Shown here in pieces: positions 1-64,000 of a stretch of DNA of 64,000 nucleotides (positions within the stretch are counted from its first letter, which is position 1; each line of letters opens with the position of its first letter). The notes below the pieces were generated by a model that was not told where the DNA came from, did not search any database, and saw nothing but the letters and a program-made list of their open reading frames with translations. This DNA comes from Minisyncoccia bacterium (GTDB lineage: Bacteria; Patescibacteriota; Minisyncoccia; Phycocordibacterales; GWA1-40-21): contig JBAQFI010000012.1 in NCBI GenBank assembly GCA_049287185.1, positions 166,179 to 230,178 of the forward strand, in the 5' to 3' direction. The position numbers were made by a program, and so were the translations under genes.

Positions 1-35
1 TCCTTAAAATAGACCAGAATAGCTAAAAGTTACTA

Positions 36-58
36 AAACCACCAAAAGGTGGTTTTTT
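36..58 (+). terminator. rho-independent terminator hairpin (aaaaccacc aaaa ggtggtttttt) ending an upstream + strand transcript
   Basis: GC stem plus T-run seen in sequence. Confidence 0.5.
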
Positions 59-328
59 ACGTATTTGCGTATTTAGAAAATATGCAACATATCTAATCGG
101 GGAATACTAATTTGAATTTTTTTATTTACTAATGAAATTTATTTTCAAAATATTATTTTATGATACATATCTCATAAATATAGTGAGTCAGTCAGAAAAT
201 CATAAAAGTATCGGGGGAGGATTAGTTTCGGCTAAACCTAGGCCTATTGCTATACTATACTGTCGCAAAGATATATTGTGCGACATATATATAATAGGAC
301 ACTTGTTTCTTCCCTACAATAAATCGAC

Positions 329-353
329 CCGCGAAGTTTAAACTTCGCGGGTC
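329..353 (+). terminator. strong hairpin gacccgcgaagtt-taaa-cttcgcgggtc followed by T-rich tract
   Basis: perfect 11 bp stem, T-rich 3' flank. Confidence 0.5.
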
Positions 354-668
354 TCGTATCTTTCTATTTTTTTGTTATTTCATTTAGTGACCGGTTAGCC
401 TCTTGCGGCAAATATTATTCCACCTTTCTCTCTGTTTGGGAGTCATGTAAGTTAGCAAGAGTAAAATTCTCCTTAATAACTCTTTTGACTCTTTTGAACT
501 GAACTTGAACTTTTTGTTCTTCTTGTTGCTCTTCTTAGTCATTAGGCTTCCCTCCTTCTTAATGATCATTATAATGCTAATGACTAGCATATAATGAGTT
601 AGCAATTCTGTCAATAACAAAAACAACTAACTATATCGGTTAGTTGTTTTTGTTTTAATAGTTATTAA

Positions 669-843
669 ATTACCCGGTTGTGAGTTTTGGCATCGTTTTT
701 GAAATTGTGCGTATGATTGTTTTGATTAGGTGTTAACAAAACAGACCCTAGTTTAAATACTAGGGTCTGTTTGGGCAAAAACAATTTTAACCCGTCCGAA
801 TAGATTCATCCGGGCGGATGCCAAATTCTACAACGGGGTTATT
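669..843. repeat. MITE-like element family B copy 1 (approx 13 bp TIRs, aaccSSgttgtgag ... ctacaacSgggtt; internal hairpin cagaccctag...ctagggtctg)
   Basis: near-identical copy at 30376-30518 with the same termini. Confidence 0.6.
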
Positions 844-1315
844 TCCAGGCAATACTTGAAGTAACTTTATCATTCCAACATGGACTAGATGATATCCAAG
901 GATATGTACCCTCTTTGTCATATAGCCACTTAGCATAGGCCAAATTACCATCGATAGTTTCAAGATCAAACCCGAGTTTAGTAGCTGTATCTTTATGATA
1001 ACGTTCATTGATTTGCATCACACCGACGTCACCATTGTTGACGATACCTCTCAAAACCTCACCATTTGACATAAAGTGTCTAAAGGTAGATTCACATTTG
1101 GCAATTTCGGCCAAAATAGGTTGATCGGCATAGTATTCTCGAACATATTGTTCAAAAGAAATAGGATTATTAATTTCTACTACATTCTCTACTTTAATCT
1201 GGCTGGGCATATTTGCACTTGAAGTACTTACCGTTTCGGCAATTACCTCTTTTGGCAAAGTGTACACAGACATCGATGAAAGCATCAAAAATAGTGCTGT
1301 ACTTAATTCAATCAT
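839..1315 (-). CDS. secreted lytic-transglycosylase/lysozyme-like domain protein (signal peptide; CESxFRH ... GxMQIN motifs)
   Basis: motif recognition in ORF translation, N-terminal hydrophobic segment. Confidence 0.55.
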   Translation of the reverse strand: MIELSTALFLMLSSMSVYTLPKEVIAETVSTSSANMPSQIKVENVVEINNPISFEQYVREYYADQPILAEIAKCESTFRHFMSNGEVLRGIVNNGDVGVMQINERYHKDTATKLGFDLETIDGNLAYAKWLYDKEGTYPWISSSPCWNDKVTSSIAWK

Positions 1316-1699
1316 AATTTTTTATATATATTAGATGTTTTGATATCGCCTTTTCTATAAAAAGCGAAATCCAGACTTTTACGTCTGGTTTTAATATACT
1401 ATCACCTTTCAGCTTTCTTGTCAAGAGAAGACAATGACTTTAGTACCCTGTCAAACGAGATAAAATGGCTAAGAATAAGGGTTTTTAACTTGACAAAGGG
1501 GGTATTTTATAGGGCAGAATTTTGGGACTTTTTAAAAGTTGTGTTATCGTTTAGTACCTTTCGAGTCTTGAATGGTAAAAATTAGAAGTTTGCGCCATAT
1601 TTCTCATTATTTTATAAACTTTCCAAAGAAAAAAGGGCTCGTCTACATAATATATTTGTAAGACAAGCCCTTTATTAGAAATTTACTCCCCTTTATATT

Positions 1700-2563
1700 T
1701 TAACTGGCTATTTGCATAGCAACATTTGAGGAACTCTGCAGGAGAAATCCAGAGGCCGAACCTCGGATGTCACATGCCGCTCCCACTGGGTACATGGCGT
1801 ATTCAACCCTGCCATTTAAACTTCTGAAGCATGGTGCCTTTGGTAAAACACCAACAACAGTCGAAGCAAGTTCGTCGCCACCGCAATCAATCCAGAGATC
1901 CTCATAGTGATTAAGACGTTCTGGATGATTAAACAACATAATCGCAGTTGTGAACGTATCAAAAGGGTATTCGCTAGAATCCATACCTTTTAGCGTTCGG
2001 TGAACTGGATTACCTCGATAAAGGATGCCAAATTGTCCGGGGATCAGAAGGATGTCATGATCCTTTTGCTCACAACCAATCCTCTGAAAAATATCTTTCG
2101 TCCTATCGAGTTGACGAAAATATTGTTTATCCATTTTGTCTTCACAGCAATTTTTAAATTTGCCGTTCCGACTAATTGCAATCAGATCGAAGACCCTTTT
2201 TACTGCTTCGACATAGTTCGAAGCTATTTTCTTCCTCCGAGGGATGGCAAACCATCCTTCAGCATTCGGTGGAAGTGGCTGTTCGATCAACCTTTCATCA
2301 GCAGACCTAAGTTCTGGGAAGAACTTAACCAAATTAGAAACTTGGTCAGCTACACTTCTTGGCCTTTTATAGCCAGAAAGATAACCGTACTTTGTGTCCG
2401 TAATTCGGTTGTCTACCAACTCAATACTGGTAACAGAGCCTGTTGGCTTTGCTACACCACCTCTTCCGGTGATAGGGTTTTTTGGCATAAAATATCCTCC
2501 ATTTTTCATACCTGCTTGTAAGGCAGATACTACCAGATACACTCCGGTCAATGTCTGCCTCAA
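1700..2563 (-). CDS. hypothetical protein, locally GC-richer than flanks; true start may be an internal Met
   Basis: long ORF with downstream terminator at about 1640-1690; no family recognised. Confidence 0.45.
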   Translation of the reverse strand: MRQTLTGVYLVVSALQAGMKNGGYFMPKNPITGRGGVAKPTGSVTSIELVDNRITDTKYGYLSGYKRPRSVADQVSNLVKFFPELRSADERLIEQPLPPNAEGWFAIPRRKKIASNYVEAVKRVFDLIAISRNGKFKNCCEDKMDKQYFRQLDRTKDIFQRIGCEQKDHDILLIPGQFGILYRGNPVHRTLKGMDSSEYPFDTFTTAIMLFNHPERLNHYEDLWIDCGGDELASTVVGVLPKAPCFRSLNGRVEYAMYPVGAACDIRGSASGFLLQSSSNVAMQIAS

Positions 2564-2739
2564 TATGAAGCGAGAATACTAGATACGAAAGTTCATATCT
2601 AAAATACTCGCTTCATCAAGTTAAAATATATTCTCAAGGAACTTTGTACTTCTTAAACTGTACCATAGAAAATATACTACTTCAAGCACATTAAAAAAGC
2701 CTCGATTCTTACGAATCGAGGCTTTGGGAGATAGATTTC

Positions 2740-4401
2740 CTATTCCCTATTTAAGGCACTAATTACGGCTTTGACTGATGCCAATTGAATACTTGTATCA
2801 ATCCCGGCTCCCCAACGGATTTTCCCGCTAGAAAACTTGAGTTTAATATAAGCGATCGCTTTAGCGTCAGATCCGAGACCAAGTGTATGTTCAGACTGAT
2901 CTAAAACACAAACATCGGTCACGTTTATGTCGTGAAGAGAGTTAATAAAGGCGTCAATCGGTCCATTACCTTTTCCCACCAAAACTGCTTTTGCGTTATC
3001 AATTTTAATAATTGAATTACACTCGCAGCTGTCAATATTATTTGTTGAATAAAAATATTCAATGGAATAGGGATTTGTTCGATCGATATATTCTCCCCAA
3101 AACATGGTTTTTATTTCCTCGGCTTTTACCTCTCGGCCGAGATTATCAACCAATTTACTGGTGATGTCTCCGAATTCTCTTTGCATATCTTTTGGCAAAT
3201 AAATTTTGTACTCATTTTCCAATATATATGCTTTACCACTTTTGCCAGATTGACTGGTGACTCTGATTACTTCTTTATAATCTCGGCCAATATCAATCGG
3301 ATCAATGGTGAGATACGGCACATCCCAAACCAGGAGTCCTGACTGGAGCAATCCTCCCCATCTAGCAATCAATCCTTTTCTTATCGCATCTTGATGTGAT
3401 CCAGAAAAGGCAGTGAGGACCAATTCCCCACTGTATGGTTGTCTTGACGGCACTGTCATCCCCGTGCATTCCTCGTACACTTTCCGGATTTGATTTATAT
3501 TAGAAAAATCTAACTTTGGATCAATTCCTTGAGTATAAAGATTCAAAGCCACAGTGATGATATCAAGGTTACCGGTTCGCTCTCCATTACCGAAGAGTGT
3601 ACCTTCAACTCGATCAGCACCAGCCAATAAACCAAGTTCTGTTGATGCTACTCCAGTTCCTCGATCATTGTGAGTATGAAGACTGACAATAATGGAATCA
3701 CGGCAAGACACATGGCGACAAAACCATTCAACTTGATCAGCGTACACATTTGACATGGCAACTTGAACAGTCTCAGGCAAATTAAAAATTATTTTATTTT
3801 CCTGAGTCGGTTTCCATTCCTTTGCTACGGCTTCACAAACATCCAAAGCAAATTCTACTTCGGTTGCCGAAAAGCTTTCTGGCGAATACTGAAGTCTTAC
3901 TTCTGCTTCACCAAGAAATGATGCGTACTGTTTTACCCATTTTGTCCCTTGCACCGCTAACTCAATAATTTCCGGTTTTTCCAAACCAAAAACAATTCGT
4001 CGTTGAGCGGGTGAAGTAGAATTATACATATGAATTATTACTTTTTTCACACCAATCAATAATTCACAGGTAATCTTAATCAAATCTTCACGCGCCGGCG
4101 TGAGAACTTGAATCGTCACGTCATTAGGAATCTTGTCTTCCTTTATTAGACGCTTAACAAATTCAGCTTCGATTAAAGATGCTGCTGGGAAGCCGACTTC
4201 AATTTCCTTAAAACCACAGGCAATGAGCGTATCGAAAAAAATCATTTTTTGTTCAACACTCATTGGAGTAGCTAAGGCTTGATTACCGTCGCGTAAATCA
4301 ACACTGCACCAGATTGGTGCCTGAGTTATTTTACGATTCGGCCACTCACGATTTTCCAATTTAATAACTGGAAAGGACACATACTTACCTTTTGGATTCA
4401 T
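2740..4401 (-). CDS. leuA: 2-isopropylmalate synthase, long LeuA form (IWCSVDLRDGNQA, HTHNDRG motifs, C-terminal regulatory domain)
   Basis: strong motif match to actinobacterial-type LeuA; terminator hairpin at 2698-2728. Confidence 0.85.
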   Translation of the reverse strand: MNPKGKYVSFPVIKLENREWPNRKITQAPIWCSVDLRDGNQALATPMSVEQKMIFFDTLIACGFKEIEVGFPAASLIEAEFVKRLIKEDKIPNDVTIQVLTPAREDLIKITCELLIGVKKVIIHMYNSTSPAQRRIVFGLEKPEIIELAVQGTKWVKQYASFLGEAEVRLQYSPESFSATEVEFALDVCEAVAKEWKPTQENKIIFNLPETVQVAMSNVYADQVEWFCRHVSCRDSIIVSLHTHNDRGTGVASTELGLLAGADRVEGTLFGNGERTGNLDIITVALNLYTQGIDPKLDFSNINQIRKVYEECTGMTVPSRQPYSGELVLTAFSGSHQDAIRKGLIARWGGLLQSGLLVWDVPYLTIDPIDIGRDYKEVIRVTSQSGKSGKAYILENEYKIYLPKDMQREFGDITSKLVDNLGREVKAEEIKTMFWGEYIDRTNPYSIEYFYSTNNIDSCECNSIIKIDNAKAVLVGKGNGPIDAFINSLHDINVTDVCVLDQSEHTLGLGSDAKAIAYIKLKFSSGKIRWGAGIDTSIQLASVKAVISALNRE

Positions 4402-4648
4402 ATTAACTCTCCTTTCAAAGAACTTATAACCAAAGTTTATTTATAATTTTATTTTGTATTACTGACTGTAAAACAAAACCAGCTCCTTTGGTGAAGAGCT
4501 GGCTTGTATTTATCTAATTTGGAATTTTAGCTAGACACAAGTAAACTCTCCACTTTTTTTAAGTAGGTTGAGCAGACTCAAAAGATTTTTACTTTGTCTC
4601 ATCATATTTTTAGTGTATAGAATGAATAATACAATGTCAATGATATAT

Positions 4649-5242
4649 TTACTTTAAAAGCCAAGGTATTTCGTACTGTTCAAATTCTGGTAGGAGTTTT
4701 TTATTATTCAAGAGACGAGAAAGGGCTTCGGCCGCTACTTTAGCACCATTTAAAGCATTATGAGGATGTGGTTCTTCGGGAATACCGACATACTCCTGAA
4801 TCTTGGTAGAATTCAAATCACTACGTTTATTGGCGACTGGCGGTTCAATGCCACGAAGTTTCATATGAGCATAGCAAACTGAGTGAACATCGATAGAACG
4901 ATGAGCCAAAGGCCAATTTAGTTTTGCTCGCTCCGCCGCAAATCGCAAAAAATCTCTATCGTATGAAGGATTTTGCCCAGCCAAGGTATGTTCTTCCCTA
5001 TCTTTCGTCCAGTTTAAAAAAGCGGAAATTAACACATCCTCCCCTTCTTTAGTTTTATTGGTTATGTCTTCCTTGGTAAAACCGTTTACTTCTAGGGCTT
5101 CATCAATAATTTCGGCCCCATCCCAAACACGACATTCAGAATAAAATTGTATTTCTGGATGCTCGAAATCAATTGCCCCAACTGACAGGACAGAATTTTT
5201 GTGTGGATCTAAACCTGAAGCTTCAACATCAACTATGATCAT
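4649..5242 (-). CDS. DEDDh-family 3'-5' exonuclease (DnaQ-like; IVDVEASG Exo I, H-x4-D Exo III)
   Basis: exonuclease motifs in translation. Confidence 0.7.
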   Translation of the reverse strand: MIIVDVEASGLDPHKNSVLSVGAIDFEHPEIQFYSECRVWDGAEIIDEALEVNGFTKEDITNKTKEGEDVLISAFLNWTKDREEHTLAGQNPSYDRDFLRFAAERAKLNWPLAHRSIDVHSVCYAHMKLRGIEPPVANKRSDLNSTKIQEYVGIPEEPHPHNALNGAKVAAEALSRLLNNKKLLPEFEQYEIPWLLK

Positions 5243-5381
5243 ATAATTAAATTAAATATTAAAAATCAAATTTCAAAAATAAATCTGAAAAGTTAAAAGT
5301 TTAAGTCGCAACACCTTTTCGTTAGAAAAGTAATTTTGAGTTTTGAGATTAACCTTTAAGTTTTGAATTTTGAGATTTGAG

Positions 5382-5861
5382 CTATTTAAGTCCCAGGCAA
5401 CCACTCGCCGCTGTTAAGCCAGCTGCTTGTGCCTCTTCATAACTATTATACCAAACTTTATTAGCTTCAGAAATTCGAGAGACACCAGAGCACCAGGGAA
5501 AATAATAACGTGTACCACTTTTTGAAGCGACTAACATACCTTTTTGATCAGGAGTTTTTGCAACTTCAGTCAGTACTCCATCAGCAGTTTTCAGTGAAAG
5601 TTTATTTTCAAAATTTTGTGGGCAGATCAATTTCTTAATATCTAGTGTTTCATTATTACTTTCGAAACCGGACAATCTACCCAACCCGAAGCCCACTAAA
5701 CCAACTAGAATAATTACCAAGAAAATAAACAAATCACTTTTCCAATTGGAGTCTGAGACTAACATAACCTTGTTTCTAAGGTTATTTTTGAATCCAACTC
5801 CCCTACTTCTAATTTTGACCATTGAGGGCTTGATTTTTTCCTTAATTTCTTCTATACTCAT
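5382..5861 (-). CDS. membrane-anchored protein with C-terminal Cys-containing domain (YxPWCSG ... GC); start trimmed to internal Met to avoid overlap with rpmA
   Basis: TM segment then conserved-looking Cys motif; ORF-track start 5957 overlaps L27 start. Confidence 0.4.
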   Translation of the reverse strand: MSIEEIKEKIKPSMVKIRSRGVGFKNNLRNKVMLVSDSNWKSDLFIFLVIILVGLVGFGLGRLSGFESNNETLDIKKLICPQNFENKLSLKTADGVLTEVAKTPDQKGMLVASKSGTRYYFPWCSGVSRISEANKVWYNSYEEAQAAGLTAASGCLGLK

Positions 5862-5902
5862 GCCGTATCCTATTATAACAGAAATAAGTATAAAAAAAGA
5901 CC

Positions 5903-6178
5903 ATGTCAACAAAAAAAGCCGCCGGTGTGTCCAAAAACGGTAGAGATTCGAATCCAAGATATCTTGGGGTTAAGCTTTTTGATGGTCAAATTGCTCAAAT
6001 CGGTTCTATCATAGTTCGTCAAAAAGGCCGTGAAGTTATGGCTGGTCAAAATGTTGGAGTTGGTAAAGATCATACCCTTTTTGCCCTCAAAGCTGGTAAA
6101 GTGGAATTTGGTTCTAAAAGAAAAACCGGTTTTAACTCTAAAACTGTATTGAAGAAAACTGTCAGTGTTATTGCTTAA
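5903..6178 (+). CDS. rpmA: 50S ribosomal protein L27
   Basis: GRDSNP...LGVK...GQN...GKDHTLFA motif pattern typical of L27. Confidence 0.9.
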
Positions 6179-6185
6179 TATTAAA

Positions 6186-6210
6186 GACCGCCATCTAGGC
6201 GGTTTTTTTG
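6186..6210 (+). terminator. rho-independent terminator after rpmA (accgcc atct aggcggt + T7)
   Basis: hairpin plus T-run. Confidence 0.7.
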
Positions 6211-6314
6211 TGTGTTTACAATAGTAACATTTTATGGTATCTTAGAAAGGAAAAGTTCTTAAAAATTTTAACGTATTGGTCAGACAAATATGATTTGTCA
6301 GGCCAAAAGGAGGC

Positions 6315-6635
6315 ATGATGTCTAACGATAATTCAGTAATGAATTCGATCAAATTTGACGCCAAGTTTTTCCTGGGCTGGTGGAAACTTCTGTTTCTTAC
6401 AGCTGGAGAAAAAATCGAGGAATTCTTGGATTGGTTGTTTATGTTAAGTTTCCTGATCTTCGGCCTGTTTATTGATTTCTTCACTTTCGGTCCCAAAAAA
6501 CCTGAACCAGAAGAAATTCGTAACGTTCCGTTATATACTACCAAAGTTGTCCTGGTTTTGTTTCTACTATGGCTCATCGTCATATTAGGTTCTGGAATTA
6601 TTTGGATGGTATGGTATATATTGGAAAAAACATGA
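6315..6635 (+). CDS. small multi-pass membrane protein, hypothetical
   Basis: AAGGAGG RBS 2 nt upstream of ATG; hydrophobic segments; preferred over antisense ORF 6242-6640. Confidence 0.5.
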   Translation: MMSNDNSVMNSIKFDAKFFLGWWKLLFLTAGEKIEEFLDWLFMLSFLIFGLFIDFFTFGPKKPEPEEIRNVPLYTTKVVLVLFLLWLIVILGSGIIWMVWYILEKT

Positions 6636-6651
6636 AACAATTATGAAACAA

Positions 6652-6680
6652 AACGCGTCTTTTCGAAGGCGCGTTTTTTT
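6652..6680. terminator. bidirectional terminator hairpin (aacgcgtc ttttcgaa ggcgcgtt + T-run) between membrane protein gene and uvrC
   Basis: hairpin with T-runs on both strands. Confidence 0.6.
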
Positions 6681-6689
6681 GGTAAATTT

Positions 6690-7943
6690 TTATAGAAGTG
6701 ACTTCTTTCTTAACTGACGACGGTGGGCACCAATGGCAAAACGATGGGCCTCACCATTTATTTCTAATATTTGTTTAGAGTATTTTTTAGTAATGCTAGT
6801 TGAACCAATAATGGCTTTTGGCTGATGCTTTTCATTTTTAACCACGGAAACTACTGGCATAGTTAAATTTTTATCTGTTAAAATTTGTGTTGCTACTTTT
6901 ATCTGTCTTTTATCTCCATCAACTACAATTAAATCTGGTAAAGTCCATTCTGGGTGGTTCAGCCGACGAATTATAAGTTCTCTCAAGGCAGCCAGATCAT
7001 CGCGCTGACTATCCTTAATATTAAACAAACGATATTTCTGAGGTGTGAGTTCACCATTCTCGCTAACGACCATCACTCCTATTTCCGCAGCTCCAGCATG
7101 GTGTGCCACATCATAGGCTTCAATTCTAAATTTATTATTCGTATGATATTCGTTTGTCGATTCGTTGTATTCGTCCATTCGTATATTCGTTAAGCTGTCA
7201 TTTTTAATCAGTGCCACGTCCTGAATATGTTGTGGTGCAAAAAGAGTTCGTTTAACAACATTGGCTTCCTCAAATTTATGTTCTTTAGCCAAGGTTTTCA
7301 TTTCGCTATTTAACTCCTTTACCAAAGTTTTCTTTCTACCAGATAAAAAGTATTTGAGGTGGCGGATTATTTTATTGTAATCACGTTTCGAAATTAAACC
7401 GGAACAAGTACCAGGACAAAGACCAATCTGATAATTAAAACATGGTCTGTTTAGATTTAATGCACATTCACTGCGAAAAGGAAAAATTTTACGAATTATT
7501 CTTAGAGCTTCCTTAAGTGAATTACTTTGAGTAAAAGGTCCAAACTTTTCAGAAATCGGAAAATCAAAATCTTTCTCCAATTCCCTACCACGAATAGTTA
7601 GAACTCTGGGAAAATCTTCTTTGGTTATCACTACCCAATTAAAACTTTTATCATCTTTTTCTTTGGTGTTGTAATAAGGTGTGTGTTTTTTAATTAATGA
7701 GGCTTCAAGAATTAAGGCTTCTAAAACTGAATCTGTGACTTCAAAATCTATCCTGTCAGTCTTGGTTACCATATCTACTAAAAGTGGTCCGCGAGTAGCA
7801 ATCAAATCATTAGCAAAATAACTACGAACACGGTCGCGTAGTGACGTCGCCTTTCCGATATACAAAATCTCCGAGCCTCTCTTAAAGAAGTAAACTCCAG
7901 GCAAATCAGGTAAATTCAGTTTTTTTATATATTGACTTTTCAT
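6690..7943 (-). CDS. uvrC: excinuclease ABC subunit C, short form (GIY-YIG plus RNase H-like endonuclease domain, no C-terminal HhH); carries an in-frame repeat insertion
   Basis: GIY-YIG N-terminus (GVYFF...LYIGKA), UvrC endonuclease domain (IEAYDVAH, VVDGDKRQ). Confidence 0.85.
   Translation of the reverse strand: MKSQYIKKLNLPDLPGVYFFKRGSEILYIGKATSLRDRVRSYFANDLIATRGPLLVDMVTKTDRIDFEVTDSVLEALILEASLIKKHTPYYNTKEKDDKSFNWVVITKEDFPRVLTIRGRELEKDFDFPISEKFGPFTQSNSLKEALRIIRKIFPFRSECALNLNRPCFNYQIGLCPGTCSGLISKRDYNKIIRHLKYFLSGRKKTLVKELNSEMKTLAKEHKFEEANVVKRTLFAPQHIQDVALIKNDSLTNIRMDEYNESTNEYHTNNKFRIEAYDVAHHAGAAEIGVMVVSENGELTPQKYRLFNIKDSQRDDLAALRELIIRRLNHPEWTLPDLIVVDGDKRQIKVATQILTDKNLTMPVVSVVKNEKHQPKAIIGSTSITKKYSKQILEINGEAHRFAIGAHRRQLRKKSLL
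7136..7196. repeat. CGAAT-rich repeat (family A) half-copy inserted in frame inside uvrC (encodes ...IRMDEYNESTNEYHTNN...)
   Basis: about 90 percent identity to intergenic copies at 47157-47213 and rc of 11219-11290; lies at an extra about 17 aa segment relative to E. coli UvrC between the conserved helix and the RxEAxDxxH motif. Confidence 0.65.
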
Positions 7944-8001
7944 CTTGATTATGACATTATCTTAGCAGAAGTTCTATAAAATTCAACATCTGGAGGATAA
8001 A

Positions 8002-8556
8002 ATGAAATTATGTATAGGAAATTCACGTTTGGTTTTGGTTTTTCCGCTACTTGGCTTCGTTATAAAGTTTCCGAAGATTAATCTCAAACCAATATATGAT
8101 TTGGTAAGAGACGTACTGCTTAACAGATGGAAAAACCAGGAAATGCTTTGGTCACTGCCAATCGACATAGATTTTAGCCCGCGACATAAGTTGTATGGCG
8201 GAATCTACGAAAATTGGTTTGAATGGAAAGCTTGGCGTAAGACTCATTACAAACTCTTGTGTCCAACCTGGTTTTCTTTTTTTGGATTATTTAATATCCA
8301 AAAATATGGTGCGGCACTCAAGTCAGACCAAGTTGATATGAAAAAGGCTATTAATAAAGTGACAAATGGTGATTCATGTCACAGCCATAGTCATGGATTT
8401 GATGGTGCAGAGAATTACTGTGAAAGAAGTGGGCACATCCAAATGATTGATTATGGCACTCGTCGTCTCTGGCCGGTAATAAAAAAATACAATCAAGAAA
8501 TTGTCCGACTGACAGTTCAAGATTGTCAAAAAGAACAAGCCACAACTGATGGCTGA
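8002..8556 (+). CDS. hypothetical protein (His/Cys-rich segment CHSHSHG)
   Basis: GGAGGA RBS upstream; terminator at about 8560-8590. Confidence 0.45.
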   Translation: MKLCIGNSRLVLVFPLLGFVIKFPKINLKPIYDLVRDVLLNRWKNQEMLWSLPIDIDFSPRHKLYGGIYENWFEWKAWRKTHYKLLCPTWFSFFGLFNIQKYGAALKSDQVDMKKAINKVTNGDSCHSHSHGFDGAENYCERSGHIQMIDYGTRRLWPVIKKYNQEIVRLTVQDCQKEQATTDG

Positions 8557-8590
8557 ACCGTTAACTTAAATGTTGACGGTTTTTCTTTTA

Positions 8591-11215
8591 CTACTTATTT
8601 TTAAGATGCTTCTTCAAATACTTTCCGGTATAAGATTTTTCATTTCTGGCTATATCTTCCGGCGTACCCTTCGCAACTATTTCTCCACCTTTATCACCCC
8701 CTTCTGGACCAATATCAATTACATAGTCGGCAGATTTAATTAAATCCATATTGTGTTCAATCACCACCACAGTATTACCTTCATCTACCAGCCTTTGTAA
8801 AATTTCAATTAATTTCTTAACATCCTCATAATGAAGTCCGATGGTCGGTTCATCTAAAACATACAAAGTTTTTTGCATAAATGGTCGGTATAATTCTGAA
8901 GAAATTTTGACACGCTGAGCCTCCCCACCTGACAAGGTGGTAGCAGATTGTCCAAGCTCCAAATAGCTGAGTCCGACGTCATTTAAGCTCTTCAAACGGT
9001 CAGAAATAGCTGGAATATCCTTAAAGAACTCCAAGGCCTCTTCTACGGTCATTTTGAGCACGTCATATATGCTTTTACCCTTATATTTAACCTCTAAAGT
9101 CTCCTTGGTAAAGCGCTTACCATTACAAACATCGCATGGCACATAAACGGTTGGTAAGAAGTGCATTTCTACTTCGATGGTGCCGTTTCCCTCACAAGCC
9201 TCACAACGTCCACCTTTAACGTTAAAAGAAAAACGATTGCTCTTCCAACCGCGAGCTTGCGCTTCAACAGTGTTGGCAAACATATCGCGAATAAAGGTAA
9301 ATGCCCCAGTATAGGTGGATGGGTTAGAACGTGGAGTTCGTCCAATCGGTGACTGATCAATCATGATGCCCCGACCAAGATATTCTGTGCCAGTACAAGA
9401 AGTACAATTAAATATTTCGTTAGAGCGATAGCGACGATCTAATTTGGCTTGCAAGTTTTTAAACAGAATTTCATAAATCAAAGATGATTTTCCAGAACCT
9501 GACACACCGGTAATACAGACTAGTTTACCGAGTGGAATATCCACATTCATATTTTTAATATTGTAAATGTGTCCACCACGAATTTTTATTTCACCTTTAT
9601 TTTCATCACGTCTTTTTTTAGGAGTTTTAATCACTAAATCCTCACGCAAATAATCTAGAGTAATTGATCCTGACTCATTTTTCTTATCAGTTAAAAGTTT
9701 GTCTAGATAGCCAGAAACTACTACGTGTCCACCGTGGACTCCAGCACCTGGTCCAATATCTACCAAGTAATCGGCAGAGTAAATTGTATCTTCATCGTGT
9801 TCCACCACAATAATAGTATTTCCTAAGTCTCTAAGGTGAAGCAGAGTTTTAATCAGACGATCATTATCACGACTATGTAGTCCAATCGTTGGTTCGTCCA
9901 AAACATACAAGGCTCCAACCAATCCAGATCCCAACTGACTAGCCAAACGAATACGTTGGGCTTCCCCACCAGAAAGAGTATAAGCGCGACGACTAAGTTG
10001 TAAATATTCAATACCGACGTTTAACATAAATTGTAAACGATCATCAATCTCTTTTAAAACTACTCGAGAAATTTCTTTTTCACGTTCATCAAGCACAAGT
10101 TCATCCATAAACTTTTTAGCATCAGTAATATTTTTATCAACAAATTGGGAAATGTTAATTCCACCCATCTTAATGTGATAGGCTTCTTCACGCAGGCGTC
10201 CTCCTTTACACTCAGCACACGGTTCATCACCAAAAATATGTTTTGTTCCAAGTCCATTACAATGAGGACAGGCACCATATGGAGAGTTAAAAGAAAACAA
10301 ACGTGGCTCGATTTCTGGATAGGAATAACCGTCATAAGGACACATAAACTTTACCGACATAATTTTTTCTCCAGCCGGAGTTTCAATTTTGAGCATACCT
10401 TGTGACTCATCAATGGCTTTTTCAATCGCTTCACTCAAACGCTCTCTGGTGGCACCAAACTCTTTTTTATTCCCGCCGTTAGGTCGGGCAGGCTTGAATT
10501 CACTGACAAAAAACTCATCAACTAAAATATCAATGTCATGTTTTTTATTTTTATTTAAAATAATTTGTTCACGAAGCTTCATCATTTCGCCGTCAATCTT
10601 TACCCACTCATAACCCTTACCAAGTAGATCATAAAGTAATTGGTAGTATTCACCTTTGCGTCCAACTACCACCGGTGAGAAAATTTTTACCCGAGCCTCA
10701 TTATAAGGTACACCTAAAACCACTTTGTTTTGTTTGGCATAGTCGGCTGTAGTTACAGTTTTTATAACAGTTTCTAGAATTTCTTCATTAGAAAGTTTTT
10801 TAATTTCACGACCACATTCTAAACAGTGTGGATGACCAATGCGGGCATAGAGAATACGAAGATAATCATATATTTCGGTAATAGTAGCCACAGTGGAACG
10901 AGGATTGTTGGAACGAGATTTTTGGTCAATGGAAATAGCCGGACTTAAACCAGAAATCTCATCTACATCTGGTTTTTGCATCTGGCGGAGGAACTGACGA
11001 GCATAAGAAGAAAGAGATTCAATGTAGCGACGTTGGCCTTCAGCAAAAATAGTATCGAATGCCAAAGACGACTTACCTGATCCGGAAAGTCCTGTAAAAG
11101 CAATCATTTTACCTCGAGGCATTTCCAGATCAATATTTTTAAGGTTATTAGTTCTCGCCCCCTTAATAGTAATCTTGTCAGACTCGGTAATTATTTTTGG
11201 TTTTTTATTTTCCAT
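8591..11215 (-). CDS. uvrA: excinuclease ABC subunit A (tandem ABC ATPase with zinc fingers)
   Basis: two Walker [24 protein letters not shown] signatures LSGGE, Cys clusters. Confidence 0.95.
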
Positions 11216-11218
11216 ATT

Positions 11219-11358
11219 TACGAATTTCTATACTAATATACGAATGGACGAATGATGCGAATCGATCAACAAATATTATACGAATTAAGAAAATTTCTTT
11301 GTTTGTGTGTCATTTGTTAATCGATTTGTTGTATTTGTGTTATTTGTTGATTTGTTAA
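11219..11358. repeat. CGAAT-rich palindromic repeat element (family A), two inverted half-copies; right half decayed CG to TG (tttgtt units)
   Basis: matches 47076-47213 and 7136-7196. Confidence 0.6.
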
Positions 11359-11544
11359 GATATAACACATCAATACCCCCTCGGGTTATCCCTAGGGGTT
11401 TATATACGAACTTTGCTATTGTAGCAGATACTATCAATTTGACAAGTAAATAATTGTATTTCAAAAGTTTCTTGACTTTAAGGTACTAAAAGCGTAATTT
11501 AGAAAAAGTAATTGAACCTTAAAATATAAGCAAAAAATACTTTC

Positions 11545-11592
11545 GCTACAGTTTTCAACTGACTTATATAGTCAGTTGAAAACTGTGGCGAA
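11545..11592. promoter_or_regulatory. near-perfect 21 bp-arm palindrome (cgctacagttttcaactgact tatata agtcagttgaaaactgtggcg) in leader of hypothetical gene
   Basis: seen directly; one mismatch in arms. Confidence 0.4.
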
Positions 11593-11635
11593 AACAAATC
11601 GTTTAGTCCAACAGTAGAGACGTGTTTCTAAGGAA

Positions 11636-12373
11636 ATGAGTCTCACAAAAAAAAGGAATAGGTTAGTTATGAAAAAAACTAATGGGTTCTGGAAAGCCGC
11701 CGGTCAGATTCATGAATTTGCAATGAAAGCCAGAGACAGGGGTATAACTGAGGCAGACATAACATTGTTTACTCAAAGTCCTGAAAGAATGGATGACTTA
11801 AAAAAGCTGGCTCGTGGAGGGATAGTGTCGTATCCAACCGATAAAATTTTATCAATGATAGAATGTGATATAAAAATTCCAGCGGTTTGGGAACGTGTTT
11901 CTCTTGATGATTATCTCCGAATTAATATTGGTCAGATGGCAAAAAAACAATGGAGGGAGGGAGATATAAAAATTGTGTCTATCGACGGAGAAATTAGAGA
12001 ATTCTTTGGCGGACAGATGATCGACGGTGATGTTGGTCAATATTTGTCAGCTTACGAAATCGCCGAGAACAAAACTAACGACATAAATTATGATGGTCGA
12101 GTACGATTTGAACTCGGTGACAACCATGAAGTAAAGTTTACAACAATTTTTCACTTATTGCGCCAGCAACCCAAAGGTGAATCTGAAGGTTCACTACGTA
12201 TCGATAAATGTAATAAATTTTATGTTATCGATAATGATGGAGAGGTTCGCTGTGTCTGCATACAATGGTGGGAGGCAATTGGTGGATGGGGTATTAGTAT
12301 CTGCAAAAGTAATCTTGGTCGTCATATTGGTGGCCAAAATATCTTTTTCGCAAGACGTGGTATTTATGCTTAA
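11636..12373 (+). CDS. hypothetical protein (alternative start 11669 MKKTNGFW with AGGAA RBS)
   Basis: long ORF, no recognised family. Confidence 0.45.
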   Translation: MSLTKKRNRLVMKKTNGFWKAAGQIHEFAMKARDRGITEADITLFTQSPERMDDLKKLARGGIVSYPTDKILSMIECDIKIPAVWERVSLDDYLRINIGQMAKKQWREGDIKIVSIDGEIREFFGGQMIDGDVGQYLSAYEIAENKTNDINYDGRVRFELGDNHEVKFTTIFHLLRQQPKGESEGSLRIDKCNKFYVIDNDGEVRCVCIQWWEAIGGWGISICKSNLGRHIGGQNIFFARRGIYA

Positions 12374-12471
12374 GTCTTTGTCTTTTGGCCTTGCAGTGTA
12401 CACTGCAAGGCCATTTATTTTTAAAATATTCGTCTGTTTTGGCAAATAAATCAGTACTATAATTTACATGA

Positions 12472-12510
12472 AATCGTCCCGCAAAAGATATTGCGGGACG
12501 ATTTTAAATT
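12472..12510. terminator. bidirectional terminator hairpin aatcgtcccgcaa-aagatat-ttgcgggacgatt
   Basis: 13 bp stem with T-rich flanks on both strands. Confidence 0.7.
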
Positions 12511-12516
12511 TAATAT

Positions 12517-12966
12517 TTAGACTTCTAACGGCTTAATCGAAACACGCAATTTAGCATTTCCACCAGCCGATTGAATATCAATATCATGATTGCCAACTTC
12601 TTTTATTGGTTTATCGAGAATAATAAACTCCGGTAAAATATCGATATGAGCTTGCTTCTTTAATTCAGAAACCAATTGTTCCTTGTGAATTCCTGCGAAC
12701 AAATGTCCTTTGTCATTGGTTTTACCGTGAATCTCTAGAACTGTTGAATTTATTGAAGCTAAATTCATCTTTAGCAAATCATCATTAACAGTTTGAAACT
12801 TTTCATCTTTTTCCTTAAGGGCTGTAATTTTTTTAATATTTTCTGGATTAGCCACAATTGCTTCTCCGTGTGGAATAAGCATGTTCAAAGCAAAGCCATC
12901 AGCCACTTCCTTGGTTTCATATTTCTTCCCTACTTTTCGAACATCTTTTAGTAAAATTATTTTCAT
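12517..12966 (-). CDS. rplI: 50S ribosomal protein L9
   Basis: MKIILLKDV...GK.G....V.DGFA.N.LIP N-terminal L9 signature. Confidence 0.9.
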   Translation of the reverse strand: MKIILLKDVRKVGKKYETKEVADGFALNMLIPHGEAIVANPENIKKITALKEKDEKFQTVNDDLLKMNLASINSTVLEIHGKTNDKGHLFAGIHKEQLVSELKKQAHIDILPEFIILDKPIKEVGNHDIDIQSAGGNAKLRVSIKPLEV

Positions 12967-12969
12967 ATT

Positions 12970-13034
12970 ATTTACCCGGTAAAGTTTTGACTAGTTAAAA
13001 ATCGTAGATTTTTCAGTCAAAATTTTTGCGGGTT
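12970..13034. repeat. MITE-like module family C (tttacccggtaaagttttgac ... gtcaaaatttttgcgggttg), imperfect inverted termini
   Basis: same module in opposite orientation at 21008-21073; termini reused at 47776-47808 and 52823-52903. Confidence 0.55.
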
Positions 13035-13045
13035 GATTCGTTTAC

Positions 13046-14290
13046 TTATTTGTTAATAACTTCCAACGCTTTGATCATCTGTGGATCTCGTCCTTTGACT
13101 CTATCTTCTTCTGTTATTTTTACCTCAAAATCTGGTTTAAGTCCACTCTCGGAAATTGAATAGCCATTTGGGGTAAGCCAACGAGCAATAGTGACCTTCA
13201 AATTACTGTTTTCACCAATTTTTACCACTTCTTGAACAGAACCCTTACCAAAAGTCTTCGTACCAACTATTTGAGCTAAACCGTGATCCCTAAGAGCACC
13301 AGCTAAAATTTCAGAGGCAGAAGCTGAACCCTCATTGGCCAAAATAACTAATTTTAATTTGTCTGTAAAAATTTGATGTCCATTGGCTCGATGAATTTTT
13401 TCGTCTTGCTCATCACTACCAACTTCTCGAACTATTACTTTACCTAATGGTAAAAACCATGAGGCCATGTCCACTGCTGATTCCAGATATCCACCAGGGT
13501 TACCACGTAAATCCAAAATCATCTTATCACTATCAGAAGCCAGAAATTCCTTTAAAGCCCCGCGGAAAAGATTGGCTGATTGAGCGTAAAAATTGTAAAG
13601 ATGAATAATGAAAACTCCATCCTTTTGTTCAGTGGCGACAGTTGGAATATTTATTACATCACGAGTAACTTTTTTTTCTAGATAATCATTATTACCTTCG
13701 CGAGCAATTTTAAAGGTAACCTCTGTCCCCTTTGGTCCACGGATTAATTTTACAGCAGCATCGACAGATATATCCTGAGTACTACTACCATTAATCGTGA
13801 TGATTTTGTCACCCGGCAAAATTCCCGCTCGTTCCGCTGGGGTGCCTTTGAGTGGCGCAATAACCGTCAAAATTCCATCTTTTTGCCCGACTTCCATTCC
13901 TACCCCCTCAAACCCACCACTGATGTCTTCGTCAAAACTCTTAGCTTCTTCAGGTGGCATGAAAACTGTATATGGATCACCAAAAGCTGAGGTCATACCT
14001 TGAATGGCTCCGTATAATTTCTCTTGATTAGTGGCGGGTTTAGCACTTTTTGTGGCCACGAACTTCTTATCTAAAATTTTCCATGTTTCCCAAAATTGTT
14101 TCATATCAATCGAATCGGTAGTAGAACCAGTAATGGTTAAATCAAAATTATTCTTAATATTTAAACCATCAACAGGATTGGTAACATTATTTTGACCCAA
14201 AACAAAACCGCCAAAAAAAGCGCTGGCAAATAAAAAGACTACAAACAAAGGCACGCCATAAACTTTCAGAAAATCTTTTTGCATATGCAT
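13046..14290 (-). CDS. ctpA: C-terminal processing peptidase S41 with PDZ domain, N-terminal membrane anchor
   Basis: PDZ segment and S41 catalytic region (GNPGG, SASASE-like Ser/Lys motif region). Confidence 0.8.
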   Translation of the reverse strand: MHMQKDFLKVYGVPLFVVFLFASAFFGGFVLGQNNVTNPVDGLNIKNNFDLTITGSTTDSIDMKQFWETWKILDKKFVATKSAKPATNQEKLYGAIQGMTSAFGDPYTVFMPPEEAKSFDEDISGGFEGVGMEVGQKDGILTVIAPLKGTPAERAGILPGDKIITINGSSTQDISVDAAVKLIRGPKGTEVTFKIAREGNNDYLEKKVTRDVINIPTVATEQKDGVFIIHLYNFYAQSANLFRGALKEFLASDSDKMILDLRGNPGGYLESAVDMASWFLPLGKVIVREVGSDEQDEKIHRANGHQIFTDKLKLVILANEGSASASEILAGALRDHGLAQIVGTKTFGKGSVQEVVKIGENSNLKVTIARWLTPNGYSISESGLKPDFEVKITEEDRVKGRDPQMIKALEVINK

Positions 14291-14374
14291 GTTATTATCT
14301 CAAAAAAATTGTTTTGATTCAACTGTTGTATGTGTTTGCCCACTTTAAACAAAAAATGTATAATTCATAAATAT

Positions 14375-15286
14375 ATGATAAAGAGATACACGAACAAAAA
14401 CTTGCTCTGGATTGACGCTGAAAATCTAGACAAAAATGAAATTGCTAGTTTAATGTCTGAGTTTGATCTTGAGCCTGAAGTTGCTCAGGAGTTGAGCTTA
14501 CCAACTTATAAACCAAAAATCTCAATTTATAAGGACTATATTTATTTGGTTCTTCACTTCCCTTCTTTTAGACATAATACTGAAGAACATGGTCAGGAAA
14601 TTGATTTTGTCATTGGTAAAAATTTTTTAATTACCACCCATTATGGCAATATTGATCAACTTGAAAAAGTGGCGAAGGTTTTTGAAGTAAATAGTATTTT
14701 AGATAAATATGATCTCAATGACAATGCTGGTTACCTATTTTATTTTGTTATCAAGGAATTATTTAAATCACTTAATGATGAGATTGACTATATCAATGAC
14801 ACTCTTAGAGGAATTGAAAAGAAAATTTTTGCTGGACAAGAAAAACAAATGGTTACTGCCCTATCAAAGGTTAGCCGTAATCTTTTAGAATTTAAGAATA
14901 TTGTTTGGGGTGAAAACGAAACAATTGCGACATTAGAAAAAAGTAGCCACGCTGTTTTTGATAAAAAATTATCATACAATCTTAGTAGTATCGTTAGTGA
15001 ATACTACAAAATCGAAAAAGCGATTGAAAGAAATATTCACTTCTTGAGTGAGCTTAGAGAAACCAATAACTCTCTTTTGTCTACCAAGCAAAATGAGATT
15101 ATGAAAACACTGACAATTATTACTTTTACTGTTATGCCTTTCACAATTATCAATAGTTTCTTTCAAATAAATACTAACTTTAAGCCGTTGCCAAATATTG
15201 AATACGACTGGTTTATTTTAGTTGGTTTAGAAGTAATATTGGTATTTTTAATGTATTTGTTTGCTCGAAGAAAGAAATGGTTTTAA
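14375..15286 (+). CDS. corA: CorA-family divalent cation transporter with non-canonical pore motif (QIN in place of GMN)
   Basis: C-terminal two TM helices with MPxT...N motif and KKKW tail; start moved to Met at 14375. Confidence 0.7.
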   Translation: MIKRYTNKNLLWIDAENLDKNEIASLMSEFDLEPEVAQELSLPTYKPKISIYKDYIYLVLHFPSFRHNTEEHGQEIDFVIGKNFLITTHYGNIDQLEKVAKVFEVNSILDKYDLNDNAGYLFYFVIKELFKSLNDEIDYINDTLRGIEKKIFAGQEKQMVTALSKVSRNLLEFKNIVWGENETIATLEKSSHAVFDKKLSYNLSSIVSEYYKIEKAIERNIHFLSELRETNNSLLSTKQNEIMKTLTIITFTVMPFTIINSFFQINTNFKPLPNIEYDWFILVGLEVILVFLMYLFARRKKWF

Positions 15287-15310
15287 ACTTTATTCATAAC
15301 TCCTTTAACT

Positions 15311-16759
15311 ATGTGGAATTTCTTGTCCAATTTGGTCGGCGCTAACCCAAACAAAATAAAACTTTGGAATACTTTGTCACGCTCAAAAGAGGACTTTATT
15401 CCAATAAAAAATGGCAAGGTTGGTTTATATACCTGTGGTCCAACTGTTTATGGTTTTCCCCACCTTGGTAATATGCGCACTTATGTTTTTGAAGATGTTT
15501 TAAAGAGGGTTCTAATGTATAACGATTTTAAGGTTAGACATATTATGAACATCACCGATGTTGGACACTTGACTGGCGACCGTGACATGGGCGAAGACAA
15601 GATGGAGAAAGAAGCCAAAAAAGAACATAAAACTGCCTGGGAGATTGCTGAGTTTTATACTAAAGCCTTTAAAGAAGACCTAGAATCACTGAACATAATC
15701 AATCCTGATATTCTCTGTAAAGCCACTGATCATATTGATGCTCAAATTGCTATGATTGAGGAGCTTGAGAAGAAAGGTTTTGTTTATTTAACATCCGATG
15801 GCGTTTATTTTGATACTTCCCTAGTACCCGACTATAATAAGCTTTCTCATCAGGATTTAGAATCATTAAAAGAAGGTGCTCGTGTCGAAAAGAATGAAGA
15901 AAAGAAAAATGCTACTGACTTTGCCCTTTGGAAATTTTCTCCAAAAACCAAGAGTAAATCTGAAAAAAGACAGATGGAATGGAAATCACCATGGGGTGTT
16001 GGTTTTCCTGGCTGGCATATTGAATGTTCCGCTATGAGTATGTTTTATCTGGGTGAACAATTTGACATACACTGCGGTGCTGTAGACGCCATCAGTATTC
16101 ATCATACTAATGAAATTGCTCAATCAGAAGCGGCAACTGGGAAAAAACCTTGGGTTCGATTCTGGCTTCATGCTGAACATCTAAACATGGACGGTGGTAG
16201 AAAAATGTCTAAAAGTGCTGGAGATGCAGTAACTGTAAAAAATACTTTCTTAAATAGGAAAATTGACCCATTAGCTTTTCGTTTTGCTAACTTTGGCACT
16301 CATTATCGTAAAACGATGGTCTGGAATGATGATATTCTAAATTCGGCTCTCAATAGCTATGATAATTTTACTCGTCGGGTTAAAGCTTTGGGTACCAGAG
16401 TTGGAAAAATTAATATGGCCTTTAAAGATGAATTTAAATCTGCTATAAATGACGATTTAAATATTTCAAGAGCTTTAGCGGTAACTAATGAAGTATTTAA
16501 AAGTGATATTTCCGATGAAGATAAACTAGCCACTGTTTTAGATTTTGATAATGTTCTTGGATTAAATTTAGAAAAATTAATTAACAGTAGCCCAAGACCC
16601 ACCAAATTGCCAGAAAAAGTTGGTCAACTAATGATTCTGAGACAAACTGCCAGAATCGGTAAAAACTGGGTAGAATCTGATCGTCTTAGAGACGAAATAC
16701 TAAAATTAGGCTACGAAGTAAAAGATACCCCAAACGGCCAAGAGACCACAAAAATATAG
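15311..16759 (+). CDS. cysS: cysteinyl-tRNA synthetase
   Basis: HLGN (HIGH-class) and KMSKS motifs, CGPTVY start. Confidence 0.95.
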   Translation: MWNFLSNLVGANPNKIKLWNTLSRSKEDFIPIKNGKVGLYTCGPTVYGFPHLGNMRTYVFEDVLKRVLMYNDFKVRHIMNITDVGHLTGDRDMGEDKMEKEAKKEHKTAWEIAEFYTKAFKEDLESLNIINPDILCKATDHIDAQIAMIEELEKKGFVYLTSDGVYFDTSLVPDYNKLSHQDLESLKEGARVEKNEEKKNATDFALWKFSPKTKSKSEKRQMEWKSPWGVGFPGWHIECSAMSMFYLGEQFDIHCGAVDAISIHHTNEIAQSEAATGKKPWVRFWLHAEHLNMDGGRKMSKSAGDAVTVKNTFLNRKIDPLAFRFANFGTHYRKTMVWNDDILNSALNSYDNFTRRVKALGTRVGKINMAFKDEFKSAINDDLNISRALAVTNEVFKSDISDEDKLATVLDFDNVLGLNLEKLINSSPRPTKLPEKVGQLMILRQTARIGKNWVESDRLRDEILKLGYEVKDTPNGQETTKI

Positions 16760-16834
16760 GTATTAGAAAGTATTGAGTATATAGTATATGGTATATAGTA
16801 TAAAACTAATGACTTTGCTATAGCAAAGTCATTA

Positions 16835-16867
16835 TACTGTATACTAAATACTTGATACTATATACCA
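16835..16867. repeat. heptad direct repeats (ATACTNN)x4-5
   Basis: similar arrays at 19841-19877 and 52741-52770. Confidence 0.5.
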
Positions 16868-16978
16868 TTAATTCTGTCCCCAACATAAGCACAGTTTTTA
16901 CACTTTTATTAGTTTGCTAATGTCTTTGTTATTGGTAAAATATGATAGTAATATTTAATTCTAGGTTTATTCCCTTCT

Positions 16979-17066
16979 CCGTCATTGCGAGCGAAGCGAA
17001 GCAATCCAGACTTAATTAATTTTAAAATCCTGGATTGCCGCGGATGAGTACATCCTCGCAATGACA
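16979..17066. repeat. inverted-repeat element family IR-A (arms gtcattgcgagcgaagcgaagcaatccag / ctggattgccgc...ctcgcaatgac), immediately upstream of dnaB
   Basis: arm family recurs at 19239, 27667, 47803, 49757, 51080, 52845, 54418, 56743. Confidence 0.6.
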
Positions 17067-17080
17067 GAAAAAACAAAACA

Positions 17081-18418
17081 ATGTCAGTTAGAATTCCCCC
17101 ACAAAATATTGAATCAGAAAAAGCTTTGCTCGGATCCATCATGCTCCGACCGGATTCTATTAATGATATTTCTGATATTGTAACTGCCGATTCTTTTTAT
17201 TCTGAGAAGCATCGTTTGATTTTTAGAACTATGCAGGAACTTTCTAGTAAAGGTGATCCGATTGATCTTCTAACTGTTTCTACAAAACTTAAAGACAATA
17301 AAGCTTTGGAACAAGCCGGTGGAATGTCATATCTCACTGAACTGACCAATATGGTTCCCTCCTCCGCCAATATTGAATATTACGGCCAGATGGTACAAAA
17401 GAAACATATGATGCGCAAGCTGATTGAAGCGTCAGAACATATTTGTTCTATGGGCTATGATGAAGCCAATGATATGGAAAATATGTTGGAAGGAGCAGAA
17501 AGAAAAATCTATGAAGTTACTCATGCTGCTGGTGGATCAGGTAATGTTGTAGAAATGAAAGATGCCCTTGGTGAGGCTTGGGAAAGATTGGACAAACTTC
17601 ATCGCTCAGATGGAGGGCTCCGGGGTGTGCCTACTGATTTTCGTGATTTAGACAATATTATGGCTGGTCTCCAAAAGTCTGACTTGGTTATTTTAGCGGC
17701 TCGACCATCAATGGGTAAAACTTCCCTAGCGCTGGACATCGCCCGCCAATCCTCTATCAAGCATGGAACTAAGGTAGTTATTTTTTCTTTGGAAATGTCC
17801 AACCAACAACTGGTTGATCGTATGATTGCTGCCGAATCGAGAGTGGATGCCTGGAGACTTCGTACGGGTAAACTTTCTATGGATGATGAATTCTTGAAAA
17901 TTCGTGATGCTTTAGAACCACTTTCCAAAGCTCCAATCTATGTTGACGATCAACCAGGTGCCACTATTCAAAAAATGCGTTCAACAGTTCGCAAATTAAA
18001 AATTGAAAAAGGAGTGGACTTGATTATTGTGGACTACTTACAACTTATTACTCCTACCAGAACCAAGTCGGACAATGTAGTTCAACAAATTACTGAAATT
18101 TCTCGTGATTTAAAGCATATGGCTCGTGAATTTAATGTTCCGGTCCTCGCTCTATCTCAGCTTTCTCGTGCAGTGGAACAACGTGGTGGTCGCCCTCGTC
18201 TGTCTGATCTTCGCGATTCTGGTTCTATTGAACAGGATGCCGACGTAGTTATTTTTATCCATCGTGAACAAAATGATGATGGTGGCGGTAAAAAGCAGAA
18301 TGCCGAGATTTTGATTGAAAAACATCGTAATGGTCCGACTGGTAAAGTGGAACTATTCTTTGATGATAAAAAATCGACTTTCCTAACTGTTGATAAAAAC
18401 AACTTCGGCGCCTTCTAA
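17081..18418 (+). CDS. dnaB: replicative DNA helicase
   Basis: DnaB N-terminal domain, Walker A (ARPSMGKTS), RecA-like C-domain motifs. Confidence 0.95.
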   Translation: MSVRIPPQNIESEKALLGSIMLRPDSINDISDIVTADSFYSEKHRLIFRTMQELSSKGDPIDLLTVSTKLKDNKALEQAGGMSYLTELTNMVPSSANIEYYGQMVQKKHMMRKLIEASEHICSMGYDEANDMENMLEGAERKIYEVTHAAGGSGNVVEMKDALGEAWERLDKLHRSDGGLRGVPTDFRDLDNIMAGLQKSDLVILAARPSMGKTSLALDIARQSSIKHGTKVVIFSLEMSNQQLVDRMIAAESRVDAWRLRTGKLSMDDEFLKIRDALEPLSKAPIYVDDQPGATIQKMRSTVRKLKIEKGVDLIIVDYLQLITPTRTKSDNVVQQITEISRDLKHMAREFNVPVLALSQLSRAVEQRGGRPRLSDLRDSGSIEQDADVVIFIHREQNDDGGGKKQNAEILIEKHRNGPTGKVELFFDDKKSTFLTVDKNNFGAF

Positions 18419-18595
18419 TGAATTTATATAACAAGGCTTTATATAAATAATTTCCAATTCAAAGTTTAAAATTTAAAAATAATTTAAAAACTCTGACATT
18501 TAAAATTTTAAATTAAGTAATTGTTTTTAAATTTGAAATTTGTTATTTTGAATTAAATTCCTCTAATTACTAACAAATAAAATATACTTATTCTC

Positions 18596-19222
18596 ATGGA
18601 TACCATTAATAAATTAACTAAAATCTTCTCTGACTTTCCTGGTATTGGTCCGAGACAAGCCAAGCGATTTGTCTATTATCTTTTAGTTCGTGATCAAACC
18701 TATCTAAAACAATTGGTCAATTTACTTAGCGAGCTTAAAGATGAAATAGTAAACTGTGAAGAATGTCATCGCTTTTTTCCTGCCAACAAAAACAACACTA
18801 TCTCGCTCTGTGATATTTGTCGTGGGGCCAATCGCGATGTTTCCGAAATTATGATTGTTAGTCGGGATATTGATTTAGAGAATATGGAAAAGACTCATTC
18901 CTGGAATGGTCGTTATTTCGTTTTAGGTGGAAATATTCCAATCCTTGAAAAAAATCCCGAACAAAAGGTTCGGATAAATGAGTTATTGAGTATGGTGGAA
19001 AAACTGGCAAAAAACGGATTGGGCGAAATTGTTCTGGGTTTAAGTGCTAATTCAGAGGGTGAATATACTGAACAGATTTTGAAACAAACTCTAGCTCCCC
19101 TAGCCGAGAAATATAAATTATCTATCACCACTCTTGGTCGCGGTCTCTCGACTGGTACTGAAATAGAATATTCTGATGGCGACACCTTAAAGAGCGCTTT
19201 AGAAAATCGTCATAAGATTTAA
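18596..19222 (+). CDS. recR: recombination protein RecR (C4 zinc finger, Toprim)
   Basis: FPGIGPRQAKR HhH and CEEC...CDIC finger. Confidence 0.9.
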   Translation: MDTINKLTKIFSDFPGIGPRQAKRFVYYLLVRDQTYLKQLVNLLSELKDEIVNCEECHRFFPANKNNTISLCDICRGANRDVSEIMIVSRDIDLENMEKTHSWNGRYFVLGGNIPILEKNPEQKVRINELLSMVEKLAKNGLGEIVLGLSANSEGEYTEQILKQTLAPLAEKYKLSITTLGRGLSTGTEIEYSDGDTLKSALENRHKI

Positions 19223-19238
19223 TCTATTTTTTCATATT

Positions 19239-19412
19239 CGTCATTGCGAGCCAGTACTCTGGCGCGGCAATCCATCTTAAAAGATAAAATTAATCCTCAC
19301 CACAAGGGCATTTCCATTTTCTACCACGGAGTACCATGAAGAAAATTAGATCACATCGGGAATCCAGTCAAAATTAATTCTGGATCCCATCGTGAGGTCT
19401 TGCCTCACGATG
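19239..19412. repeat. IR-A family element with long internal segment (caccacaagggcatttccattttcta...), right arm degenerate
   Basis: internal segment also inside copies at 49790-49866 and 56810-56870. Confidence 0.5.
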
Positions 19413-19440
19413 CTTCTGTTTTGCAATTGCAGTCAAATAA

Positions 19441-19470
19441 AAACCCCGCCAAGTGGCGGGTTTTTATTTT
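19441..19470. terminator. bidirectional terminator (ccccgcc aagt ggcgggg) shared by recR and rplU
   Basis: GC hairpin with flanking A/T runs. Confidence 0.7.
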
Positions 19471-19473
19471 AAA

Positions 19474-19791
19474 TTATTTAATTGAGGTTATTTCAACTTT
19501 GAAATAAGGTTGCTGATGGCCAGCTTTCTTAAAATATTTACTTTTTTGTTTGTAGTGAATAACGGTAATTTTAGCAGCACGGTCAATTTCTTTAATAACA
19601 GCGTTAACCAAGGCACCTTTGATATATGGGTTTCCAAGAGTGGTATCATTTCCATCGTCTACTAGTAAAACCTTATCAAAAACAACTTTGTCACCTACTT
19701 TATAGGTTCCAATAATCTTTTCAATATTAAGCACGTCTCCTTTGGAAACGCGATATTGTTTACCTCCTGTTTGTATTACTGCAAATTCCAT
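19474..19791 (-). CDS. rplU: 50S ribosomal protein L21
   Basis: MEFAVIQTGGKQYRV L21 N-terminus. Confidence 0.9.
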   Translation of the reverse strand: MEFAVIQTGGKQYRVSKGDVLNIEKIIGTYKVGDKVVFDKVLLVDDGNDTTLGNPYIKGALVNAVIKEIDRAAKITVIHYKQKSKYFKKAGHQQPYFKVEITSIK

Positions 19792-19840
19792 AAGCGCTAT
19801 AATATACTAAACAGGAACTTTTTGCAAGTCTGTTTTTCTT

Positions 19841-19877
19841 CATACTAAATACTACATACTTGATACTGAATACTAAA
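19841..19877. repeat. heptad direct repeats (ATACTNN)x5 upstream of rplU promoter-like TTGCAA-N17-TATATT
   Basis: 7 bp periodicity of AGTAT on the rplU coding strand. Confidence 0.5.
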
Positions 19878-19878
19878 T

Positions 19879-20955
19879 TTATTCCTCACTTTCTGGCTTT
19901 GTAACTTCCAAAAGTTCAATGTCAGATTCAACACCGGTAATTCTCACCACGTCTTTATCAATTTTCCTAAACTCACGGTTTGAAGCATTAAAGTGGTTTA
20001 CTGTCGTAGTTAGAGCGTTACCTAGCTTACCCTGATATTCTTCAAAGCTCTTTAAGTGCTTCTGAAGCCCCTCTACGTTTTTGCGAATTTCCTTGGCTGA
20101 TTCCTCAATCTGCATAGCCTTTAAACCCTGCAAAACGGTCTGTAGATAGGCCAAGAACGAGGTCGGCGAGACAATGATCACTTTGTATTTATTAGCAGCT
20201 CTCTGAATCAAATTGTCGGTTTCTTCGGTTATGGCTCCAATCTTATTGACCAGTAAATCATAGTAGATAGCTTCATGAGGAATGAACATAAAAGCAAAGT
20301 CCATCGTCCCCTCTTTTGGTCGAATATATTTTGAAGTTTCCTGAATGCGTAATTTTAGGTCATTCACAAAAGCTTTTTCTAGTTTTTCTTTTTCAGCTGG
20401 ATTTTGTTCGACACTTAACTTGTTATAATTTTCCAAGGAAAATTTAGAGTCCACCGGAATGATTTTATCCTTTACAAAAACTGCTGCATCCACAATTTCG
20501 CCGTTTTCGAAAGCATACTGCATTTTGTATTGAGTTGGGGCTAAAACATTTTGAAGTAGAGTTTCCAAATAATATTCACCTAGAATACCGCGATGTTTAG
20601 GATTTTTTAAAATGTCTTGGAGTGATTGTAGTTGATCAGCAAAAGATACCACCTGTCGATTGGTTTCGTCTAGCTTGGTTAAACCTTTGGTCACATCCTG
20701 AATCAGTTTAGCTGATTCAGAAAACTGGTGACGAACTGATTCATTCATCTGACGAGAGGTCTCTCCCATTTTTTCATCAACTGTTCGGGAAATTTCGTTC
20801 AACTGTTGTAGAATGAGCTTAAAGCCAATATCTTCTTTTGGTTGACTATTCTCCTCTTTTCTACTAAACAGTTTAAAAATCAAAAAAATATTAACTCCAA
20901 TGGCAGCGATTAGTAATATAACAGCAATAATTATTATGATGTCTGACATAGGCAC
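19879..20955 (-). CDS. rmuC: DNA recombination protein RmuC (N-terminal TM, coiled coil, RmuC nuclease-like C-domain)
   Basis: family-typical architecture and conserved C-terminal segment. Confidence 0.75.
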   Translation of the reverse strand: MPMSDIIIIIAVILLIAAIGVNIFLIFKLFSRKEENSQPKEDIGFKLILQQLNEISRTVDEKMGETSRQMNESVRHQFSESAKLIQDVTKGLTKLDETNRQVVSFADQLQSLQDILKNPKHRGILGEYYLETLLQNVLAPTQYKMQYAFENGEIVDAAVFVKDKIIPVDSKFSLENYNKLSVEQNPAEKEKLEKAFVNDLKLRIQETSKYIRPKEGTMDFAFMFIPHEAIYYDLLVNKIGAITEETDNLIQRAANKYKVIIVSPTSFLAYLQTVLQGLKAMQIEESAKEIRKNVEGLQKHLKSFEEYQGKLGNALTTTVNHFNASNREFRKIDKDVVRITGVESDIELLEVTKPESEE

Positions 20956-21007
20956 ATTATAGCAAATATGCTAAGATATTTAAACAGCTAATAATTATTA
21001 GATTTAA

Positions 21008-21073
21008 CCCACCCGCAAAAATTTTGACTGAAAAATCTCCGATTTTTAACTAGACAAAACTTTATCGGGCAAG
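21008..21073. repeat. MITE-like module family C, reverse orientation relative to 12970-13034, ends 4 nt before the yqeY-like start codon
   Basis: about 90 percent identical over about 60 bp. Confidence 0.55.
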
Positions 21074-21076
21074 AAC

Positions 21077-21535
21077 ATGATTATATTAAGACAAAAAATA
21101 AAAGATGAGACCAAGGATGCGATGATTAAGAAAGACGCTGTCCGTCTTATGACTCTACGTAACCTGGCTGATGTTGTCACCAAAGAATTTGTTGTTAAAG
21201 GTATAAAAAAAGACGAGGAAGTCACTGAAGATGATGTTTTAACTATTATTCGTAGGTTAGTAAAACAACGTAAAGATTCAATCGAACAATTCACCAAAGG
21301 TGGTCGCCCAGAATTAGCAGAAAATGAAACTGCCGAAATGAAAATCCTGGAGGCTTACCTACCACAGATGATGAGCAAAGATGAAATTAAAAAAATTGCT
21401 GAAGCTAAAAAAATTGAACTTGGCATCACAGATAAAACTAAACTTGGACAATTTGTTGGGACACTTATGAAAGAACTGAAAGGTAAAGCTGACGGTGCTG
21501 ATGTTAAGGCAGTAGCAGAGGAACTATTTAATTAA
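21077..21535 (+). CDS. GatB/YqeY domain protein
   Basis: YqeY-family conserved segments (LRNL...KQRKDSI...GR.ELAE). Confidence 0.75.
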   Translation: MIILRQKIKDETKDAMIKKDAVRLMTLRNLADVVTKEFVVKGIKKDEEVTEDDVLTIIRRLVKQRKDSIEQFTKGGRPELAENETAEMKILEAYLPQMMSKDEIKKIAEAKKIELGITDKTKLGQFVGTLMKELKGKADGADVKAVAEELFN

Positions 21536-21552
21536 TCATTGTTATAAACAAA

Positions 21553-21585
21553 ATACCCCTGATTTGCTATCAGGGGTATTTTTTA
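21553..21585 (+). terminator. rho-independent terminator (atacccctgat ttgcta tcaggggtat + T6)
   Basis: hairpin plus T-run. Confidence 0.7.
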
Positions 21586-21632
21586 GTTCTCATTCGCCAA
21601 AATAGGCGAATGACATACGATTGGTTTTATGT

Positions 21633-21659
21633 TTGACAAACAACAATTTATGTTATAGT
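21633..21659 (+). promoter_or_regulatory. sigma70-like promoter TTGACA-N15-TGTTATAGT upstream of 21740 operon
   Basis: consensus -35 and extended -10-like. Confidence 0.4.
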
Positions 21660-21739
21660 ATGGTGTAAAAGTTCATTAAAATAACAATTAAATATCGACC
21701 TAAAACAAATGGAAATTTGTTTGGTCAAAGGAGGTTAAA

Positions 21740-22162
21740 ATGGCTAAGGAAGTTGCTGATTCAGTAAGGTCTGAAAGGATGACTGCATTCCTGTTGAAAA
21801 ATGGGATTGTTGTTAAAGCTGAGGATCTGAATCGTCACTGGGGTATATTTGATCGTAACGCCATGTATTTTATCTGGCGTAATATGAGAAAAAAGCGCTT
21901 GGCAACAATCGTAAATATTCTCACTCAAAAAAATGTCCCAATTGAGTATATTGGGAAAAAAACTGAGTTGAAATCTCTAGGACCAAAAGTTGAACTCCTG
22001 GAGATTGAGATTGTGGATCACCCAGTAAAACCTGAACGAATGGGTCAAGCTGGTAAAAAATGTCCTCACTGTGGATATGTTGATCCAGCGAGTGGTAGCA
22101 CCAAGTGCCCAAACTGCGATACAGTATATTCACAAACAGAAATGGAGGTTGAAAATGGCTGA
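21740..22162 (+). CDS. hypothetical protein with C-terminal C4 zinc ribbon (CPHCG...CPNC)
   Basis: AAAGGAGG RBS; stop overlaps next start (ATGGCTGA). Confidence 0.5.
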   Translation: MAKEVADSVRSERMTAFLLKNGIVVKAEDLNRHWGIFDRNAMYFIWRNMRKKRLATIVNILTQKNVPIEYIGKKTELKSLGPKVELLEIEIVDHPVKPERMGQAGKKCPHCGYVDPASGSTKCPNCDTVYSQTEMEVENG

Positions 22163-22556
22163 GCAGATTCCTGTTAAACCAAATCTTTTCCCAAGTGCGA
22201 GAAGATTCCACATCGAAAACTACGTCGTACCAATTTTTCACAAACTAAGGATTGCCCTTGAGGTAACCGATCCTGTGATACCTTTGACAGATATCATATC
22301 TGAAACGTATCGCGATCATCTCTTTTGCGAGGAGCAAAAGAGAAAAGTGTGCAAAAAAGCTGGCACGGAATTCAAACCGACTATGTTTCACTATCCAACT
22401 GCGGTTCGGATGTTACTCCGTTTTGCTGGTTTTCCAAGGAATGGTGAGATTTATCACGCTATCCTGAAAGTCTCAAATGAGCGAGCCGTGGCTGCCAACA
22501 AAAAGAAGGCTTCAAGAATTGCCGTCTTGAAAGCAAAAACCAACCTGAAGAAATAA
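22155..22556 (+). CDS. hypothetical protein, translationally coupled to upstream gene (start chosen at MAEQIP with GGAGG RBS)
   Basis: ATG/TGA overlap; ORF-track start 22071 would overlap by 90 nt. Confidence 0.45.
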   Translation: MAEQIPVKPNLFPSARRFHIENYVVPIFHKLRIALEVTDPVIPLTDIISETYRDHLFCEEQKRKVCKKAGTEFKPTMFHYPTAVRMLLRFAGFPRNGEIYHAILKVSNERAVAANKKKASRIAVLKAKTNLKK

Positions 22557-22643
22557 TTTTCTTCAGAACAAATCGAGTTCCAGAAATGGGCTCGATTTTT
22601 ACTTTTAATTATTATAGTGTTATATTTACCCAAGTCACATTTT

Positions 22644-22715
22644 GGCCCTATCGTCTAACGGTTAGGACAGAGCCTTCTCAAGGCTTAAATCGGGGTTCGA
22701 TTCCCCGTAGGGTCA
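22644..22715 (+). tRNA. tRNA-Glu (anticodon CUC)
   Basis: manual cloverleaf: acceptor GGCCCTA/TAGGGTC, D-loop AACGGTTA, anticodon loop TTCTCAA, T-loop TTCGATT. Confidence 0.8.
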
Positions 22716-22863
22716 CAAAAATTTACAGGGTATAATTTTTATGATTTCAAAATGCAAAAGTCTTTGCATTTTGAAAGAATCGAAAGACGGAGGCCGACGG
22801 GCCGAGTCGGGGTCGCAAGATTTTTCAGCAGAAAAATACTAGTGACCGAAAGCGTACTCGCGT

Positions 22864-22879
22864 TTCCCCATAGGGTCAC
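22864..22879 (+). repeat. direct repeat of tRNA-Glu 3' end (ttccccatagggtcac vs ttccccgtagggtcac at 22701-22716): att-like scar
   Basis: 16/17 identity 148 bp downstream of the tRNA. Confidence 0.5.
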
Positions 22880-22959
22880 TTTCATGAGCTAACGCAAGAA
22901 GTAGTTATTTGTATTATTGATGTATACACATAACATAATTATTACGTTATAATAAATAT

Positions 22960-23178
22960 ATGAAAAATGAAGAAAAGAAAACTAATCAAATGAGGATATT
23001 TTTGTTGTTTATATTAATATTGATTATAATAAATTTTATTTTTGAACTTAATTTTTCTTATTACATTTGGGTTATACTTTTCTTTTTAGTCTGTTTTCTA
23101 GCTCTTGTCCAAGTGCTTGATAGAAAATTAAGAGCACTGAGTGATCGTATATCAAAATTAGAAAAAAAAGATATATGA
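22960..23178 (+). CDS. small 2-TM membrane protein with charged coiled-coil tail, very AT-rich
   Basis: ORF and hydrophobicity only. Confidence 0.3.
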   Translation: MKNEEKKTNQMRIFLLFILILIIINFIFELNFSYYIWVILFFLVCFLALVQVLDRKLRALSDRISKLEKKDI

Positions 23179-23384
23179 GTTTTATTTATTTACAGAACAT
23201 AAATCCAAGCAAAATATCAGCGATACTCAGTATTATTGTTGCTATTATTATACTTGTGTCTAATTTTTTCCAATGGTGGAATATAACATACGATGGAACA
23301 ATGATTACTAAAAAATGGGTTAAGATTGTTTTTGTAATTTCTATAGTAGTATTAATAATTTCTGGAATATTAGTATTAATTTAA
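23175..23384 (+). CDS. small 2-TM membrane protein, overlaps upstream stop by 4 nt
   Basis: ORF and hydrophobicity only. Confidence 0.3.
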   Translation: MSFIYLQNINPSKISAILSIIVAIIILVSNFFQWWNITYDGTMITKKWVKIVFVISIVVLIISGILVLI

Positions 23385-23476
23385 CAACATATGAGAATGA
23401 TTATTATATTTCATTTAGAAGTAATAAAATAACTTTACTAATCAACTTTAAAATTCATATCTCCTAGCTCAAAAAT

Positions 23477-24022
23477 TTAACCAGACTTTAATTTCCTTCT
23501 CATCTCCTTATATTCTGGAATTACCATGCTAACTAGTTTCCAAAAATCTTTAGAGTGATTAAACTCCTTTAAATGACATAGCTCATGAACAATCACGTAA
23601 TCTCTGACTTCGGCTGGCAAATACTTTATTTTATAATTGAAATTTAAATTTCCTTTACGAGAACAACTGCCCCACCGGCTTTTCTGATTTCGAATGGTAA
23701 TTTTGTTGTATTTTAATCCATAGGTTTGATTAAAAAAACTCAGCCTTTCTTCAACGAGTTTTTGCACTTCATTTTTATATTTTAAAAAATCTTTTTTTGT
23801 ACTGATATGGACAAATCTCATTGGTGATTTTAGAAACTTTCGTACCTTTTCACTTATCCAGGCTTTTTTTTCGAATAAAAACTTTTGTAGTAAATTATTG
23901 TTAAAATTCCTTGGAACAGTAACTACCACTCGCCCATCACAAAACACCGAGATTTTCATTCGCTTGGCACGCAGGCTTTGTCTAAGTTTATACTGAATTG
24001 AATCCAAATTATTTATTGACAT
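23477..24022 (-). CDS. DUF45/YgjP-like zinc-dependent hydrolase (WGSC...HELCHL..NHS.FW)
   Basis: family-diagnostic motifs. Confidence 0.7.
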   Translation of the reverse strand: MSINNLDSIQYKLRQSLRAKRMKISVFCDGRVVVTVPRNFNNNLLQKFLFEKKAWISEKVRKFLKSPMRFVHISTKKDFLKYKNEVQKLVEERLSFFNQTYGLKYNKITIRNQKSRWGSCSRKGNLNFNYKIKYLPAEVRDYVIVHELCHLKEFNHSKDFWKLVSMVIPEYKEMRRKLKSG

Positions 24023-24062
24023 AATTTAAAAACTCCGATTGTTCGGAGTTTTAATACTTGCG

Positions 24063-24377
24063 TTATTCTTCGCAACTACCATTAACGTCATCCCAGAGCT
24101 TTTTCGTACTTATGATTGATTCAAACATATCACCTAGTCTAACCTCGTCAACTTTATTTAGTGGTGTATTCATGTCAGTTAATTTTTCCATTCTTTCACT
24201 AAATTTTCTGTTCAAAACAAGAAAATAATCCCAGAGGTATTTCTTATTACAAGCATCATGAGCTTCCTCAGTATCAAAAATCATCCATGGTAGTGATAAG
24301 ACTCCAGCACTGGCATATTCCCCACTAATTCTATTTGAGATAGAAACAAATCCTCGTGTTTTTATTTTGTATGACAT
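24063..24377 (-). CDS. hypothetical protein
   Basis: ORF only. Confidence 0.35.
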   Translation of the reverse strand: MSYKIKTRGFVSISNRISGEYASAGVLSLPWMIFDTEEAHDACNKKYLWDYFLVLNRKFSERMEKLTDMNTPLNKVDEVRLGDMFESIISTKKLWDDVNGSCEE

Positions 24378-24410
24378 TTTGTCAAAAGTTAAATTAATAA
24401 TAAATAAAAA

Positions 24411-25160
24411 TTAATATTCCGCTGAAACACTAGTAAAACCATCTTTAGTTACCACAACATGGTCCAGTAAATCTATACCGAGCATTTTCCCGGCTTTCAC
24501 CAACTGGTTAGTTATTTCTATGTCTGCCTGGCTTGGTTTTGAATCACCAGATGGGTGGTTATGAACTAATATCATGGCTACTGCGGAATATTCTAGAGCG
24601 GGTTTAAAAACTTCACGTGGATGAATAAGGTTAGAATCAGCGGTTCCGATAGAGATAGTCTCATCATGGATAACTTTATGATGAGCGTTCAAATAAAGGC
24701 CTCTAAGATTCTCTTTTGGTAATTCACGCATATCTTTAGCGTACTCAAAAACATCCTGGGCATTACGTACCGTGGCTAAACCATTGCCGTTCTTTTCAAA
24801 AAATCGGCGACCGAGTTCACAGCAGGCTACGACTTGGAGAGCTTTACTGATTGGAATATCCAATTCCTTTGCTAGGAGGATTGGATCATTGTGATTGGCC
24901 AGTCCCTTTGCACCATATTCTTTTAGAATTCTGTGACACATTTCCATGACTCCCTCTTTTTTAGAGCCAATACCTAAAATTATAGCTAGCAATTCAGGCG
25001 AGGATAGACTCGTAGAGCCAGATTTCAACATTTTTTCTCGCGGCCGTTCATCATCTGGCAAATCATGAATTTTTAAAACATAAGTTTTGGGTTCTTGGTC
25101 CAAAACTAAGCTGTTATCAATAATCCGATAATTACTCCTAACAAGATCTAGTGTTTTCAT
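24411..25160 (-). CDS. radC: RadC-like JAB/MPN domain protein (HNHPSG motif, N-terminal HhH)
   Basis: JAMM motif and RadC architecture. Confidence 0.85.
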   Translation of the reverse strand: MKTLDLVRSNYRIIDNSLVLDQEPKTYVLKIHDLPDDERPREKMLKSGSTSLSSPELLAIILGIGSKKEGVMEMCHRILKEYGAKGLANHNDPILLAKELDIPISKALQVVACCELGRRFFEKNGNGLATVRNAQDVFEYAKDMRELPKENLRGLYLNAHHKVIHDETISIGTADSNLIHPREVFKPALEYSAVAMILVHNHPSGDSKPSQADIEITNQLVKAGKMLGIDLLDHVVVTKDGFTSVSAEY

Positions 25161-25237
25161 AAATTTATGTCAGTATTATATCAGATGTTATTTAAGTTGA
25201 GAAGAAAAAGAGGTCCTAGTAAAACTAGAACCTCAAG

Positions 25238-25492
25238 TTAATAGTGACTGAGCATGGCAACAGTGTTTTCAATGTCCTTCTCGATAATTGACAACTTTTC
25301 TTTCGATGAATGTTCCTTGGCCATTTCCGCTTTTTTCTCGGCTTCAAGTACCTCGAGTAAACTAATAATGGCTTTTTTTGTTGGTACCATAATGGTATCA
25401 CCTGGTTTCCAACCCGACTTTTCGCAAAGTCGACATCCAATACCTAAATACTTACCATGTTGGCAAATATTTTTTTCATTAATATTATCCAT
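25238..25492 (-). CDS. small hypothetical protein with N-terminal Cys/His cluster
   Basis: ORF only. Confidence 0.35.
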   Translation of the reverse strand: MDNINEKNICQHGKYLGIGCRLCEKSGWKPGDTIMVPTKKAIISLLEVLEAEKKAEMAKEHSSKEKLSIIEKDIENTVAMLSHY

Positions 25493-25623
25493 CTTAATCT
25501 CCTTTTTCTTTTTTGAAATTTTAAATAACTATTTAATTGAATAGTAGCAGTAATCTAAAAATTGTAAAGAAAAAGCCCAACTTACAGTCGTAAGTTGGGG
25601 GTTAAAATCTGAAAAGACAAATA

Positions 25624-26121
25624 TTAAGACTCGGGAATAATGACATAAAGTCCGAAAGCACAGTTCCAAACACTCTTCAGTGAGAAGTTGAATCGGCGGA
25701 GACGCAGGCCAAGACAAGTTTCATCAATCCAAGCAACAGAATAATCTGAATTATTTTTACTCCTCAGTAATACAAGAGTGGCTATACCACCAGGATGTAA
25801 CCAGTGAGAATATTCGGTTACAAACTGTCTGATCTGTTCTGGCTCAAGACACAAGTGATCCAAATTATCGCTAGCCGATAAAAAAATATCACGAAAAATT
25901 CCATCTTTTTTATCAAACCGATAAACCTGAGCCCTGGTCTGTGGTGTATAGGTGCCTGGAATATTCCACAGGTTTTGGCTAAAATCCGAATCTATTCCGC
26001 CGGGAAATACCTTTCTAACCTGAAAAAAAGTTTCTTTGCCCGACGTCGTCTTAAGAATAATTTCACTGCCTTTTGAAATACAACTCAAATTTTCAGTGAC
26101 ATATTCAGCTGTTGATATCAT
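25624..26121 (-). CDS. hypothetical protein (LHPGG segment reminiscent of SAM-methyltransferase post-I motif, no GxGxG)
   Basis: ORF only. Confidence 0.35.
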   Translation of the reverse strand: MISTAEYVTENLSCISKGSEIILKTTSGKETFFQVRKVFPGGIDSDFSQNLWNIPGTYTPQTRAQVYRFDKKDGIFRDIFLSASDNLDHLCLEPEQIRQFVTEYSHWLHPGGIATLVLLRSKNNSDYSVAWIDETCLGLRLRRFNFSLKSVWNCAFGLYVIIPES

Positions 26122-26205
26122 TCTCTTTCCTTTCTTTATCTATGTTTATAGTTAACAAGGTTCTAATTTACATATTAGGCTTTTTTCGACTTTTGGCAAG
26201 TATTT

Positions 26206-26619
26206 CTAATTAAAATTAATTTGAAAATTATACATACCCATACCACACAAACCCTTAAGGGACTCCCCAGCCTTTAGTGTACCTAAATCAATAATTGTCT
26301 CCCCGGTTTGAGGCAAAATCTTTTGGTAGCCAATAGCGTTTATTCGAAGAGCAGCAGAACAATCATAGGTACCATTGGTCTTTACTATTAGTTTACTTGG
26401 GATGCCCGCCTGAGCCGTAGATACTCGTGGTGAATAGCCCCCTTTAGCTAGGATAGTTATATATTGCACACCATCTTTGATTTCCACATTTGAGGCAATC
26501 TGATTACCAGTCTTAATGGTTGGAGTATTAGTAACATTTGTTTTCTTACTACCAAAAAACATAATTCCTAAAACAATAACTAGTCCGACGGTAATAATAA
26601 TTAGAACTCTTTTATTCAT
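26206..26619 (-). CDS. membrane-anchored cupredoxin-like putative copper-binding protein (C...C.MGM C-terminus)
   Basis: operon context with copA and Cys/Met motif. Confidence 0.5.
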   Translation of the reverse strand: MNKRVLIIITVGLVIVLGIMFFGSKKTNVTNTPTIKTGNQIASNVEIKDGVQYITILAKGGYSPRVSTAQAGIPSKLIVKTNGTYDCSAALRINAIGYQKILPQTGETIIDLGTLKAGESLKGLCGMGMYNFQINFN

Positions 26620-26623
26620 AAAT

Positions 26624-27637
26624 TTATATATTAAATAGTGGGTTAATAATACCTAAGCCAGCTAGACCACCGAGTAAAGCGAAAATTCCTAGTCCTAAGA
26701 CAACAACGCCAGCCGACTTGAAGAATAATGGAGCATATTTTGATTTCGAAAATGAAACGGAACTAAATGATATTAGAGCTAAAACTGGTAATGTACCTAG
26801 AGAAAATGCCAACATAATAAGTAATCCAGAAATAAATGAACCGCTGGACAAAGCCGATACTTGCATGGACTGTGTAAAGCCACAAGGCAAGAAGAAAGTT
26901 CCTAGTCCAATTATAATTGGCGCCCAGGTAGCATGTTCAATTTTTCTAAAATAATTAAAGAAATTATTTGGCAAGGTTAATTTGTTTCTCTTAAATATTT
27001 CTAAAAGATTTAGACCGAGTAAGATCATAATTAGTGAAGCTAGAAGCCCAATGATAGCTGAAAAAAGAAAACTGATTCCAAAAGCTTCACCAATGAGACC
27101 AAGTATTCCTCCAAGCAAAGCGAAGCCAACAATTCGTCCAAGATGAAATAGGACAAATGTTTTGGTGGCAGATTTATTATCGTCTTGAGCCACTTTAGCG
27201 GACAATGACAAAACCAGTCCCCCAACCACCGCTAAACAACTCGAGAGCGAGGCAATAATACCAATAATTAACGCAGTTAATGGCGTGGTACCACCGCCAA
27301 TTCCAATATTAAGAATCCCAGATTTTTGTAACCAAAAGAATAAAACAAGAACAATCAAACCAATGGGAATTGCCTGCCAAATAGTATTATCAGAAATTTT
27401 CACACCAACTTTTTTCTCTTTGGAAACACTATATCCATGTGATTTAATTTTCTCTGAAATAATTGACTCAAGCTCATCTAAACTTTTTTCACTTTCTGTT
27501 TCGATATCAATAGTTTCATTTTTAATATTTACGTCTACTTTGTCTATTGAATCTAGACCAAGTAAAATATCCTCTATCAATATCTTACATGAGGCGCAAT
27601 GAGTACCAGAAATATGTAAAGTGTGTTTTTTTGTCAT
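26624..27637 (-). CDS. heavy-metal-associated (GTHCASC) domain fused to CcdA/DsbD-like transmembrane domain
   Basis: HMA CxxC motif plus multi-TM domain with Cys pair. Confidence 0.65.
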   Translation of the reverse strand: MTKKHTLHISGTHCASCKILIEDILLGLDSIDKVDVNIKNETIDIETESEKSLDELESIISEKIKSHGYSVSKEKKVGVKISDNTIWQAIPIGLIVLVLFFWLQKSGILNIGIGGGTTPLTALIIGIIASLSSCLAVVGGLVLSLSAKVAQDDNKSATKTFVLFHLGRIVGFALLGGILGLIGEAFGISFLFSAIIGLLASLIMILLGLNLLEIFKRNKLTLPNNFFNYFRKIEHATWAPIIIGLGTFFLPCGFTQSMQVSALSSGSFISGLLIMLAFSLGTLPVLALISFSSVSFSKSKYAPLFFKSAGVVVLGLGIFALLGGLAGLGIINPLFNI

Positions 27638-27666
27638 TATTTTTTAATATTTAATTTGTTGTATTT

Positions 27667-27738
27667 GTCATTCCCGCGCAGGCGGGAATCCAGGTCTTTC
27701 TTTTAATTTTTCTGGATTCCCGCCTGCGCGGGAATGAC
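27667..27738. repeat. IR-A family element, canonical form: gtcattcccgcgcaggcgggaatccag - 18 bp - ctggattcccgcctgcgcgggaatgac, inside the cop operon
   Basis: perfect inverted arms each containing an 8 bp GC hairpin. Confidence 0.65.
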
Positions 27739-27764
27739 AGAGGATAATTTATAGTTAGTAATTA

Positions 27765-30077
27765 TTATAATTTTTTAGCCTTAATTCTTAAAGAGTTGGT
27801 GACCACTGAAACACTGGACAATGCCATAGCCATTCCAGCAAAAACCGGATTAAGTAACAAACCAAATATTGGATAGAATAAACCAGCCGCTAATGGTATT
27901 CCCACTACATTATAGGCAAAAGCCCAAAATAAATTTTGCTTTATACCGCGCATAGTGATCTTTGATAATTTAATGGCTTTAACTATTTTAGAAATGTCGC
28001 CACCTAATAGCGTAATGCCAGCCGATTCAATGGCTACATCCGTGCCAGTACCCATAGCAATACCTACATTCGCTTGAGCGAGAGCTGGAGCATCATTAAC
28101 TCCATCCCCGGCCATAGCCACAACTTTCCCTTCCAATTGCAAAGCTTTAATTTTAGCTAACTTGTCTTGTGGTAAAACATGAGCAATCACTTCATCAATG
28201 CCAACTAGTGAAGCAATGTGTCTAGCCGCTTTTTCATCATCACCGGTGACCATGACAACTTTAATCCCAAGTTTATGTAGGTCAGAAACCGCTTGTATGG
28301 ATTCCGCTTTTATTTCGTCAGCCACCATCACAAAACCAAGAACCTTTTCTTTGGTGGCTAAAATTACCGGCGTCTTACCTTGAGCTGTAAATTCTACAAT
28401 CTTCTCAGTATTGAATGGTAAACCTAAATTATTTATAAGCTTAACATTACCAGCATAATATTCCTTACCACTAACTAGGCCTTTGATACCTTGTCCTTGA
28501 ATGCTGTCAAAATTTGAAGCCTCCGCAAATTTAATATTTTTCTCTTGAGCATAATTTATAATAGCCTGAGCCACTGGATGTTCAGATTTCTTTTCTAGTG
28601 AAGCTAAAATTGAAATCAAATCATTATCATTGAGATTAGAATTATTTTGAATATTTACTAAAGTTGGTTTACCAATAGTGATTGTTCCAGTCTTATCAAC
28701 AATAACTACATTAACTTTATGCAATTCTTCCAGTGTAGCTGCATCCTTAATCAGGATCCCCTCTTTAGCACCTTTTCCTACTCCGACTATGATAGCAGTT
28801 GGTGTAGCCAAGCCTAGAGCGCAGGGACAGGCAATGACCAGAACACTAACAAATGAGACTAAACCAAATGACAGAGCTTGAGAAAAACCAAGTGGTGTCG
28901 TAGCAAACAATAACCAACCACCGAGAGACAGAAATGCTATCACCAAAACAATCGGTACAAAAATACTAGAAATTTTGTCGGCTAGAGCCTGAATCGGAGC
29001 CTTACTACCTTGAGCCTCCTCCACCATTTGAATAATATGAGCTAATAGAGTTTCCGAACCAACTTTAGTGGCTTTAAAAACAAATGAACCGGTGGTGTTT
29101 ATAGTCCCAGATACAACTGAATCACCAACTTTTTTCCCAGACGGCATCGGTTCACCAGTCACCATAGATTCATCAATGAAAGATTTTCCTTCAGTAATAA
29201 TTCCATCAACCGGAATTTTAGCACCCGGTTTTACAATAATTAAATCACCATGGACAACATCATTTACTGAAACTTCAATTTCCTTTCCATCTCGTGTGAC
29301 TAAAGCAGTCTTGGCCTGTAAATTTAGAAGTTTTTCAATAGCATCACCAGTTTTTACTTTTGAGCGAGCCTCAAGATATTTACCAAGGGCAATAAAAGTA
29401 ATAACCACAATCGTAATATCATAATAAGTTATATCAACATTAATATACGGTTTAAGTACACCGGAAAAAGCCGTAACGACAAAGCTATAAATAAAAGCAG
29501 TGGTGGTACCAATACCAATCAAAGTATCCATATTGGCTTTGCCATGGCGAAGAAAACGGTAAAAACCAACCAAATATGGTTTACCAACGACTAATAATAT
29601 ATAGGTGGCCATTATTGGTAAGAGATGGTGGAAGAAAAGTTTTAATGTTCCATCCATTTCAGAAATAATATTGTATTGGATTAAAACATCCCAAATCATT
29701 AAGAAAATGCTAAACAAGGCTAAAGGGATGGCTGATATAACCTTTATCTTCAAATCTTTTATCTCAGCTATTTTCTCTTTTTTGGATTGATTTAAGCCTA
29801 AGTGTTCAGCATGTTCACTGGCAGACATTCCCATCTCCTTGGCTGTTGGTTCAGATGACACTAAAGAATAGCCTAGAGGTTCAAGTTTCTTTGATAAATG
29901 TTCATGACTAGTTTTTGTTTCATCAAAAGCAATCTTGGCTTTTTCTGTGCCAAAATTGACAGCTACAGAAGAAACGCCATCAGTTTTTTTGAGGGTTTTT
30001 TCTATTACACTAACACAAGAGGCACAGTGCATACCTTTTACCCTGACATTAATTTCCTTATTGTTGTTAGTAGACAT
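27765..30077 (-). CDS. copA: copper-translocating P1B-type ATPase (HMA domain, [16 protein letters not shown])
   Basis: all hallmark P-type ATPase motifs. Confidence 0.95.
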
Positions 30078-30080
30078 AAA

Positions 30081-30344
30081 TTACTTACGCTTAAGCTTAT
30101 AAACTTTTAATATCTCGGCTGTTGCCTTTTCAGTTTTTCCACTCTTAATTTGATCTACCAAGCAAGAACCTAGATGATTCTCTAATAGAATATCCTCCAC
30201 ATTAGAAAGTCCCTGCTTCACAGCCGAAATTTGGTTAATAACATTAATACAATAAATATCTTTTTCAATAAGATTTTGAATACCTCTGACCTGACCTTCA
30301 ATTATTTTTAATCTCTGGATCAATTTTGTCTTGTTTTTTTGCAT
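30081..30344 (-). CDS. csoR: CsoR/RcnR-family copper-sensing repressor (Cys...His...Cys ligand set YC...H..C)
   Basis: DUF156 size and ligand pattern; cognate operator upstream. Confidence 0.8.
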   Translation of the reverse strand: MQKNKTKLIQRLKIIEGQVRGIQNLIEKDIYCINVINQISAVKQGLSNVEDILLENHLGSCLVDQIKSGKTEKATAEILKVYKLKRK

Positions 30345-30350
30345 ATGCTT

Positions 30351-30378
30351 ATTATATACCCCCCTGGGGGTATGTCAA
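30351..30378 (-). promoter_or_regulatory. csoR-cop promoter TTGACA-N15-TATAAT with CsoR operator ATACCCCC-CT-GGGGGTAT (30356-30373) in the spacer; -10 ends 6 nt before the ATG (leaderless-like)
   Basis: perfect 8 bp inverted GC-tract half-sites similar to B. subtilis copZA operator; -35 overlaps first bases of MITE-B. Confidence 0.7.
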
Positions 30379-30518
30379 CCCCGTTGTGAGGTTTGGCATC
30401 GTTTTTGAAATTGTGTTTAGTTATCTGTTTTATTATGTATTTGCAAAACAGACCCTAGTATTAAACTAGAGTATGCTTAGACAAAAACAATTTTAATGCC
30501 AAATTCTACAACCGGGTC
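30376..30518. repeat. MITE-like element family B copy 2
   Basis: shares TIRs and about 80 percent of internal sequence with 669-843. Confidence 0.6.
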
Positions 30519-30608
30519 AAGCATTTATTCAAATTGACAAGCATGGGGTGATTTTGTATAAGTAAAGATAGATAAATAGTTCTACTAAAACAAACAAAAG
30601 GAGACAAT

Positions 30609-31391
30609 ATGAAATGGCCAGAGTTGATGTTACTAATTCGGCACGATACGTCGGCCTACAACGTTCTTAAGAATATGAAAAAGAACTGTCCGGTGTATCA
30701 AAAATTCCTGTATGAATTCGAAAATGATCCGACTTCTGAGGTTACCATTGCCTTGGCAAAAGAGGTTCAAAAAAAATGGACTCTAGGTACTGGTGACGCT
30801 GATACAGCTCTGATTGATAGCGAGGCTAAAAAAGCTGAAGAAGTTGGTCGAGCACTAAGATGTGAATATGACGGTAAAATTCCTCACATCATTTTTGTCT
30901 CACCTTACAGGAGAACAAGACTAACTCTCGAGGGTTTGAAACGGGGTTGGCCAGAGCTCAATGAGGTGAAAACAATTGAGGAAGAACGAATACGAGAGCA
31001 AGGACATGGCTTGTCACTTATTTACAGTGACTGGCGAGTATTTCACACACTACATCCAGACCAAAGAATTCTTTTTGGATTGGAGGGTCCCTACTGGTAC
31101 TGTTACCCGCAGGGAGAAAATGTTCCTCTAGTGCGTGAATGAAACCGCTCTTTCATGACCACGGTTGTTCGTGACTTTCCAGAAAAATTTGTTTTCTGTG
31201 TCAGTCACCACTTAGACATACTAAGTATCAGAGCTAACCTCGAACGCTGGAGTGCCGAACAATTCATCAAAGTTGATAATGAGGATAAGCCTATCAACTG
31301 TGGTGTCACGGCCTATTGTGGAAATCCGAAGAAAGGTAAAGAAGGAAGATTTGAGCTTCAGTACTACAATCGGAAATTCTATAAGGATTAG
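30609..31391 (+). pseudogene. histidine-phosphatase (PGM/SixA branch) gene interrupted by a single in-frame TGA at 31140-31142; N-half has RH(D) motif, C-half has VSHH motif; GC-richer than surroundings
   Basis: ORFs 30609-31142 and 31155-31391 are in the same frame separated by one TGA. Confidence 0.5.
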
Positions 31392-31458
31392 AAACACAAA
31401 ACCAACCGCCAGAATGTGAAAGCTTCTGGCGGTTTTTAATTTTCAATTTAACTGTATA

Positions 31459-31486
31459 TTGACAAAATCAATAATATGTGTATAAT
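31459..31486 (+). promoter_or_regulatory. consensus sigma70 promoter TTGACA-N16-TATAAT upstream of membrane protein gene
   Basis: perfect hexamers. Confidence 0.6.
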
Positions 31487-31532
31487 ATAGCAAGAATTAA
31501 GTAGTTTCAATTAAAAAAAGGAGATTTGTACT

Positions 31533-31946
31533 ATGTACAACAGAGTCAAAACAAACGTCGTGAATGTCTTTGCAATGATAATCGGTCTCACCTTCACCTG
31601 TATCATCCTGTCGTGGATTGCTGGAGGCTTCGAAAGTGATATTGGCTATGTTTCCCTGAGTGCTATCTTTCTCTCGTTCACCTCGATCATGATACAGGGT
31701 ATTGGTGCCACGAGAAGGATATATCTTCAGACCTCAATCCTGACTCAAATGTTCAAGGATTCGACACTGATTACATCGACGGCCTTGATGTTAACGTGGG
31801 TCTGGGGATATACACTGATGCACTGGACAATGCTTTCACTACTGAACGCCATTATTGTTTACCTTATCACCCAAATTCTTTTTGTCTATTTCATAAAAAG
31901 AACTACAGTGACGACTGAGAGAATAATACGACAGAAAGTGAGGTAG
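31533..31946 (+). CDS. hypothetical 4-TM membrane protein
   Basis: AAGGAG RBS; hydrophobic segments. Confidence 0.5.
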   Translation: MYNRVKTNVVNVFAMIIGLTFTCIILSWIAGGFESDIGYVSLSAIFLSFTSIMIQGIGATRRIYLQTSILTQMFKDSTLITSTALMLTWVWGYTLMHWTMLSLLNAIIVYLITQILFVYFIKRTTVTTERIIRQKVR

Positions 31947-31954
31947 AGGAACAA

Positions 31955-32003
31955 CTCCACAAATTTAAAACTCCACAGTTTTAAATTTGTGGAGTTTTAA
32001 TTT
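31955..32003. terminator. bidirectional terminator, 18 bp perfect stem ctccacaaatttaaaact/agttttaaatttgtggag
   Basis: seen directly. Confidence 0.7.
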
Positions 32004-32009
32004 ATAAGA

Positions 32010-33305
32010 CTATCTCTTCTTCCATTCTTCTTCTTGTCGAACCAACAACTCTCCCGCTCTCTCTGGTTCAGCCATAATTTCTTCCACACATCGTTCCATT
32101 CGCATTGACTGTGAGCCTTTTACCAAAATCACATCGTTCTTCTTAATTAAATTTTGTAAATATCGTCCAGCTTCTTCAGATTTTTCAAACTGAAAGATAT
32201 CTTTATCCTCTAGACCGTATGACAAGGCCATTTCTGCTGTTGCTCTAGTCCGCAAACCAACAGTTACCAAAATATCACAAACATCCCCCACCCTTTTTCC
32301 AAGATTTTCGTGTTCCTCTGACGAATGTTTTCCAAGCTCTAACATATCACCCAAAACTGCAATTCGACGTCCGGCTCGTCCTAATTTTATTTTTTTCAAT
32401 GTATCAATAGCAGAAAGTGCCGCCACTGGTGAAGAATTATAGGTATCGTCAATTATTAAGGTATCTTTAATACCTGGGATTAATTTCATCCGTCCCAGTG
32501 GAGAATCATAAACCAATATTCCCTGCGATACTTGAACAAGATTCAAATCACAGGCCACGCCAACAGTCGCAGCAGCCAAAGTGGCATAGATAACTTGGTC
32601 ACCAACAGTATTTTTTATAATTATTGGTACACTGTTACCAAAATAGTCAGCTTTGAATTGCATGCCAATAAGTTTTTTATCCTCATAATATAAATCAGAA
32701 AAAGTACCACGAACCTGAGCTTCAGACTCAATTCCGTAGGTAATTGTCTTATAGTCATTTTTGTTAATGAATGACATGGCGTCAGAATCATCAGCGTTGA
32801 CAATTAATGTTCCATCATGTTTCATCGCCTCAACAAGGTAACCCTTCTCCTTAATTATCTCCTCACGATTTTTAAAAAATTCTATATGAACCGGTGTTTT
32901 AGCAAATTTTGTTAAGACCACTATATCTGGTTTCAACCATTTTGTTACAGATTTAATGTCACCGGGATGATCAGCACCAACTTCCAAAACTAGCCAGTCT
33001 GGATAATTTTCTCGGTGGATAATGTAACTTAAACCATGAAAAATATTTTTAATCCACAAAAACGGGTTGTTCCAGGCATTTTGACATCCCAAGATTGTTA
33101 AAGGAATACCTATTTCACTATTGAAACTTTTTTCACTACGACGAACAATATATTTTTGTGATAAGACAGAATGAATAGCATCCTTAGTAGTAGTTTTGCC
33201 AACACTGCCTGTGACTGCGACAATTTTAGGTTTATATTTTTTTAAAACCAAGGCCGCCTCATATGAAAGTATAGCCGTTATTAACTTTTTAAAGAAAAAT
33301 TTCAT
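32010..33305 (-). CDS. murF: UDP-N-acetylmuramoyl-tripeptide--D-alanyl-D-alanine ligase (Mur ligase, GSVGKTTTK P-loop); start set at MKFFF to avoid overlap
   Basis: Mur ligase central domain motifs; dcw cluster context. Confidence 0.75.
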   Translation of the reverse strand: MKFFFKKLITAILSYEAALVLKKYKPKIVAVTGSVGKTTTKDAIHSVLSQKYIVRRSEKSFNSEIGIPLTILGCQNAWNNPFLWIKNIFHGLSYIIHRENYPDWLVLEVGADHPGDIKSVTKWLKPDIVVLTKFAKTPVHIEFFKNREEIIKEKGYLVEAMKHDGTLIVNADDSDAMSFINKNDYKTITYGIESEAQVRGTFSDLYYEDKKLIGMQFKADYFGNSVPIIIKNTVGDQVIYATLAAATVGVACDLNLVQVSQGILVYDSPLGRMKLIPGIKDTLIIDDTYNSSPVAALSAIDTLKKIKLGRAGRRIAVLGDMLELGKHSSEEHENLGKRVGDVCDILVTVGLRTRATAEMALSYGLEDKDIFQFEKSEEAGRYLQNLIKKNDVILVKGSQSMRMERCVEEIMAEPERAGELLVRQEEEWKKR

Positions 33306-33306
33306 A

Positions 33307-33600
33307 CTATCTATTAATATTAGGGCAAACAAATTGACAATTTGGTCCAGTTCTCTTAACTGATGTACCATCAGAGCATTTAAAAATATCACTATTGCAG
33401 GTCTTTGTTTGGTTAGTGTTTTTTACAGACGGATTCTCATTTAAAATTGGAGAAGGAATGATTTTAATTATCCCATTACTTGGTACCTTTGACTTGTTTG
33501 GATTTAATGAATTAGAGACTATTTCAACTACCGCAATTAGTACAAAATAAACAACAATTATAGCAATGAAGACAACTAATATTTTTTTAAATAATTCCAT
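33307..33600 (-). CDS. small membrane-anchored Cys-containing protein within dcw cluster
   Basis: ORF and TM prediction. Confidence 0.35.
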   Translation of the reverse strand: MELFKKILVVFIAIIVVYFVLIAVVEIVSNSLNPNKSKVPSNGIIKIIPSPILNENPSVKNTNQTKTCNSDIFKCSDGTSVKRTGPNCQFVCPNINR

Positions 33601-33616
33601 AATTTTATTTAGTTAA

Positions 33617-35308
33617 TTAACGATCTGGTGGTATTTGATAATAATTTATTAAAAAGTCCGCTAAATTCATGAATGGCTTAGTAAAAGTCTCAGAAGCATA
33701 ATTTACACCTTTTGGATCTACAGCATACAAAAGAATAAGAAATTGGGGGTCATAGGCCGGAAAATAACCAAAAAATGAGTGCAAATACCTGTCTTTATAA
33801 TAACCGCCACCGTCAGGATTAGCAAGCTGAGCTGTACCGGTTTTAGCAGCAATACTATATCTATCATGACGGTATGTTCCTCCACGGAGAGCCTTATCTA
33901 CTACTGTCACTAGCATTCTAGTTATTTCTTCAGAAGTCTCTTTTTTAATTACCTGTTGACCTGGGGTAACCTCAATTTTCTTTGTCACTCCGATGTCATA
34001 ATTTATTTGTTTAACTAAATGTGGTGTCACGAGGTATCCTCCATTACCAAGAACTGCTAATGCTCGAATAGTTTGAATAGGTGTTAGGGTTATTCCTTGG
34101 CCAAATGATGAGGTTATATATTCAACGTCTCTAGTGGAATTTAGATTTCTAATATCACCTGAAATTTCGTCTGGCAGATCAATACCTGTTTTTTCTCCAA
34201 AACCAAACTTAATTAAATAATCGGCAAAAACTTTGTTTCCAAGTTTATCTACTACAAAAGCCATACCGGTATTTAGTGATTGATTTAAAACTTCCTGCAT
34301 TGGTACAACACCTCTAGCTTTTTTATCGTAGTTATATATTGTGGCGATGCCGGATTTTATAAAACCTTTGTCATTGTAGGTGGTTTTAGCCGTTACGACT
34401 CCAGCATCTAATCCACTAGCCATGGTAATAGCTTTAACAATCGAACCCATTTCAAATCGACTTTTTATAATCGGATTTGGAAAGGTACTCATTTTTTCTT
34501 TACCATAATCATTGGGATTAAAGGTTGGCCAGGCCCCTAAGGCATATATTTCTCCTGTCTTGGGACTCATAATTATTCCACCCATGCTTTGTGGAGAATA
34601 TTCGGCGTACACTTTATCAAATTCATTTTCTAATGTTTTTTCAACTTCTGGCTCAATTGTAGTGACAATGTCACCTTCTAGACTCTCTTCAGGGTTGAAG
34701 GCTTTATTCAGCGTCGAAAATATCTCAGCAAAAAAATTATTATAAGTGTCCTTACTATTACGAGTCAAAACATTGTCATATGATGTTTCCAAACCATAAC
34801 CACGACTTTTACCATCGACACCAACCATACCTAGCGTCTGGGAAGCCAAAGTATTATTAGGATAATAACGCCAACGTTCCTTAATCACGACCACCCCTTT
34901 AATATTTTTTTCTGAAATTTCCATTGCTTTAAACTCCTCTATTTGAGTTGCTATTTCTTCATAGGGATCATCTTTTTTACTAGCTCGTGAAAAAAATTTT
35001 TCTGAATCAATGTCAATAGTTTTGGATAAATTATCGTAGGTTTCTTTTACATCTGATATTTTGTTTGGAGTGATTGCAATAATATAACCAGTTTTCAAAT
35101 TTGCAGCCGACAATAATGTATTATCTTTATTTGAGAAAAAAATAGTACCGCGATCAAATAAACCATTTTGACTAGTATACTGTCTTTCGGCTTTTTCAAT
35201 AAATTTATCATTATTTACAATCTGCAAAAAATATAGTCGCACTATAAATGACAGTGCGACTACAATAATAATTATTGAAATTAATCTGATACGTGAGTGT
35301 AAAATCAT
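33617..35308 (-). CDS. ftsI: penicillin-binding transpeptidase FtsI/PBP3-like (SxxK SIVK, SxN, KTG)
   Basis: transpeptidase motifs, dcw context. Confidence 0.85.
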   Translation of the reverse strand: MILHSRIRLISIIIIVVALSFIVRLYFLQIVNNDKFIEKAERQYTSQNGLFDRGTIFFSNKDNTLLSAANLKTGYIIAITPNKISDVKETYDNLSKTIDIDSEKFFSRASKKDDPYEEIATQIEEFKAMEISEKNIKGVVVIKERWRYYPNNTLASQTLGMVGVDGKSRGYGLETSYDNVLTRNSKDTYNNFFAEIFSTLNKAFNPEESLEGDIVTTIEPEVEKTLENEFDKVYAEYSPQSMGGIIMSPKTGEIYALGAWPTFNPNDYGKEKMSTFPNPIIKSRFEMGSIVKAITMASGLDAGVVTAKTTYNDKGFIKSGIATIYNYDKKARGVVPMQEVLNQSLNTGMAFVVDKLGNKVFADYLIKFGFGEKTGIDLPDEISGDIRNLNSTRDVEYITSSFGQGITLTPIQTIRALAVLGNGGYLVTPHLVKQINYDIGVTKKIEVTPGQQVIKKETSEEITRMLVTVVDKALRGGTYRHDRYSIAAKTGTAQLANPDGGGYYKDRYLHSFFGYFPAYDPQFLILLYAVDPKGVNYASETFTKPFMNLADFLINYYQIPPDR

Positions 35309-35334
35309 ATTGAAAAACTATAAGGCTCTTTGAT

Positions 35335-35670
35335 TTAGCGAGTATTCAAGGTTAAAGCAGTTGATGCTTCTGACAAGGATATATATCTTGTTTTGTTTTC
35401 GGAAGCAGACACAAAACCCTGACTTTTTACATATTCTTCATTAACTGAATTTCTTAAGGCTAAATACTGTGTTTCAAGAGAATGAACAGCATTGTTAGTA
35501 ATTTCAAATTGTCTTGAAATTTCCTGTCTTTCAACCCCTCCTAAAAATGCACTGCCCAGAAAAAACATATAGGTTGAAAAGCAAATAGCAATACAACAGA
35601 TTAGTGTAGCAAAAAAAACGTTGCTATTGGTTTCCAGAATATTTATTTTATTTTCTATTATTTTAGTCAT
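35335..35670 (-). CDS. ftsL: cell division protein FtsL-like (single TM plus coiled coil)
   Basis: position between rsmH and ftsI, architecture. Confidence 0.55.
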   Translation of the reverse strand: MTKIIENKINILETNSNVFFATLICCIAICFSTYMFFLGSAFLGGVERQEISRQFEITNNAVHSLETQYLALRNSVNEEYVKSQGFVSASENKTRYISLSEASTALTLNTR

Positions 35671-35671
35671 A

Positions 35672-36571
35672 TTATTTTGATATTTTCTCTAAAATTCTGA
35701 GTTTAGCGCTACGAGAACGAGGATTTTCTCTTAATTCTTCCTCACTGGGAGTTAATGGTTTCTTGGTAATAATTTTCCCCGTACCCTCTTTCTGCTTATC
35801 CTTATAAAAATTCTTTACAAAACGATCCTCTAAGCTATGAAATGAAATTACTGCTAGTCTTCCCTTATCATTCAGTAATTCAAATCCGTCTTCTAGACCT
35901 TGCTTGAGTGAACCTAGTTCATCATTAACAGCAATACGTAGAGCTTGAAAGGTTTTGGTGGCAAAATGTTTCTTCCCGTGTCGATAAGCAGCTGGAACAG
36001 CTTGAGCAATAATGTTTACCAAATCGGTAGTAGTTTTAATTTTTCTATTTTTTCTTTCTTCAACAATTACCCTAGCAATTCTTTTGGCATATCTCTCATC
36101 AGCAAATCCATAAATAATGTCGGCAATCGTTTCTTCTGACCATTCATTTATTATTATTTCCGCAGTTACACTATTGTTTTCTCCATTCTCAGAAAAGGTC
36201 ATAAGGAGTGGTTCATCTTTTTGAAAAGAAAAGCCTCGATTTGATTCTTCTAATTGGTTTGAACTTAACCCGAGATCAAGTAGCATTGCATCAATTCTAG
36301 AAAGATTTTTTTCCGCTAATACATTTTTAATATCTCGATAATTTGATATAACAGGATTGAAATCACATTTTAAATCCTTAATTCGAGCACCAGTACGAGC
36401 AGCTGCGGCAACATCCCGATCAGTGGCAATAATTTTTATTTCCTGACCAAATCTTTTACAGACTTCTTCACTGTGTCCCCCACCACCGAGCGTACCATCA
36501 AAGAAAACCATTCCTTTTTTTAGATTTAAACCATCAATCGCTTCTTTTAAAAGAACAGTTTTGTGAATCAT
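35672..36571 (-). CDS. rsmH: 16S rRNA (cytosine1402-N4)-methyltransferase RsmH/MraW
   Basis: FDGTLGGGGHS SAM motif. Confidence 0.95.
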   Translation of the reverse strand: MIHKTVLLKEAIDGLNLKKGMVFFDGTLGGGGHSEEVCKRFGQEIKIIATDRDVAAAARTGARIKDLKCDFNPVISNYRDIKNVLAEKNLSRIDAMLLDLGLSSNQLEESNRGFSFQKDEPLLMTFSENGENNSVTAEIIINEWSEETIADIIYGFADERYAKRIARVIVEERKNRKIKTTTDLVNIIAQAVPAAYRHGKKHFATKTFQALRIAVNDELGSLKQGLEDGFELLNDKGRLAVISFHSLEDRFVKNFYKDKQKEGTGKIITKKPLTPSEEELRENPRSRSAKLRILEKISK

Positions 36572-36580
36572 AGGAGTGAA

Positions 36581-37015
36581 TTAGAGGATACCGACTGACC
36601 CTAGTTTTTCTGCCAAACTATCAGCTTGTTTTTCGACGACCTTTTTATATTCTGACCAACTAGTTTCATTCCAAACTTCAATACGATCTTGAACACCGAT
36701 AATAGCTACTTTGTCTTTAAGATTGGCGCGACCAGTTAAAAATTCTGGTAAGAGAATGCGACCAATAGTGTCAACATCAATTTCTACAGCTCCACCAAAC
36801 ATGAAGCGGTTGAAACTACGGTTGTCAGCTTGAAGCATTGAGGAACCAGAAAGTTTTTCAGAAATTTTCTCCCATTGTTTTAAGGTAAAAATAAATAAAC
36901 AACCATCGAGTCCGGGAGTGACGACAATTTTTTTACCTAATTCTTTACGAAATTTCACAGGTAATGAAACTCTTTTTTTGTCATCTATGATGTGTGTATA
37001 TTCGCCAATTAACAT
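36581..37015 (-). CDS. mraZ: transcriptional regulator MraZ
   Basis: tandem DxxxR-like MraZ repeats (DDKKRVSLP / DRIEVW region). Confidence 0.9.
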   Translation of the reverse strand: MLIGEYTHIIDDKKRVSLPVKFRKELGKKIVVTPGLDGCLFIFTLKQWEKISEKLSGSSMLQADNRSFNRFMFGGAVEIDVDTIGRILLPEFLTGRANLKDKVAIIGVQDRIEVWNETSWSEYKKVVEKQADSLAEKLGSVGIL

Positions 37016-37044
37016 ATAAGTATTTTGAGAGGAAAAAGTGATTT

Positions 37045-37090
37045 ACCACTCTGTCCCACTTCATATATATTATATAGCACTTCATCCCAC
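37045..37090 (-). promoter_or_regulatory. mraZ promoter region: TATAAT -10 (rc of 37069-37074) flanked by GTGGG/GTGGT direct repeats (putative MraZ boxes, 10 bp spacing)
   Basis: GTGGG repeats rc of cccac at 37055 and 37086, GTGGT at 37045. Confidence 0.4.
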
Positions 37091-37259
37091 ATTACAAAGA
37101 AGTTATCCACAACTCACCACCTAACCAATGCCAAAATAACCTTATTTTATAAGGATATTTTGCTAAAATAAAAAAGAAAATAAAAAATATATCTTTTCAC
37201 CAAAAAAGTATACTTTTATTACTAAAGCCAGAAAGAGATGGTTTTCAACTTAAAATTAT

Positions 37260-38189
37260 TTACCTAAAAAACATTAGACCGTTTGAGATTTCTAAATCCA
37301 AAATTAAACCGCCTTGACTGGTAAAAGAAAAACCTGAAACATCATTTAACATTTGAACAAATTCAGATTCTTGTGAACCCTCACAGTACATAAGTGTCGA
37401 CATCATCTTAGAAAAAAATATTTTATTCTCATTTACAAGGTAACTTCCACCAATAGTATTACAGTCTGTTCGCGCGGAAAACGTACCATCGTTTTTGAAA
37501 ATGATTGAAAAAGCATTTATTCTTTTTGGTGAAACAATAACATCATCATTAAATTGAGTCTGAATCCAATCCCAAGTTTTCATACCTAAACTCATTTTGC
37601 TAGTATCGGCTTCACCTTCAAAATCCTTTACCCACTCACCTATCTCACCAGTCTTTAAATCAAAGTTAATCCATAAACTTTTTCCAATAGAAGGTCGCGC
37701 ACTAAAATCTTCTCCAATTTTACGCACGGCATAATTATACAGCGCCCGTCCATCATGAATTTCCACCGTCTGCGGAGCTATCCGATCACCGAGGAGTAAA
37801 GAATTGGTCGCTTTATAAATGCCTTTGTTATTAATAGCTAGAACTGCATAATAAAAAGTACCACTGCCACCAGGCTCATTTTGAAGCAAAACTGCAGCGT
37901 CTTTTTGCCCATCATTATTAAGATCTCCGTAAACTGGTTCACCAAAAATTCTCAAGGTTTTTTTTGTAGCACTGCTTGGAGTAATATCGTTCTCTGCTTT
38001 ACCGTTTATTAAAGTAAAATTTTCACCACTAACATTATAGGTCATGTTTAATGGATCATTTATATTTATTGAAATAACAGGATTACCTTTATTAAAAAGT
38101 GAGTCATAAATGCCAGTAATTATACCGGCAAGAATGAGAATTAAAAATATTAGTCCAAGAACAATTAAAATTATTTTAGTTATTTTCAT
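37260..38189 (-). CDS. membrane-anchored protein with C-terminal META/HslJ-like domain (C..GG.Y ... M.C)
   Basis: DUF306-like motif. Confidence 0.55.
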   Translation of the reverse strand: MKITKIILIVLGLIFLILILAGIITGIYDSLFNKGNPVISININDPLNMTYNVSGENFTLINGKAENDITPSSATKKTLRIFGEPVYGDLNNDGQKDAAVLLQNEPGGSGTFYYAVLAINNKGIYKATNSLLLGDRIAPQTVEIHDGRALYNYAVRKIGEDFSARPSIGKSLWINFDLKTGEIGEWVKDFEGEADTSKMSLGMKTWDWIQTQFNDDVIVSPKRINAFSIIFKNDGTFSARTDCNTIGGSYLVNENKIFFSKMMSTLMYCEGSQESEFVQMLNDVSGFSFTSQGGLILDLEISNGLMFFR

Positions 38190-39675
38190 CGTCTTTTTCC
38201 TGTTTTTCCTGTTTACTATTTTTTGGTCTCATCAATGGAAAAATCTGACACTCACGCATTGGCTTATCCATAAGGAAACTAAAAAGGCGTTCAGAAAAAC
38301 CGAAACCACAAGTCGGTGGCATGCCATGTTCCAGGGCTTCCACAAAGTCAGTGTCATTCATTTGAGCTTCTTCGTCTCCTGCTTCACGAAGCATACTTTG
38401 GTCTGCAAAACGTCCTGCCTGGTCAATTGGATCATTGAGTTCACTGAAGCCCTTACCCATTTCTGACCCAGCCAAAATAATTTGGAATCGTTCAACTAAA
38501 TCTGGATTTTCACGAGACCTCTTGGCCAATGGTTCCATAAAAACTGGAACGTTAATAAGAAAGCCGGGTCCACCAATTTGTTTACGGCAAAATTTCCAAA
38601 GATTATCAATGCCTCTGGTCAAGTTGAAACCCTTACTGTCATATTCAACTTTCAATTCACGCAATTTTTCAGCAATCTCTTCATGATCGGTATTAAAAAT
38701 ATCAATGTTAGTTTTCTCTTTAATGATTTTTGCAAAATCATAAGTTGCCCATTCGGTGCCAAGATCAATATCAAAACCCTTAATTTTAAATTGTAGGGTA
38801 CCAAAAGTCTCTTTCGCAATATGACGATAAAAATCTTGGACAAACTTCATCCCTTGATTGTAATCGGCGTAAGCCCAATAAAATTCCATATGCATGTAAT
38901 CCTGTAAATGTTCGGCATCCATACCTTCATTACGAAATACCTTACCAATTTCAAAGACTTTAGGAAAACCAGCTACCATAAGACGCTTTAACCACAATTC
39001 TGGGGAAATACGTAAAAAAACATCCAAATCTAAGGCGTTGTGATGTGTAATAAATGGCTTTGCTTCAGCACCACCAGCCACATTTTCTAGGGTTGGAGTG
39101 TCAACTTCCATAAAACCATTTTTAACCAAAAATTCGCGGGTAGCTGACCAAAATTTTGAACGCTTCTCAATGACATTTCTCACATCAGGATTAGTGAGAA
39201 TATCCAAATATCTATAGCGCAAGCGTAGTTCCTCATCCTGGAGTCCTTCCCATTTATCTGGTAATGGTAAAAGTGATTTGGTTAAAATTCTCCAAGACTC
39301 AACTTTAACAGTTTTTTCTCCTCTTTTAGTAGCAAAAATTGTTCCGTTTACTTCCACAAAGTCTCCAATGTCTATAGTTTCAGCAAACAAATCAAAAGCG
39401 ACACCGTCCATCTCATCTTTTTTAAGTAGTGATTGAAATAAACCTGTGCCATCATTAAAATGAAAAAAAATCAAAACACCTTGACCGCGAAGAGACATTA
39501 TTCGTCCGCCTAAAGTAACCTTTTTAAGAGAAGTGGATAGGTCATCAAAATTAGCTATAGCCTCAACATTAGATAAATCACGTTTAGATTCGGCAGTAAA
39601 AGGGTCAATGCCTTTAGCACGTAAGATATCCATTTTCTTGACTCGGCCGGCACGGATTTCATCAAGTGAAGACAT
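38176..39675 (-). CDS. lysS: lysyl-tRNA synthetase, class II
   Basis: OB-fold N-domain and class II motifs 1-3. Confidence 0.95.
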   Translation of the reverse strand: MSSLDEIRAGRVKKMDILRAKGIDPFTAESKRDLSNVEAIANFDDLSTSLKKVTLGGRIMSLRGQGVLIFFHFNDGTGLFQSLLKKDEMDGVAFDLFAETIDIGDFVEVNGTIFATKRGEKTVKVESWRILTKSLLPLPDKWEGLQDEELRLRYRYLDILTNPDVRNVIEKRSKFWSATREFLVKNGFMEVDTPTLENVAGGAEAKPFITHHNALDLDVFLRISPELWLKRLMVAGFPKVFEIGKVFRNEGMDAEHLQDYMHMEFYWAYADYNQGMKFVQDFYRHIAKETFGTLQFKIKGFDIDLGTEWATYDFAKIIKEKTNIDIFNTDHEEIAEKLRELKVEYDSKGFNLTRGIDNLWKFCRKQIGGPGFLINVPVFMEPLAKRSRENPDLVERFQIILAGSEMGKGFSELNDPIDQAGRFADQSMLREAGDEEAQMNDTDFVEALEHGMPPTCGFGFSERLFSFLMDKPMRECQIFPLMRPKNSKQEKQEKDDENN

Positions 39676-39710
39676 AAAAAATATTTTGATTAATTTATAA
39701 TAGATACAGA

Positions 39711-40181
39711 TTACTTAACGTCAATAATTTTATAGGTGATAGCTCCCTTTGGAGAATTATAGGTAAATGACTCCCCTTTCTTTTTTCCAAGAACAGCCAT
39801 ACCAAATGGAGAGCGATTGGAAACTTTTCCTGTAGCCATATCCGCCTCTTCAGAACCAACAACAGTAAAACTTCTAGGTGTTTTTTCACCCTCCTTCTGA
39901 ACCTCAATCTTTGAACTAATTTCTACTACACCATGACCAGCATGTTCGGTAATAATGACAGCGTTTTTTAAAATAAGCTCAAGTTTTATAATACGATCCT
40001 CCAAGTTTGCTTGGGCTTCGCGAGCTTCCTGATATTCAGCGTTTTCTGATAAGTCACCTAAAGAACGGGCATAGTCTAATTCTTCAGCAATTTGCTTTCT
40101 TTTAGTGGTCTTTAAAAATTGTAATTCATTCTTAAATTCTTCAAACTTTTCCTTAGACAAGTATTCTTTTACCTCTTTCAT
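39711..40181 (-). CDS. greA: transcription elongation factor GreA
   Basis: coiled-coil with DLSENAEY and FKBP-like C-domain. Confidence 0.9.
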   Translation of the reverse strand: MKEVKEYLSKEKFEEFKNELQFLKTTKRKQIAEELDYARSLGDLSENAEYQEAREAQANLEDRIIKLELILKNAVIITEHAGHGVVEISSKIEVQKEGEKTPRSFTVVGSEEADMATGKVSNRSPFGMAVLGKKKGESFTYNSPKGAITYKIIDVK

Positions 40182-40344
40182 CTTAATTAAAGATTATTAT
40201 TAAAAACTGGCTTAGATTATAGCCTTTATTGACTAAAAAGTCAAAAAATGACAATCCATGACTTGAGCATTATTTTAGTGATAATTTACATGATTGAGAT
40301 TTAATATTTATTAGTATCTTCGGCTATTATTCATAGAAAAATTA

Positions 40345-42051
40345 CTATTTCAGATATTCCGGTCGATACAAAATAATCCATTTAATTATTTCACTCATAA
40401 CTGAAGAGGCACCAATAGTGTTACTTCGTGGACCTTTTTCCATCATCATAACAAAGGCATAATGTGGTTTTTCATAGGGAAAATATCCCATTACCCAAGA
40501 GTTAACTTTAATTTTACCTTCATCAATTTCAGCTGTACCAGTTTTAGCGGCAATAGCTACCTCTGGAAAATTTAAAGCTTGAGCAACACCACTAACTGCT
40601 CCTTGTCTCATACCCTCTTTTACCACCTGAAAAGCACTTGGTAAAATATTCCAATTTTGATTCCATTTTGTCTCTTCATCAATTAAAATTTTTGGGTTAA
40701 CGATTTTACCATTGTTAGCAATACCAGCTACTGTTCGCAACATTATGATTGGTGTAACTTGAAAACCATATTGACCAATAGAAGTGTTGTAGGTATCACC
40801 TAGACGCCAGACTCCATCTTTAAAGTTCAAGGCTTTCCAGTCTGGACTTGGTACAATTCCGGCCGCACCGCTAAAAAAACTATCGGCAACGGGCTGATTG
40901 ATACCAAACATCTTCATGTACTCATTTATCCGACCGATACCTAAACCAACCTGTTCGTCAGGCTCATAACCACCACCTAGACGATAAAAATACTCATTCG
41001 ATGATACCGCAATTGCCTCTCGCATATCAACATAACCGTGAGCTTTCCAGTCCTTAAAAATACTTGGTTTGGTTTTATCATAGGGATTTGGCACTACCAA
41101 TTGTCCGGAACTATAAAAGTTTTGCAAAGGATCAATAATTTTTTCATTGAGTCCTGACAAAGCCATTAATGGTTTAACAATAGATCCTGGAGTATACAAA
41201 CCATCAGTCAAACGGTTCAAGAATGGTTTGTTTTTACTTGTTAAATAACTATTGATTAGTTTTGTATTGTCACCATCAGTTAAAACTTGTGACGAATATT
41301 CAGGATAATTAACAGCAGCCAGGACCTCACCATTAGTAATATCCATCATCATCATTGCTCCACCACCAAAACCAACTCGATTAGCCAAATCATCCATCGT
41401 TTCATAGGCCTGAGTTTGTAGTTCAGAATCAATAGTCATTACTAGATTTTTGCCATTCTGAGGTGCCCTAATTGTACTTGAGGATTGAATAGCTCCAACA
41501 GCATCAACTTCAACAATTCTTAGACCATTCTGACCAGATAATTCATCATTGTAATACTTTTCTAATCCCGCTTTACCATCCAAAACTTCATTATAGTAAA
41601 AACCCATTTTATCCTTCTGTGGGTATTTTAGGTAGCCTATTAATGAAGAAACTCCTGGTTTAGAATTGTATCGTCTTAAAGTAAACTCTTCCTCCTGACT
41701 AATAATATTTTCGGCTAATACTTTTTGATTTCTATCAAGAATTAATCCTCGGTCAGCAAAAACCAACGTCTCTCGAAGTCGGTTATTTTCACTTCTTAAA
41801 GCATAGGCACTACCTTTGGTTATTTGTAATTCCCAGATGCGAAATCCAAAAATTAATATAACAATAACAAAAAAAATACCAATGCTAAATAAACTCAAAA
41901 AAGAAATAGGCTTTTCAATTTGCCCTTCAAACTGGTCGAGATTATGTTTTGGCAAGTTACTCGAGTCTAGAAAAATCTCATCCGGATCAATATCCCGATT
42001 ATACTTTTTTACTGAATGCCTACGCCATTTTATGAACCATCTTCGCCACAT
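40345..42051 (-). CDS. mrdA: penicillin-binding protein 2 (elongasome transpeptidase; SIVKP, SSN, KTGTA)
   Basis: motifs plus adjacency to mreBCD. Confidence 0.85.
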   Translation of the reverse strand: MWRRWFIKWRRHSVKKYNRDIDPDEIFLDSSNLPKHNLDQFEGQIEKPISFLSLFSIGIFFVIVILIFGFRIWELQITKGSAYALRSENNRLRETLVFADRGLILDRNQKVLAENIISQEEEFTLRRYNSKPGVSSLIGYLKYPQKDKMGFYYNEVLDGKAGLEKYYNDELSGQNGLRIVEVDAVGAIQSSSTIRAPQNGKNLVMTIDSELQTQAYETMDDLANRVGFGGGAMMMMDITNGEVLAAVNYPEYSSQVLTDGDNTKLINSYLTSKNKPFLNRLTDGLYTPGSIVKPLMALSGLNEKIIDPLQNFYSSGQLVVPNPYDKTKPSIFKDWKAHGYVDMREAIAVSSNEYFYRLGGGYEPDEQVGLGIGRINEYMKMFGINQPVADSFFSGAAGIVPSPDWKALNFKDGVWRLGDTYNTSIGQYGFQVTPIIMLRTVAGIANNGKIVNPKILIDEETKWNQNWNILPSAFQVVKEGMRQGAVSGVAQALNFPEVAIAAKTGTAEIDEGKIKVNSWVMGYFPYEKPHYAFVMMMEKGPRSNTIGASSVMSEIIKWIILYRPEYLK

Positions 42052-42052
42052 A

Positions 42053-42316
42053 TTAATTATCGAAAGAGTAAAATTTGAGCCGACTCTTAAGCGGTTTAAT
42101 TAGAATAAAAAGCAATAAAAATAGTAATGAAAATTTCCAGGCAGAAAAACTAAGAGCTGGATAAGTGTTATATAAAACGTCTAGAAAAATTACAGCAATC
42201 ACAGCCTCCAAATAATTATCAAATAAAAATAAACCAATAATAGCCAAAATAACTGTCAGCCACCACGGGGCAAGAAAGACTGATAAAAATAAAAATGTTC
42301 CGGCAATAACTCTCAT
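42053..42316 (-). CDS. mreD: probable rod-shape protein MreD (small polytopic membrane protein)
   Basis: position after mreC, hydrophobicity. Confidence 0.4.
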   Translation of the reverse strand: MRVIAGTFLFLSVFLAPWWLTVILAIIGLFLFDNYLEAVIAVIFLDVLYNTYPALSFSAWKFSLLFLLLFILIKPLKSRLKFYSFDN

Positions 42317-42319
42317 ATA

Positions 42320-43123
42320 TTATTTTTTAATAATTTCCACAAACTTCAGCTCTAGGAGATTGACAGGGTTTTTAAAATATACATTTTGAAAAGTATCAGA
42401 AGCCTCTGACACAATTTTTTCCACCACACCAAAAACATTTAAGGAAATTGACGGTACGACCACACTATCCCCCTCTTTTAATTCTGTTTCTTTTGGTAAA
42501 CGAACAATAAAATTTCCGGAGCCAATGCCTTTAGCCTCAGCTTGAATAGAATTTGGGCCTAATAAAACATTCGTTACGGCGTTTGGCGTAGAAAATAATG
42601 ATACTTTTGAGGTTTTACTAAAAACTTCCGTCACTTCTCCCAAAACAATAGTGCCGTCAACGGAAACCAGATCCCCAACCTTAATATCAAAATTGTTTCC
42701 AGCGTCAACAATGATTTCATCATAAAAACTAATGCCTGGTTTTGACAAAACATAGGCCAATACAGACTGTTGTTTTTCATCCTTACGTCCCAAAGCTTCT
42801 TGAAGAGAAAGATTTTCTTGACGAAGAAAATCATTTACCAAAACATAATAATCAGTTTTATTTTTTGCTTCACGTAGAGCCCTATTTTCTTCAACTAATG
42901 AGCGTTTCGAAGAAAAAAGATTGGCACTATCGATTAACAAAACTTCTATAACATTTTCAAGTTTCCATAGTGGTCTACCAACCATGAAGACCAGATTACG
43001 GAAGGATGAAGAGATAAAAATAAGAATTAGAAAAATAATTACCACAGAAAAAAATATGGTTCTTTTTTTTCTCCCTCTTTTGGGCGAACTAAATGTATAA
43101 TTATTTTTTTGGTGGTAGTTCAT
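42320..43123 (-). CDS. mreC: rod shape-determining protein MreC
   Basis: TM, coiled coil, beta-rich C-domain; operon position. Confidence 0.7.
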   Translation of the reverse strand: MNYHQKNNYTFSSPKRGRKKRTIFFSVVIIFLILIFISSSFRNLVFMVGRPLWKLENVIEVLLIDSANLFSSKRSLVEENRALREAKNKTDYYVLVNDFLRQENLSLQEALGRKDEKQQSVLAYVLSKPGISFYDEIIVDAGNNFDIKVGDLVSVDGTIVLGEVTEVFSKTSKVSLFSTPNAVTNVLLGPNSIQAEAKGIGSGNFIVRLPKETELKEGDSVVVPSISLNVFGVVEKIVSEASDTFQNVYFKNPVNLLELKFVEIIKK

Positions 43124-44174
43124 CTTCGTTTTGGATCAAAACTTCATCAAAATCCGAAAGATTCTCCAGAATTATACCAGTGCCACGGGCAATGGCGGTC
43201 AACGGATCATCAGAAATAAAAACCGGAATTTTAAAGGTCTCCTTAAGTAAGGTATCTAAACCTCTAATCAATGCTCCTCCTCCAACCAAGTGAATACCTC
43301 TCTGCATAATATCAGACACAATTTCTGGCGGAGTTGTTTCCAAAACTTCTTTTACTGCTTCGACCAAGGAATCGATAGATTGCGCCATAGCCTCACGAAT
43401 ATCGGCATCTGTAATAATCACTTCTCGTGGCAGACCAGTAATTAAGTCACGTCCTTTAATAGAAGTTTCCATGGCCTCCATAGGCACAACTGACCCAATT
43501 TTAATTTTAATTTCTTCAGCCGTTTTTTCACCAATAAGAATTTTAAATTCACTACGAATGTATGCAATAACATCGTTATTAAGTTTAACGCCAGCAATAC
43601 GAAGATTTTTTGAACGAACAATTCCGCTTAAGGAAATCACAGCGATGTCTGTGGTACCACCACCGATATCTATCACCATACTGGCCACGGCTTCTTTAAC
43701 GGGTAATTTAATACCAATAGCTCCAGCCATTGGCTCCTCAACAATGTAAACCTCACGAGCGCCAGCATTTCTAGTCGCATCACGAACAGCGCGAATCTCG
43801 ACGTTTGTTACTCCAGAAGGCACACCAACGACTACTCGTGGTCCAAGTAACTTTTTAGAACCTTTTTCCGCAGTACGTAGTAAATGAGCAATCATTTCTT
43901 CGGTCACTTCGAAATCAGAAATAACACCATCAACAAGAGGACAAATAGCAGTAATATGTGGAGGTGTACGACCAAGCATTTCTTTAGCTTGGCAACCAAC
44001 AGCGACTACTCGCCCGGTCTTTTGGTTCACTGCTACAACTGATGGCTCGTTAACTACAATTCCCCTTCCCGCCATGTAAACCAAAGAATTGGCAGTACCA
44101 AGATCAATCCCAATATCATTTGAGAATCTTCTGTTTATTTTCTTTCTGATTTGATTTCTGATTTTCTTGATCAT
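43101..44174 (-). CDS. mreB: rod shape-determining protein MreB (actin-like ATPase)
   Basis: GIDLGTANSL phosphate-1, DIGGGTTD phosphate-2. Confidence 0.95.
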   Translation of the reverse strand: MIKKIRNQIRKKINRRFSNDIGIDLGTANSLVYMAGRGIVVNEPSVVAVNQKTGRVVAVGCQAKEMLGRTPPHITAICPLVDGVISDFEVTEEMIAHLLRTAEKGSKKLLGPRVVVGVPSGVTNVEIRAVRDATRNAGAREVYIVEEPMAGAIGIKLPVKEAVASMVIDIGGGTTDIAVISLSGIVRSKNLRIAGVKLNNDVIAYIRSEFKILIGEKTAEEIKIKIGSVVPMEAMETSIKGRDLITGLPREVIITDADIREAMAQSIDSLVEAVKEVLETTPPEIVSDIMQRGIHLVGGGALIRGLDTLLKETFKIPVFISDDPLTAIARGTGIILENLSDFDEVLIQNEDELPPKK

Positions 44175-44204
44175 GACAGTTAATGATTATACCTGACTTA
44201 AAAT

Positions 44205-45464
44205 CTATTTATTAAAATCTTTCACCCAGTCAACTAGTTTAGCTTCTGCTACCATTCTTACTTCTCCAGTTTGGCGATTCTTCATTTCGTATTCTCCACC
44301 AGCCACCAGTTTTTCACTTATAACTAAACGCAAAGGTATACCGATAAGATCAGCATCGGCAAATTTTTCCCCTGGACGGAGAGCTCGATCATCCCATAAA
44401 ACTTCAAGACCAGCCTCTATTAAGGAATTATATATTTCTTCTGTCTTTTGTCTAACTGTTTCATTGTCAGCCCCAATTTCAATCAAATGAACGAGGAAAG
44501 GTGCAATATTCTTTGGCCAAATAATTCCTTTGTCATCACTTAGGTTTTCCACTATTGTTCCCATCACGCGTCCTGGGCCGATACCATAACTACCCATAAA
44601 AACCAGTTTCTTCTCTCCTTTTTCATCAGCGTAACTCAAATCGATAGCCTCAGAGAATTTTTCACCAAGAGTAAAAATATTACCTACTTCAATGGCTTTC
44701 TTTTCCACCAAATCTTTATTTTTACATTCTGGACAGATTGATTGTTCCGCTATTAATTCCTTGTTTACAGCTACGTGACATTTTTCACAAACGTAAATCA
44801 AATCCTCACCGGCTTCACTTACGGTCTGAAACTCATGAGAATATTTACTAAAGGTTCCACCAGTCGCAATCGTGACATAGGTTTTTTCACCAATACCCAA
44901 ACGATTAAATATTTTTGTATAAGCCTGTTTAGCTTTCTCGTAAAAAACCTCGTGTTGTTCTTTGTTCAAACAAAAAGAATACAAATCCTTCATTAAAAAT
45001 TCTCGGCCACGCATAATACCGCTTTTGGCTCGAGCTTCATTACGAAATTTAGTTTGAAATTGATAAACAGAAAAAGGTAAATCACGGAAAGAACGAACAT
45101 GATTTTTAAGCATGGCCGTAATCGGTTCCTCGTGCGTAAAACCTAATCCAACTTTTGTACCATTTTTTAATTCGGTTTTAAACCAAATTTCAACTGCCTT
45201 ATCATCCCAACGTCCGGACTTTTCCCATGGAGCCTTGTCCTGGAGAGCTGTCATCTCAAGTTCCTGTCCACCAAGAGCATTCATTTCTTCACGAATAACG
45301 TTAACAATTTTATTTAATGTTCTAAGCCCTAAAGGTAAATAAGCATAAACACCGGCTAATTCCTTGTTGATAAAACCAGCTCGAATCAGATACTGGGCAT
45401 TTTTTGATACCTCATCTTTTGGAGCTTCTTTTCTGGTCTTGGTGAAAAGTTTTGATTGTTGCAT
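44205..45464 (-). CDS. proS: prolyl-tRNA synthetase, compact bacterial form lacking the INS editing domain
   Basis: class II motifs, ProRS N-terminus, C-terminal anticodon-binding domain; 419 aa. Confidence 0.9.
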   Translation of the reverse strand: MQQSKLFTKTRKEAPKDEVSKNAQYLIRAGFINKELAGVYAYLPLGLRTLNKIVNVIREEMNALGGQELEMTALQDKAPWEKSGRWDDKAVEIWFKTELKNGTKVGLGFTHEEPITAMLKNHVRSFRDLPFSVYQFQTKFRNEARAKSGIMRGREFLMKDLYSFCLNKEQHEVFYEKAKQAYTKIFNRLGIGEKTYVTIATGGTFSKYSHEFQTVSEAGEDLIYVCEKCHVAVNKELIAEQSICPECKNKDLVEKKAIEVGNIFTLGEKFSEAIDLSYADEKGEKKLVFMGSYGIGPGRVMGTIVENLSDDKGIIWPKNIAPFLVHLIEIGADNETVRQKTEEIYNSLIEAGLEVLWDDRALRPGEKFADADLIGIPLRLVISEKLVAGGEYEMKNRQTGEVRMVAEAKLVDWVKDFNK

Positions 45465-45659
45465 TTGTCCTTATTCTAAGCAAAAAAATGGGATTTTGCA
45501 ACCTAGATATAATTATGTATAGGCCACAATAAAACAGCGACCGCGTCCTTATTGTGCCTAGAATTATTGTATGTAAAAAATGAAACTATTATTGCTATTA
45601 AAAATAGAATGTTGTAATCTTGAAATCAGAAACGAACCTAACTAATAGTAAGGAGAAAA

Positions 45660-45908
45660 ATGAATAATCGAACAGATCCAAAAGCTTTTGGTCTGGCTAT
45701 GGCTAACGTTGCTATGAGTGCAGCACATATGACCTACAACGCCAGGAGGGGCAAAAAAATTGTTGAACATAGTATAGAAAGTCTTGAGGCTTGCATAAAA
45801 AGTCTTGAAATTTGCATAAAAAATCTCCGAGAAAGACTACCTGAGATTCAACCGAAAAAAGCCACTCCAGCCTACAAAAAAGCTAGGTATGGAAAAAAGA
45901 ACAGGTAG
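45660..45908 (+). CDS. small hypothetical basic protein
   Basis: ORF followed by strong terminator. Confidence 0.35.
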   Translation: MNNRTDPKAFGLAMANVAMSAAHMTYNARRGKKIVEHSIESLEACIKSLEICIKNLRERLPEIQPKKATPAYKKARYGKKNR

Positions 45909-45925
45909 ATATTACCTAGTAAAGT

Positions 45926-45960
45926 AAAAACCGCCAAAATTTATTTTGGCGGTTTTCTTC
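45926..45960. terminator. bidirectional terminator aaaaccgccaaaat-ttat-tttggcggtttt
   Basis: seen directly. Confidence 0.7.
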
Positions 45961-45970
45961 TTTAAAAAAA

Positions 45971-47059
45971 TTAAATTAATTTAAGAATATCTTTAACTGA
46001 AATAACAATCATCAGAAGTATCAGCAACATGAAGCCGACGGCATTAACTCTATTCGCCCATTTTGGATTGAGTGGACGACGGATAATCGCTTCAATACCA
46101 ATAAAAAGTAATCGTCCGCCATCAAGCGCTGGAAACGGAACGAGATTAAGTACTGCCAAGTTTATAGAAATCATAGCGGCAAAGCTGATAACGTAGGACC
46201 AACCAGCGGCTTTGGCTGAACCAACCATGCCAACAATACCGACTGGTCCAGAAATCTGAGAATAATCTGCCTGACCAATAAAAGCCTGACCGATAAACGA
46301 ATAGAGACTGACAAAAATGGCCTTGGTAGCTAAAATCGTATATTTCAGACCCTCCCAGGCAGCTAAATGAAATGGTAAACGCAGGTTGAGGGCTTCACTC
46401 ATCATAATTCCGACCGCTTTTTTGCCTTCAACCACACCGCTGACTGGAGTCACAAAAATGGTAACTGGTTCATTACTTCTGATTACACTGATAGCCAATT
46501 CGCCGTCAGCTTCTTTTATAAAATTTTGAACTGAATCAACAGTTGGTGCTTCCAAAATACGATCAGCGGTTTTTATTGAAACAATTTCATCGCCTCTCTC
46601 AAAACCTGCTTTCTCAGCTGGAGAATTCTTTTCCACTGAAACAATCATAACCAAATTACCACTGGAATATTGTTCATAATTTTGCGCTGCTGGAGCGGCT
46701 ACACCAGTCATAAATGAGGCGGTAAAAAGAGGCCAGGCAATAAGAAAATTACATAAAACTCCAGAGGAGATTATAAGTGCTTGCTTCCATTTTTTAGCCT
46801 TAGTAAAACTTCTTTCATTATCGACTCCACATTCAGTATCGTCATCAGGAGTTTCCCCATGAATTTTTACGTAACCACCGAATGGAATAGCATTCAGTTT
46901 ATAGGTAGTTTCTCCAACTTTCTTTCTATATAAGGTTGGAGGAAAACCAACAGCAAATTCATCAACGCGAACACCAGATTTCTTGGCCACAACAAAATGA
47001 CCTAACTCGTGAACAAAAACTAGGACTGCTAGTATTACTAAGAAAATTATTATAGTCAT
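45971..47059 (-). CDS. rseP: site-2 zinc metalloprotease RseP (HELGH, PDZ, LDGG)
   Basis: M50 motifs. Confidence 0.85.
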   Translation of the reverse strand: MTIIIFLVILAVLVFVHELGHFVVAKKSGVRVDEFAVGFPPTLYRKKVGETTYKLNAIPFGGYVKIHGETPDDDTECGVDNERSFTKAKKWKQALIISSGVLCNFLIAWPLFTASFMTGVAAPAAQNYEQYSSGNLVMIVSVEKNSPAEKAGFERGDEIVSIKTADRILEAPTVDSVQNFIKEADGELAISVIRSNEPVTIFVTPVSGVVEGKKAVGIMMSEALNLRLPFHLAAWEGLKYTILATKAIFVSLYSFIGQAFIGQADYSQISGPVGIVGMVGSAKAAGWSYVISFAAMISINLAVLNLVPFPALDGGRLLFIGIEAIIRRPLNPKWANRVNAVGFMLLILLMIVISVKDILKLI

Positions 47060-47075
47060 TATTTTAAATATTATG

Positions 47076-47213
47076 GAATTAACGAATCAACAAATGGACA
47101 AATGATACGAATCGAATTGACGAATTTCAACGAATAAAAATATCTCCAGTATTCATTCGTATGATATTTGTTAATCGATTCGTTGTATTCGTGTCATTCG
47201 TATATTCGTTAAA
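47076..47213. repeat. CGAAT-rich palindromic repeat element (family A), two inverted half-copies
   Basis: matches 11219-11358 and 7136-7196. Confidence 0.6.
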
Positions 47214-47215
47214 TG

Positions 47216-47767
47216 TTACAAAGAGATTTCTTTTTCTTTTCTTGCAAAAACTTCTTCCAGTTTCAAATTTGAATCATCAACATATTTTTGTAATTCAACT
47301 TTGTTGCGCTTGTGATCATCTTCACCAATTAAACCATCATCTTTTTTCTTATCAAGGTCAGTAAGAGTGTCGGTTCTGGCTGAGCGCAAAGAAATACGAG
47401 CATCTTCCAATTTTGATTTTGCCAATTTAAGTAAAGTGGTTCTAGTTTCGGAGGTTAATTCAGGAAAATTGACTCGGATACCCTTATCATCCGACATAAC
47501 GGACACACCAAGGTTAGCCACTTGAATCGCTTTTTCTAGAGCCTTTAGAACACTGTTGTCCCACGGGACTACACGTAAAGAACGTGCCCCTTCAGTAGTA
47601 ATACCTGCCACTTGATTGACTGGGCTCATTTGACCATAAGCCTCAACACGAACGCCATCGAGAATCATTGGTGAAGCCTGACCAGTACGAATTCCCTGAT
47701 ATTCTTTATGTAGCCAATCCTCTACTTCTTTAACCTTATTCTTAAAAATATTAAAATCGTAAGCCAT
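47216..47767 (-). CDS. frr: ribosome recycling factor
   Basis: full-length RRF similarity. Confidence 0.95.
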   Translation of the reverse strand: MAYDFNIFKNKVKEVEDWLHKEYQGIRTGQASPMILDGVRVEAYGQMSPVNQVAGITTEGARSLRVVPWDNSVLKALEKAIQVANLGVSVMSDDKGIRVNFPELTSETRTTLLKLAKSKLEDARISLRSARTDTLTDLDKKKDDGLIGEDDHKRNKVELQKYVDDSNLKLEEVFARKEKEISL

Positions 47768-47802
47768 ATGTTTGATTTACCCGGTAAAGTCGACAATTCT
47801 GA

Positions 47803-47835
47803 TTGTCGTCCCCGCGCAGGCGGGGATCCAGTCAG
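47803..47835. repeat. solo IR-A-variant arm (gattgtcgtccccgcgcaggcggggatccagtc) preceded by gacaattctgattgtc palindrome and TTTACCCGGTAAA palindrome just upstream of the frr start
   Basis: same composite upstream of murA at 52823-52903. Confidence 0.5.
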
Positions 47836-47952
47836 ATTATCTTTCTTTCGGGTTAAATTATTACTTGTAATTATACCCGTATTCTAACATAAAACAACAA
47901 ACAAAAGAAAACTGCACCATTTCTGATGCAGTTATGTTTCTGTTTTTTACTT

Positions 47953-48096
47953 TAGTTAGGAACGTACATCCGGCGGAGGGCCATCACCCAATGTGGATCT
48001 ACCCTCTTGGTGTAATGATGAACTGAGGTGGTTGTATTTTCGTCAGCCACCAATCCTTTCATTACTTTGCCTTTTAAGGCCTTCTTTCTAATCATT
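47953..48096 (-). CDS. candidate 47-aa basic/His-containing peptide, GGAGG RBS, GC-rich
   Basis: manual ORF; RBS; coupled to upstream peptide; terminator downstream at about 47912-47950. Confidence 0.3.
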
Positions 48097-48111
48097 TCTA
48101 CCTCCATCAAT

Positions 48112-48237
48112 TAAATTTTTGTTTTTGTTGTTTTCGATATTATGTACTTTTTCCAGTATTTTTGAGCTTAATTTCAAAATTACCGTGCCAACAAGAAATT
48201 CGCTAATCGATATAGCAGCAAAAAGAAATGTCTTCAC
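48112..48237 (-). CDS. candidate 41-aa single-TM peptide with GTG start and AGGAGG RBS
   Basis: manual ORF. Confidence 0.3.
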
Positions 48238-48316
48238 AACAACCTCCTATTCAATTGTTTACTACTCTACAACTATTATACAACCTTTTTAGTAGAATAG
48301 CAAGATGTAAAATTAA

Positions 48317-48346
48317 AAACGGGAGAACTTTTACATTCTCCCGTTT
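48317..48346 (-). terminator. terminator aacgggagaa-loop-ttctcccgtt + T-run for 48363-48872 gene
   Basis: seen directly. Confidence 0.65.
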
Positions 48347-48362
48347 AGGTTTGAGGATCAGA

Positions 48363-48872
48363 TTATATTGACTTTCCATATTCTAATTCATCTTCAGCAT
48401 CTCCGTAGCCCATTATCGCCGCTTCATGTACGAAACCTGCTTTAAAAGCAATCTCTGCTGCTGTCTTGAAATTCTCTTCAGCTTTTTCAGCATCATTGCT
48501 CAGTTTTTCAAACTGAATAGTTTTTTCTAGGATTGCAACAGGGGTCAGACTCTTATATCCTTCTGATTCTTTTATTTTATCAATCTCTTCATTAATCAAC
48601 TCCAATTCCTCATTAGTGTTGATCACCTTGTTTTTTAGAGCAAAAAGCTTGCCCACTATCAGTTTTTGAAGATATGTTTTTTCTTCATCCAACCTTCCGG
48701 AAATACATTCTCCAAAATATTTTGTCTCCATTTTTTTTCTTTCAGAATTGGCTGTCAAGAGAAACCATAAATAGAAACAAAAAATAGGTAGACTACCAAT
48801 GACACAAACACTTAATCCAGGATGGTGTGAAGTGAAATTGCTAACACTCATTAGAAATTCGTACATAATCAA
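48363..48872 (-). CDS. hypothetical protein with N-terminal TM and coiled coil
   Basis: ORF. Confidence 0.4.
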   Translation of the reverse strand: MIMYEFLMSVSNFTSHHPGLSVCVIGSLPIFCFYLWFLLTANSERKKMETKYFGECISGRLDEEKTYLQKLIVGKLFALKNKVINTNEELELINEEIDKIKESEGYKSLTPVAILEKTIQFEKLSNDAEKAEENFKTAAEIAFKAGFVHEAAIMGYGDAEDELEYGKSI

Positions 48873-48953
48873 CCTCTCTTTCTTTTTTTGATTTAAATAA
48901 CTTTATACTACATCTGTTTTCTATAGTACACTTAAATATTAGCTCTGTCAATA

Positions 48954-49760
48954 TTACGCCAATCTAGGTAAAATAATCGCAATATACTCCAAAATAATCT
49001 TAAATGATGACGAGGGATCCTCTGAATAGCGGCAATTTTTTTCTAACTCTGTTAGCCATGACAGATTTTCTTTGGTCTGTTTTTTGTCTTTAACTTTTTG
49101 GAAACAAAGTTTAAGTAATTGTCGTAAAAATTCAGAAATATCCCCCCTCGAAATTTCCTCGTCAGTTCTAGCAGATAGAATTTCACCAACTATTTTTAAG
49201 CGGTCAGCGATACTGCCAGCTAAAAATTCAGATTCATTAAACAAACTGGCACCCTCTTTAAAGGCTGGAATTTCTTCATTCACATCAATAATGACTAAAC
49301 GCGATGAAACTGTCGGTAACAAACGACTTGCGGTCGGTAAAATCAAAAAAATTTTGGTATCTGCTGTCGGTTCTTCAAAAAATTTTAACAAGGAATTTTG
49401 GGCATTAATGTGAATGTCATCAGCCATAATGACTATCACTTTGTTTTTGGCTTGTACTGGAAAACTCTGAGCCGGTAAAATTATCTCTTCTAAAATAGTA
49501 TTGTAATTTGGTTTACCTTCGGGATGAAGTTTTAGTAAGTCATATTCTCGTAAAGAAAAATCCGGATGACCAGTGGTATCAAAATCTAGTTTTTCCAATA
49601 GTTCGCTCTTTAATTCAGTTAAAATAGTTTGTTTGTCCCCCACTAAACAATAAGCGTGATGAGAAAAATCACAGTTTAGTTTTGTAATATTTTTTTTCTG
49701 AGATTTTGCAGACATGGAGAGATTATAACATGAACAAATTATGTTTCTCCAGTCTGTCAT
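48954..49760 (-). CDS. holB: DNA polymerase III delta-prime-like clamp-loader subunit (degenerate P-loop, LPTVSSR sensor region); likely starts at internal Met about 49715
   Basis: AAA+ clamp loader box motifs (FEEP, T.FIL). Confidence 0.65.
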   Translation of the reverse strand: MTDWRNIICSCYNLSMSAKSQKKNITKLNCDFSHHAYCLVGDKQTILTELKSELLEKLDFDTTGHPDFSLREYDLLKLHPEGKPNYNTILEEIILPAQSFPVQAKNKVIVIMADDIHINAQNSLLKFFEEPTADTKIFLILPTASRLLPTVSSRLVIIDVNEEIPAFKEGASLFNESEFLAGSIADRLKIVGEILSARTDEEISRGDISEFLRQLLKLCFQKVKDKKQTKENLSWLTELEKNCRYSEDPSSSFKIILEYIAIILPRLA

Positions 49761-49892
49761 TCCCGCGCAGGCGGGAATCCAGAAATAATAATCAATATTA
49801 ATAAAAACTGACTTTCCGTTGTGACCTAATTTTCTTGAGCGTAGCGATTAGAAAATGGAAATGCCCTTGTGGTACGCGGGAATGACAGAGGA
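49757..49892. repeat. IR-A family element with long internal segment
   Basis: left arm perfect, right arm partial. Confidence 0.55.
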
Positions 49893-49978
49893 ACAGAAAG
49901 CCGGAACCTATAAGGTTCCGGCTTTAACTAAATTAAAATTGTCTTAATTCCGCAATTTTGATTTTTGAATTTTGATTT

Positions 49979-50992
49979 TTACTTTTTACTTATAATACTT
50001 CTCTTATAGACATCTAAGTGTTCCAGTGCAATACCGGTCCCCTTAGCTACACAATACAAGGCCTCTTCGGCCAGAATAGCCTTAACACCTGTACGACGAA
50101 ATACCAGTTCCGGTAAATTACGCAATTGGGATGAACCACCGGTCATAATAATTCCACGATCAATAATATCAGAAGCCAATTCTGGAGGAGTTTCCTGTAA
50201 AACATCTTTGATAGCTTTAATCATGTCCTTAAGCTCACGGCTAATAGCTTTGACAATTTCATTGGTTTTAATTTCGGCAGAACGAGGCAAACCAGAAATA
50301 AAATCTCGGCCTTTGATAGTCATTTGTAATTCTTCTTCGAGTGGTACAGCCGAACCAATTTTAATTTTAATTTCCTCTGAAGTTTGGTCACCAATTGCTA
50401 GATTAAAAGTTTTCTTAATATAATCAGCGATAGCATAGTCAATCTTGTTCCCAGCACATTTAACAGAAGTGGAGGAGACAATACCACCGAGAGAAATCAC
50501 TGCTACGTCAGTTGTTCCACCACCGATGTCCACCACCATATGTCCGGCTGGTTCATAAATTGGAATACCGGCACCAATTGCAGCGAGAATCGGTTCCTTC
50601 ACGACGTAAGCATTTTTAGCTCCGGCCTTAATAGCGGCCTCAATGACTGCCCGACGTTCAGTAGAAGAAACTCCCGCTGGTACAGAAATCATGACATCTG
50701 GTTTAAACAAACTCCACTTACCTAGAGCTTTATTTATAAAATAGCGAAGCATCGCTTCGGTCACGCGATAGTCGGCGATTACACCATCTTTCATCGGACG
50801 ATAAGCAATAATATTGTCAGGGGTTCTACCAATCATTAATTTGGCTTCATTACCAACAGCCAAAATTTTATTATCTTGTTCGGAAACTGCCACTACAGAA
50901 GGTTCAAACAAAACTACACCCTTGCCAGGTAAAAAAACTAGGGTATTAGCTGTTCCTAAGTCAATTCCAATTCGTTTAGTAAAAATGGACAT
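49979..50992 (-). CDS. second MreB/Mbl-like actin homolog
   Basis: GIDLGTANTL and DIGGGTTD motifs. Confidence 0.9.
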   Translation of the reverse strand: MSIFTKRIGIDLGTANTLVFLPGKGVVLFEPSVVAVSEQDNKILAVGNEAKLMIGRTPDNIIAYRPMKDGVIADYRVTEAMLRYFINKALGKWSLFKPDVMISVPAGVSSTERRAVIEAAIKAGAKNAYVVKEPILAAIGAGIPIYEPAGHMVVDIGGGTTDVAVISLGGIVSSTSVKCAGNKIDYAIADYIKKTFNLAIGDQTSEEIKIKIGSAVPLEEELQMTIKGRDFISGLPRSAEIKTNEIVKAISRELKDMIKAIKDVLQETPPELASDIIDRGIIMTGGSSQLRNLPELVFRRTGVKAILAEEALYCVAKGTGIALEHLDVYKRSIISKK

Positions 50993-51079
50993 AATTTTTT
51001 AGCAATATTTGATAATCAGAGTATAGAGGTTTTTAAATAAATTTACAAGTTTGAATACATGAATGACTTTTATCTTTTA

Positions 51080-51160
51080 TCTGTCATTCCCGCGCAGGCG
51101 GGAATCCAGGATTAGATCAAAATAAAATTTCTGGATTCCCGCCTGCGCGGGAATGACAAG
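51080..51160. repeat. IR-A family element, canonical two-arm form
   Basis: near-identical to 27667-27738. Confidence 0.65.
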
Positions 51161-51302
51161 AAAGAATAGCAGAAATGCAGTCATCGTCTTATTATTCCTC
51201 ATAATGATGATATTTGGTAAAAAACATTATCATTGACATAGTTCAGGGTTTCTAGTTAACTGTATCTAGAAACAAGAACACTAAAAAAAGGATACTTAAT
51301 AT

Positions 51303-51434
51303 ATGAGTAAGAAAAGGAAAAAATTCAGACAGGAAAAAACACTGACTGAATGTCCAAAATGCTTAGTAAAATGGACTTCTGAATTAGAGAAAATAATCAA
51401 ATGGAAAAGTATTTGCTGTAACTGTAGAAAATGA
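51303..51434 (+). CDS. candidate 43-aa lysine-rich zinc-ribbon protein (CPKC ... CCNC)
   Basis: manual ORF below track threshold; AAGGAT upstream. Confidence 0.3.
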   Translation: MSKKRKKFRQEKTLTECPKCLVKWTSELEKIIKWKSICCNCRK

Positions 51435-51473
51435 CACAAATAAAAAATTTGATAACTAAAAAAAGGAGGATTT

Positions 51474-51773
51474 ATGAGTATCAGAATCTCTGAAGTAAAG
51501 CCGTCCGAAAAACTTGTAACAGAAGAAATTGGGAGAAGTAAGGATAACAAGGCTGTCGTTTTGAAAATAAACGGCGAAATAATTGTCCTCAAAAGTTCCC
51601 GGTTCAAGTTCAGTGCTCCTGAAGAAGGACCGCCGAATATTCTCTCAAAGAAAGAAATCCAGGAATACAAGAAAAAAAGCGATGCGAGTAAAAGTCCTGC
51701 TTGCCTTGCCCAAGAAAGAAAAGACGACAGAAAAAGATGCAAACTCTGGAAAGAGGGCGAAAAATATCAGTGA
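51474..51773 (+). CDS. hypothetical 99-aa protein with strong AAGGAGG RBS
   Basis: RBS and terminator at 51791-51820. Confidence 0.5.
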   Translation: MSIRISEVKPSEKLVTEEIGRSKDNKAVVLKINGEIIVLKSSRFKFSAPEEGPPNILSKKEIQEYKKKSDASKSPACLAQERKDDRKRCKLWKEGEKYQ

Positions 51774-51790
51774 TAATCATTATCACAAAC

Positions 51791-51820
51791 AAGACGCACT
51801 GAAAAGTGCGTCTTTTATTA
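51791..51820 (+). terminator. terminator aagacgcact-gaaa-agtgcgtctt + T-run
   Basis: seen directly. Confidence 0.7.
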
Positions 51821-51917
51821 TATGAGTATAAAAAAAGACGTACCCGGAGGTAACGTCTTATGAAGCATCAGTCCAAAGATAATTCGGACTGAAAAAGAAA
51901 GAACTAATCTAAAGAGT

Positions 51918-52078
51918 GGAGCTCCTTACTTATTAGGTCGACACACAGTTCAACGCCGGAATGTAATTGGTTGCAGTACAGTCTCACCCGGCTTGGTGGG
52001 ATTTCTTGTTCTCGGGACATTTTCCCCGCAAGAAATTTATCTTGACTTGCCAATACATTATTCCTAGTAAGGAGCTCC
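51918..52078. ncRNA. candidate structured RNA/TIR-bounded unit 1 (closing helix GGAGCUCCUUACU / AGUAAGGAGCUCC, 161 nt)
   Basis: 13 bp perfect terminal complementarity; no credible ORF; flanked by hairpin terminators. Confidence 0.3.
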
Positions 52079-52167
52079 GGGGCTATCATATCATCTAATA
52101 AAAAATTCGCAAATTAAAAACATACCACGTGGTATGTTTAAAAAAAGAAAGAACTAATCTGAAGAAT

Positions 52168-52373
52168 GGAGCTCTTTGTTAAAATGATCGCCGAGCCACA
52201 GGCTAATCATAAATGCATTTGGAGTTTGTATCGCCTATCCCTCTATTGGTGGGATTCTGTGGCATTGTCCCTATTGGGTAGCCATTCGCACACGAGAAAG
52301 GAATAATTCCATCCCGCGAAATAAATACGCGATTATCGGCTAGCCAAATACATTTTTCCTAACAAAGAGCTCC
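52168..52373. ncRNA. candidate structured RNA/TIR-bounded unit 2 (closing helix GGAGCUCUUUGUU / AACAAAGAGCUCC, 206 nt); 5' flank about 30 nt identical to unit 1
   Basis: compensatory change in terminal helix relative to unit 1. Confidence 0.3.
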
Positions 52374-52415
52374 AAAAAGAATACTACACCCGTAAATAAT
52401 TTTGTCAAAAATTAA

Positions 52416-52657
52416 GTAGAACTCTTCGTCGGGCACACAAACCAGATGGTTGTGATTGTGAAATCAAAATTGTGCTGGTGACATCGAGCAAATCCTCTCA
52501 TTGCCCCTAAGGAGATGCTGGATTAACAAAAGATTAACTTTCGAACCACTTCCTCCCGCGCGTCAATTGCCTTGGTGGGCCATTATCTCACCAACTAGCT
52601 GATACGACTAATGCCCGACACAACCCAAAATTTTCACTTAACCCAACGAAGAGCTAC
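52416..52657. ncRNA. candidate structured RNA/TIR-bounded unit 3 (closing helix GUAGAACUCUUCGU / ACGAAGAGCUAC, 242 nt)
   Basis: third variant of terminal helix; followed by strong terminator. Confidence 0.25.
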
Positions 52658-52687
52658 AAAGAATATTATCATCACAGGTTATTTTGT

Positions 52688-52731
52688 AAAGACATCGAGA
52701 CAGAGTGTCTCGATGTCTTTATTTTTCTTTG
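52688..52731 (+). terminator. strong terminator aaagacatcgagaca-gag-tgtctcgatgtcttt + T-run
   Basis: 15 bp stem. Confidence 0.75.
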
Positions 52732-52740
52732 TTTAATACT

Positions 52741-52770
52741 AAATACTGTATACTAGATACTATATACTTT
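52741..52770. repeat. heptad direct repeats (ATACTNN)x4
   Basis: same motif as 16835 and 19841. Confidence 0.5.
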
Positions 52771-52792
52771 TCTGGCTTCTTCATAGCATATG

Positions 52793-52801
52793 TGCTATAA
52801 T
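52793..52801 (+). promoter_or_regulatory. extended -10 TGCTATAAT upstream of HTH-murA
   Basis: TGn-TATAAT. Confidence 0.4.
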
Positions 52802-52822
52802 AAAAAATATATAAATTTAATC

Positions 52823-52903
52823 AACCCACAAAAATTGACAATTCAGATTGTCATCCCCGTGAAGACGGGGATCCAGTCTTAATCAAAACTTTACCGGGTA
52901 AAA
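52823..52903. repeat. family C module termini (caacccacaaaaattgac ... tcaaaactttaccgggtaaa) with an IR-A-variant arm (52845-52878) in the middle; ends 2 nt before the murA start
   Basis: aligned against 12970-13034 and 47776-47835. Confidence 0.5.
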
Positions 52904-52905
52904 AT

Positions 52906-54411
52906 ATGGATAATTTAAATCAAATCGGAAAACTAATTTCTACCTTAAGGCAACAAAAAGGCCTAACTCAGGAACAATTTGCTCAAAAATTAAATACCAC
53001 TCAAAGCGCTATTGCTCGCATTGAAAATGGTGAACAAAATCTAACTACTGAAATGATTTCCAAAATCAGCGAAACTCTAGAAAATAGTTTAGTTTGTGTC
53101 GCTGATGGAGCTATAAATATTGAAATTCACGGTGGTAAAAAACTGGCCGGAGAAATAATTACTAGAACATCCAAAAACGGAGCGGTGGGTCTCCTCTGTG
53201 CTTCCCTACTCAACAAAGGCAAAACTACTTTAAAAAATGTACCAAAGATTGAAGAGGTATATCGTATTATTGAAGTTCTAATTAGTATTGGTGTCAGCAT
53301 CAAATGGGTAAATAATGATTTGGAAATAAAAGTCCCAGCCAAATTATCTTTGAGTAAAATCAATCGGGACTCGGCTATTAAAACTCGCAGTATCATAATG
53401 TTTTTTGGCCCACTAATTCACGAATTTAAAAAATTTCGTTTACCTCGTAGTGGTGGCTGTAAACTTGGTGCTCGATCTATTCAGCCTCACATCTACGCAC
53501 TAGAGGAACTCGGGGTAAAAATTGAAACTAAAGAAAAATATTATGAAATCACTCATAGCGGTTTAAACAAAAATAGAGAAATAATTCTTTATGAGGCTGG
53601 TGACACCGTGACGGAAAACGCTATTATGGCCGCCGCTCGCTTACCCGGCACAACTACTATCAAATACGCCTCCGCCAATTATATGGGTCAGGACCTGTGC
53701 TTCTTTTTGGAAAAGCTAGGTGTAAAAATTCAGGGTATTGGCACCACTACTATCATTGTGGAGGGTAAGGAAAAAATTAACGAAGACATCATTTATTATC
53801 TTGGGGAAGATCCGATTGATAGTATGTTTTTTATTTCTGTCGCAGCCACCACCAATTCTAAAATGAAAATCACTCGTTGTCCGATTAACTTCCTAGAAAT
53901 GGAGTTACTCAAACTAGAAAAAATGGGTTTAAAATTTAAGAAATCAAAAACTTATAAATCTTTAAATGAAAGACTGGACTTAGTTGATATTCAAATTTTT
54001 CCGTCAAAACTCGTTGCCTTGGAAGATAAAATTGAAGCCCATCCTTATCCAGCCATTAATATTGATAACCTACCTTTCTTTGCCGTGATTGCCACCCAAG
54101 CTCAAGGCCAAACTTTTATCCACGACTGGGTTTATGAAAAACGCGCCATCTATTACACTGAGCTAAATAAGCTCGGTGCAGATACCCTTCTAGCTGACCC
54201 TCACAGATTTTATGTGAATGGTAAGACCACTCTAAAACCTGCGGAAATAATCTGCCCGCCAGCTCTCCGTCCAGCGGCCATAATTTTAATTGGTATGCTC
54301 GCCGCCAAAGGACGCTCAGTTTTGCGAAATATCTATAGTATAAATCGCGGTTATGAAGATATTACTAAAAGATTGAATGACATTGGCGCCGATATTCGTA
54401 TTTTAAGATAG
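52906..54411 (+). CDS. murA: UDP-N-acetylglucosamine 1-carboxyvinyltransferase with an N-terminal XRE-family HTH domain (fusion)
   Basis: HTH LRQQKGLTQEQFA...SAIARIENG; MurA GGKKLAGEI, catalytic Cys loop RSGGCKLGARS, C-terminal RGYEDI. Confidence 0.85.
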   Translation: MDNLNQIGKLISTLRQQKGLTQEQFAQKLNTTQSAIARIENGEQNLTTEMISKISETLENSLVCVADGAINIEIHGGKKLAGEIITRTSKNGAVGLLCASLLNKGKTTLKNVPKIEEVYRIIEVLISIGVSIKWVNNDLEIKVPAKLSLSKINRDSAIKTRSIIMFFGPLIHEFKKFRLPRSGGCKLGARSIQPHIYALEELGVKIETKEKYYEITHSGLNKNREIILYEAGDTVTENAIMAAARLPGTTTIKYASANYMGQDLCFFLEKLGVKIQGIGTTTIIVEGKEKINEDIIYYLGEDPIDSMFFISVAATTNSKMKITRCPINFLEMELLKLEKMGLKFKKSKTYKSLNERLDLVDIQIFPSKLVALEDKIEAHPYPAINIDNLPFFAVIATQAQGQTFIHDWVYEKRAIYYTELNKLGADTLLADPHRFYVNGKTTLKPAEIICPPALRPAAIILIGMLAAKGRSVLRNIYSINRGYEDITKRLNDIGADIRILR

Positions 54412-54417
54412 TTTTTT

Positions 54418-54606
54418 CTGTCATTCCCGCGCAGGTTGAAATTTGGGATGGGACCCAAATGAAAGACCTTGAGCGTTTTGTCTTCAAAATGTGAAAGGTG
54501 TACTGCTCCTGTAAGGAGAGAAATTCCAGTCCTTCTATGTTAAAACAATTTACGATTCCTAGATTCCCGCCTGCGCGGGAATGACAACACGAATAACAGG
54601 TTGAAA
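54418..54606. repeat. IR-A family element with left arm interrupted after gcgcag by about 115 bp and duplicated caggttgaaattt / tttttctgtcatt flanks (nested or rearranged copy)
   Basis: right arm intact at 54552-54580. Confidence 0.45.
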
Positions 54607-54640
54607 TTTAGTCATTTTTCTGTCATTATAATAAGAGCGT

Positions 54641-54818
54641 GTTTACAATCTAACCGCCATTAAACATAACAATCGGCTTGCTCGTTCAAATCTTCAAATT
54701 TAGGCTACAAAATAAGTGTTTTCTCCTCAGCGTATCTCGATATGCTTCGAAGAAAACCCATATTTTTCGCTCAAAATTTGAAAATTTGTTCCGAACATTA
54801 GATTGTAAGCACGCTCTA
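54641..54818. repeat. 19 bp inverted repeat pair (agagcgtgtttacaatcta / tagattgtaagcacgctct) bracketing about 140 bp, ending 2 nt before the priA start
   Basis: seen directly. Confidence 0.4.
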
Positions 54819-54820
54819 CA

Positions 54821-56737
54821 ATGAAACTCATCGGCATTATCCCCATTTCAAGAGGCATTGCCAAGGAAAAACTGTCGTATTTTTCGACCGAGGACTTTCC
54901 TATTGGTTCTATTGTCTATGTCTCTCTGCGCAGTAAAAACATTCCTGGTTTAGTTGTTTCCAGCCAGGATGCTCTAGAAGAAAAATCCAGTATCAAGAAA
55001 CTATCATTTACTATTAAAAAAGTCAGTAAGAAACCACCAGTAGAATTGTTTCTACCAAATTTTATTAAAACCTGTCAGGAAGAGGCTCGCTATCTAGCCA
55101 CCACGACTGGTGCTGTACTTTATTCGGTTATGCCGAGTGGTATTTTAGAAAATTTAGATAAAATTGAAAAAACAGAATTAACTGTAAAAAGAAAAAATGA
55201 AGTCGGTGAAAAATTTGTAGTGCAAAGCGATGACGAGGAAAGATATTCTAATTACAAAAGTATCATTCGTGAAGAATTTGCCAAAGGCTATTCAGTTTTC
55301 TTTTGTCTCCCAACAATTCAAGAAACCAAAAAAGCTGTTAGTTTACTTTCCAAAGGTATAGAAACTTACACTTTTGTCTTACATAGTGGCCTGACAAAAA
55401 AGGAAATTCTGAAGACCTGGAACAAAATCATGGCGGAAAAGCACTCCGTCCTAGTAGTTATGACTGGCTCATTCCTTTCTCTACCTCGTCCTGATATTGG
55501 AACCATTATTATTGACCGTGAAAGTTCCCGCTCCTACAAAAGCCAACATCGACCATTTCTAGACATTCGTTGTTTCGCTGAGAAACTAGCCTTAAACTAT
55601 AACGTTCGTCTGGTTCTCGGTGATATTTTATTACGAACTGAGACCATCTGGCGCTATAAGAATAATGAGTTTTTTGAATTATTTCCGCTCAAGTTTCGCT
55701 CTCTTTCCCTCTCTAGTCAAGAAATTATTGATATGTGTCCAAAGCCAGTTGAACAGGACTTTGTTGAAGAAAAAGATAAGAAAAAAATTGAGTTCAAAAT
55801 AATTTCTGATGACTTAGTAAATTTAATAAAAAATAATCAAGACGACAGTGAACATCTGTTTATTTTCTCAGCACGTCGTGGTCTTCATCCAACTACTCTT
55901 TGTGCTGATTGTGGCACGATTGTCACCTGTCATAATTGTAAATCACCAATAGTTCTTCACACAGCTAGTAAAGGTAATTTTTTCCTTTGTCATCGTTGCG
56001 GTGAACGGAGAAGCGCCTCAGAGAAATGTTTTAAATGTGATAGCTGGCGTTTAGCGACACTAGGCATTGGTTCAGAACTTATAGAAAAAGAAATTCAAAA
56101 AATTTTTCCCGATATGAAAATTTTCAGATTAGATGCCGACAATGCTGACTCCCACAAGAAAGCCCTGCAGATTGCCGAGAAATTTTATTCTTCTCCGGGT
56201 TCAATTTTAATTGGTACAGAAATGTCCCTACCATACATTTACGAAAAGATTCAAAACTCAGCCGTTATATCTATGGATGCTTTCTTTTCCCTACCAGACT
56301 TTCGCATTAATGAAAGAATAATTAACATCATATTAAAGATAAAATCCTTTACCAGCAAGAGATTTATTCTTCAGACTAGAAAAGCACAGGCTAAAATCTG
56401 GGATTATGCTGTCCGTGGTAACCTGGCAGATTTTTATCGTGATGAAATTGGCGATCGCCAGATGTTAAGCTACCCCCCATATTCAACTTTGATCAAAATT
56501 AGTTTATTAGGAAATAAAGATGTCGTAGTTGGAGAAATGGAAAAACTACAAAAAGAAATTGAGCCACATATTATTGATATTTTTCCGGCCTTTATTCCAA
56601 GCAAAGCTGGAAAATATCAGATTCATGGACTCATAAAAGTTAAAGGTGATGACTGGGTGGATGAAGCCTTGCTAGAAAAAATTCAGAATTTACCACCAAT
56701 ATTTAACGTAAATGTTAACCCAGAAAGTCTGCTCTAG
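54821..56737 (+). CDS. priA: primosomal protein N' (PriA) homolog with degenerate Walker A and Walker B (DRES) but intact 3'BD and Cys-rich region
   Basis: aligns to PriA around VLHSGL and IIIDRESSRSYKSQ; CxxC x4 region; helicase C-domain. Confidence 0.75.
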   Translation: MKLIGIIPISRGIAKEKLSYFSTEDFPIGSIVYVSLRSKNIPGLVVSSQDALEEKSSIKKLSFTIKKVSKKPPVELFLPNFIKTCQEEARYLATTTGAVLYSVMPSGILENLDKIEKTELTVKRKNEVGEKFVVQSDDEERYSNYKSIIREEFAKGYSVFFCLPTIQETKKAVSLLSKGIETYTFVLHSGLTKKEILKTWNKIMAEKHSVLVVMTGSFLSLPRPDIGTIIIDRESSRSYKSQHRPFLDIRCFAEKLALNYNVRLVLGDILLRTETIWRYKNNEFFELFPLKFRSLSLSSQEIIDMCPKPVEQDFVEEKDKKKIEFKIISDDLVNLIKNNQDDSEHLFIFSARRGLHPTTLCADCGTIVTCHNCKSPIVLHTASKGNFFLCHRCGERRSASEKCFKCDSWRLATLGIGSELIEKEIQKIFPDMKIFRLDADNADSHKKALQIAEKFYSSPGSILIGTEMSLPYIYEKIQNSAVISMDAFFSLPDFRINERIINIILKIKSFTSKRFILQTRKAQAKIWDYAVRGNLADFYRDEIGDRQMLSYPPYSTLIKISLLGNKDVVVGEMEKLQKEIEPHIIDIFPAFIPSKAGKYQIHGLIKVKGDDWVDEALLEKIQNLPPIFNVNVNPESLL

Positions 56738-56742
56738 ATAAC

Positions 56743-56916
56743 CACTCACACTCCGTCATTGCGAGCTGGTATTCCAGCGTGGCAATCCAGGATAATTCAT
56801 AAAAATTAAATACGGAGTCTCACCACAAGGGCATTTCCATTTTCTAATCGCTTCGCTCAAGAAAATTAGGTCTGGATTGCCACGCTTCGCTCGCAATGAC
56901 CGAAGAAGAGTGTGAG
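56743..56916. repeat. IR-A family element (gtcattgcgagctgg...caatccag / ctggattgccacgcttcgctcgcaatgac) with extended outer inverted repeat cactcacactc/gagtgtgag and the shared internal segment
   Basis: seen directly. Confidence 0.55.
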
Positions 56917-56966
56917 GGGTTACTGCTCTAGAATTTTGAGACAAAATAAGCTATATTTATTGAAAT

Positions 56967-57551
56967 ATGACCGACAAAATCATAAATAAGAAGAAAATAG
57001 CGGAAATCCCGATTGTTCAAAGGCACGATCCAGTTTTGCGTGGTAAAGCAAAACCAGTTGATCTAAAGGAAATTACCTCATCCAAAATTAACAAAATCCT
57101 TTCTGATATGAAGAAGGCTCTCGCTCAGGAACAAGACGGTGTGGCTATCGCTGCTCCACAAATTGGCGTTGATCTGAGTATTTTTGTCGTCTCTAAAAAG
57201 GTTTTTCAACTTATGGATGGAAAAAATATTGAAGAAAAATCTAGTTATCAGGATTTGGTTTTTATAAATCCGAAAATATTAAAATTATCTAAAACAAAAA
57301 AACTAATGGAAGAAGGTTGTTTGTCCGTTAGATATGCCTATGGCAAAGTTCCACGAGCGGAACGAGCTACTATTGAAGCCTATGATGACGAGGGTCAGAA
57401 ATTTACTCGAGGAGCGGGCGGACTCTTGGCTCAAATCTTTCAACATGAAACAGACCATTTAAATGGCGTTTTGTTCATCGACAAAGCTACTGAAGTTGAA
57501 GAAATGTCAGAAGCAGAATACCTTAAGCTTTATCAAGATGATAATAAATAA
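56967..57551 (+). CDS. def: peptide deformylase
   Basis: GxGxAAxQ, EGCLS, QHExDHLxG motifs. Confidence 0.95.
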   Translation: MTDKIINKKKIAEIPIVQRHDPVLRGKAKPVDLKEITSSKINKILSDMKKALAQEQDGVAIAAPQIGVDLSIFVVSKKVFQLMDGKNIEEKSSYQDLVFINPKILKLSKTKKLMEEGCLSVRYAYGKVPRAERATIEAYDDEGQKFTRGAGGLLAQIFQHETDHLNGVLFIDKATEVEEMSEAEYLKLYQDDNK

Positions 57552-58401
57552 TCAAAACATAAAAACTGCCTTTATGGGTAGTTCTGAATTTTCCGTTATT
57601 GTTTTAGACAATCTTAAAAAGGCTGGACTAATTCCCGATTTGATTGTGTCAGCTCCTGACAAACCACGTGGTCGCAAAATGGTCATCACTCCAAATGAAG
57701 TGAAAACCTGGGCCATTAAAAATAATATCCCAGTTGTGACTCCTGACAAATTAAAAAATCCTGATTTTCTGGAAGTAATTAAAAATCACGATTTACACAT
57801 TGTTGCTTCCTACGGCAAAATAATTCCGGCTGGAGTTTTATCCAGTGCCAAATATGGCAGTGTAAATATTCATCCTTCCCTACTACCAAAATATCGTGGC
57901 CCATCACCACTCCAAACAGCTATTTTAAATAATGACAAAAATACTGGCATTTCCATTATGCTTTTAGATGCCGAAGTGGATCACGGACCAATTTTAGCTC
58001 AAGAAAATATTTCTCCTGAAAACTGGCCTGTTTCTTTTAATGAACTGGAAAAAATTACGGCTGAGGCTGGAACAAAATTGCTTATCAAAGTTTTACCTGA
58101 CTGGATAAATAATTCGATAAAAGCCCGCGAGCAAGATCACAGCCAAGCAACTTTTACCAAAAAAGTTGAGAAAACTCACGGTCTGATTAGTCTTACCGAT
58201 AAACCTATGACTAATTTACTGAAAACTAAGGCTTATAGCGAATGGCCCAATACTTATTTTATTGTTAAACACAAAGATCGAGATATCCGAGTCATTGTCA
58301 AAGATGCTAAACTTGAGGCTGGTCAGTTTGTCCCAACGAGAGTTATTCCAGAAGGAAAAAAAGAAATGGACTATAAATCATTTCTTCAGGGACTTAAATA
58401 G
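57538..58401 (+). CDS. fmt: methionyl-tRNA formyltransferase (start at MIINN, 14 nt overlap with def)
   Basis: formyltransferase N-domain SLLPKYRG motif and C-domain. Confidence 0.9.
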   Translation: MIINNQNIKTAFMGSSEFSVIVLDNLKKAGLIPDLIVSAPDKPRGRKMVITPNEVKTWAIKNNIPVVTPDKLKNPDFLEVIKNHDLHIVASYGKIIPAGVLSSAKYGSVNIHPSLLPKYRGPSPLQTAILNNDKNTGISIMLLDAEVDHGPILAQENISPENWPVSFNELEKITAEAGTKLLIKVLPDWINNSIKAREQDHSQATFTKKVEKTHGLISLTDKPMTNLLKTKAYSEWPNTYFIVKHKDRDIRVIVKDAKLEAGQFVPTRVIPEGKKEMDYKSFLQGLK

Positions 58402-58405
58402 CACA

Positions 58406-58441
58406 AAAAAACTACTAACCATAATGGTTAGTAGTTTTTTT
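58406..58441. terminator. bidirectional terminator aaaaactactaacc-ataa-tggttagtagttttt
   Basis: seen directly. Confidence 0.75.
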
Positions 58442-58444
58442 GTG

Positions 58445-59029
58445 CTATTTAAGTGTGACACTCTTTATAACCACGGGAGTGATCAACCCTCCTCTATTAT
58501 TTTTCGGGGCCTTGGCCATAGCAGACAAAATATCTAGACCATTAGTTACCCTAGCGAATACTGCGTGTTCACCCTCTAGCCACGGTGCAGCATAGCCAGT
58601 AACAATAAAGAAACCACCACTCTTCTCACCAGTAACTGTTCCCAGTGAACCAAAGGTCATATGTTCATTATTTACTTCATTCCATGACACCTCCATTGTT
58701 GAGGTCGGAGCAGAAAACTGAATGAAATCATTTACCATATCGGACATTCTAACCCCATTATATAAACCAGCTTTAGTTAATTTAATAAATGAATTAACTG
58801 ACAGAGGTGCCGCTTCCTTCAAAAAAGAGATTTCTAAAATACCAAAATTGGTTTCAATGATTGCCCCTTTGGCTGAAGAGTTTAAATTACCAGCATTATC
58901 AATATTGTTATTCGCAAAATAAAGGGAAAGAGATACTGTTATCATCAATAGGAAAATAACAATACTGGAAATTAAAATTGAACGATGTTTTACAAGGTTT
59001 TGTATCATACTACTCTTCCTTACTACCAC
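58445..59029 (-). CDS. ppiB: membrane-anchored cyclophilin-type peptidyl-prolyl isomerase
   Basis: cyclophilin core motifs (FIKL...G.Y.G, FFI). Confidence 0.85.
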   Translation of the reverse strand: MVVRKSSMIQNLVKHRSILISSIVIFLLMITVSLSLYFANNNIDNAGNLNSSAKGAIIETNFGILEISFLKEAAPLSVNSFIKLTKAGLYNGVRMSDMVNDFIQFSAPTSTMEVSWNEVNNEHMTFGSLGTVTGEKSGGFFIVTGYAAPWLEGEHAVFARVTNGLDILSAMAKAPKNNRGGLITPVVIKSVTLK

Positions 59030-59399
59030 CAGATAGACCTCTGAGCATACTCTTCAATTTAGCACCACCGCGACGAATGAGACTGGTTCTTCGTTCTTTA
59101 TTGTGTTCAACAACACGGACTATTTCATCTTTAACCTCATCGATTGCCTGATAGAGGTCTTCTTTTTGGGATTTTACGGTGTAACTGCGACCTCGGATTA
59201 AAGCCTTAACTTCAGCTAGAAATATGGCTCCTTCTTTGTGGTGATTGGTAGTTTTTTCAATATCAATATTAAATTCAGCCGCCTCAACAACATCTGGGTT
59301 ATGACCTAAAAACTTTTCAACATGGGAGATGCGCTTATTAATATAATCATTTATGGCTGGAGTAATTTCTAGATTCTTTGAATGAATAGTTATTTTCAT
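59010..59399 (-). CDS. hpf: ribosome hibernation promoting factor / RaiA, short form
   Basis: MKI.I...NLE.TPAI..Y pattern. Confidence 0.85.
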   Translation of the reverse strand: MKITIHSKNLEITPAINDYINKRISHVEKFLGHNPDVVEAAEFNIDIEKTTNHHKEGAIFLAEVKALIRGRSYTVKSQKEDLYQAIDEVKDEIVRVVEHNKERRTSLIRRGGAKLKSMLRGLSGGSKEE

Positions 59400-59425
59400 A
59401 TTTTTGATAATTTATTAATAATTTT

Positions 59426-59647
59426 TTAACGGCCAGCGCTCAAGATTTTACTTGGCGAATGATGGCCACTAATAATCCTTATATCTCCATTATACTCCGG
59501 AAACTTTTCTTTGACCAACTCTAAAATACGTTTATTGGCTAAATTTCTTTCAGCCGGCTCTTTAACCCAGATTCGTAAAAAATTTGGTTCAATTTCTTCA
59601 ATCTTCTCCTTCTTAGCATTCGTGACTGCTCTAATCTTTATGTACAT
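59426..59647 (-). CDS. DUF167/YggU-family protein
   Basis: family-typical 70-aa fold signature (V.A.....G.I.G). Confidence 0.6.
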   Translation of the reverse strand: MYIKIRAVTNAKKEKIEEIEPNFLRIWVKEPAERNLANKRILELVKEKFPEYNGDIRIISGHHSPSKILSAGR

Positions 59648-59764
59648 AGTACAATTATAGCGCTAGACATAGTTAAAAACAAAAGCCTTAGGTATTGCCT
59701 TTATCCTTATTTTTGCTAAGATGATAGACGTATTCTAGCCACAAAATAGGAATACAAAATATAT

Positions 59765-59836
59765 TCCGTGGTAGCTCAGTGGTAGAGCGATCGCCTGTTA
59801 AGCGATTGGTCGTAGGTTCGATCCCTACCCACGGAG
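59765..59836 (+). tRNA. tRNA-Asn (anticodon GUU)
   Basis: manual cloverleaf: acceptor TCCGTGG/CCACGGA, anticodon loop CTGTTAA, T-loop TTCGATC. Confidence 0.9.
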
Positions 59837-61378
59837 CAATGTAGGATGAGAGAGCACGAAAGTGCTCTTTTGTCTTTTATTAGCAACGTTTTTCTCTGGT
59901 TCGAAAGTATCATTAAGTACTGGTACCCAATTAGTCAAAAACTGGAAGGCTAAAGTGTAATCTGCACTTATTTCATCTGTGTTTAATGACATGTTCGAAA
60001 ATATTTTGCTGAGAAGTAATCTCTTGTCTTCTATACTGCATCTTGGACTCTTATATATCTCTTCTGCTTTTGACGCTAGTTCATGAATTGCAAAACCAAT
60101 TTCATAATACTTTGTATTTCCTTCATTTAATTTCTTGAGTAATTCAATACCATCTTCCTTATCCTTTGTGTATTCTGCAAATTTTTTATTATAGAATTCC
60201 GGTGTAATCTTTGAATCAATCTTATCTTCATAAATAGCTTCGAGACGCTTTTGTGCTAATTCAACTTGTTGATTGGCTTCCTTTTGCATTGTGACCTGAT
60301 ATTTTATTTCCCCATCATGATTACTTTTAAGTGCTTCTTCAAGAATTTTTAAAACATTTCTTGATTTTGGAGCGACTTTATCAAACAGAGGAAATATCAT
60401 TTCTTCAACTTTCTCCTGACGAAACCACTTCTTTTGACTGCATTTTCGGTAATGATTACAATGTCCATACCAATGTTCTCTTTGAATTTCCCAAGTAACT
60501 GTTCCTTTGCATTCACCACATTCTATCTTTGCTTTAAATACAGGTAGATGTTTTCGATATTGAGGAACCTTAAATTTACGCATCAATTTTTCTTTAACTT
60601 GATCGAAAAGACTTTTGGCTATTATAGGTTCATGCTTGGCTGGATAGAGATTTCCATTCCAACTCATCATGCCGTAATAGAAAGGGTCTGAAAGAAGATC
60701 ATACATTCTTGATTTCCCCACTTTTTTTCCTTCTCTATTTCTTAAACCTTTCTTATACATAAGGTCTGAAAGAGCAGGAGTTGAATAGTTACCAGTTGAA
60801 TATAACCGAAACATTTCAATTATTATTGGTTTTCTCTCCTCATCTATAACATGTATCTTATGCCCTTTATCTCCAATGGTTTTATAACCTAATGGTGGCT
60901 TGGTTGGTAACCAACCCTGAGCTATCTTCTCTTTTTGCCCCTTTTTTACTTCTTCAGATAGATTAGCTATATACTTCTTTGCAAGGACAATTTCGATGTC
61001 CCATCTAAACTTCTCGTCTGATTTTGAGTATTTATGTATTACAAGATTTTGTTTTACAAAATGAATTTGTCTTTCGCAATTTTCTTCAACCCAGTTATTT
61101 ACGTCTAAAGCTTCTTTCAAATTCCTAGTTAGTCTATCAACTTTCTCGCATAATAATACTGATATACCATTTCTTAACATATAGCTCATCATTTCTCCGA
61201 ATATCTTTCTTTGTTTAGCACCACTTGCTGATTCTGCCACTGAAAAGGTCTTATCAACTTCAAATCCCCTCCTTTCTGCGTAATCAATCAAAAGTTTTTC
61301 CTGGGCTGGTAATGAATAACCTGTTTCTTCTTGTTCTTTAGATGATACCCTACAATATGCTACTGATTTAATTTTCAT
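59825..61378 (-). CDS. large serine recombinase/integrase (resolvase catalytic domain YCRVSSKEQ, recombinase domain, Zn ribbon), 3' end abuts tRNA-Asn
   Basis: catalytic Ser motif and domain order. Confidence 0.85.
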   Translation of the reverse strand: MKIKSVAYCRVSSKEQEETGYSLPAQEKLLIDYAERRGFEVDKTFSVAESASGAKQRKIFGEMMSYMLRNGISVLLCEKVDRLTRNLKEALDVNNWVEENCERQIHFVKQNLVIHKYSKSDEKFRWDIEIVLAKKYIANLSEEVKKGQKEKIAQGWLPTKPPLGYKTIGDKGHKIHVIDEERKPIIIEMFRLYSTGNYSTPALSDLMYKKGLRNREGKKVGKSRMYDLLSDPFYYGMMSWNGNLYPAKHEPIIAKSLFDQVKEKLMRKFKVPQYRKHLPVFKAKIECGECKGTVTWEIQREHWYGHCNHYRKCSQKKWFRQEKVEEMIFPLFDKVAPKSRNVLKILEEALKSNHDGEIKYQVTMQKEANQQVELAQKRLEAIYEDKIDSKITPEFYNKKFAEYTKDKEDGIELLKKLNEGNTKYYEIGFAIHELASKAEEIYKSPRCSIEDKRLLLSKIFSNMSLNTDEISADYTLAFQFLTNWVPVLNDTFEPEKNVANKRQKSTFVLSHPTLLRG

Positions 61379-61745
61379 AGTTTTTGTTATTATGATTATT
61401 TTCTAATAAGATTTTATAATTTACTTCTGCGAGTTTATCAAAGTAATCAACAAGATCTGAAAGTATCATGTTAGCATCATCGAAACTCATATTTTTGCAA
61501 TAATCGTCTTTGATAGCTTTTTGAAATCTTTCAATAATCTTTCTGCCAAATTTTCCATAAATAATGACAAGGATTAATTCAATGTCTAACAATCCACAAA
61601 TAGTAACTTCTTCGAAACAAAAGATTTCTAGTATTCCTTCATCTAATTTCTTCTTTTGTCTTAAATTAATACATTTTTCTAGTTTTTTCATAATTCTAGT
61701 TTTATATCTCTTCATTGACCACTTTATACTCACACTGCGCTTCAT
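61368..61745 (-). CDS. hypothetical protein in island
   Basis: ORF only. Confidence 0.35.
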   Translation of the reverse strand: MKRSVSIKWSMKRYKTRIMKKLEKCINLRQKKKLDEGILEIFCFEEVTICGLLDIELILVIIYGKFGRKIIERFQKAIKDDYCKNMSFDDANMILSDLVDYFDKLAEVNYKILLENNHNNKNYEN

Positions 61746-61825
61746 ACGACTCTGCTAGGCGAATGAAAGTTCAAAATGTGAGTAAATGATCATTTAGCGA
61801 TATATTTAATTAATAAAGGTCTCCT

Positions 61826-61853
61826 ATAACTAATTTGTTAACAAATTAGTTAT
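61826..61853. promoter_or_regulatory. 28 bp perfect palindrome ataactaatttgtt|aacaaattagttat, about 80 bp upstream of hypothetical gene 61745
   Basis: seen directly. Confidence 0.35.
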
Positions 61854-62026
61854 TTTTGACATGAACTGTAACGTTCTAAGTATTCTGTTACTGCTTCACC
61901 TAATACAGTTGAGAGGGTTTCATATCTTCGCTTGGCGTATCCTAAAGCGTCATCTTTTAAACCTCTATCTAAACGGACTAGTACAGTAGCACGTGTTTTT
62001 CGTCTTTTTCTTGTTTGTGTTTCCAT
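61850..62026 (-). CDS. candidate 58-aa ribbon-helix-helix DNA-binding protein (TRATVLVRLD strand, two helices)
   Basis: manual ORF; RHH-like pattern; 28 bp perfect palindrome overlapping its 3' end. Confidence 0.35.
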   Translation of the reverse strand: METQTRKRRKTRATVLVRLDRGLKDDALGYAKRRYETLSTVLGEAVTEYLERYSSCQK

Positions 62027-62799
62027 ATATTTTAGATTAATAATAAAACTGCCTACTTCTACTTAAATAGATTTAAGATTAAAACTTCATAATATTTGAA
62101 TACGAAAAAAGCCCTATTTACCTCATAGTAGGAATCTTCACAGACCTACCATGAGCTAAACAGGGTTCTTTATGTGAAGATTTTGTTATATACACAAGAC
62201 TTTGAAATAGACGTAATTCAATAGAATTCGACCTTAGAAAGCTTTAAAACTTAAATGAGCAACCGAAATATACATATTCATATTAATAAAGTAATTCTAA
62301 CATAGTCCCAAAAAGTCATCTTAATATCTGAAAGATATTAAATAAAAAATGAAAATAACCTTATAATATAGGGGTTTTCTTATAAAATGTCTGATGTAAC
62401 ACTAATTTAGTTTTGATAGTGGGGGGGGGCGTAGTTAAGTTTAACTTCCCTAGATATCCAAGAGACCCTAGGGTAACCAAACTATTTATGCTTCGGAAAA
62501 TTATTCTCAATTTCAAAATCGAGCGGTCAAAAAAATTTCTAAAATTTTCACAGAAAATAGGGTTGGCAAGGTTAAATAGAAAGGGTAGAATATAAGGGTC
62601 GGTAAAACTAAATATGTGACCTAACCTCCACAGAGTAATTTATGGAGCACGGTCTTAAATCGTAAGCCACAAACAACCTATCATTAGGGCGTGGCTTACG
62701 TTATACCGGGAAACTGGTATATGGCCGCAAGGCCTCCTAGTGGTAGGCTTTTTGTTGCTTATTTTTTAGGATTACTAATTAAAAACAAAAGAAAATTAA

Positions 62800-63867
62800 A
62801 TGAAAAATATCGGTAGTCTAATTTTGTTTTTAGTATTTTTATTCTTACCTATTACTTTTACATATGCCTACGGTGGATCATTAGGTACTTTTGGTAACCC
62901 ATTGCAGGTTGAGGTAGTACAAACACCATCACAAATACTAGACCAACAAAGAAGAGATATGGAATTGAGGTCTCAACAACAAAGCCAACAAAATTCTCTA
63001 AATTCTGCATTACACCTGCAACAAGAACTGAAATTTTTGGAATTAAAACAACAAGTAAATGATCGCTTTAAGCCATTCCCTGGTCACCTACCTACACCTA
63101 ACTGTCAAAATGGCTATGTTTTAATGAATGGAAGCTGTATTACTTATAATCAATCATGTAATCTTCAATATCCCAATACTGTTTTTGTAAATTATAATGG
63201 CAATGGTGAAAGAGTCTGTAATTGTGCGAGTGGTTATCTCTGGAATAAACAAAAAACAGGCTGTATTCTAGATTACAATTTAATCTGTTCCGATAAATTT
63301 GGAGCAGGATTTACCTGGGATGGCACAATTAATAGTGCTGGTGGCCCAAATTGTTCATCAGCGGTAGAAAATAATAAGATCTGCGCTAAAGATTATGGAG
63401 AAAGAAGTATTTGGAATGGCAAAACAAATGAAAAAGGTGGATTAATTTGTGATTGTATGACTGGCTATCAATGGAATTCTAATCAAACATCTTGTATTAC
63501 TATTTCCAAACCTAAAACAATTTCTACCACCACAGTGATAAATGGTGGTAGGAGTTTAGGGATCTGCACAAACAATGCGACTAACTATCCGACTTGTGAT
63601 AGTAATGTAAAAATATCCTGTGATAAAATAGTTTTTGGAAAAATGACAAGTTTTGGTGTTATAACTAAGGATGAATGTAGTTTGGCCTGGAAGAAAGCAG
63701 TTGAAGCAAAGCAACAGGAAACAAAAATAGAAGAAAATATTCAAAAAGCAACAACTACTGATGCGCAGATTATAAGTAATTCAAGTAGTACTGTTTTAGT
63801 AACTAGTAGTTTAGTTCAAAAAAACGGTGGCATTTGGAAAGTCATTACAGGCTGGTTTGGTTTTTAA
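62800..63867 (+). CDS. secreted Cys-rich repeat protein (4 copies of C.C..GY.WN....C, Gln-rich linker, C-terminal hydrophobic tail)
   Basis: signal peptide and repeat pattern. Confidence 0.5.
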   Translation: MKNIGSLILFLVFLFLPITFTYAYGGSLGTFGNPLQVEVVQTPSQILDQQRRDMELRSQQQSQQNSLNSALHLQQELKFLELKQQVNDRFKPFPGHLPTPNCQNGYVLMNGSCITYNQSCNLQYPNTVFVNYNGNGERVCNCASGYLWNKQKTGCILDYNLICSDKFGAGFTWDGTINSAGGPNCSSAVENNKICAKDYGERSIWNGKTNEKGGLICDCMTGYQWNSNQTSCITISKPKTISTTTVINGGRSLGICTNNATNYPTCDSNVKISCDKIVFGKMTSFGVITKDECSLAWKKAVEAKQQETKIEENIQKATTTDAQIISNSSSTVLVTSSLVQKNGGIWKVITGWFGF

Positions 63868-63887
63868 TACAAATCATATGAGTGATA

Positions 63888-64000
63888 ATAATATTGTAAA
63901 AATAAGAGTTCCACATACCCACTTTTGGGTATTAGGAGTTAAAAAAGACAATAATTTATGGGAACTATATCTAATTAATCCAAAAACTAATTACAAAGAA
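63888..64000 (+). CDS. 5' part of hypothetical gene running off window
   Basis: open frame from ATG to window end. Confidence 0.25.

Follow-up and report, generated by a model that had tools for sequence, protein, structure and literature searches.

Large serine integrases of phages and conjugative transposons (the TP901-1, A118, phiC31, Bxb1 and TnpX/TndX type) consist of a catalytic domain with a serine nucleophile, a recombinase domain, a Zn-ribbon and a long C-terminal region, and their genes are the outermost of the element, adjoining the att site, with a small gene coupled upstream. According to a survey of these enzymes, targeting of tRNA genes by serine integrases 'had not been known'; it was detected in only 14 of the 297 serine-integrase elements, and experimental proof was called for (PMC7192596). 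P4-like and Islander-type islands and prophages employ tyrosine integrases; in these, the integrase gene adjoins an intact tRNA gene, tRNA 3' fragments are displaced, islands accrete in tandem at one tRNA, and the defence and surface cargo varies.

Among structured RNAs, the large ornate RNAs GOLLD and ROOL are described as often located near tRNAs and in prophages (PMC5737381). The report that describes LOOT RNA (Rfam RF03000; Weinberg et al. 2017, PMC5737381) makes no mention in its main text of a link between LOOT and serine-integrase islands or phages. GOLLD and ROOL are several-fold larger than LOOT (~140 nt) and unrelated to it in sequence and structure.

The region from 59.8 to 64.0 kb of the window (the whole 64,000-nucleotide stretch of DNA that was analysed) is very probably the integrase-bearing end of a mobile island beside tRNA-Asn in an ultra-small CPR bacterium (Minisyncoccia). 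The most informative component of this island is a LOOT RNA that the initial annotation overlooked, and serine-integrase islands at tRNA genes with LOOT form a large, essentially undescribed group.

The integrase gene and its tRNA-Asn

The following features were identified along the island:
59765..59837, + strand: tRNA-Asn (GTT), predicted by ARAGORN; Rfam tRNA score 73.1 bits
59825..61378, - strand: integrase of the large serine recombinase class, 517 aa, catalytic motif YCRVSSKEQ; Pfam
59843..59881, + strand: extended hairpin AGAGCAC-GAAA-GTGCTCT followed by a U-tract; RNAfold -22 kcal/mol
61368..61745, - strand: small ORF, 125 aa, sharing 11 nt with the integrase start
61826..61853, no strand assigned: perfect palindrome of 28 bp that separates the 58-aa ORF from the operon of the small ORF and the integrase
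61850..62026, - strand: orphan ORF, 58 aa, possible ribbon-helix-helix regulator
62421..62429, + strand: G9 homopolymer within a 591-nt non-coding stretch (62027-62617)
62563..62591, + strand: promoter-like site TTGGCA-17-TAGAAT, a consensus match only
62618..62754, + strand: LOOT RNA (Rfam RF03000); the Rfam model spans 62618-62735
62800..63867, + strand: secreted Cys-rich repeat protein, 355 aa, the first gene after LOOT
63827..64000, + strand: first part of an 87-aa ORF, which continues beyond the window end and is whole on the Logan unitig L002

The tRNA-Asn gene is the attachment-site side (attL) of the island. To its left lie the host genes def, fmt, PPIase, HPF and DUF167. The GC content is 0.31-0.33 in the island region compared to approximately 0.36 elsewhere. 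The same window sequence was found again, identical, in an independent read set.

The initial annotation reported a 517-aa large serine recombinase that ends within the 3' end of tRNA-Asn, and both parts of this assignment are borne out. The protein matches the Pfam families Resolvase (PF00239, 5.6e-19, residues 6-155) and Recombinase (PF07508, 1.9e-12), with a weak match to Zn_ribbon_recom (PF13408, 17.3 bits, under the cut-off of 25.3). It is full length and retains every residue that is invariant in the alignment of the family (A1), including R10 and S12 of the catalytic domain and C287, C290, C307 and C313 of the Zn-ribbon. The domain organization and the position of the gene at the element end are shared with the TP901-1-type integrases, and the TP901-1 catalytic domain is the only detectable match in the PDB (3e-7). 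The window enzyme differs from these in its identity to any GenBank phage integrase, which does not exceed 28%, and in its tRNA-gene target. It falls in a clade with upwards of 1,700 members (a search at E<=1e-60 gave 1,748 relatives), and every named one comes from CPR.

The tRNA-Asn 3' end contains the last 13 nt of the integrase ORF, such that the 3' strand of the tRNA acceptor encodes the stop codon and the last four codons. Unlike in TP901-1-type systems, the integrase ORFs of this clade enter the tRNA gene and, in the tRNA-Gln loci, pass through it. Directly 3' of tRNA-Asn, antisense within approximately the last 17 codons of the integrase gene, lies the hairpin at 59843..59881, which resembles an intrinsic terminator and is shared by the junctions of two related loci (L008 and L061); a consensus terminator scan across this region did not include it among its calls. 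In the arrangement that we propose, the element sequence would extend up to the tRNA terminus, so that the last integrase codons and the stop codon would be read from the tRNA acceptor strand, and the tRNA terminator would be embedded in the C-terminal coding region of the integrase.

Junctions with tRNA genes in related loci

The association with tRNA genes is a property of the family as a whole. Among the 36 related loci, 27 have an intact tRNA gene (Asn, Gln, Ile, Trp or Ser) whose 3' end is touched or overlapped by the 3' end of the integrase gene; in 24 of these, the tRNA lies on the opposite strand, and in three, it is an intron-split tRNA-Asn. In a further 8 loci, the integrase gene abuts a short or decayed tRNA 3' fragment. 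At one tRNA-Asn gene, three such islands are arrayed in tandem, and a 9-10-nt copy of the tRNA terminus is repeated at a junction; the locus L039 contains two LOOT-integrase units in tandem. In relatives, the length of the displaced tRNA fragments ranges from 8 to 43 nt (for example, 43 nt in L004 and 10 nt in L016), and hence the crossover point is not fixed, which counts against the proposal. The attP x attB crossover, of 2 bp in enzymes of this type, would lie near the tRNA 3' terminus.

Thus, the window island and its relatives share with the P4-like and Islander-type islands the integrase gene next to an intact tRNA and, in the relatives, displaced fragments, tandem accretion and variable defence and surface cargo. 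They differ in that the enzyme is a serine rather than a tyrosine recombinase, that the junction repeats in relatives often comprise only 8-10 nt of the tRNA terminus, and that, in the window island, no repeat of the tRNA 3' terminus (attR) of at least 8 nt is present in 59846-64540. The far end (attR) would lie outside the sequence examined, and we infer, rather than observe, the current mobility of this island. In the Logan graph, a repeat spans window positions 59781-59838 and is no more than suggestive of a displaced tRNA copy. In five loci, 5' tRNA fragments lie on the upstream side of an intact tRNA gene, and our proposal does not explain them.

The insertion site is polymorphic between strains: the sister strain L047 is 96.4% identical to the window up to tRNA position 26 and then diverges. 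The flanks are unrelated between loci, the cargo is non-syntenic, and no clean empty site was found among the relatives. The reading of these genes as an element, which conserved synteny in relatives would have contradicted, thus stands, given the tRNA arrangement in 27 of the 36 loci, the non-syntenic cargo and the divergence of L047 inside the tRNA gene. We regard it as very probable that the region is an element integrated at tRNA-Asn by the large serine recombinase. In full, the explanation that we favour, and consider probable, is that it represents the integrase-proximal arm of an integrative element, either a genomic island or a prophage-like one, and possibly a virus, a satellite or a plasmid-like island, that was inserted at the tRNA-Asn 3' end by the serine integrase and carries a LOOT-led cassette.

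An old island fixed in the lineage and no longer mobile, with the recombinase either retained for another role or decaying, would account for the many relatives that are clearly decayed or displaced and adjoin degenerate tRNA fragments (L004, L009, L012, L014 and L064), for the scars at tRNA-Glu in the window and at tRNA-Asn in L047, and for the lack, in the window subtype, of the Prim-Pol/F3 replicase module of its relatives. We regard such an immobile remnant as distinctly unlikely, considering that the integrase is full length with all invariant residues, that the tRNA it abuts is intact and high-scoring rather than a decayed fragment, and that the sequence is identical in the independent read set.

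Control region and cargo

Under the preferred reading, an element integrated at tRNA-Asn, the DNA upstream of the integrase gene would hold element-specific control parts, namely, the coupled small ORF, an orphan ORF that resembles a regulator, and a palindrome specific to this element. As in the TP901-1-type systems, a small gene is coupled to the integrase gene. The 125-aa ORF, initially described as a hypothetical protein, is present, with conservation limited to its C-terminal ~58 residues (about 61371-61544), a part that shows 46% identity to a 65-aa ORF in L008; no Pfam or PHROG match was detected. Related islands hold an HTH_17 excisionase-like gene in its place (1.4e-12, PHROG excisionase), and the 125-aa ORF is therefore a candidate directionality or regulatory factor.

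The 58-aa ORF has no Pfam match, and a search among 5.8 billion proteins returned the query alone. A weak full-length match to 2KEL_A in the PDB (E=0.049), which we take to be the ribbon-helix-helix protein SvtR of SIRV1, is compatible with a possible ribbon-helix-helix regulator. Members of this superfamily (CopG/Arc/MetJ) have an N-terminal beta-strand and then two helices; the single-sequence AlphaFold model consists of one long helix and no strand. The palindrome that overlaps its stop codon was found exactly as initially described (61826-61853). By our estimate, approximately 0.001 such palindromes are expected per window; the predicted hairpin energies are -12.7 and -14.5 kcal/mol for the - and + strands, respectively. 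The half-site is not enriched elsewhere, and no counterpart is present in related islands, making the palindrome, a candidate operator or RNA hairpin, unique to the window element.

The non-coding stretch that follows (62027-62617) shows similarity to no related locus. The initial annotation took the AT-rich DNA here for a spacer; the stretch is indeed non-coding, but the presumed spacer holds the LOOT RNA at 62618-62735. The G9 tract reported at 62422-62430 as possibly phase-variable actually occupies 62421-62429 and is the sole run of at least seven G or C in the 64 kb; it lies in non-coding DNA, about 140 nt before the promoter-like site of LOOT.

The secreted 355-aa protein encoded after LOOT has a hydrophobic N-terminus and 16 cysteines; the adhesin role initially suggested for it is a tentative one. 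The four repeats originally assigned to it are reduced to two strict C.C..GY.WN motifs (residues 140 and 217) and a loose one (102). It has no significant Pfam match, 407 representative relatives match it, mostly via the ~55-aa Cys repeat, and a homologue in L039 is likewise the first gene after LOOT. The element continues past the window, as anticipated, with the 87-aa ORF, which has no Pfam match, crossing the window end. Related islands carry, as cargo, restriction-modification systems of types I, II and III, a helicase-nuclease, Prim-Pol replicases and secreted proteins. Within the 4.7 kb of the window element that was examined, no phage hallmark genes (terminase, capsid, portal) or conjugation genes were identified, and the close islands contain no virion or packaging genes within 10 kb.

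The LOOT RNA

The window RNA matches the LOOT model along its full length (model positions 1-121), well above the gathering score (73.2 bits versus 46.4), and keeps the conserved CCUAA, GCAUGG and GAAA elements. Compared to the 121-nt Rfam model, the loci analysed here add a conserved 3' tail of ~20 nt that ends in a U-tract; in the window, the conserved tail occupies 62736-62748 and is followed by U5 at 62749-62753. This tail and the apical loop of the long hairpin form a helix. In an alignment of 16 sequences (A3), this long-range helix is 96.6% paired, and 11 of its 15 pairs are compensatory; across the LOOT helices, 93% of the cells are paired and double changes occur in 33 of the 41 pairs, a level reached by none of 500 shuffles. 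Covariation thus supports a predicted loop-tail helix that is missing from the Rfam model, and the minimum-free-energy fold of the window LOOT includes it.

LOOT is linked to the integrases. Of the 13 islands with close integrases that could be evaluated, 11 contain LOOT; none of 13 tRNA-Gln loci does. The LOOT loci are the window, L008, L010, L013, L014, L015, L019, L023, L039 (twice), L061, L063 and L064; the integrases involved are located at tRNA-Asn and tRNA-Ile as well as in tandem arrays. Independently, IMG/VR contigs yielded six LOOTs. The annotated ones (L053-L055, L058 and L060) carry packaging or virion-type genes, with ParB-methylase, TerS-like, TerL-like and HNH genes among the annotations, and in four LOOT-bearing contigs, the serine integrase is only 26-28% identical to that of the window.

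These observations bear on the alternative that only a 2.8-kb integrase module (59838 to ~62600) is foreign, with its far end in 62027-62617 and with LOOT and the Cys-rich gene belonging to the host. The unique 591-nt stretch could hide such a junction, the distance between LOOT and the integrase varies from 1.2 to 5.5 kb, as if LOOT marked the host side, and the Cys-repeat family has hundreds of members. However, LOOT accompanies integrases at two different tRNA genes, occurs twice in the L039 array and is found beside terminase genes in phage contigs; the genes after LOOT are non-homologous between loci and often encode defence systems; and no fragment of the tRNA terminus is present in 62027-62617. 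We consider this alternative very improbable.

Unlike GOLLD and ROOL, LOOT is placed as the leader of an ORF. In all 15 loci, an ORF on the same strand begins 15-70 nt after LOOT, and in 12 of these, its product contains a signal-peptide or transmembrane-like segment. In the window, the promoter-like site ends 26 nt upstream of LOOT. Terminator/antiterminator riboswitches and the put RNA of phage HK022 are known leaders that control read-through. LOOT resembles them in the location of a structured RNA just past a promoter, in a helix that abuts a U-tract before the regulated ORF, and in the competition between local and long-range pairings, with the local hairpin and the loop-tail helix of LOOT vying for the same CCC bases.

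In the model that we propose, a promoter diverging from the integration module would drive LOOT, which would serve as the leader of a 'moron'-type cassette. Against this arrangement, LOOT is located on the integrase strand in L061 and L062. The last helix of LOOT, between the loop and the 3' tail, abuts the U-tract and lies 45 nt before the Cys-rich gene; when this helix forms, transcription would stop, yielding the ~140-nt RNA, and when it is prevented from forming, RNA polymerase would read into the envelope or secreted-protein and defence cargo. Unlike in the riboswitches and put RNA, ligand, protein partner and termination are all hypothetical for LOOT, and attenuation is proposed from its structure and position; furthermore, the terminator 'loop' of ~65 nt with two hairpins is atypical of leader terminators.

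Alternatively, LOOT could be a free-standing, trans-acting small RNA, for example, one involved in immunity or host targeting, with its closeness to the ORF due to genome compactness. In Rfam, LOOT is typed as a trans sRNA gene, it has a promoter-like site of its own and a helix with a U-tract at the 3' end, and the genes downstream are unrelated to each other. The invariable same-strand ORF, the attenuator-like competition for the CCC bases and the failure to find target complementarity (by eye only) count against such a role, which we treat as a genuine contender, if the somewhat less plausible one.

A more general scenario, that we put forward as a speculation with rather low odds of being correct in its entirety, is that LOOT is a cis regulatory RNA of CPR temperate elements, a ligand- or protein-sensing attenuator in which the loop-tail helix and the U-tract would terminate transcription and thereby gate the envelope, secreted and defence 'moron' genes beside the integrase. 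LOOT would travel with a CPR-wide serine-integrase clade in which true targeting of tRNA genes arose and in which one stretch of DNA serves at once as integrase C-terminus, tRNA terminator and att site. In a bolder version, LOOT may be part of the control of integration or excision itself.

The tRNA-Asn island and its integrase clade

By its Pfam Resolvase and Recombinase domains together with a weak zinc-ribbon match, the 517-aa ORF next to tRNA-Asn is a large serine recombinase (LSR), as the initial annotation had proposed, and the 3' end of the tRNA gene indeed contains the last 13 nt of this integrase ORF.

Features of the island region
59765-59837, + strand: tRNA-Asn(GTT), found by both ARAGORN and Rfam
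59825-61378, - strand: LSR (517-aa ORF)
61826-61853: perfect 28-bp palindrome, between the 125-aa and 58-aa ORFs
62421-62429: G9 tract in a 591-nt non-coding stretch; the only G or C run of at least 7 in the window
62618-62735, + strand: full-length LOOT RNA (RF03000), Rfam score 73.2 bits (gathering score 46.4)

Upstream of the integrase, on the - strand, are a 125-aa ORF, which shares 11 nt with the start of the integrase gene, and a 58-aa ORF. The host DNA to the left of the tRNA carries ordinary genes (def, fmt, PPIase, HPF, DUF167). The GC content is 0.31-0.33 in the island region versus about 0.36 in the remainder of the window. The attR repeat of the tRNA-Asn 3' end anticipated in the initial annotation was not found: no repeat of at least 8 nt of the tRNA terminus is present up to 64540 (540 nt past the window). 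Because the far end lies beyond the sequence reached, the case for an integrated element rests on comparison with related loci.

Species-representative genomes (4 loci), JGI metagenomes (39 loci) and exact-protein look-ups supplied relatives of the integrase; in 36 loci, the sequence reaches past the integrase. In two-thirds of these (24 of 36), the 3' end of an intact tRNA gene on the opposite strand (Asn, Gln, Ile, Trp or Ser, plus Ala at the second integrase of locus L010) abuts or overlaps the 3' end of the integrase gene. In three more, an intron at 35/36 interrupts the tRNA-Asn, as has been described for Patescibacteria (PMC13011429); eight retain short or decayed tRNA 3' fragments, and one has nothing. 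Syntenic conservation of these genes in relatives, which the initial annotation would have counted against an integrated element, was not observed: no homology was detected between the loci, on either side, past the integrase and one or two small genes. Restriction-modification systems of types I, II and III, a helicase-nuclease, Schlafen, Prim-Pol replicases and secreted proteins are among the island cargo.

Several loci are informative on integration itself. In L004, the copies of a 43-nt flanking repeat are 10.7 kb apart; the P'-arm motif of this locus is absent from the other loci, and the search for long tRNA 3' repeats within 10 kb yielded none in any locus. Contig Ga0208040_1000370 (L034 and L016) carries three tandem serine-integrase islands at a single tRNA-Asn. 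Ten nucleotides of the tRNA terminus, repeated at L016 3164-3173, mark the junction with the newest island, and behind the two older integrases stand an 8-nt fragment and a decayed tRNA remnant. A contig of a sister strain from a different sample (L047, Logan ERR14794644) matches window positions 57988-59790 at 96.4% identity and diverges inside the tRNA, which indicates that the tRNA-Asn site is polymorphic between close strains. Among the loci retrieved via HPF homologues in search of an empty site, L047 is informative yet ends inside a tRNA, and L048 and L049 have no tRNA at this position. Apart from the second junction, the features by which integrative elements are usually recognized are present, so that the island is very probably an integrative element of the tRNA-targeting serine-integrase kind, with its far end unseen.

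Gene content and arrangement vary among the related islands. L010 (5938-7926) contains two converging serine-integrase islands on a divergent tRNA-Asn/tRNA-Ala pair, the 3' end of each integrase overlapping its own tRNA. In L063 (1404-3689) and L064 (6995-9199), a 734-761-aa Prim-Pol/PriCT_1 replicase and a DUF5659 protein are encoded upstream of the integrase (70-73% identical); in the group with 55% integrase identity (L010, L013, L023 and L039), an unannotated protein of about 470 aa (family F3) occupies the replicase position, and the window and L008 have neither. Pfam and PHROG searches with F3, another family kept among the islands (F10) and divergent island genes of 229-288 aa produced no match.

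The integrase clade is large, with at least 1,748 relatives at E<=1e-60 among the best 8,000 candidates scored; among the 120 matches listed, most without a taxon name, every named taxon belongs to the CPR. A database protein identical to the integrase of the window is assigned to a Minisyncoccia MAG. The closest phage integrase in GenBank is 28% identical, and the TP901-1 catalytic domain is the only detectable match in the PDB. Serine integrases are prized genome-engineering tools, and their use of tRNA genes is regarded as unreported or unproven: according to a large survey of integrative elements, they were not previously known to target tRNA genes, and tRNA targets were recorded in 14 of 297 cases, for which experimental proof was asked (PMC7192596). 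Here, the association with tRNA genes spans a whole clade of more than 1,700 proteins, on which our literature search found no paper, and the overlap of integrase and tRNA yields defined candidate attB/attP pairs. The mobile elements and phages of the CPR are poorly known, and a main vehicle of CPR restriction-modification and surface-protein genes is apparently found in these islands. At some tRNA-Gln loci (L003 9911-11602, also L005 and L006), the integrase ORF runs stop-free antisense through the whole tRNA, such that about 25 added residues are tRNA-encoded.

The tRNA junction and the site of crossover

In the tRNA-Asn group, the motif aATCCTAyc is kept just before the tRNA terminus, and in the window, L008 and L061 it comes after the hairpin AGAGCAC-GAAA-GTGCTCT. 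Read on the tRNA strand, this hairpin is accompanied by a U-tract and has a folding energy of -22 kcal/mol, so that the last ~17 integrase codons also serve the tRNA as a terminator-like element; a consensus terminator scan of the junction region did not list the hairpin.

The sequence ATCCTAC and the T-stem sequence GTAGGGAT are inverted complements of each other and form an imperfect inverted repeat whose center lies on the acceptor 3' strand. Together with the displaced tRNA fragments of 8-10 nt in L025, L034 and L016, this repeat suggests that crossover takes place close to the 3' terminus of the tRNA. Such a placement is not secure, because other loci contain tRNA-like fragments of about 30-43 nt, in five loci (including L047) the intact tRNA is preceded by 5' tRNA fragments, and the breaks between unitigs are ambiguous. 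Specifically, the Logan unitigs of SRR28062869 break on either side of 59781-59838 (58 nt, tRNA-Asn positions 17-74), so that this segment is a repeat in the assembly graph of that sample. An attR copy forming a 58-nt attL/attR repeat would fit these breaks, and a tRNA shared with another taxon would account for them equally well.

L047 begins this region with a degenerate 5' fragment of tRNA-Asn (positions 1-26), which foreign sequence of about 145 nt separates from tRNA positions 27-38; after another ~90 nt comes an intact tRNA-Asn, the T-arm of which is different. L039, L013, L010 and L031 have comparable 5' fragments, at 54-300 nt ahead of the intact tRNA. Simple 3'-end integration does not account for this arrangement.

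A LOOT RNA in the context of membrane and secreted proteins

Within the AT-rich spacer of the initial annotation, a stretch of 591 nt is non-coding, and the G9 homopolymer exists, one base away from where it had been placed, but the supposed spacer harbors a full-length LOOT RNA. The island thus carries a member of an orphan Rfam family of structured RNAs, so far known only from metagenomes, in a genetic context that is now defined and makes LOOT function directly testable; the main texts consulted on LOOT are silent on this context.

The LOOT of the window starts 26 nt after a promoter-like site and ends 64 nt before the ORF for the Cys-rich protein. LOOT is found in 11 of the 13 evaluable islands with an integrase at least 46% identical to that of the window, the LOOT islands being L008, L010, L013, L014, L015, L019, L023, L039 (twice), L061, L063 and L064, at a distance of 1.2-5.5 kb from the integrase start; the two mostly lie on opposite strands, with L061/L062 as the same-strand exception. 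None of the 13 tRNA-Gln loci has LOOT. At several tRNA-Gln loci (L003 11737-11858, L024 2540-2657, L026 11725-11836), a SAM riboswitch is the host-side neighbor of the tRNA, and in L010 (1451-1557) one lies inside the island, between LOOT and the replication/integration module.

A pattern search for LOOT in IMG/VR viral contigs, in which the integrase was not a criterion, identified six true LOOTs. Five annotated contigs (L053-L055, L058 and L060) have ParB-methylase, TerS-like and TerL-like families in common, with an additional HNH gene in L058; four encode an LSR 26-28% identical to that of the window, the start of which is about 160 nt from LOOT in two of them. In all 15 loci compared, an ORF on the same strand starts 15-70 nt past LOOT, and the first such ORF has a signal-peptide- or transmembrane-like segment in 12 of the 15; in L039, it encodes a homolog of the Cys-rich protein of the window. 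In L008 (6193-6420), L014 (~7800-8040) and L019 (7650-7838, - strand), this ORF represents a single family of 62-80-aa proteins with one transmembrane segment and the motif RP[SA]QIR..C...C[LR][RH]K.GL.

In an alignment of 16 LOOT sequences, a 3' tail outside the Rfam model is conserved and forms pairs with the long hairpin's apical loop. This long-range helix consists of 15 pairs, with 96.6% of the alignment cells paired and compensatory changes in 11 pairs, compared to 78% paired for a competing local hairpin, and a U-tract directly follows the tail. The small hairpin past LOOT was rejected as an ordinary terminator because, unlike the loop-tail helix, it is not kept in all sequence types. 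In our reading, the CCUAA...(C/U)AUGG internal loop, taken with the invariant GAAA tetraloop, is reminiscent of an 11-nt receptor/tetraloop pair.

Given the conserved loop-tail helix, the U-tract and the close downstream ORF, we favor LOOT as the putative leader of a moron-type cassette, in which the helix and the U-tract would constitute a conditional terminator; a free-standing small RNA is a serious alternative. As a cassette leader, LOOT would be an integrase-proximal element, with an extra terminator-like helix, preceding genes for membrane or secreted proteins in temperate elements.

Other parts of the island and a possible scar at tRNA-Glu

The 28-bp palindrome is perfect, as originally described, unique to this element and absent from relatives; an operator and an RNA hairpin are both possible roles. 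The uniqueness, the symmetric center and the absence from relatives led us to reject an att site or a repeated operator. Comparison of the 591-nt spacer and the 61746-61849 intergenic region with related loci revealed no similarity and no shared element.

The 58-aa ORF is an orphan, with no homologs for alignment and no Pfam match. Its weak, full-length match to PDB 2KEL_A (E=0.049), the ribbon-helix-helix regulator SvtR, fits a ribbon-helix-helix protein; a single-sequence AlphaFold run gave one long helix and was uninformative. Conservation of the 125-aa ORF is confined to the last ~58 residues, and its position is that of an HTH_17 excisionase-like gene in relatives. The 355-aa Cys-rich ORF has a signal-peptide-like N-terminus, in agreement with the secreted protein proposed initially, and 16 cysteines; the strict C.C..GY.WN motif occurs twice only, rather than four times. 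The family, with no significant Pfam match, comprises 407 representatives recognized via a ~55-aa repeat.

In L011 (~3640-4010), L015 (~9405-9525) and L061 (~11550-12300), the integrase abuts a tRNA-Asn gene that is broken after ...GCTTA, in the anticodon loop, and was missed by ARAGORN; the break in L011 is a group I intron according to Rfam. Elsewhere in the window, the 3' end of tRNA-Glu (22644-22716) recurs as a displaced copy, TTCCCCATAGGGTCAC (about 22865-22880), some 150 nt downstream of the gene. Between gene and copy, positions 22823-22846 are identical (24/24) to the spacer that splits the old tRNA-Asn of the sister strain L047, and the GC minimum of the window (0.276) is at 23-24 kb, just past this region. 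The 22644-22880 segment resembles the scar that an element of this kind would leave, here at a second tRNA.
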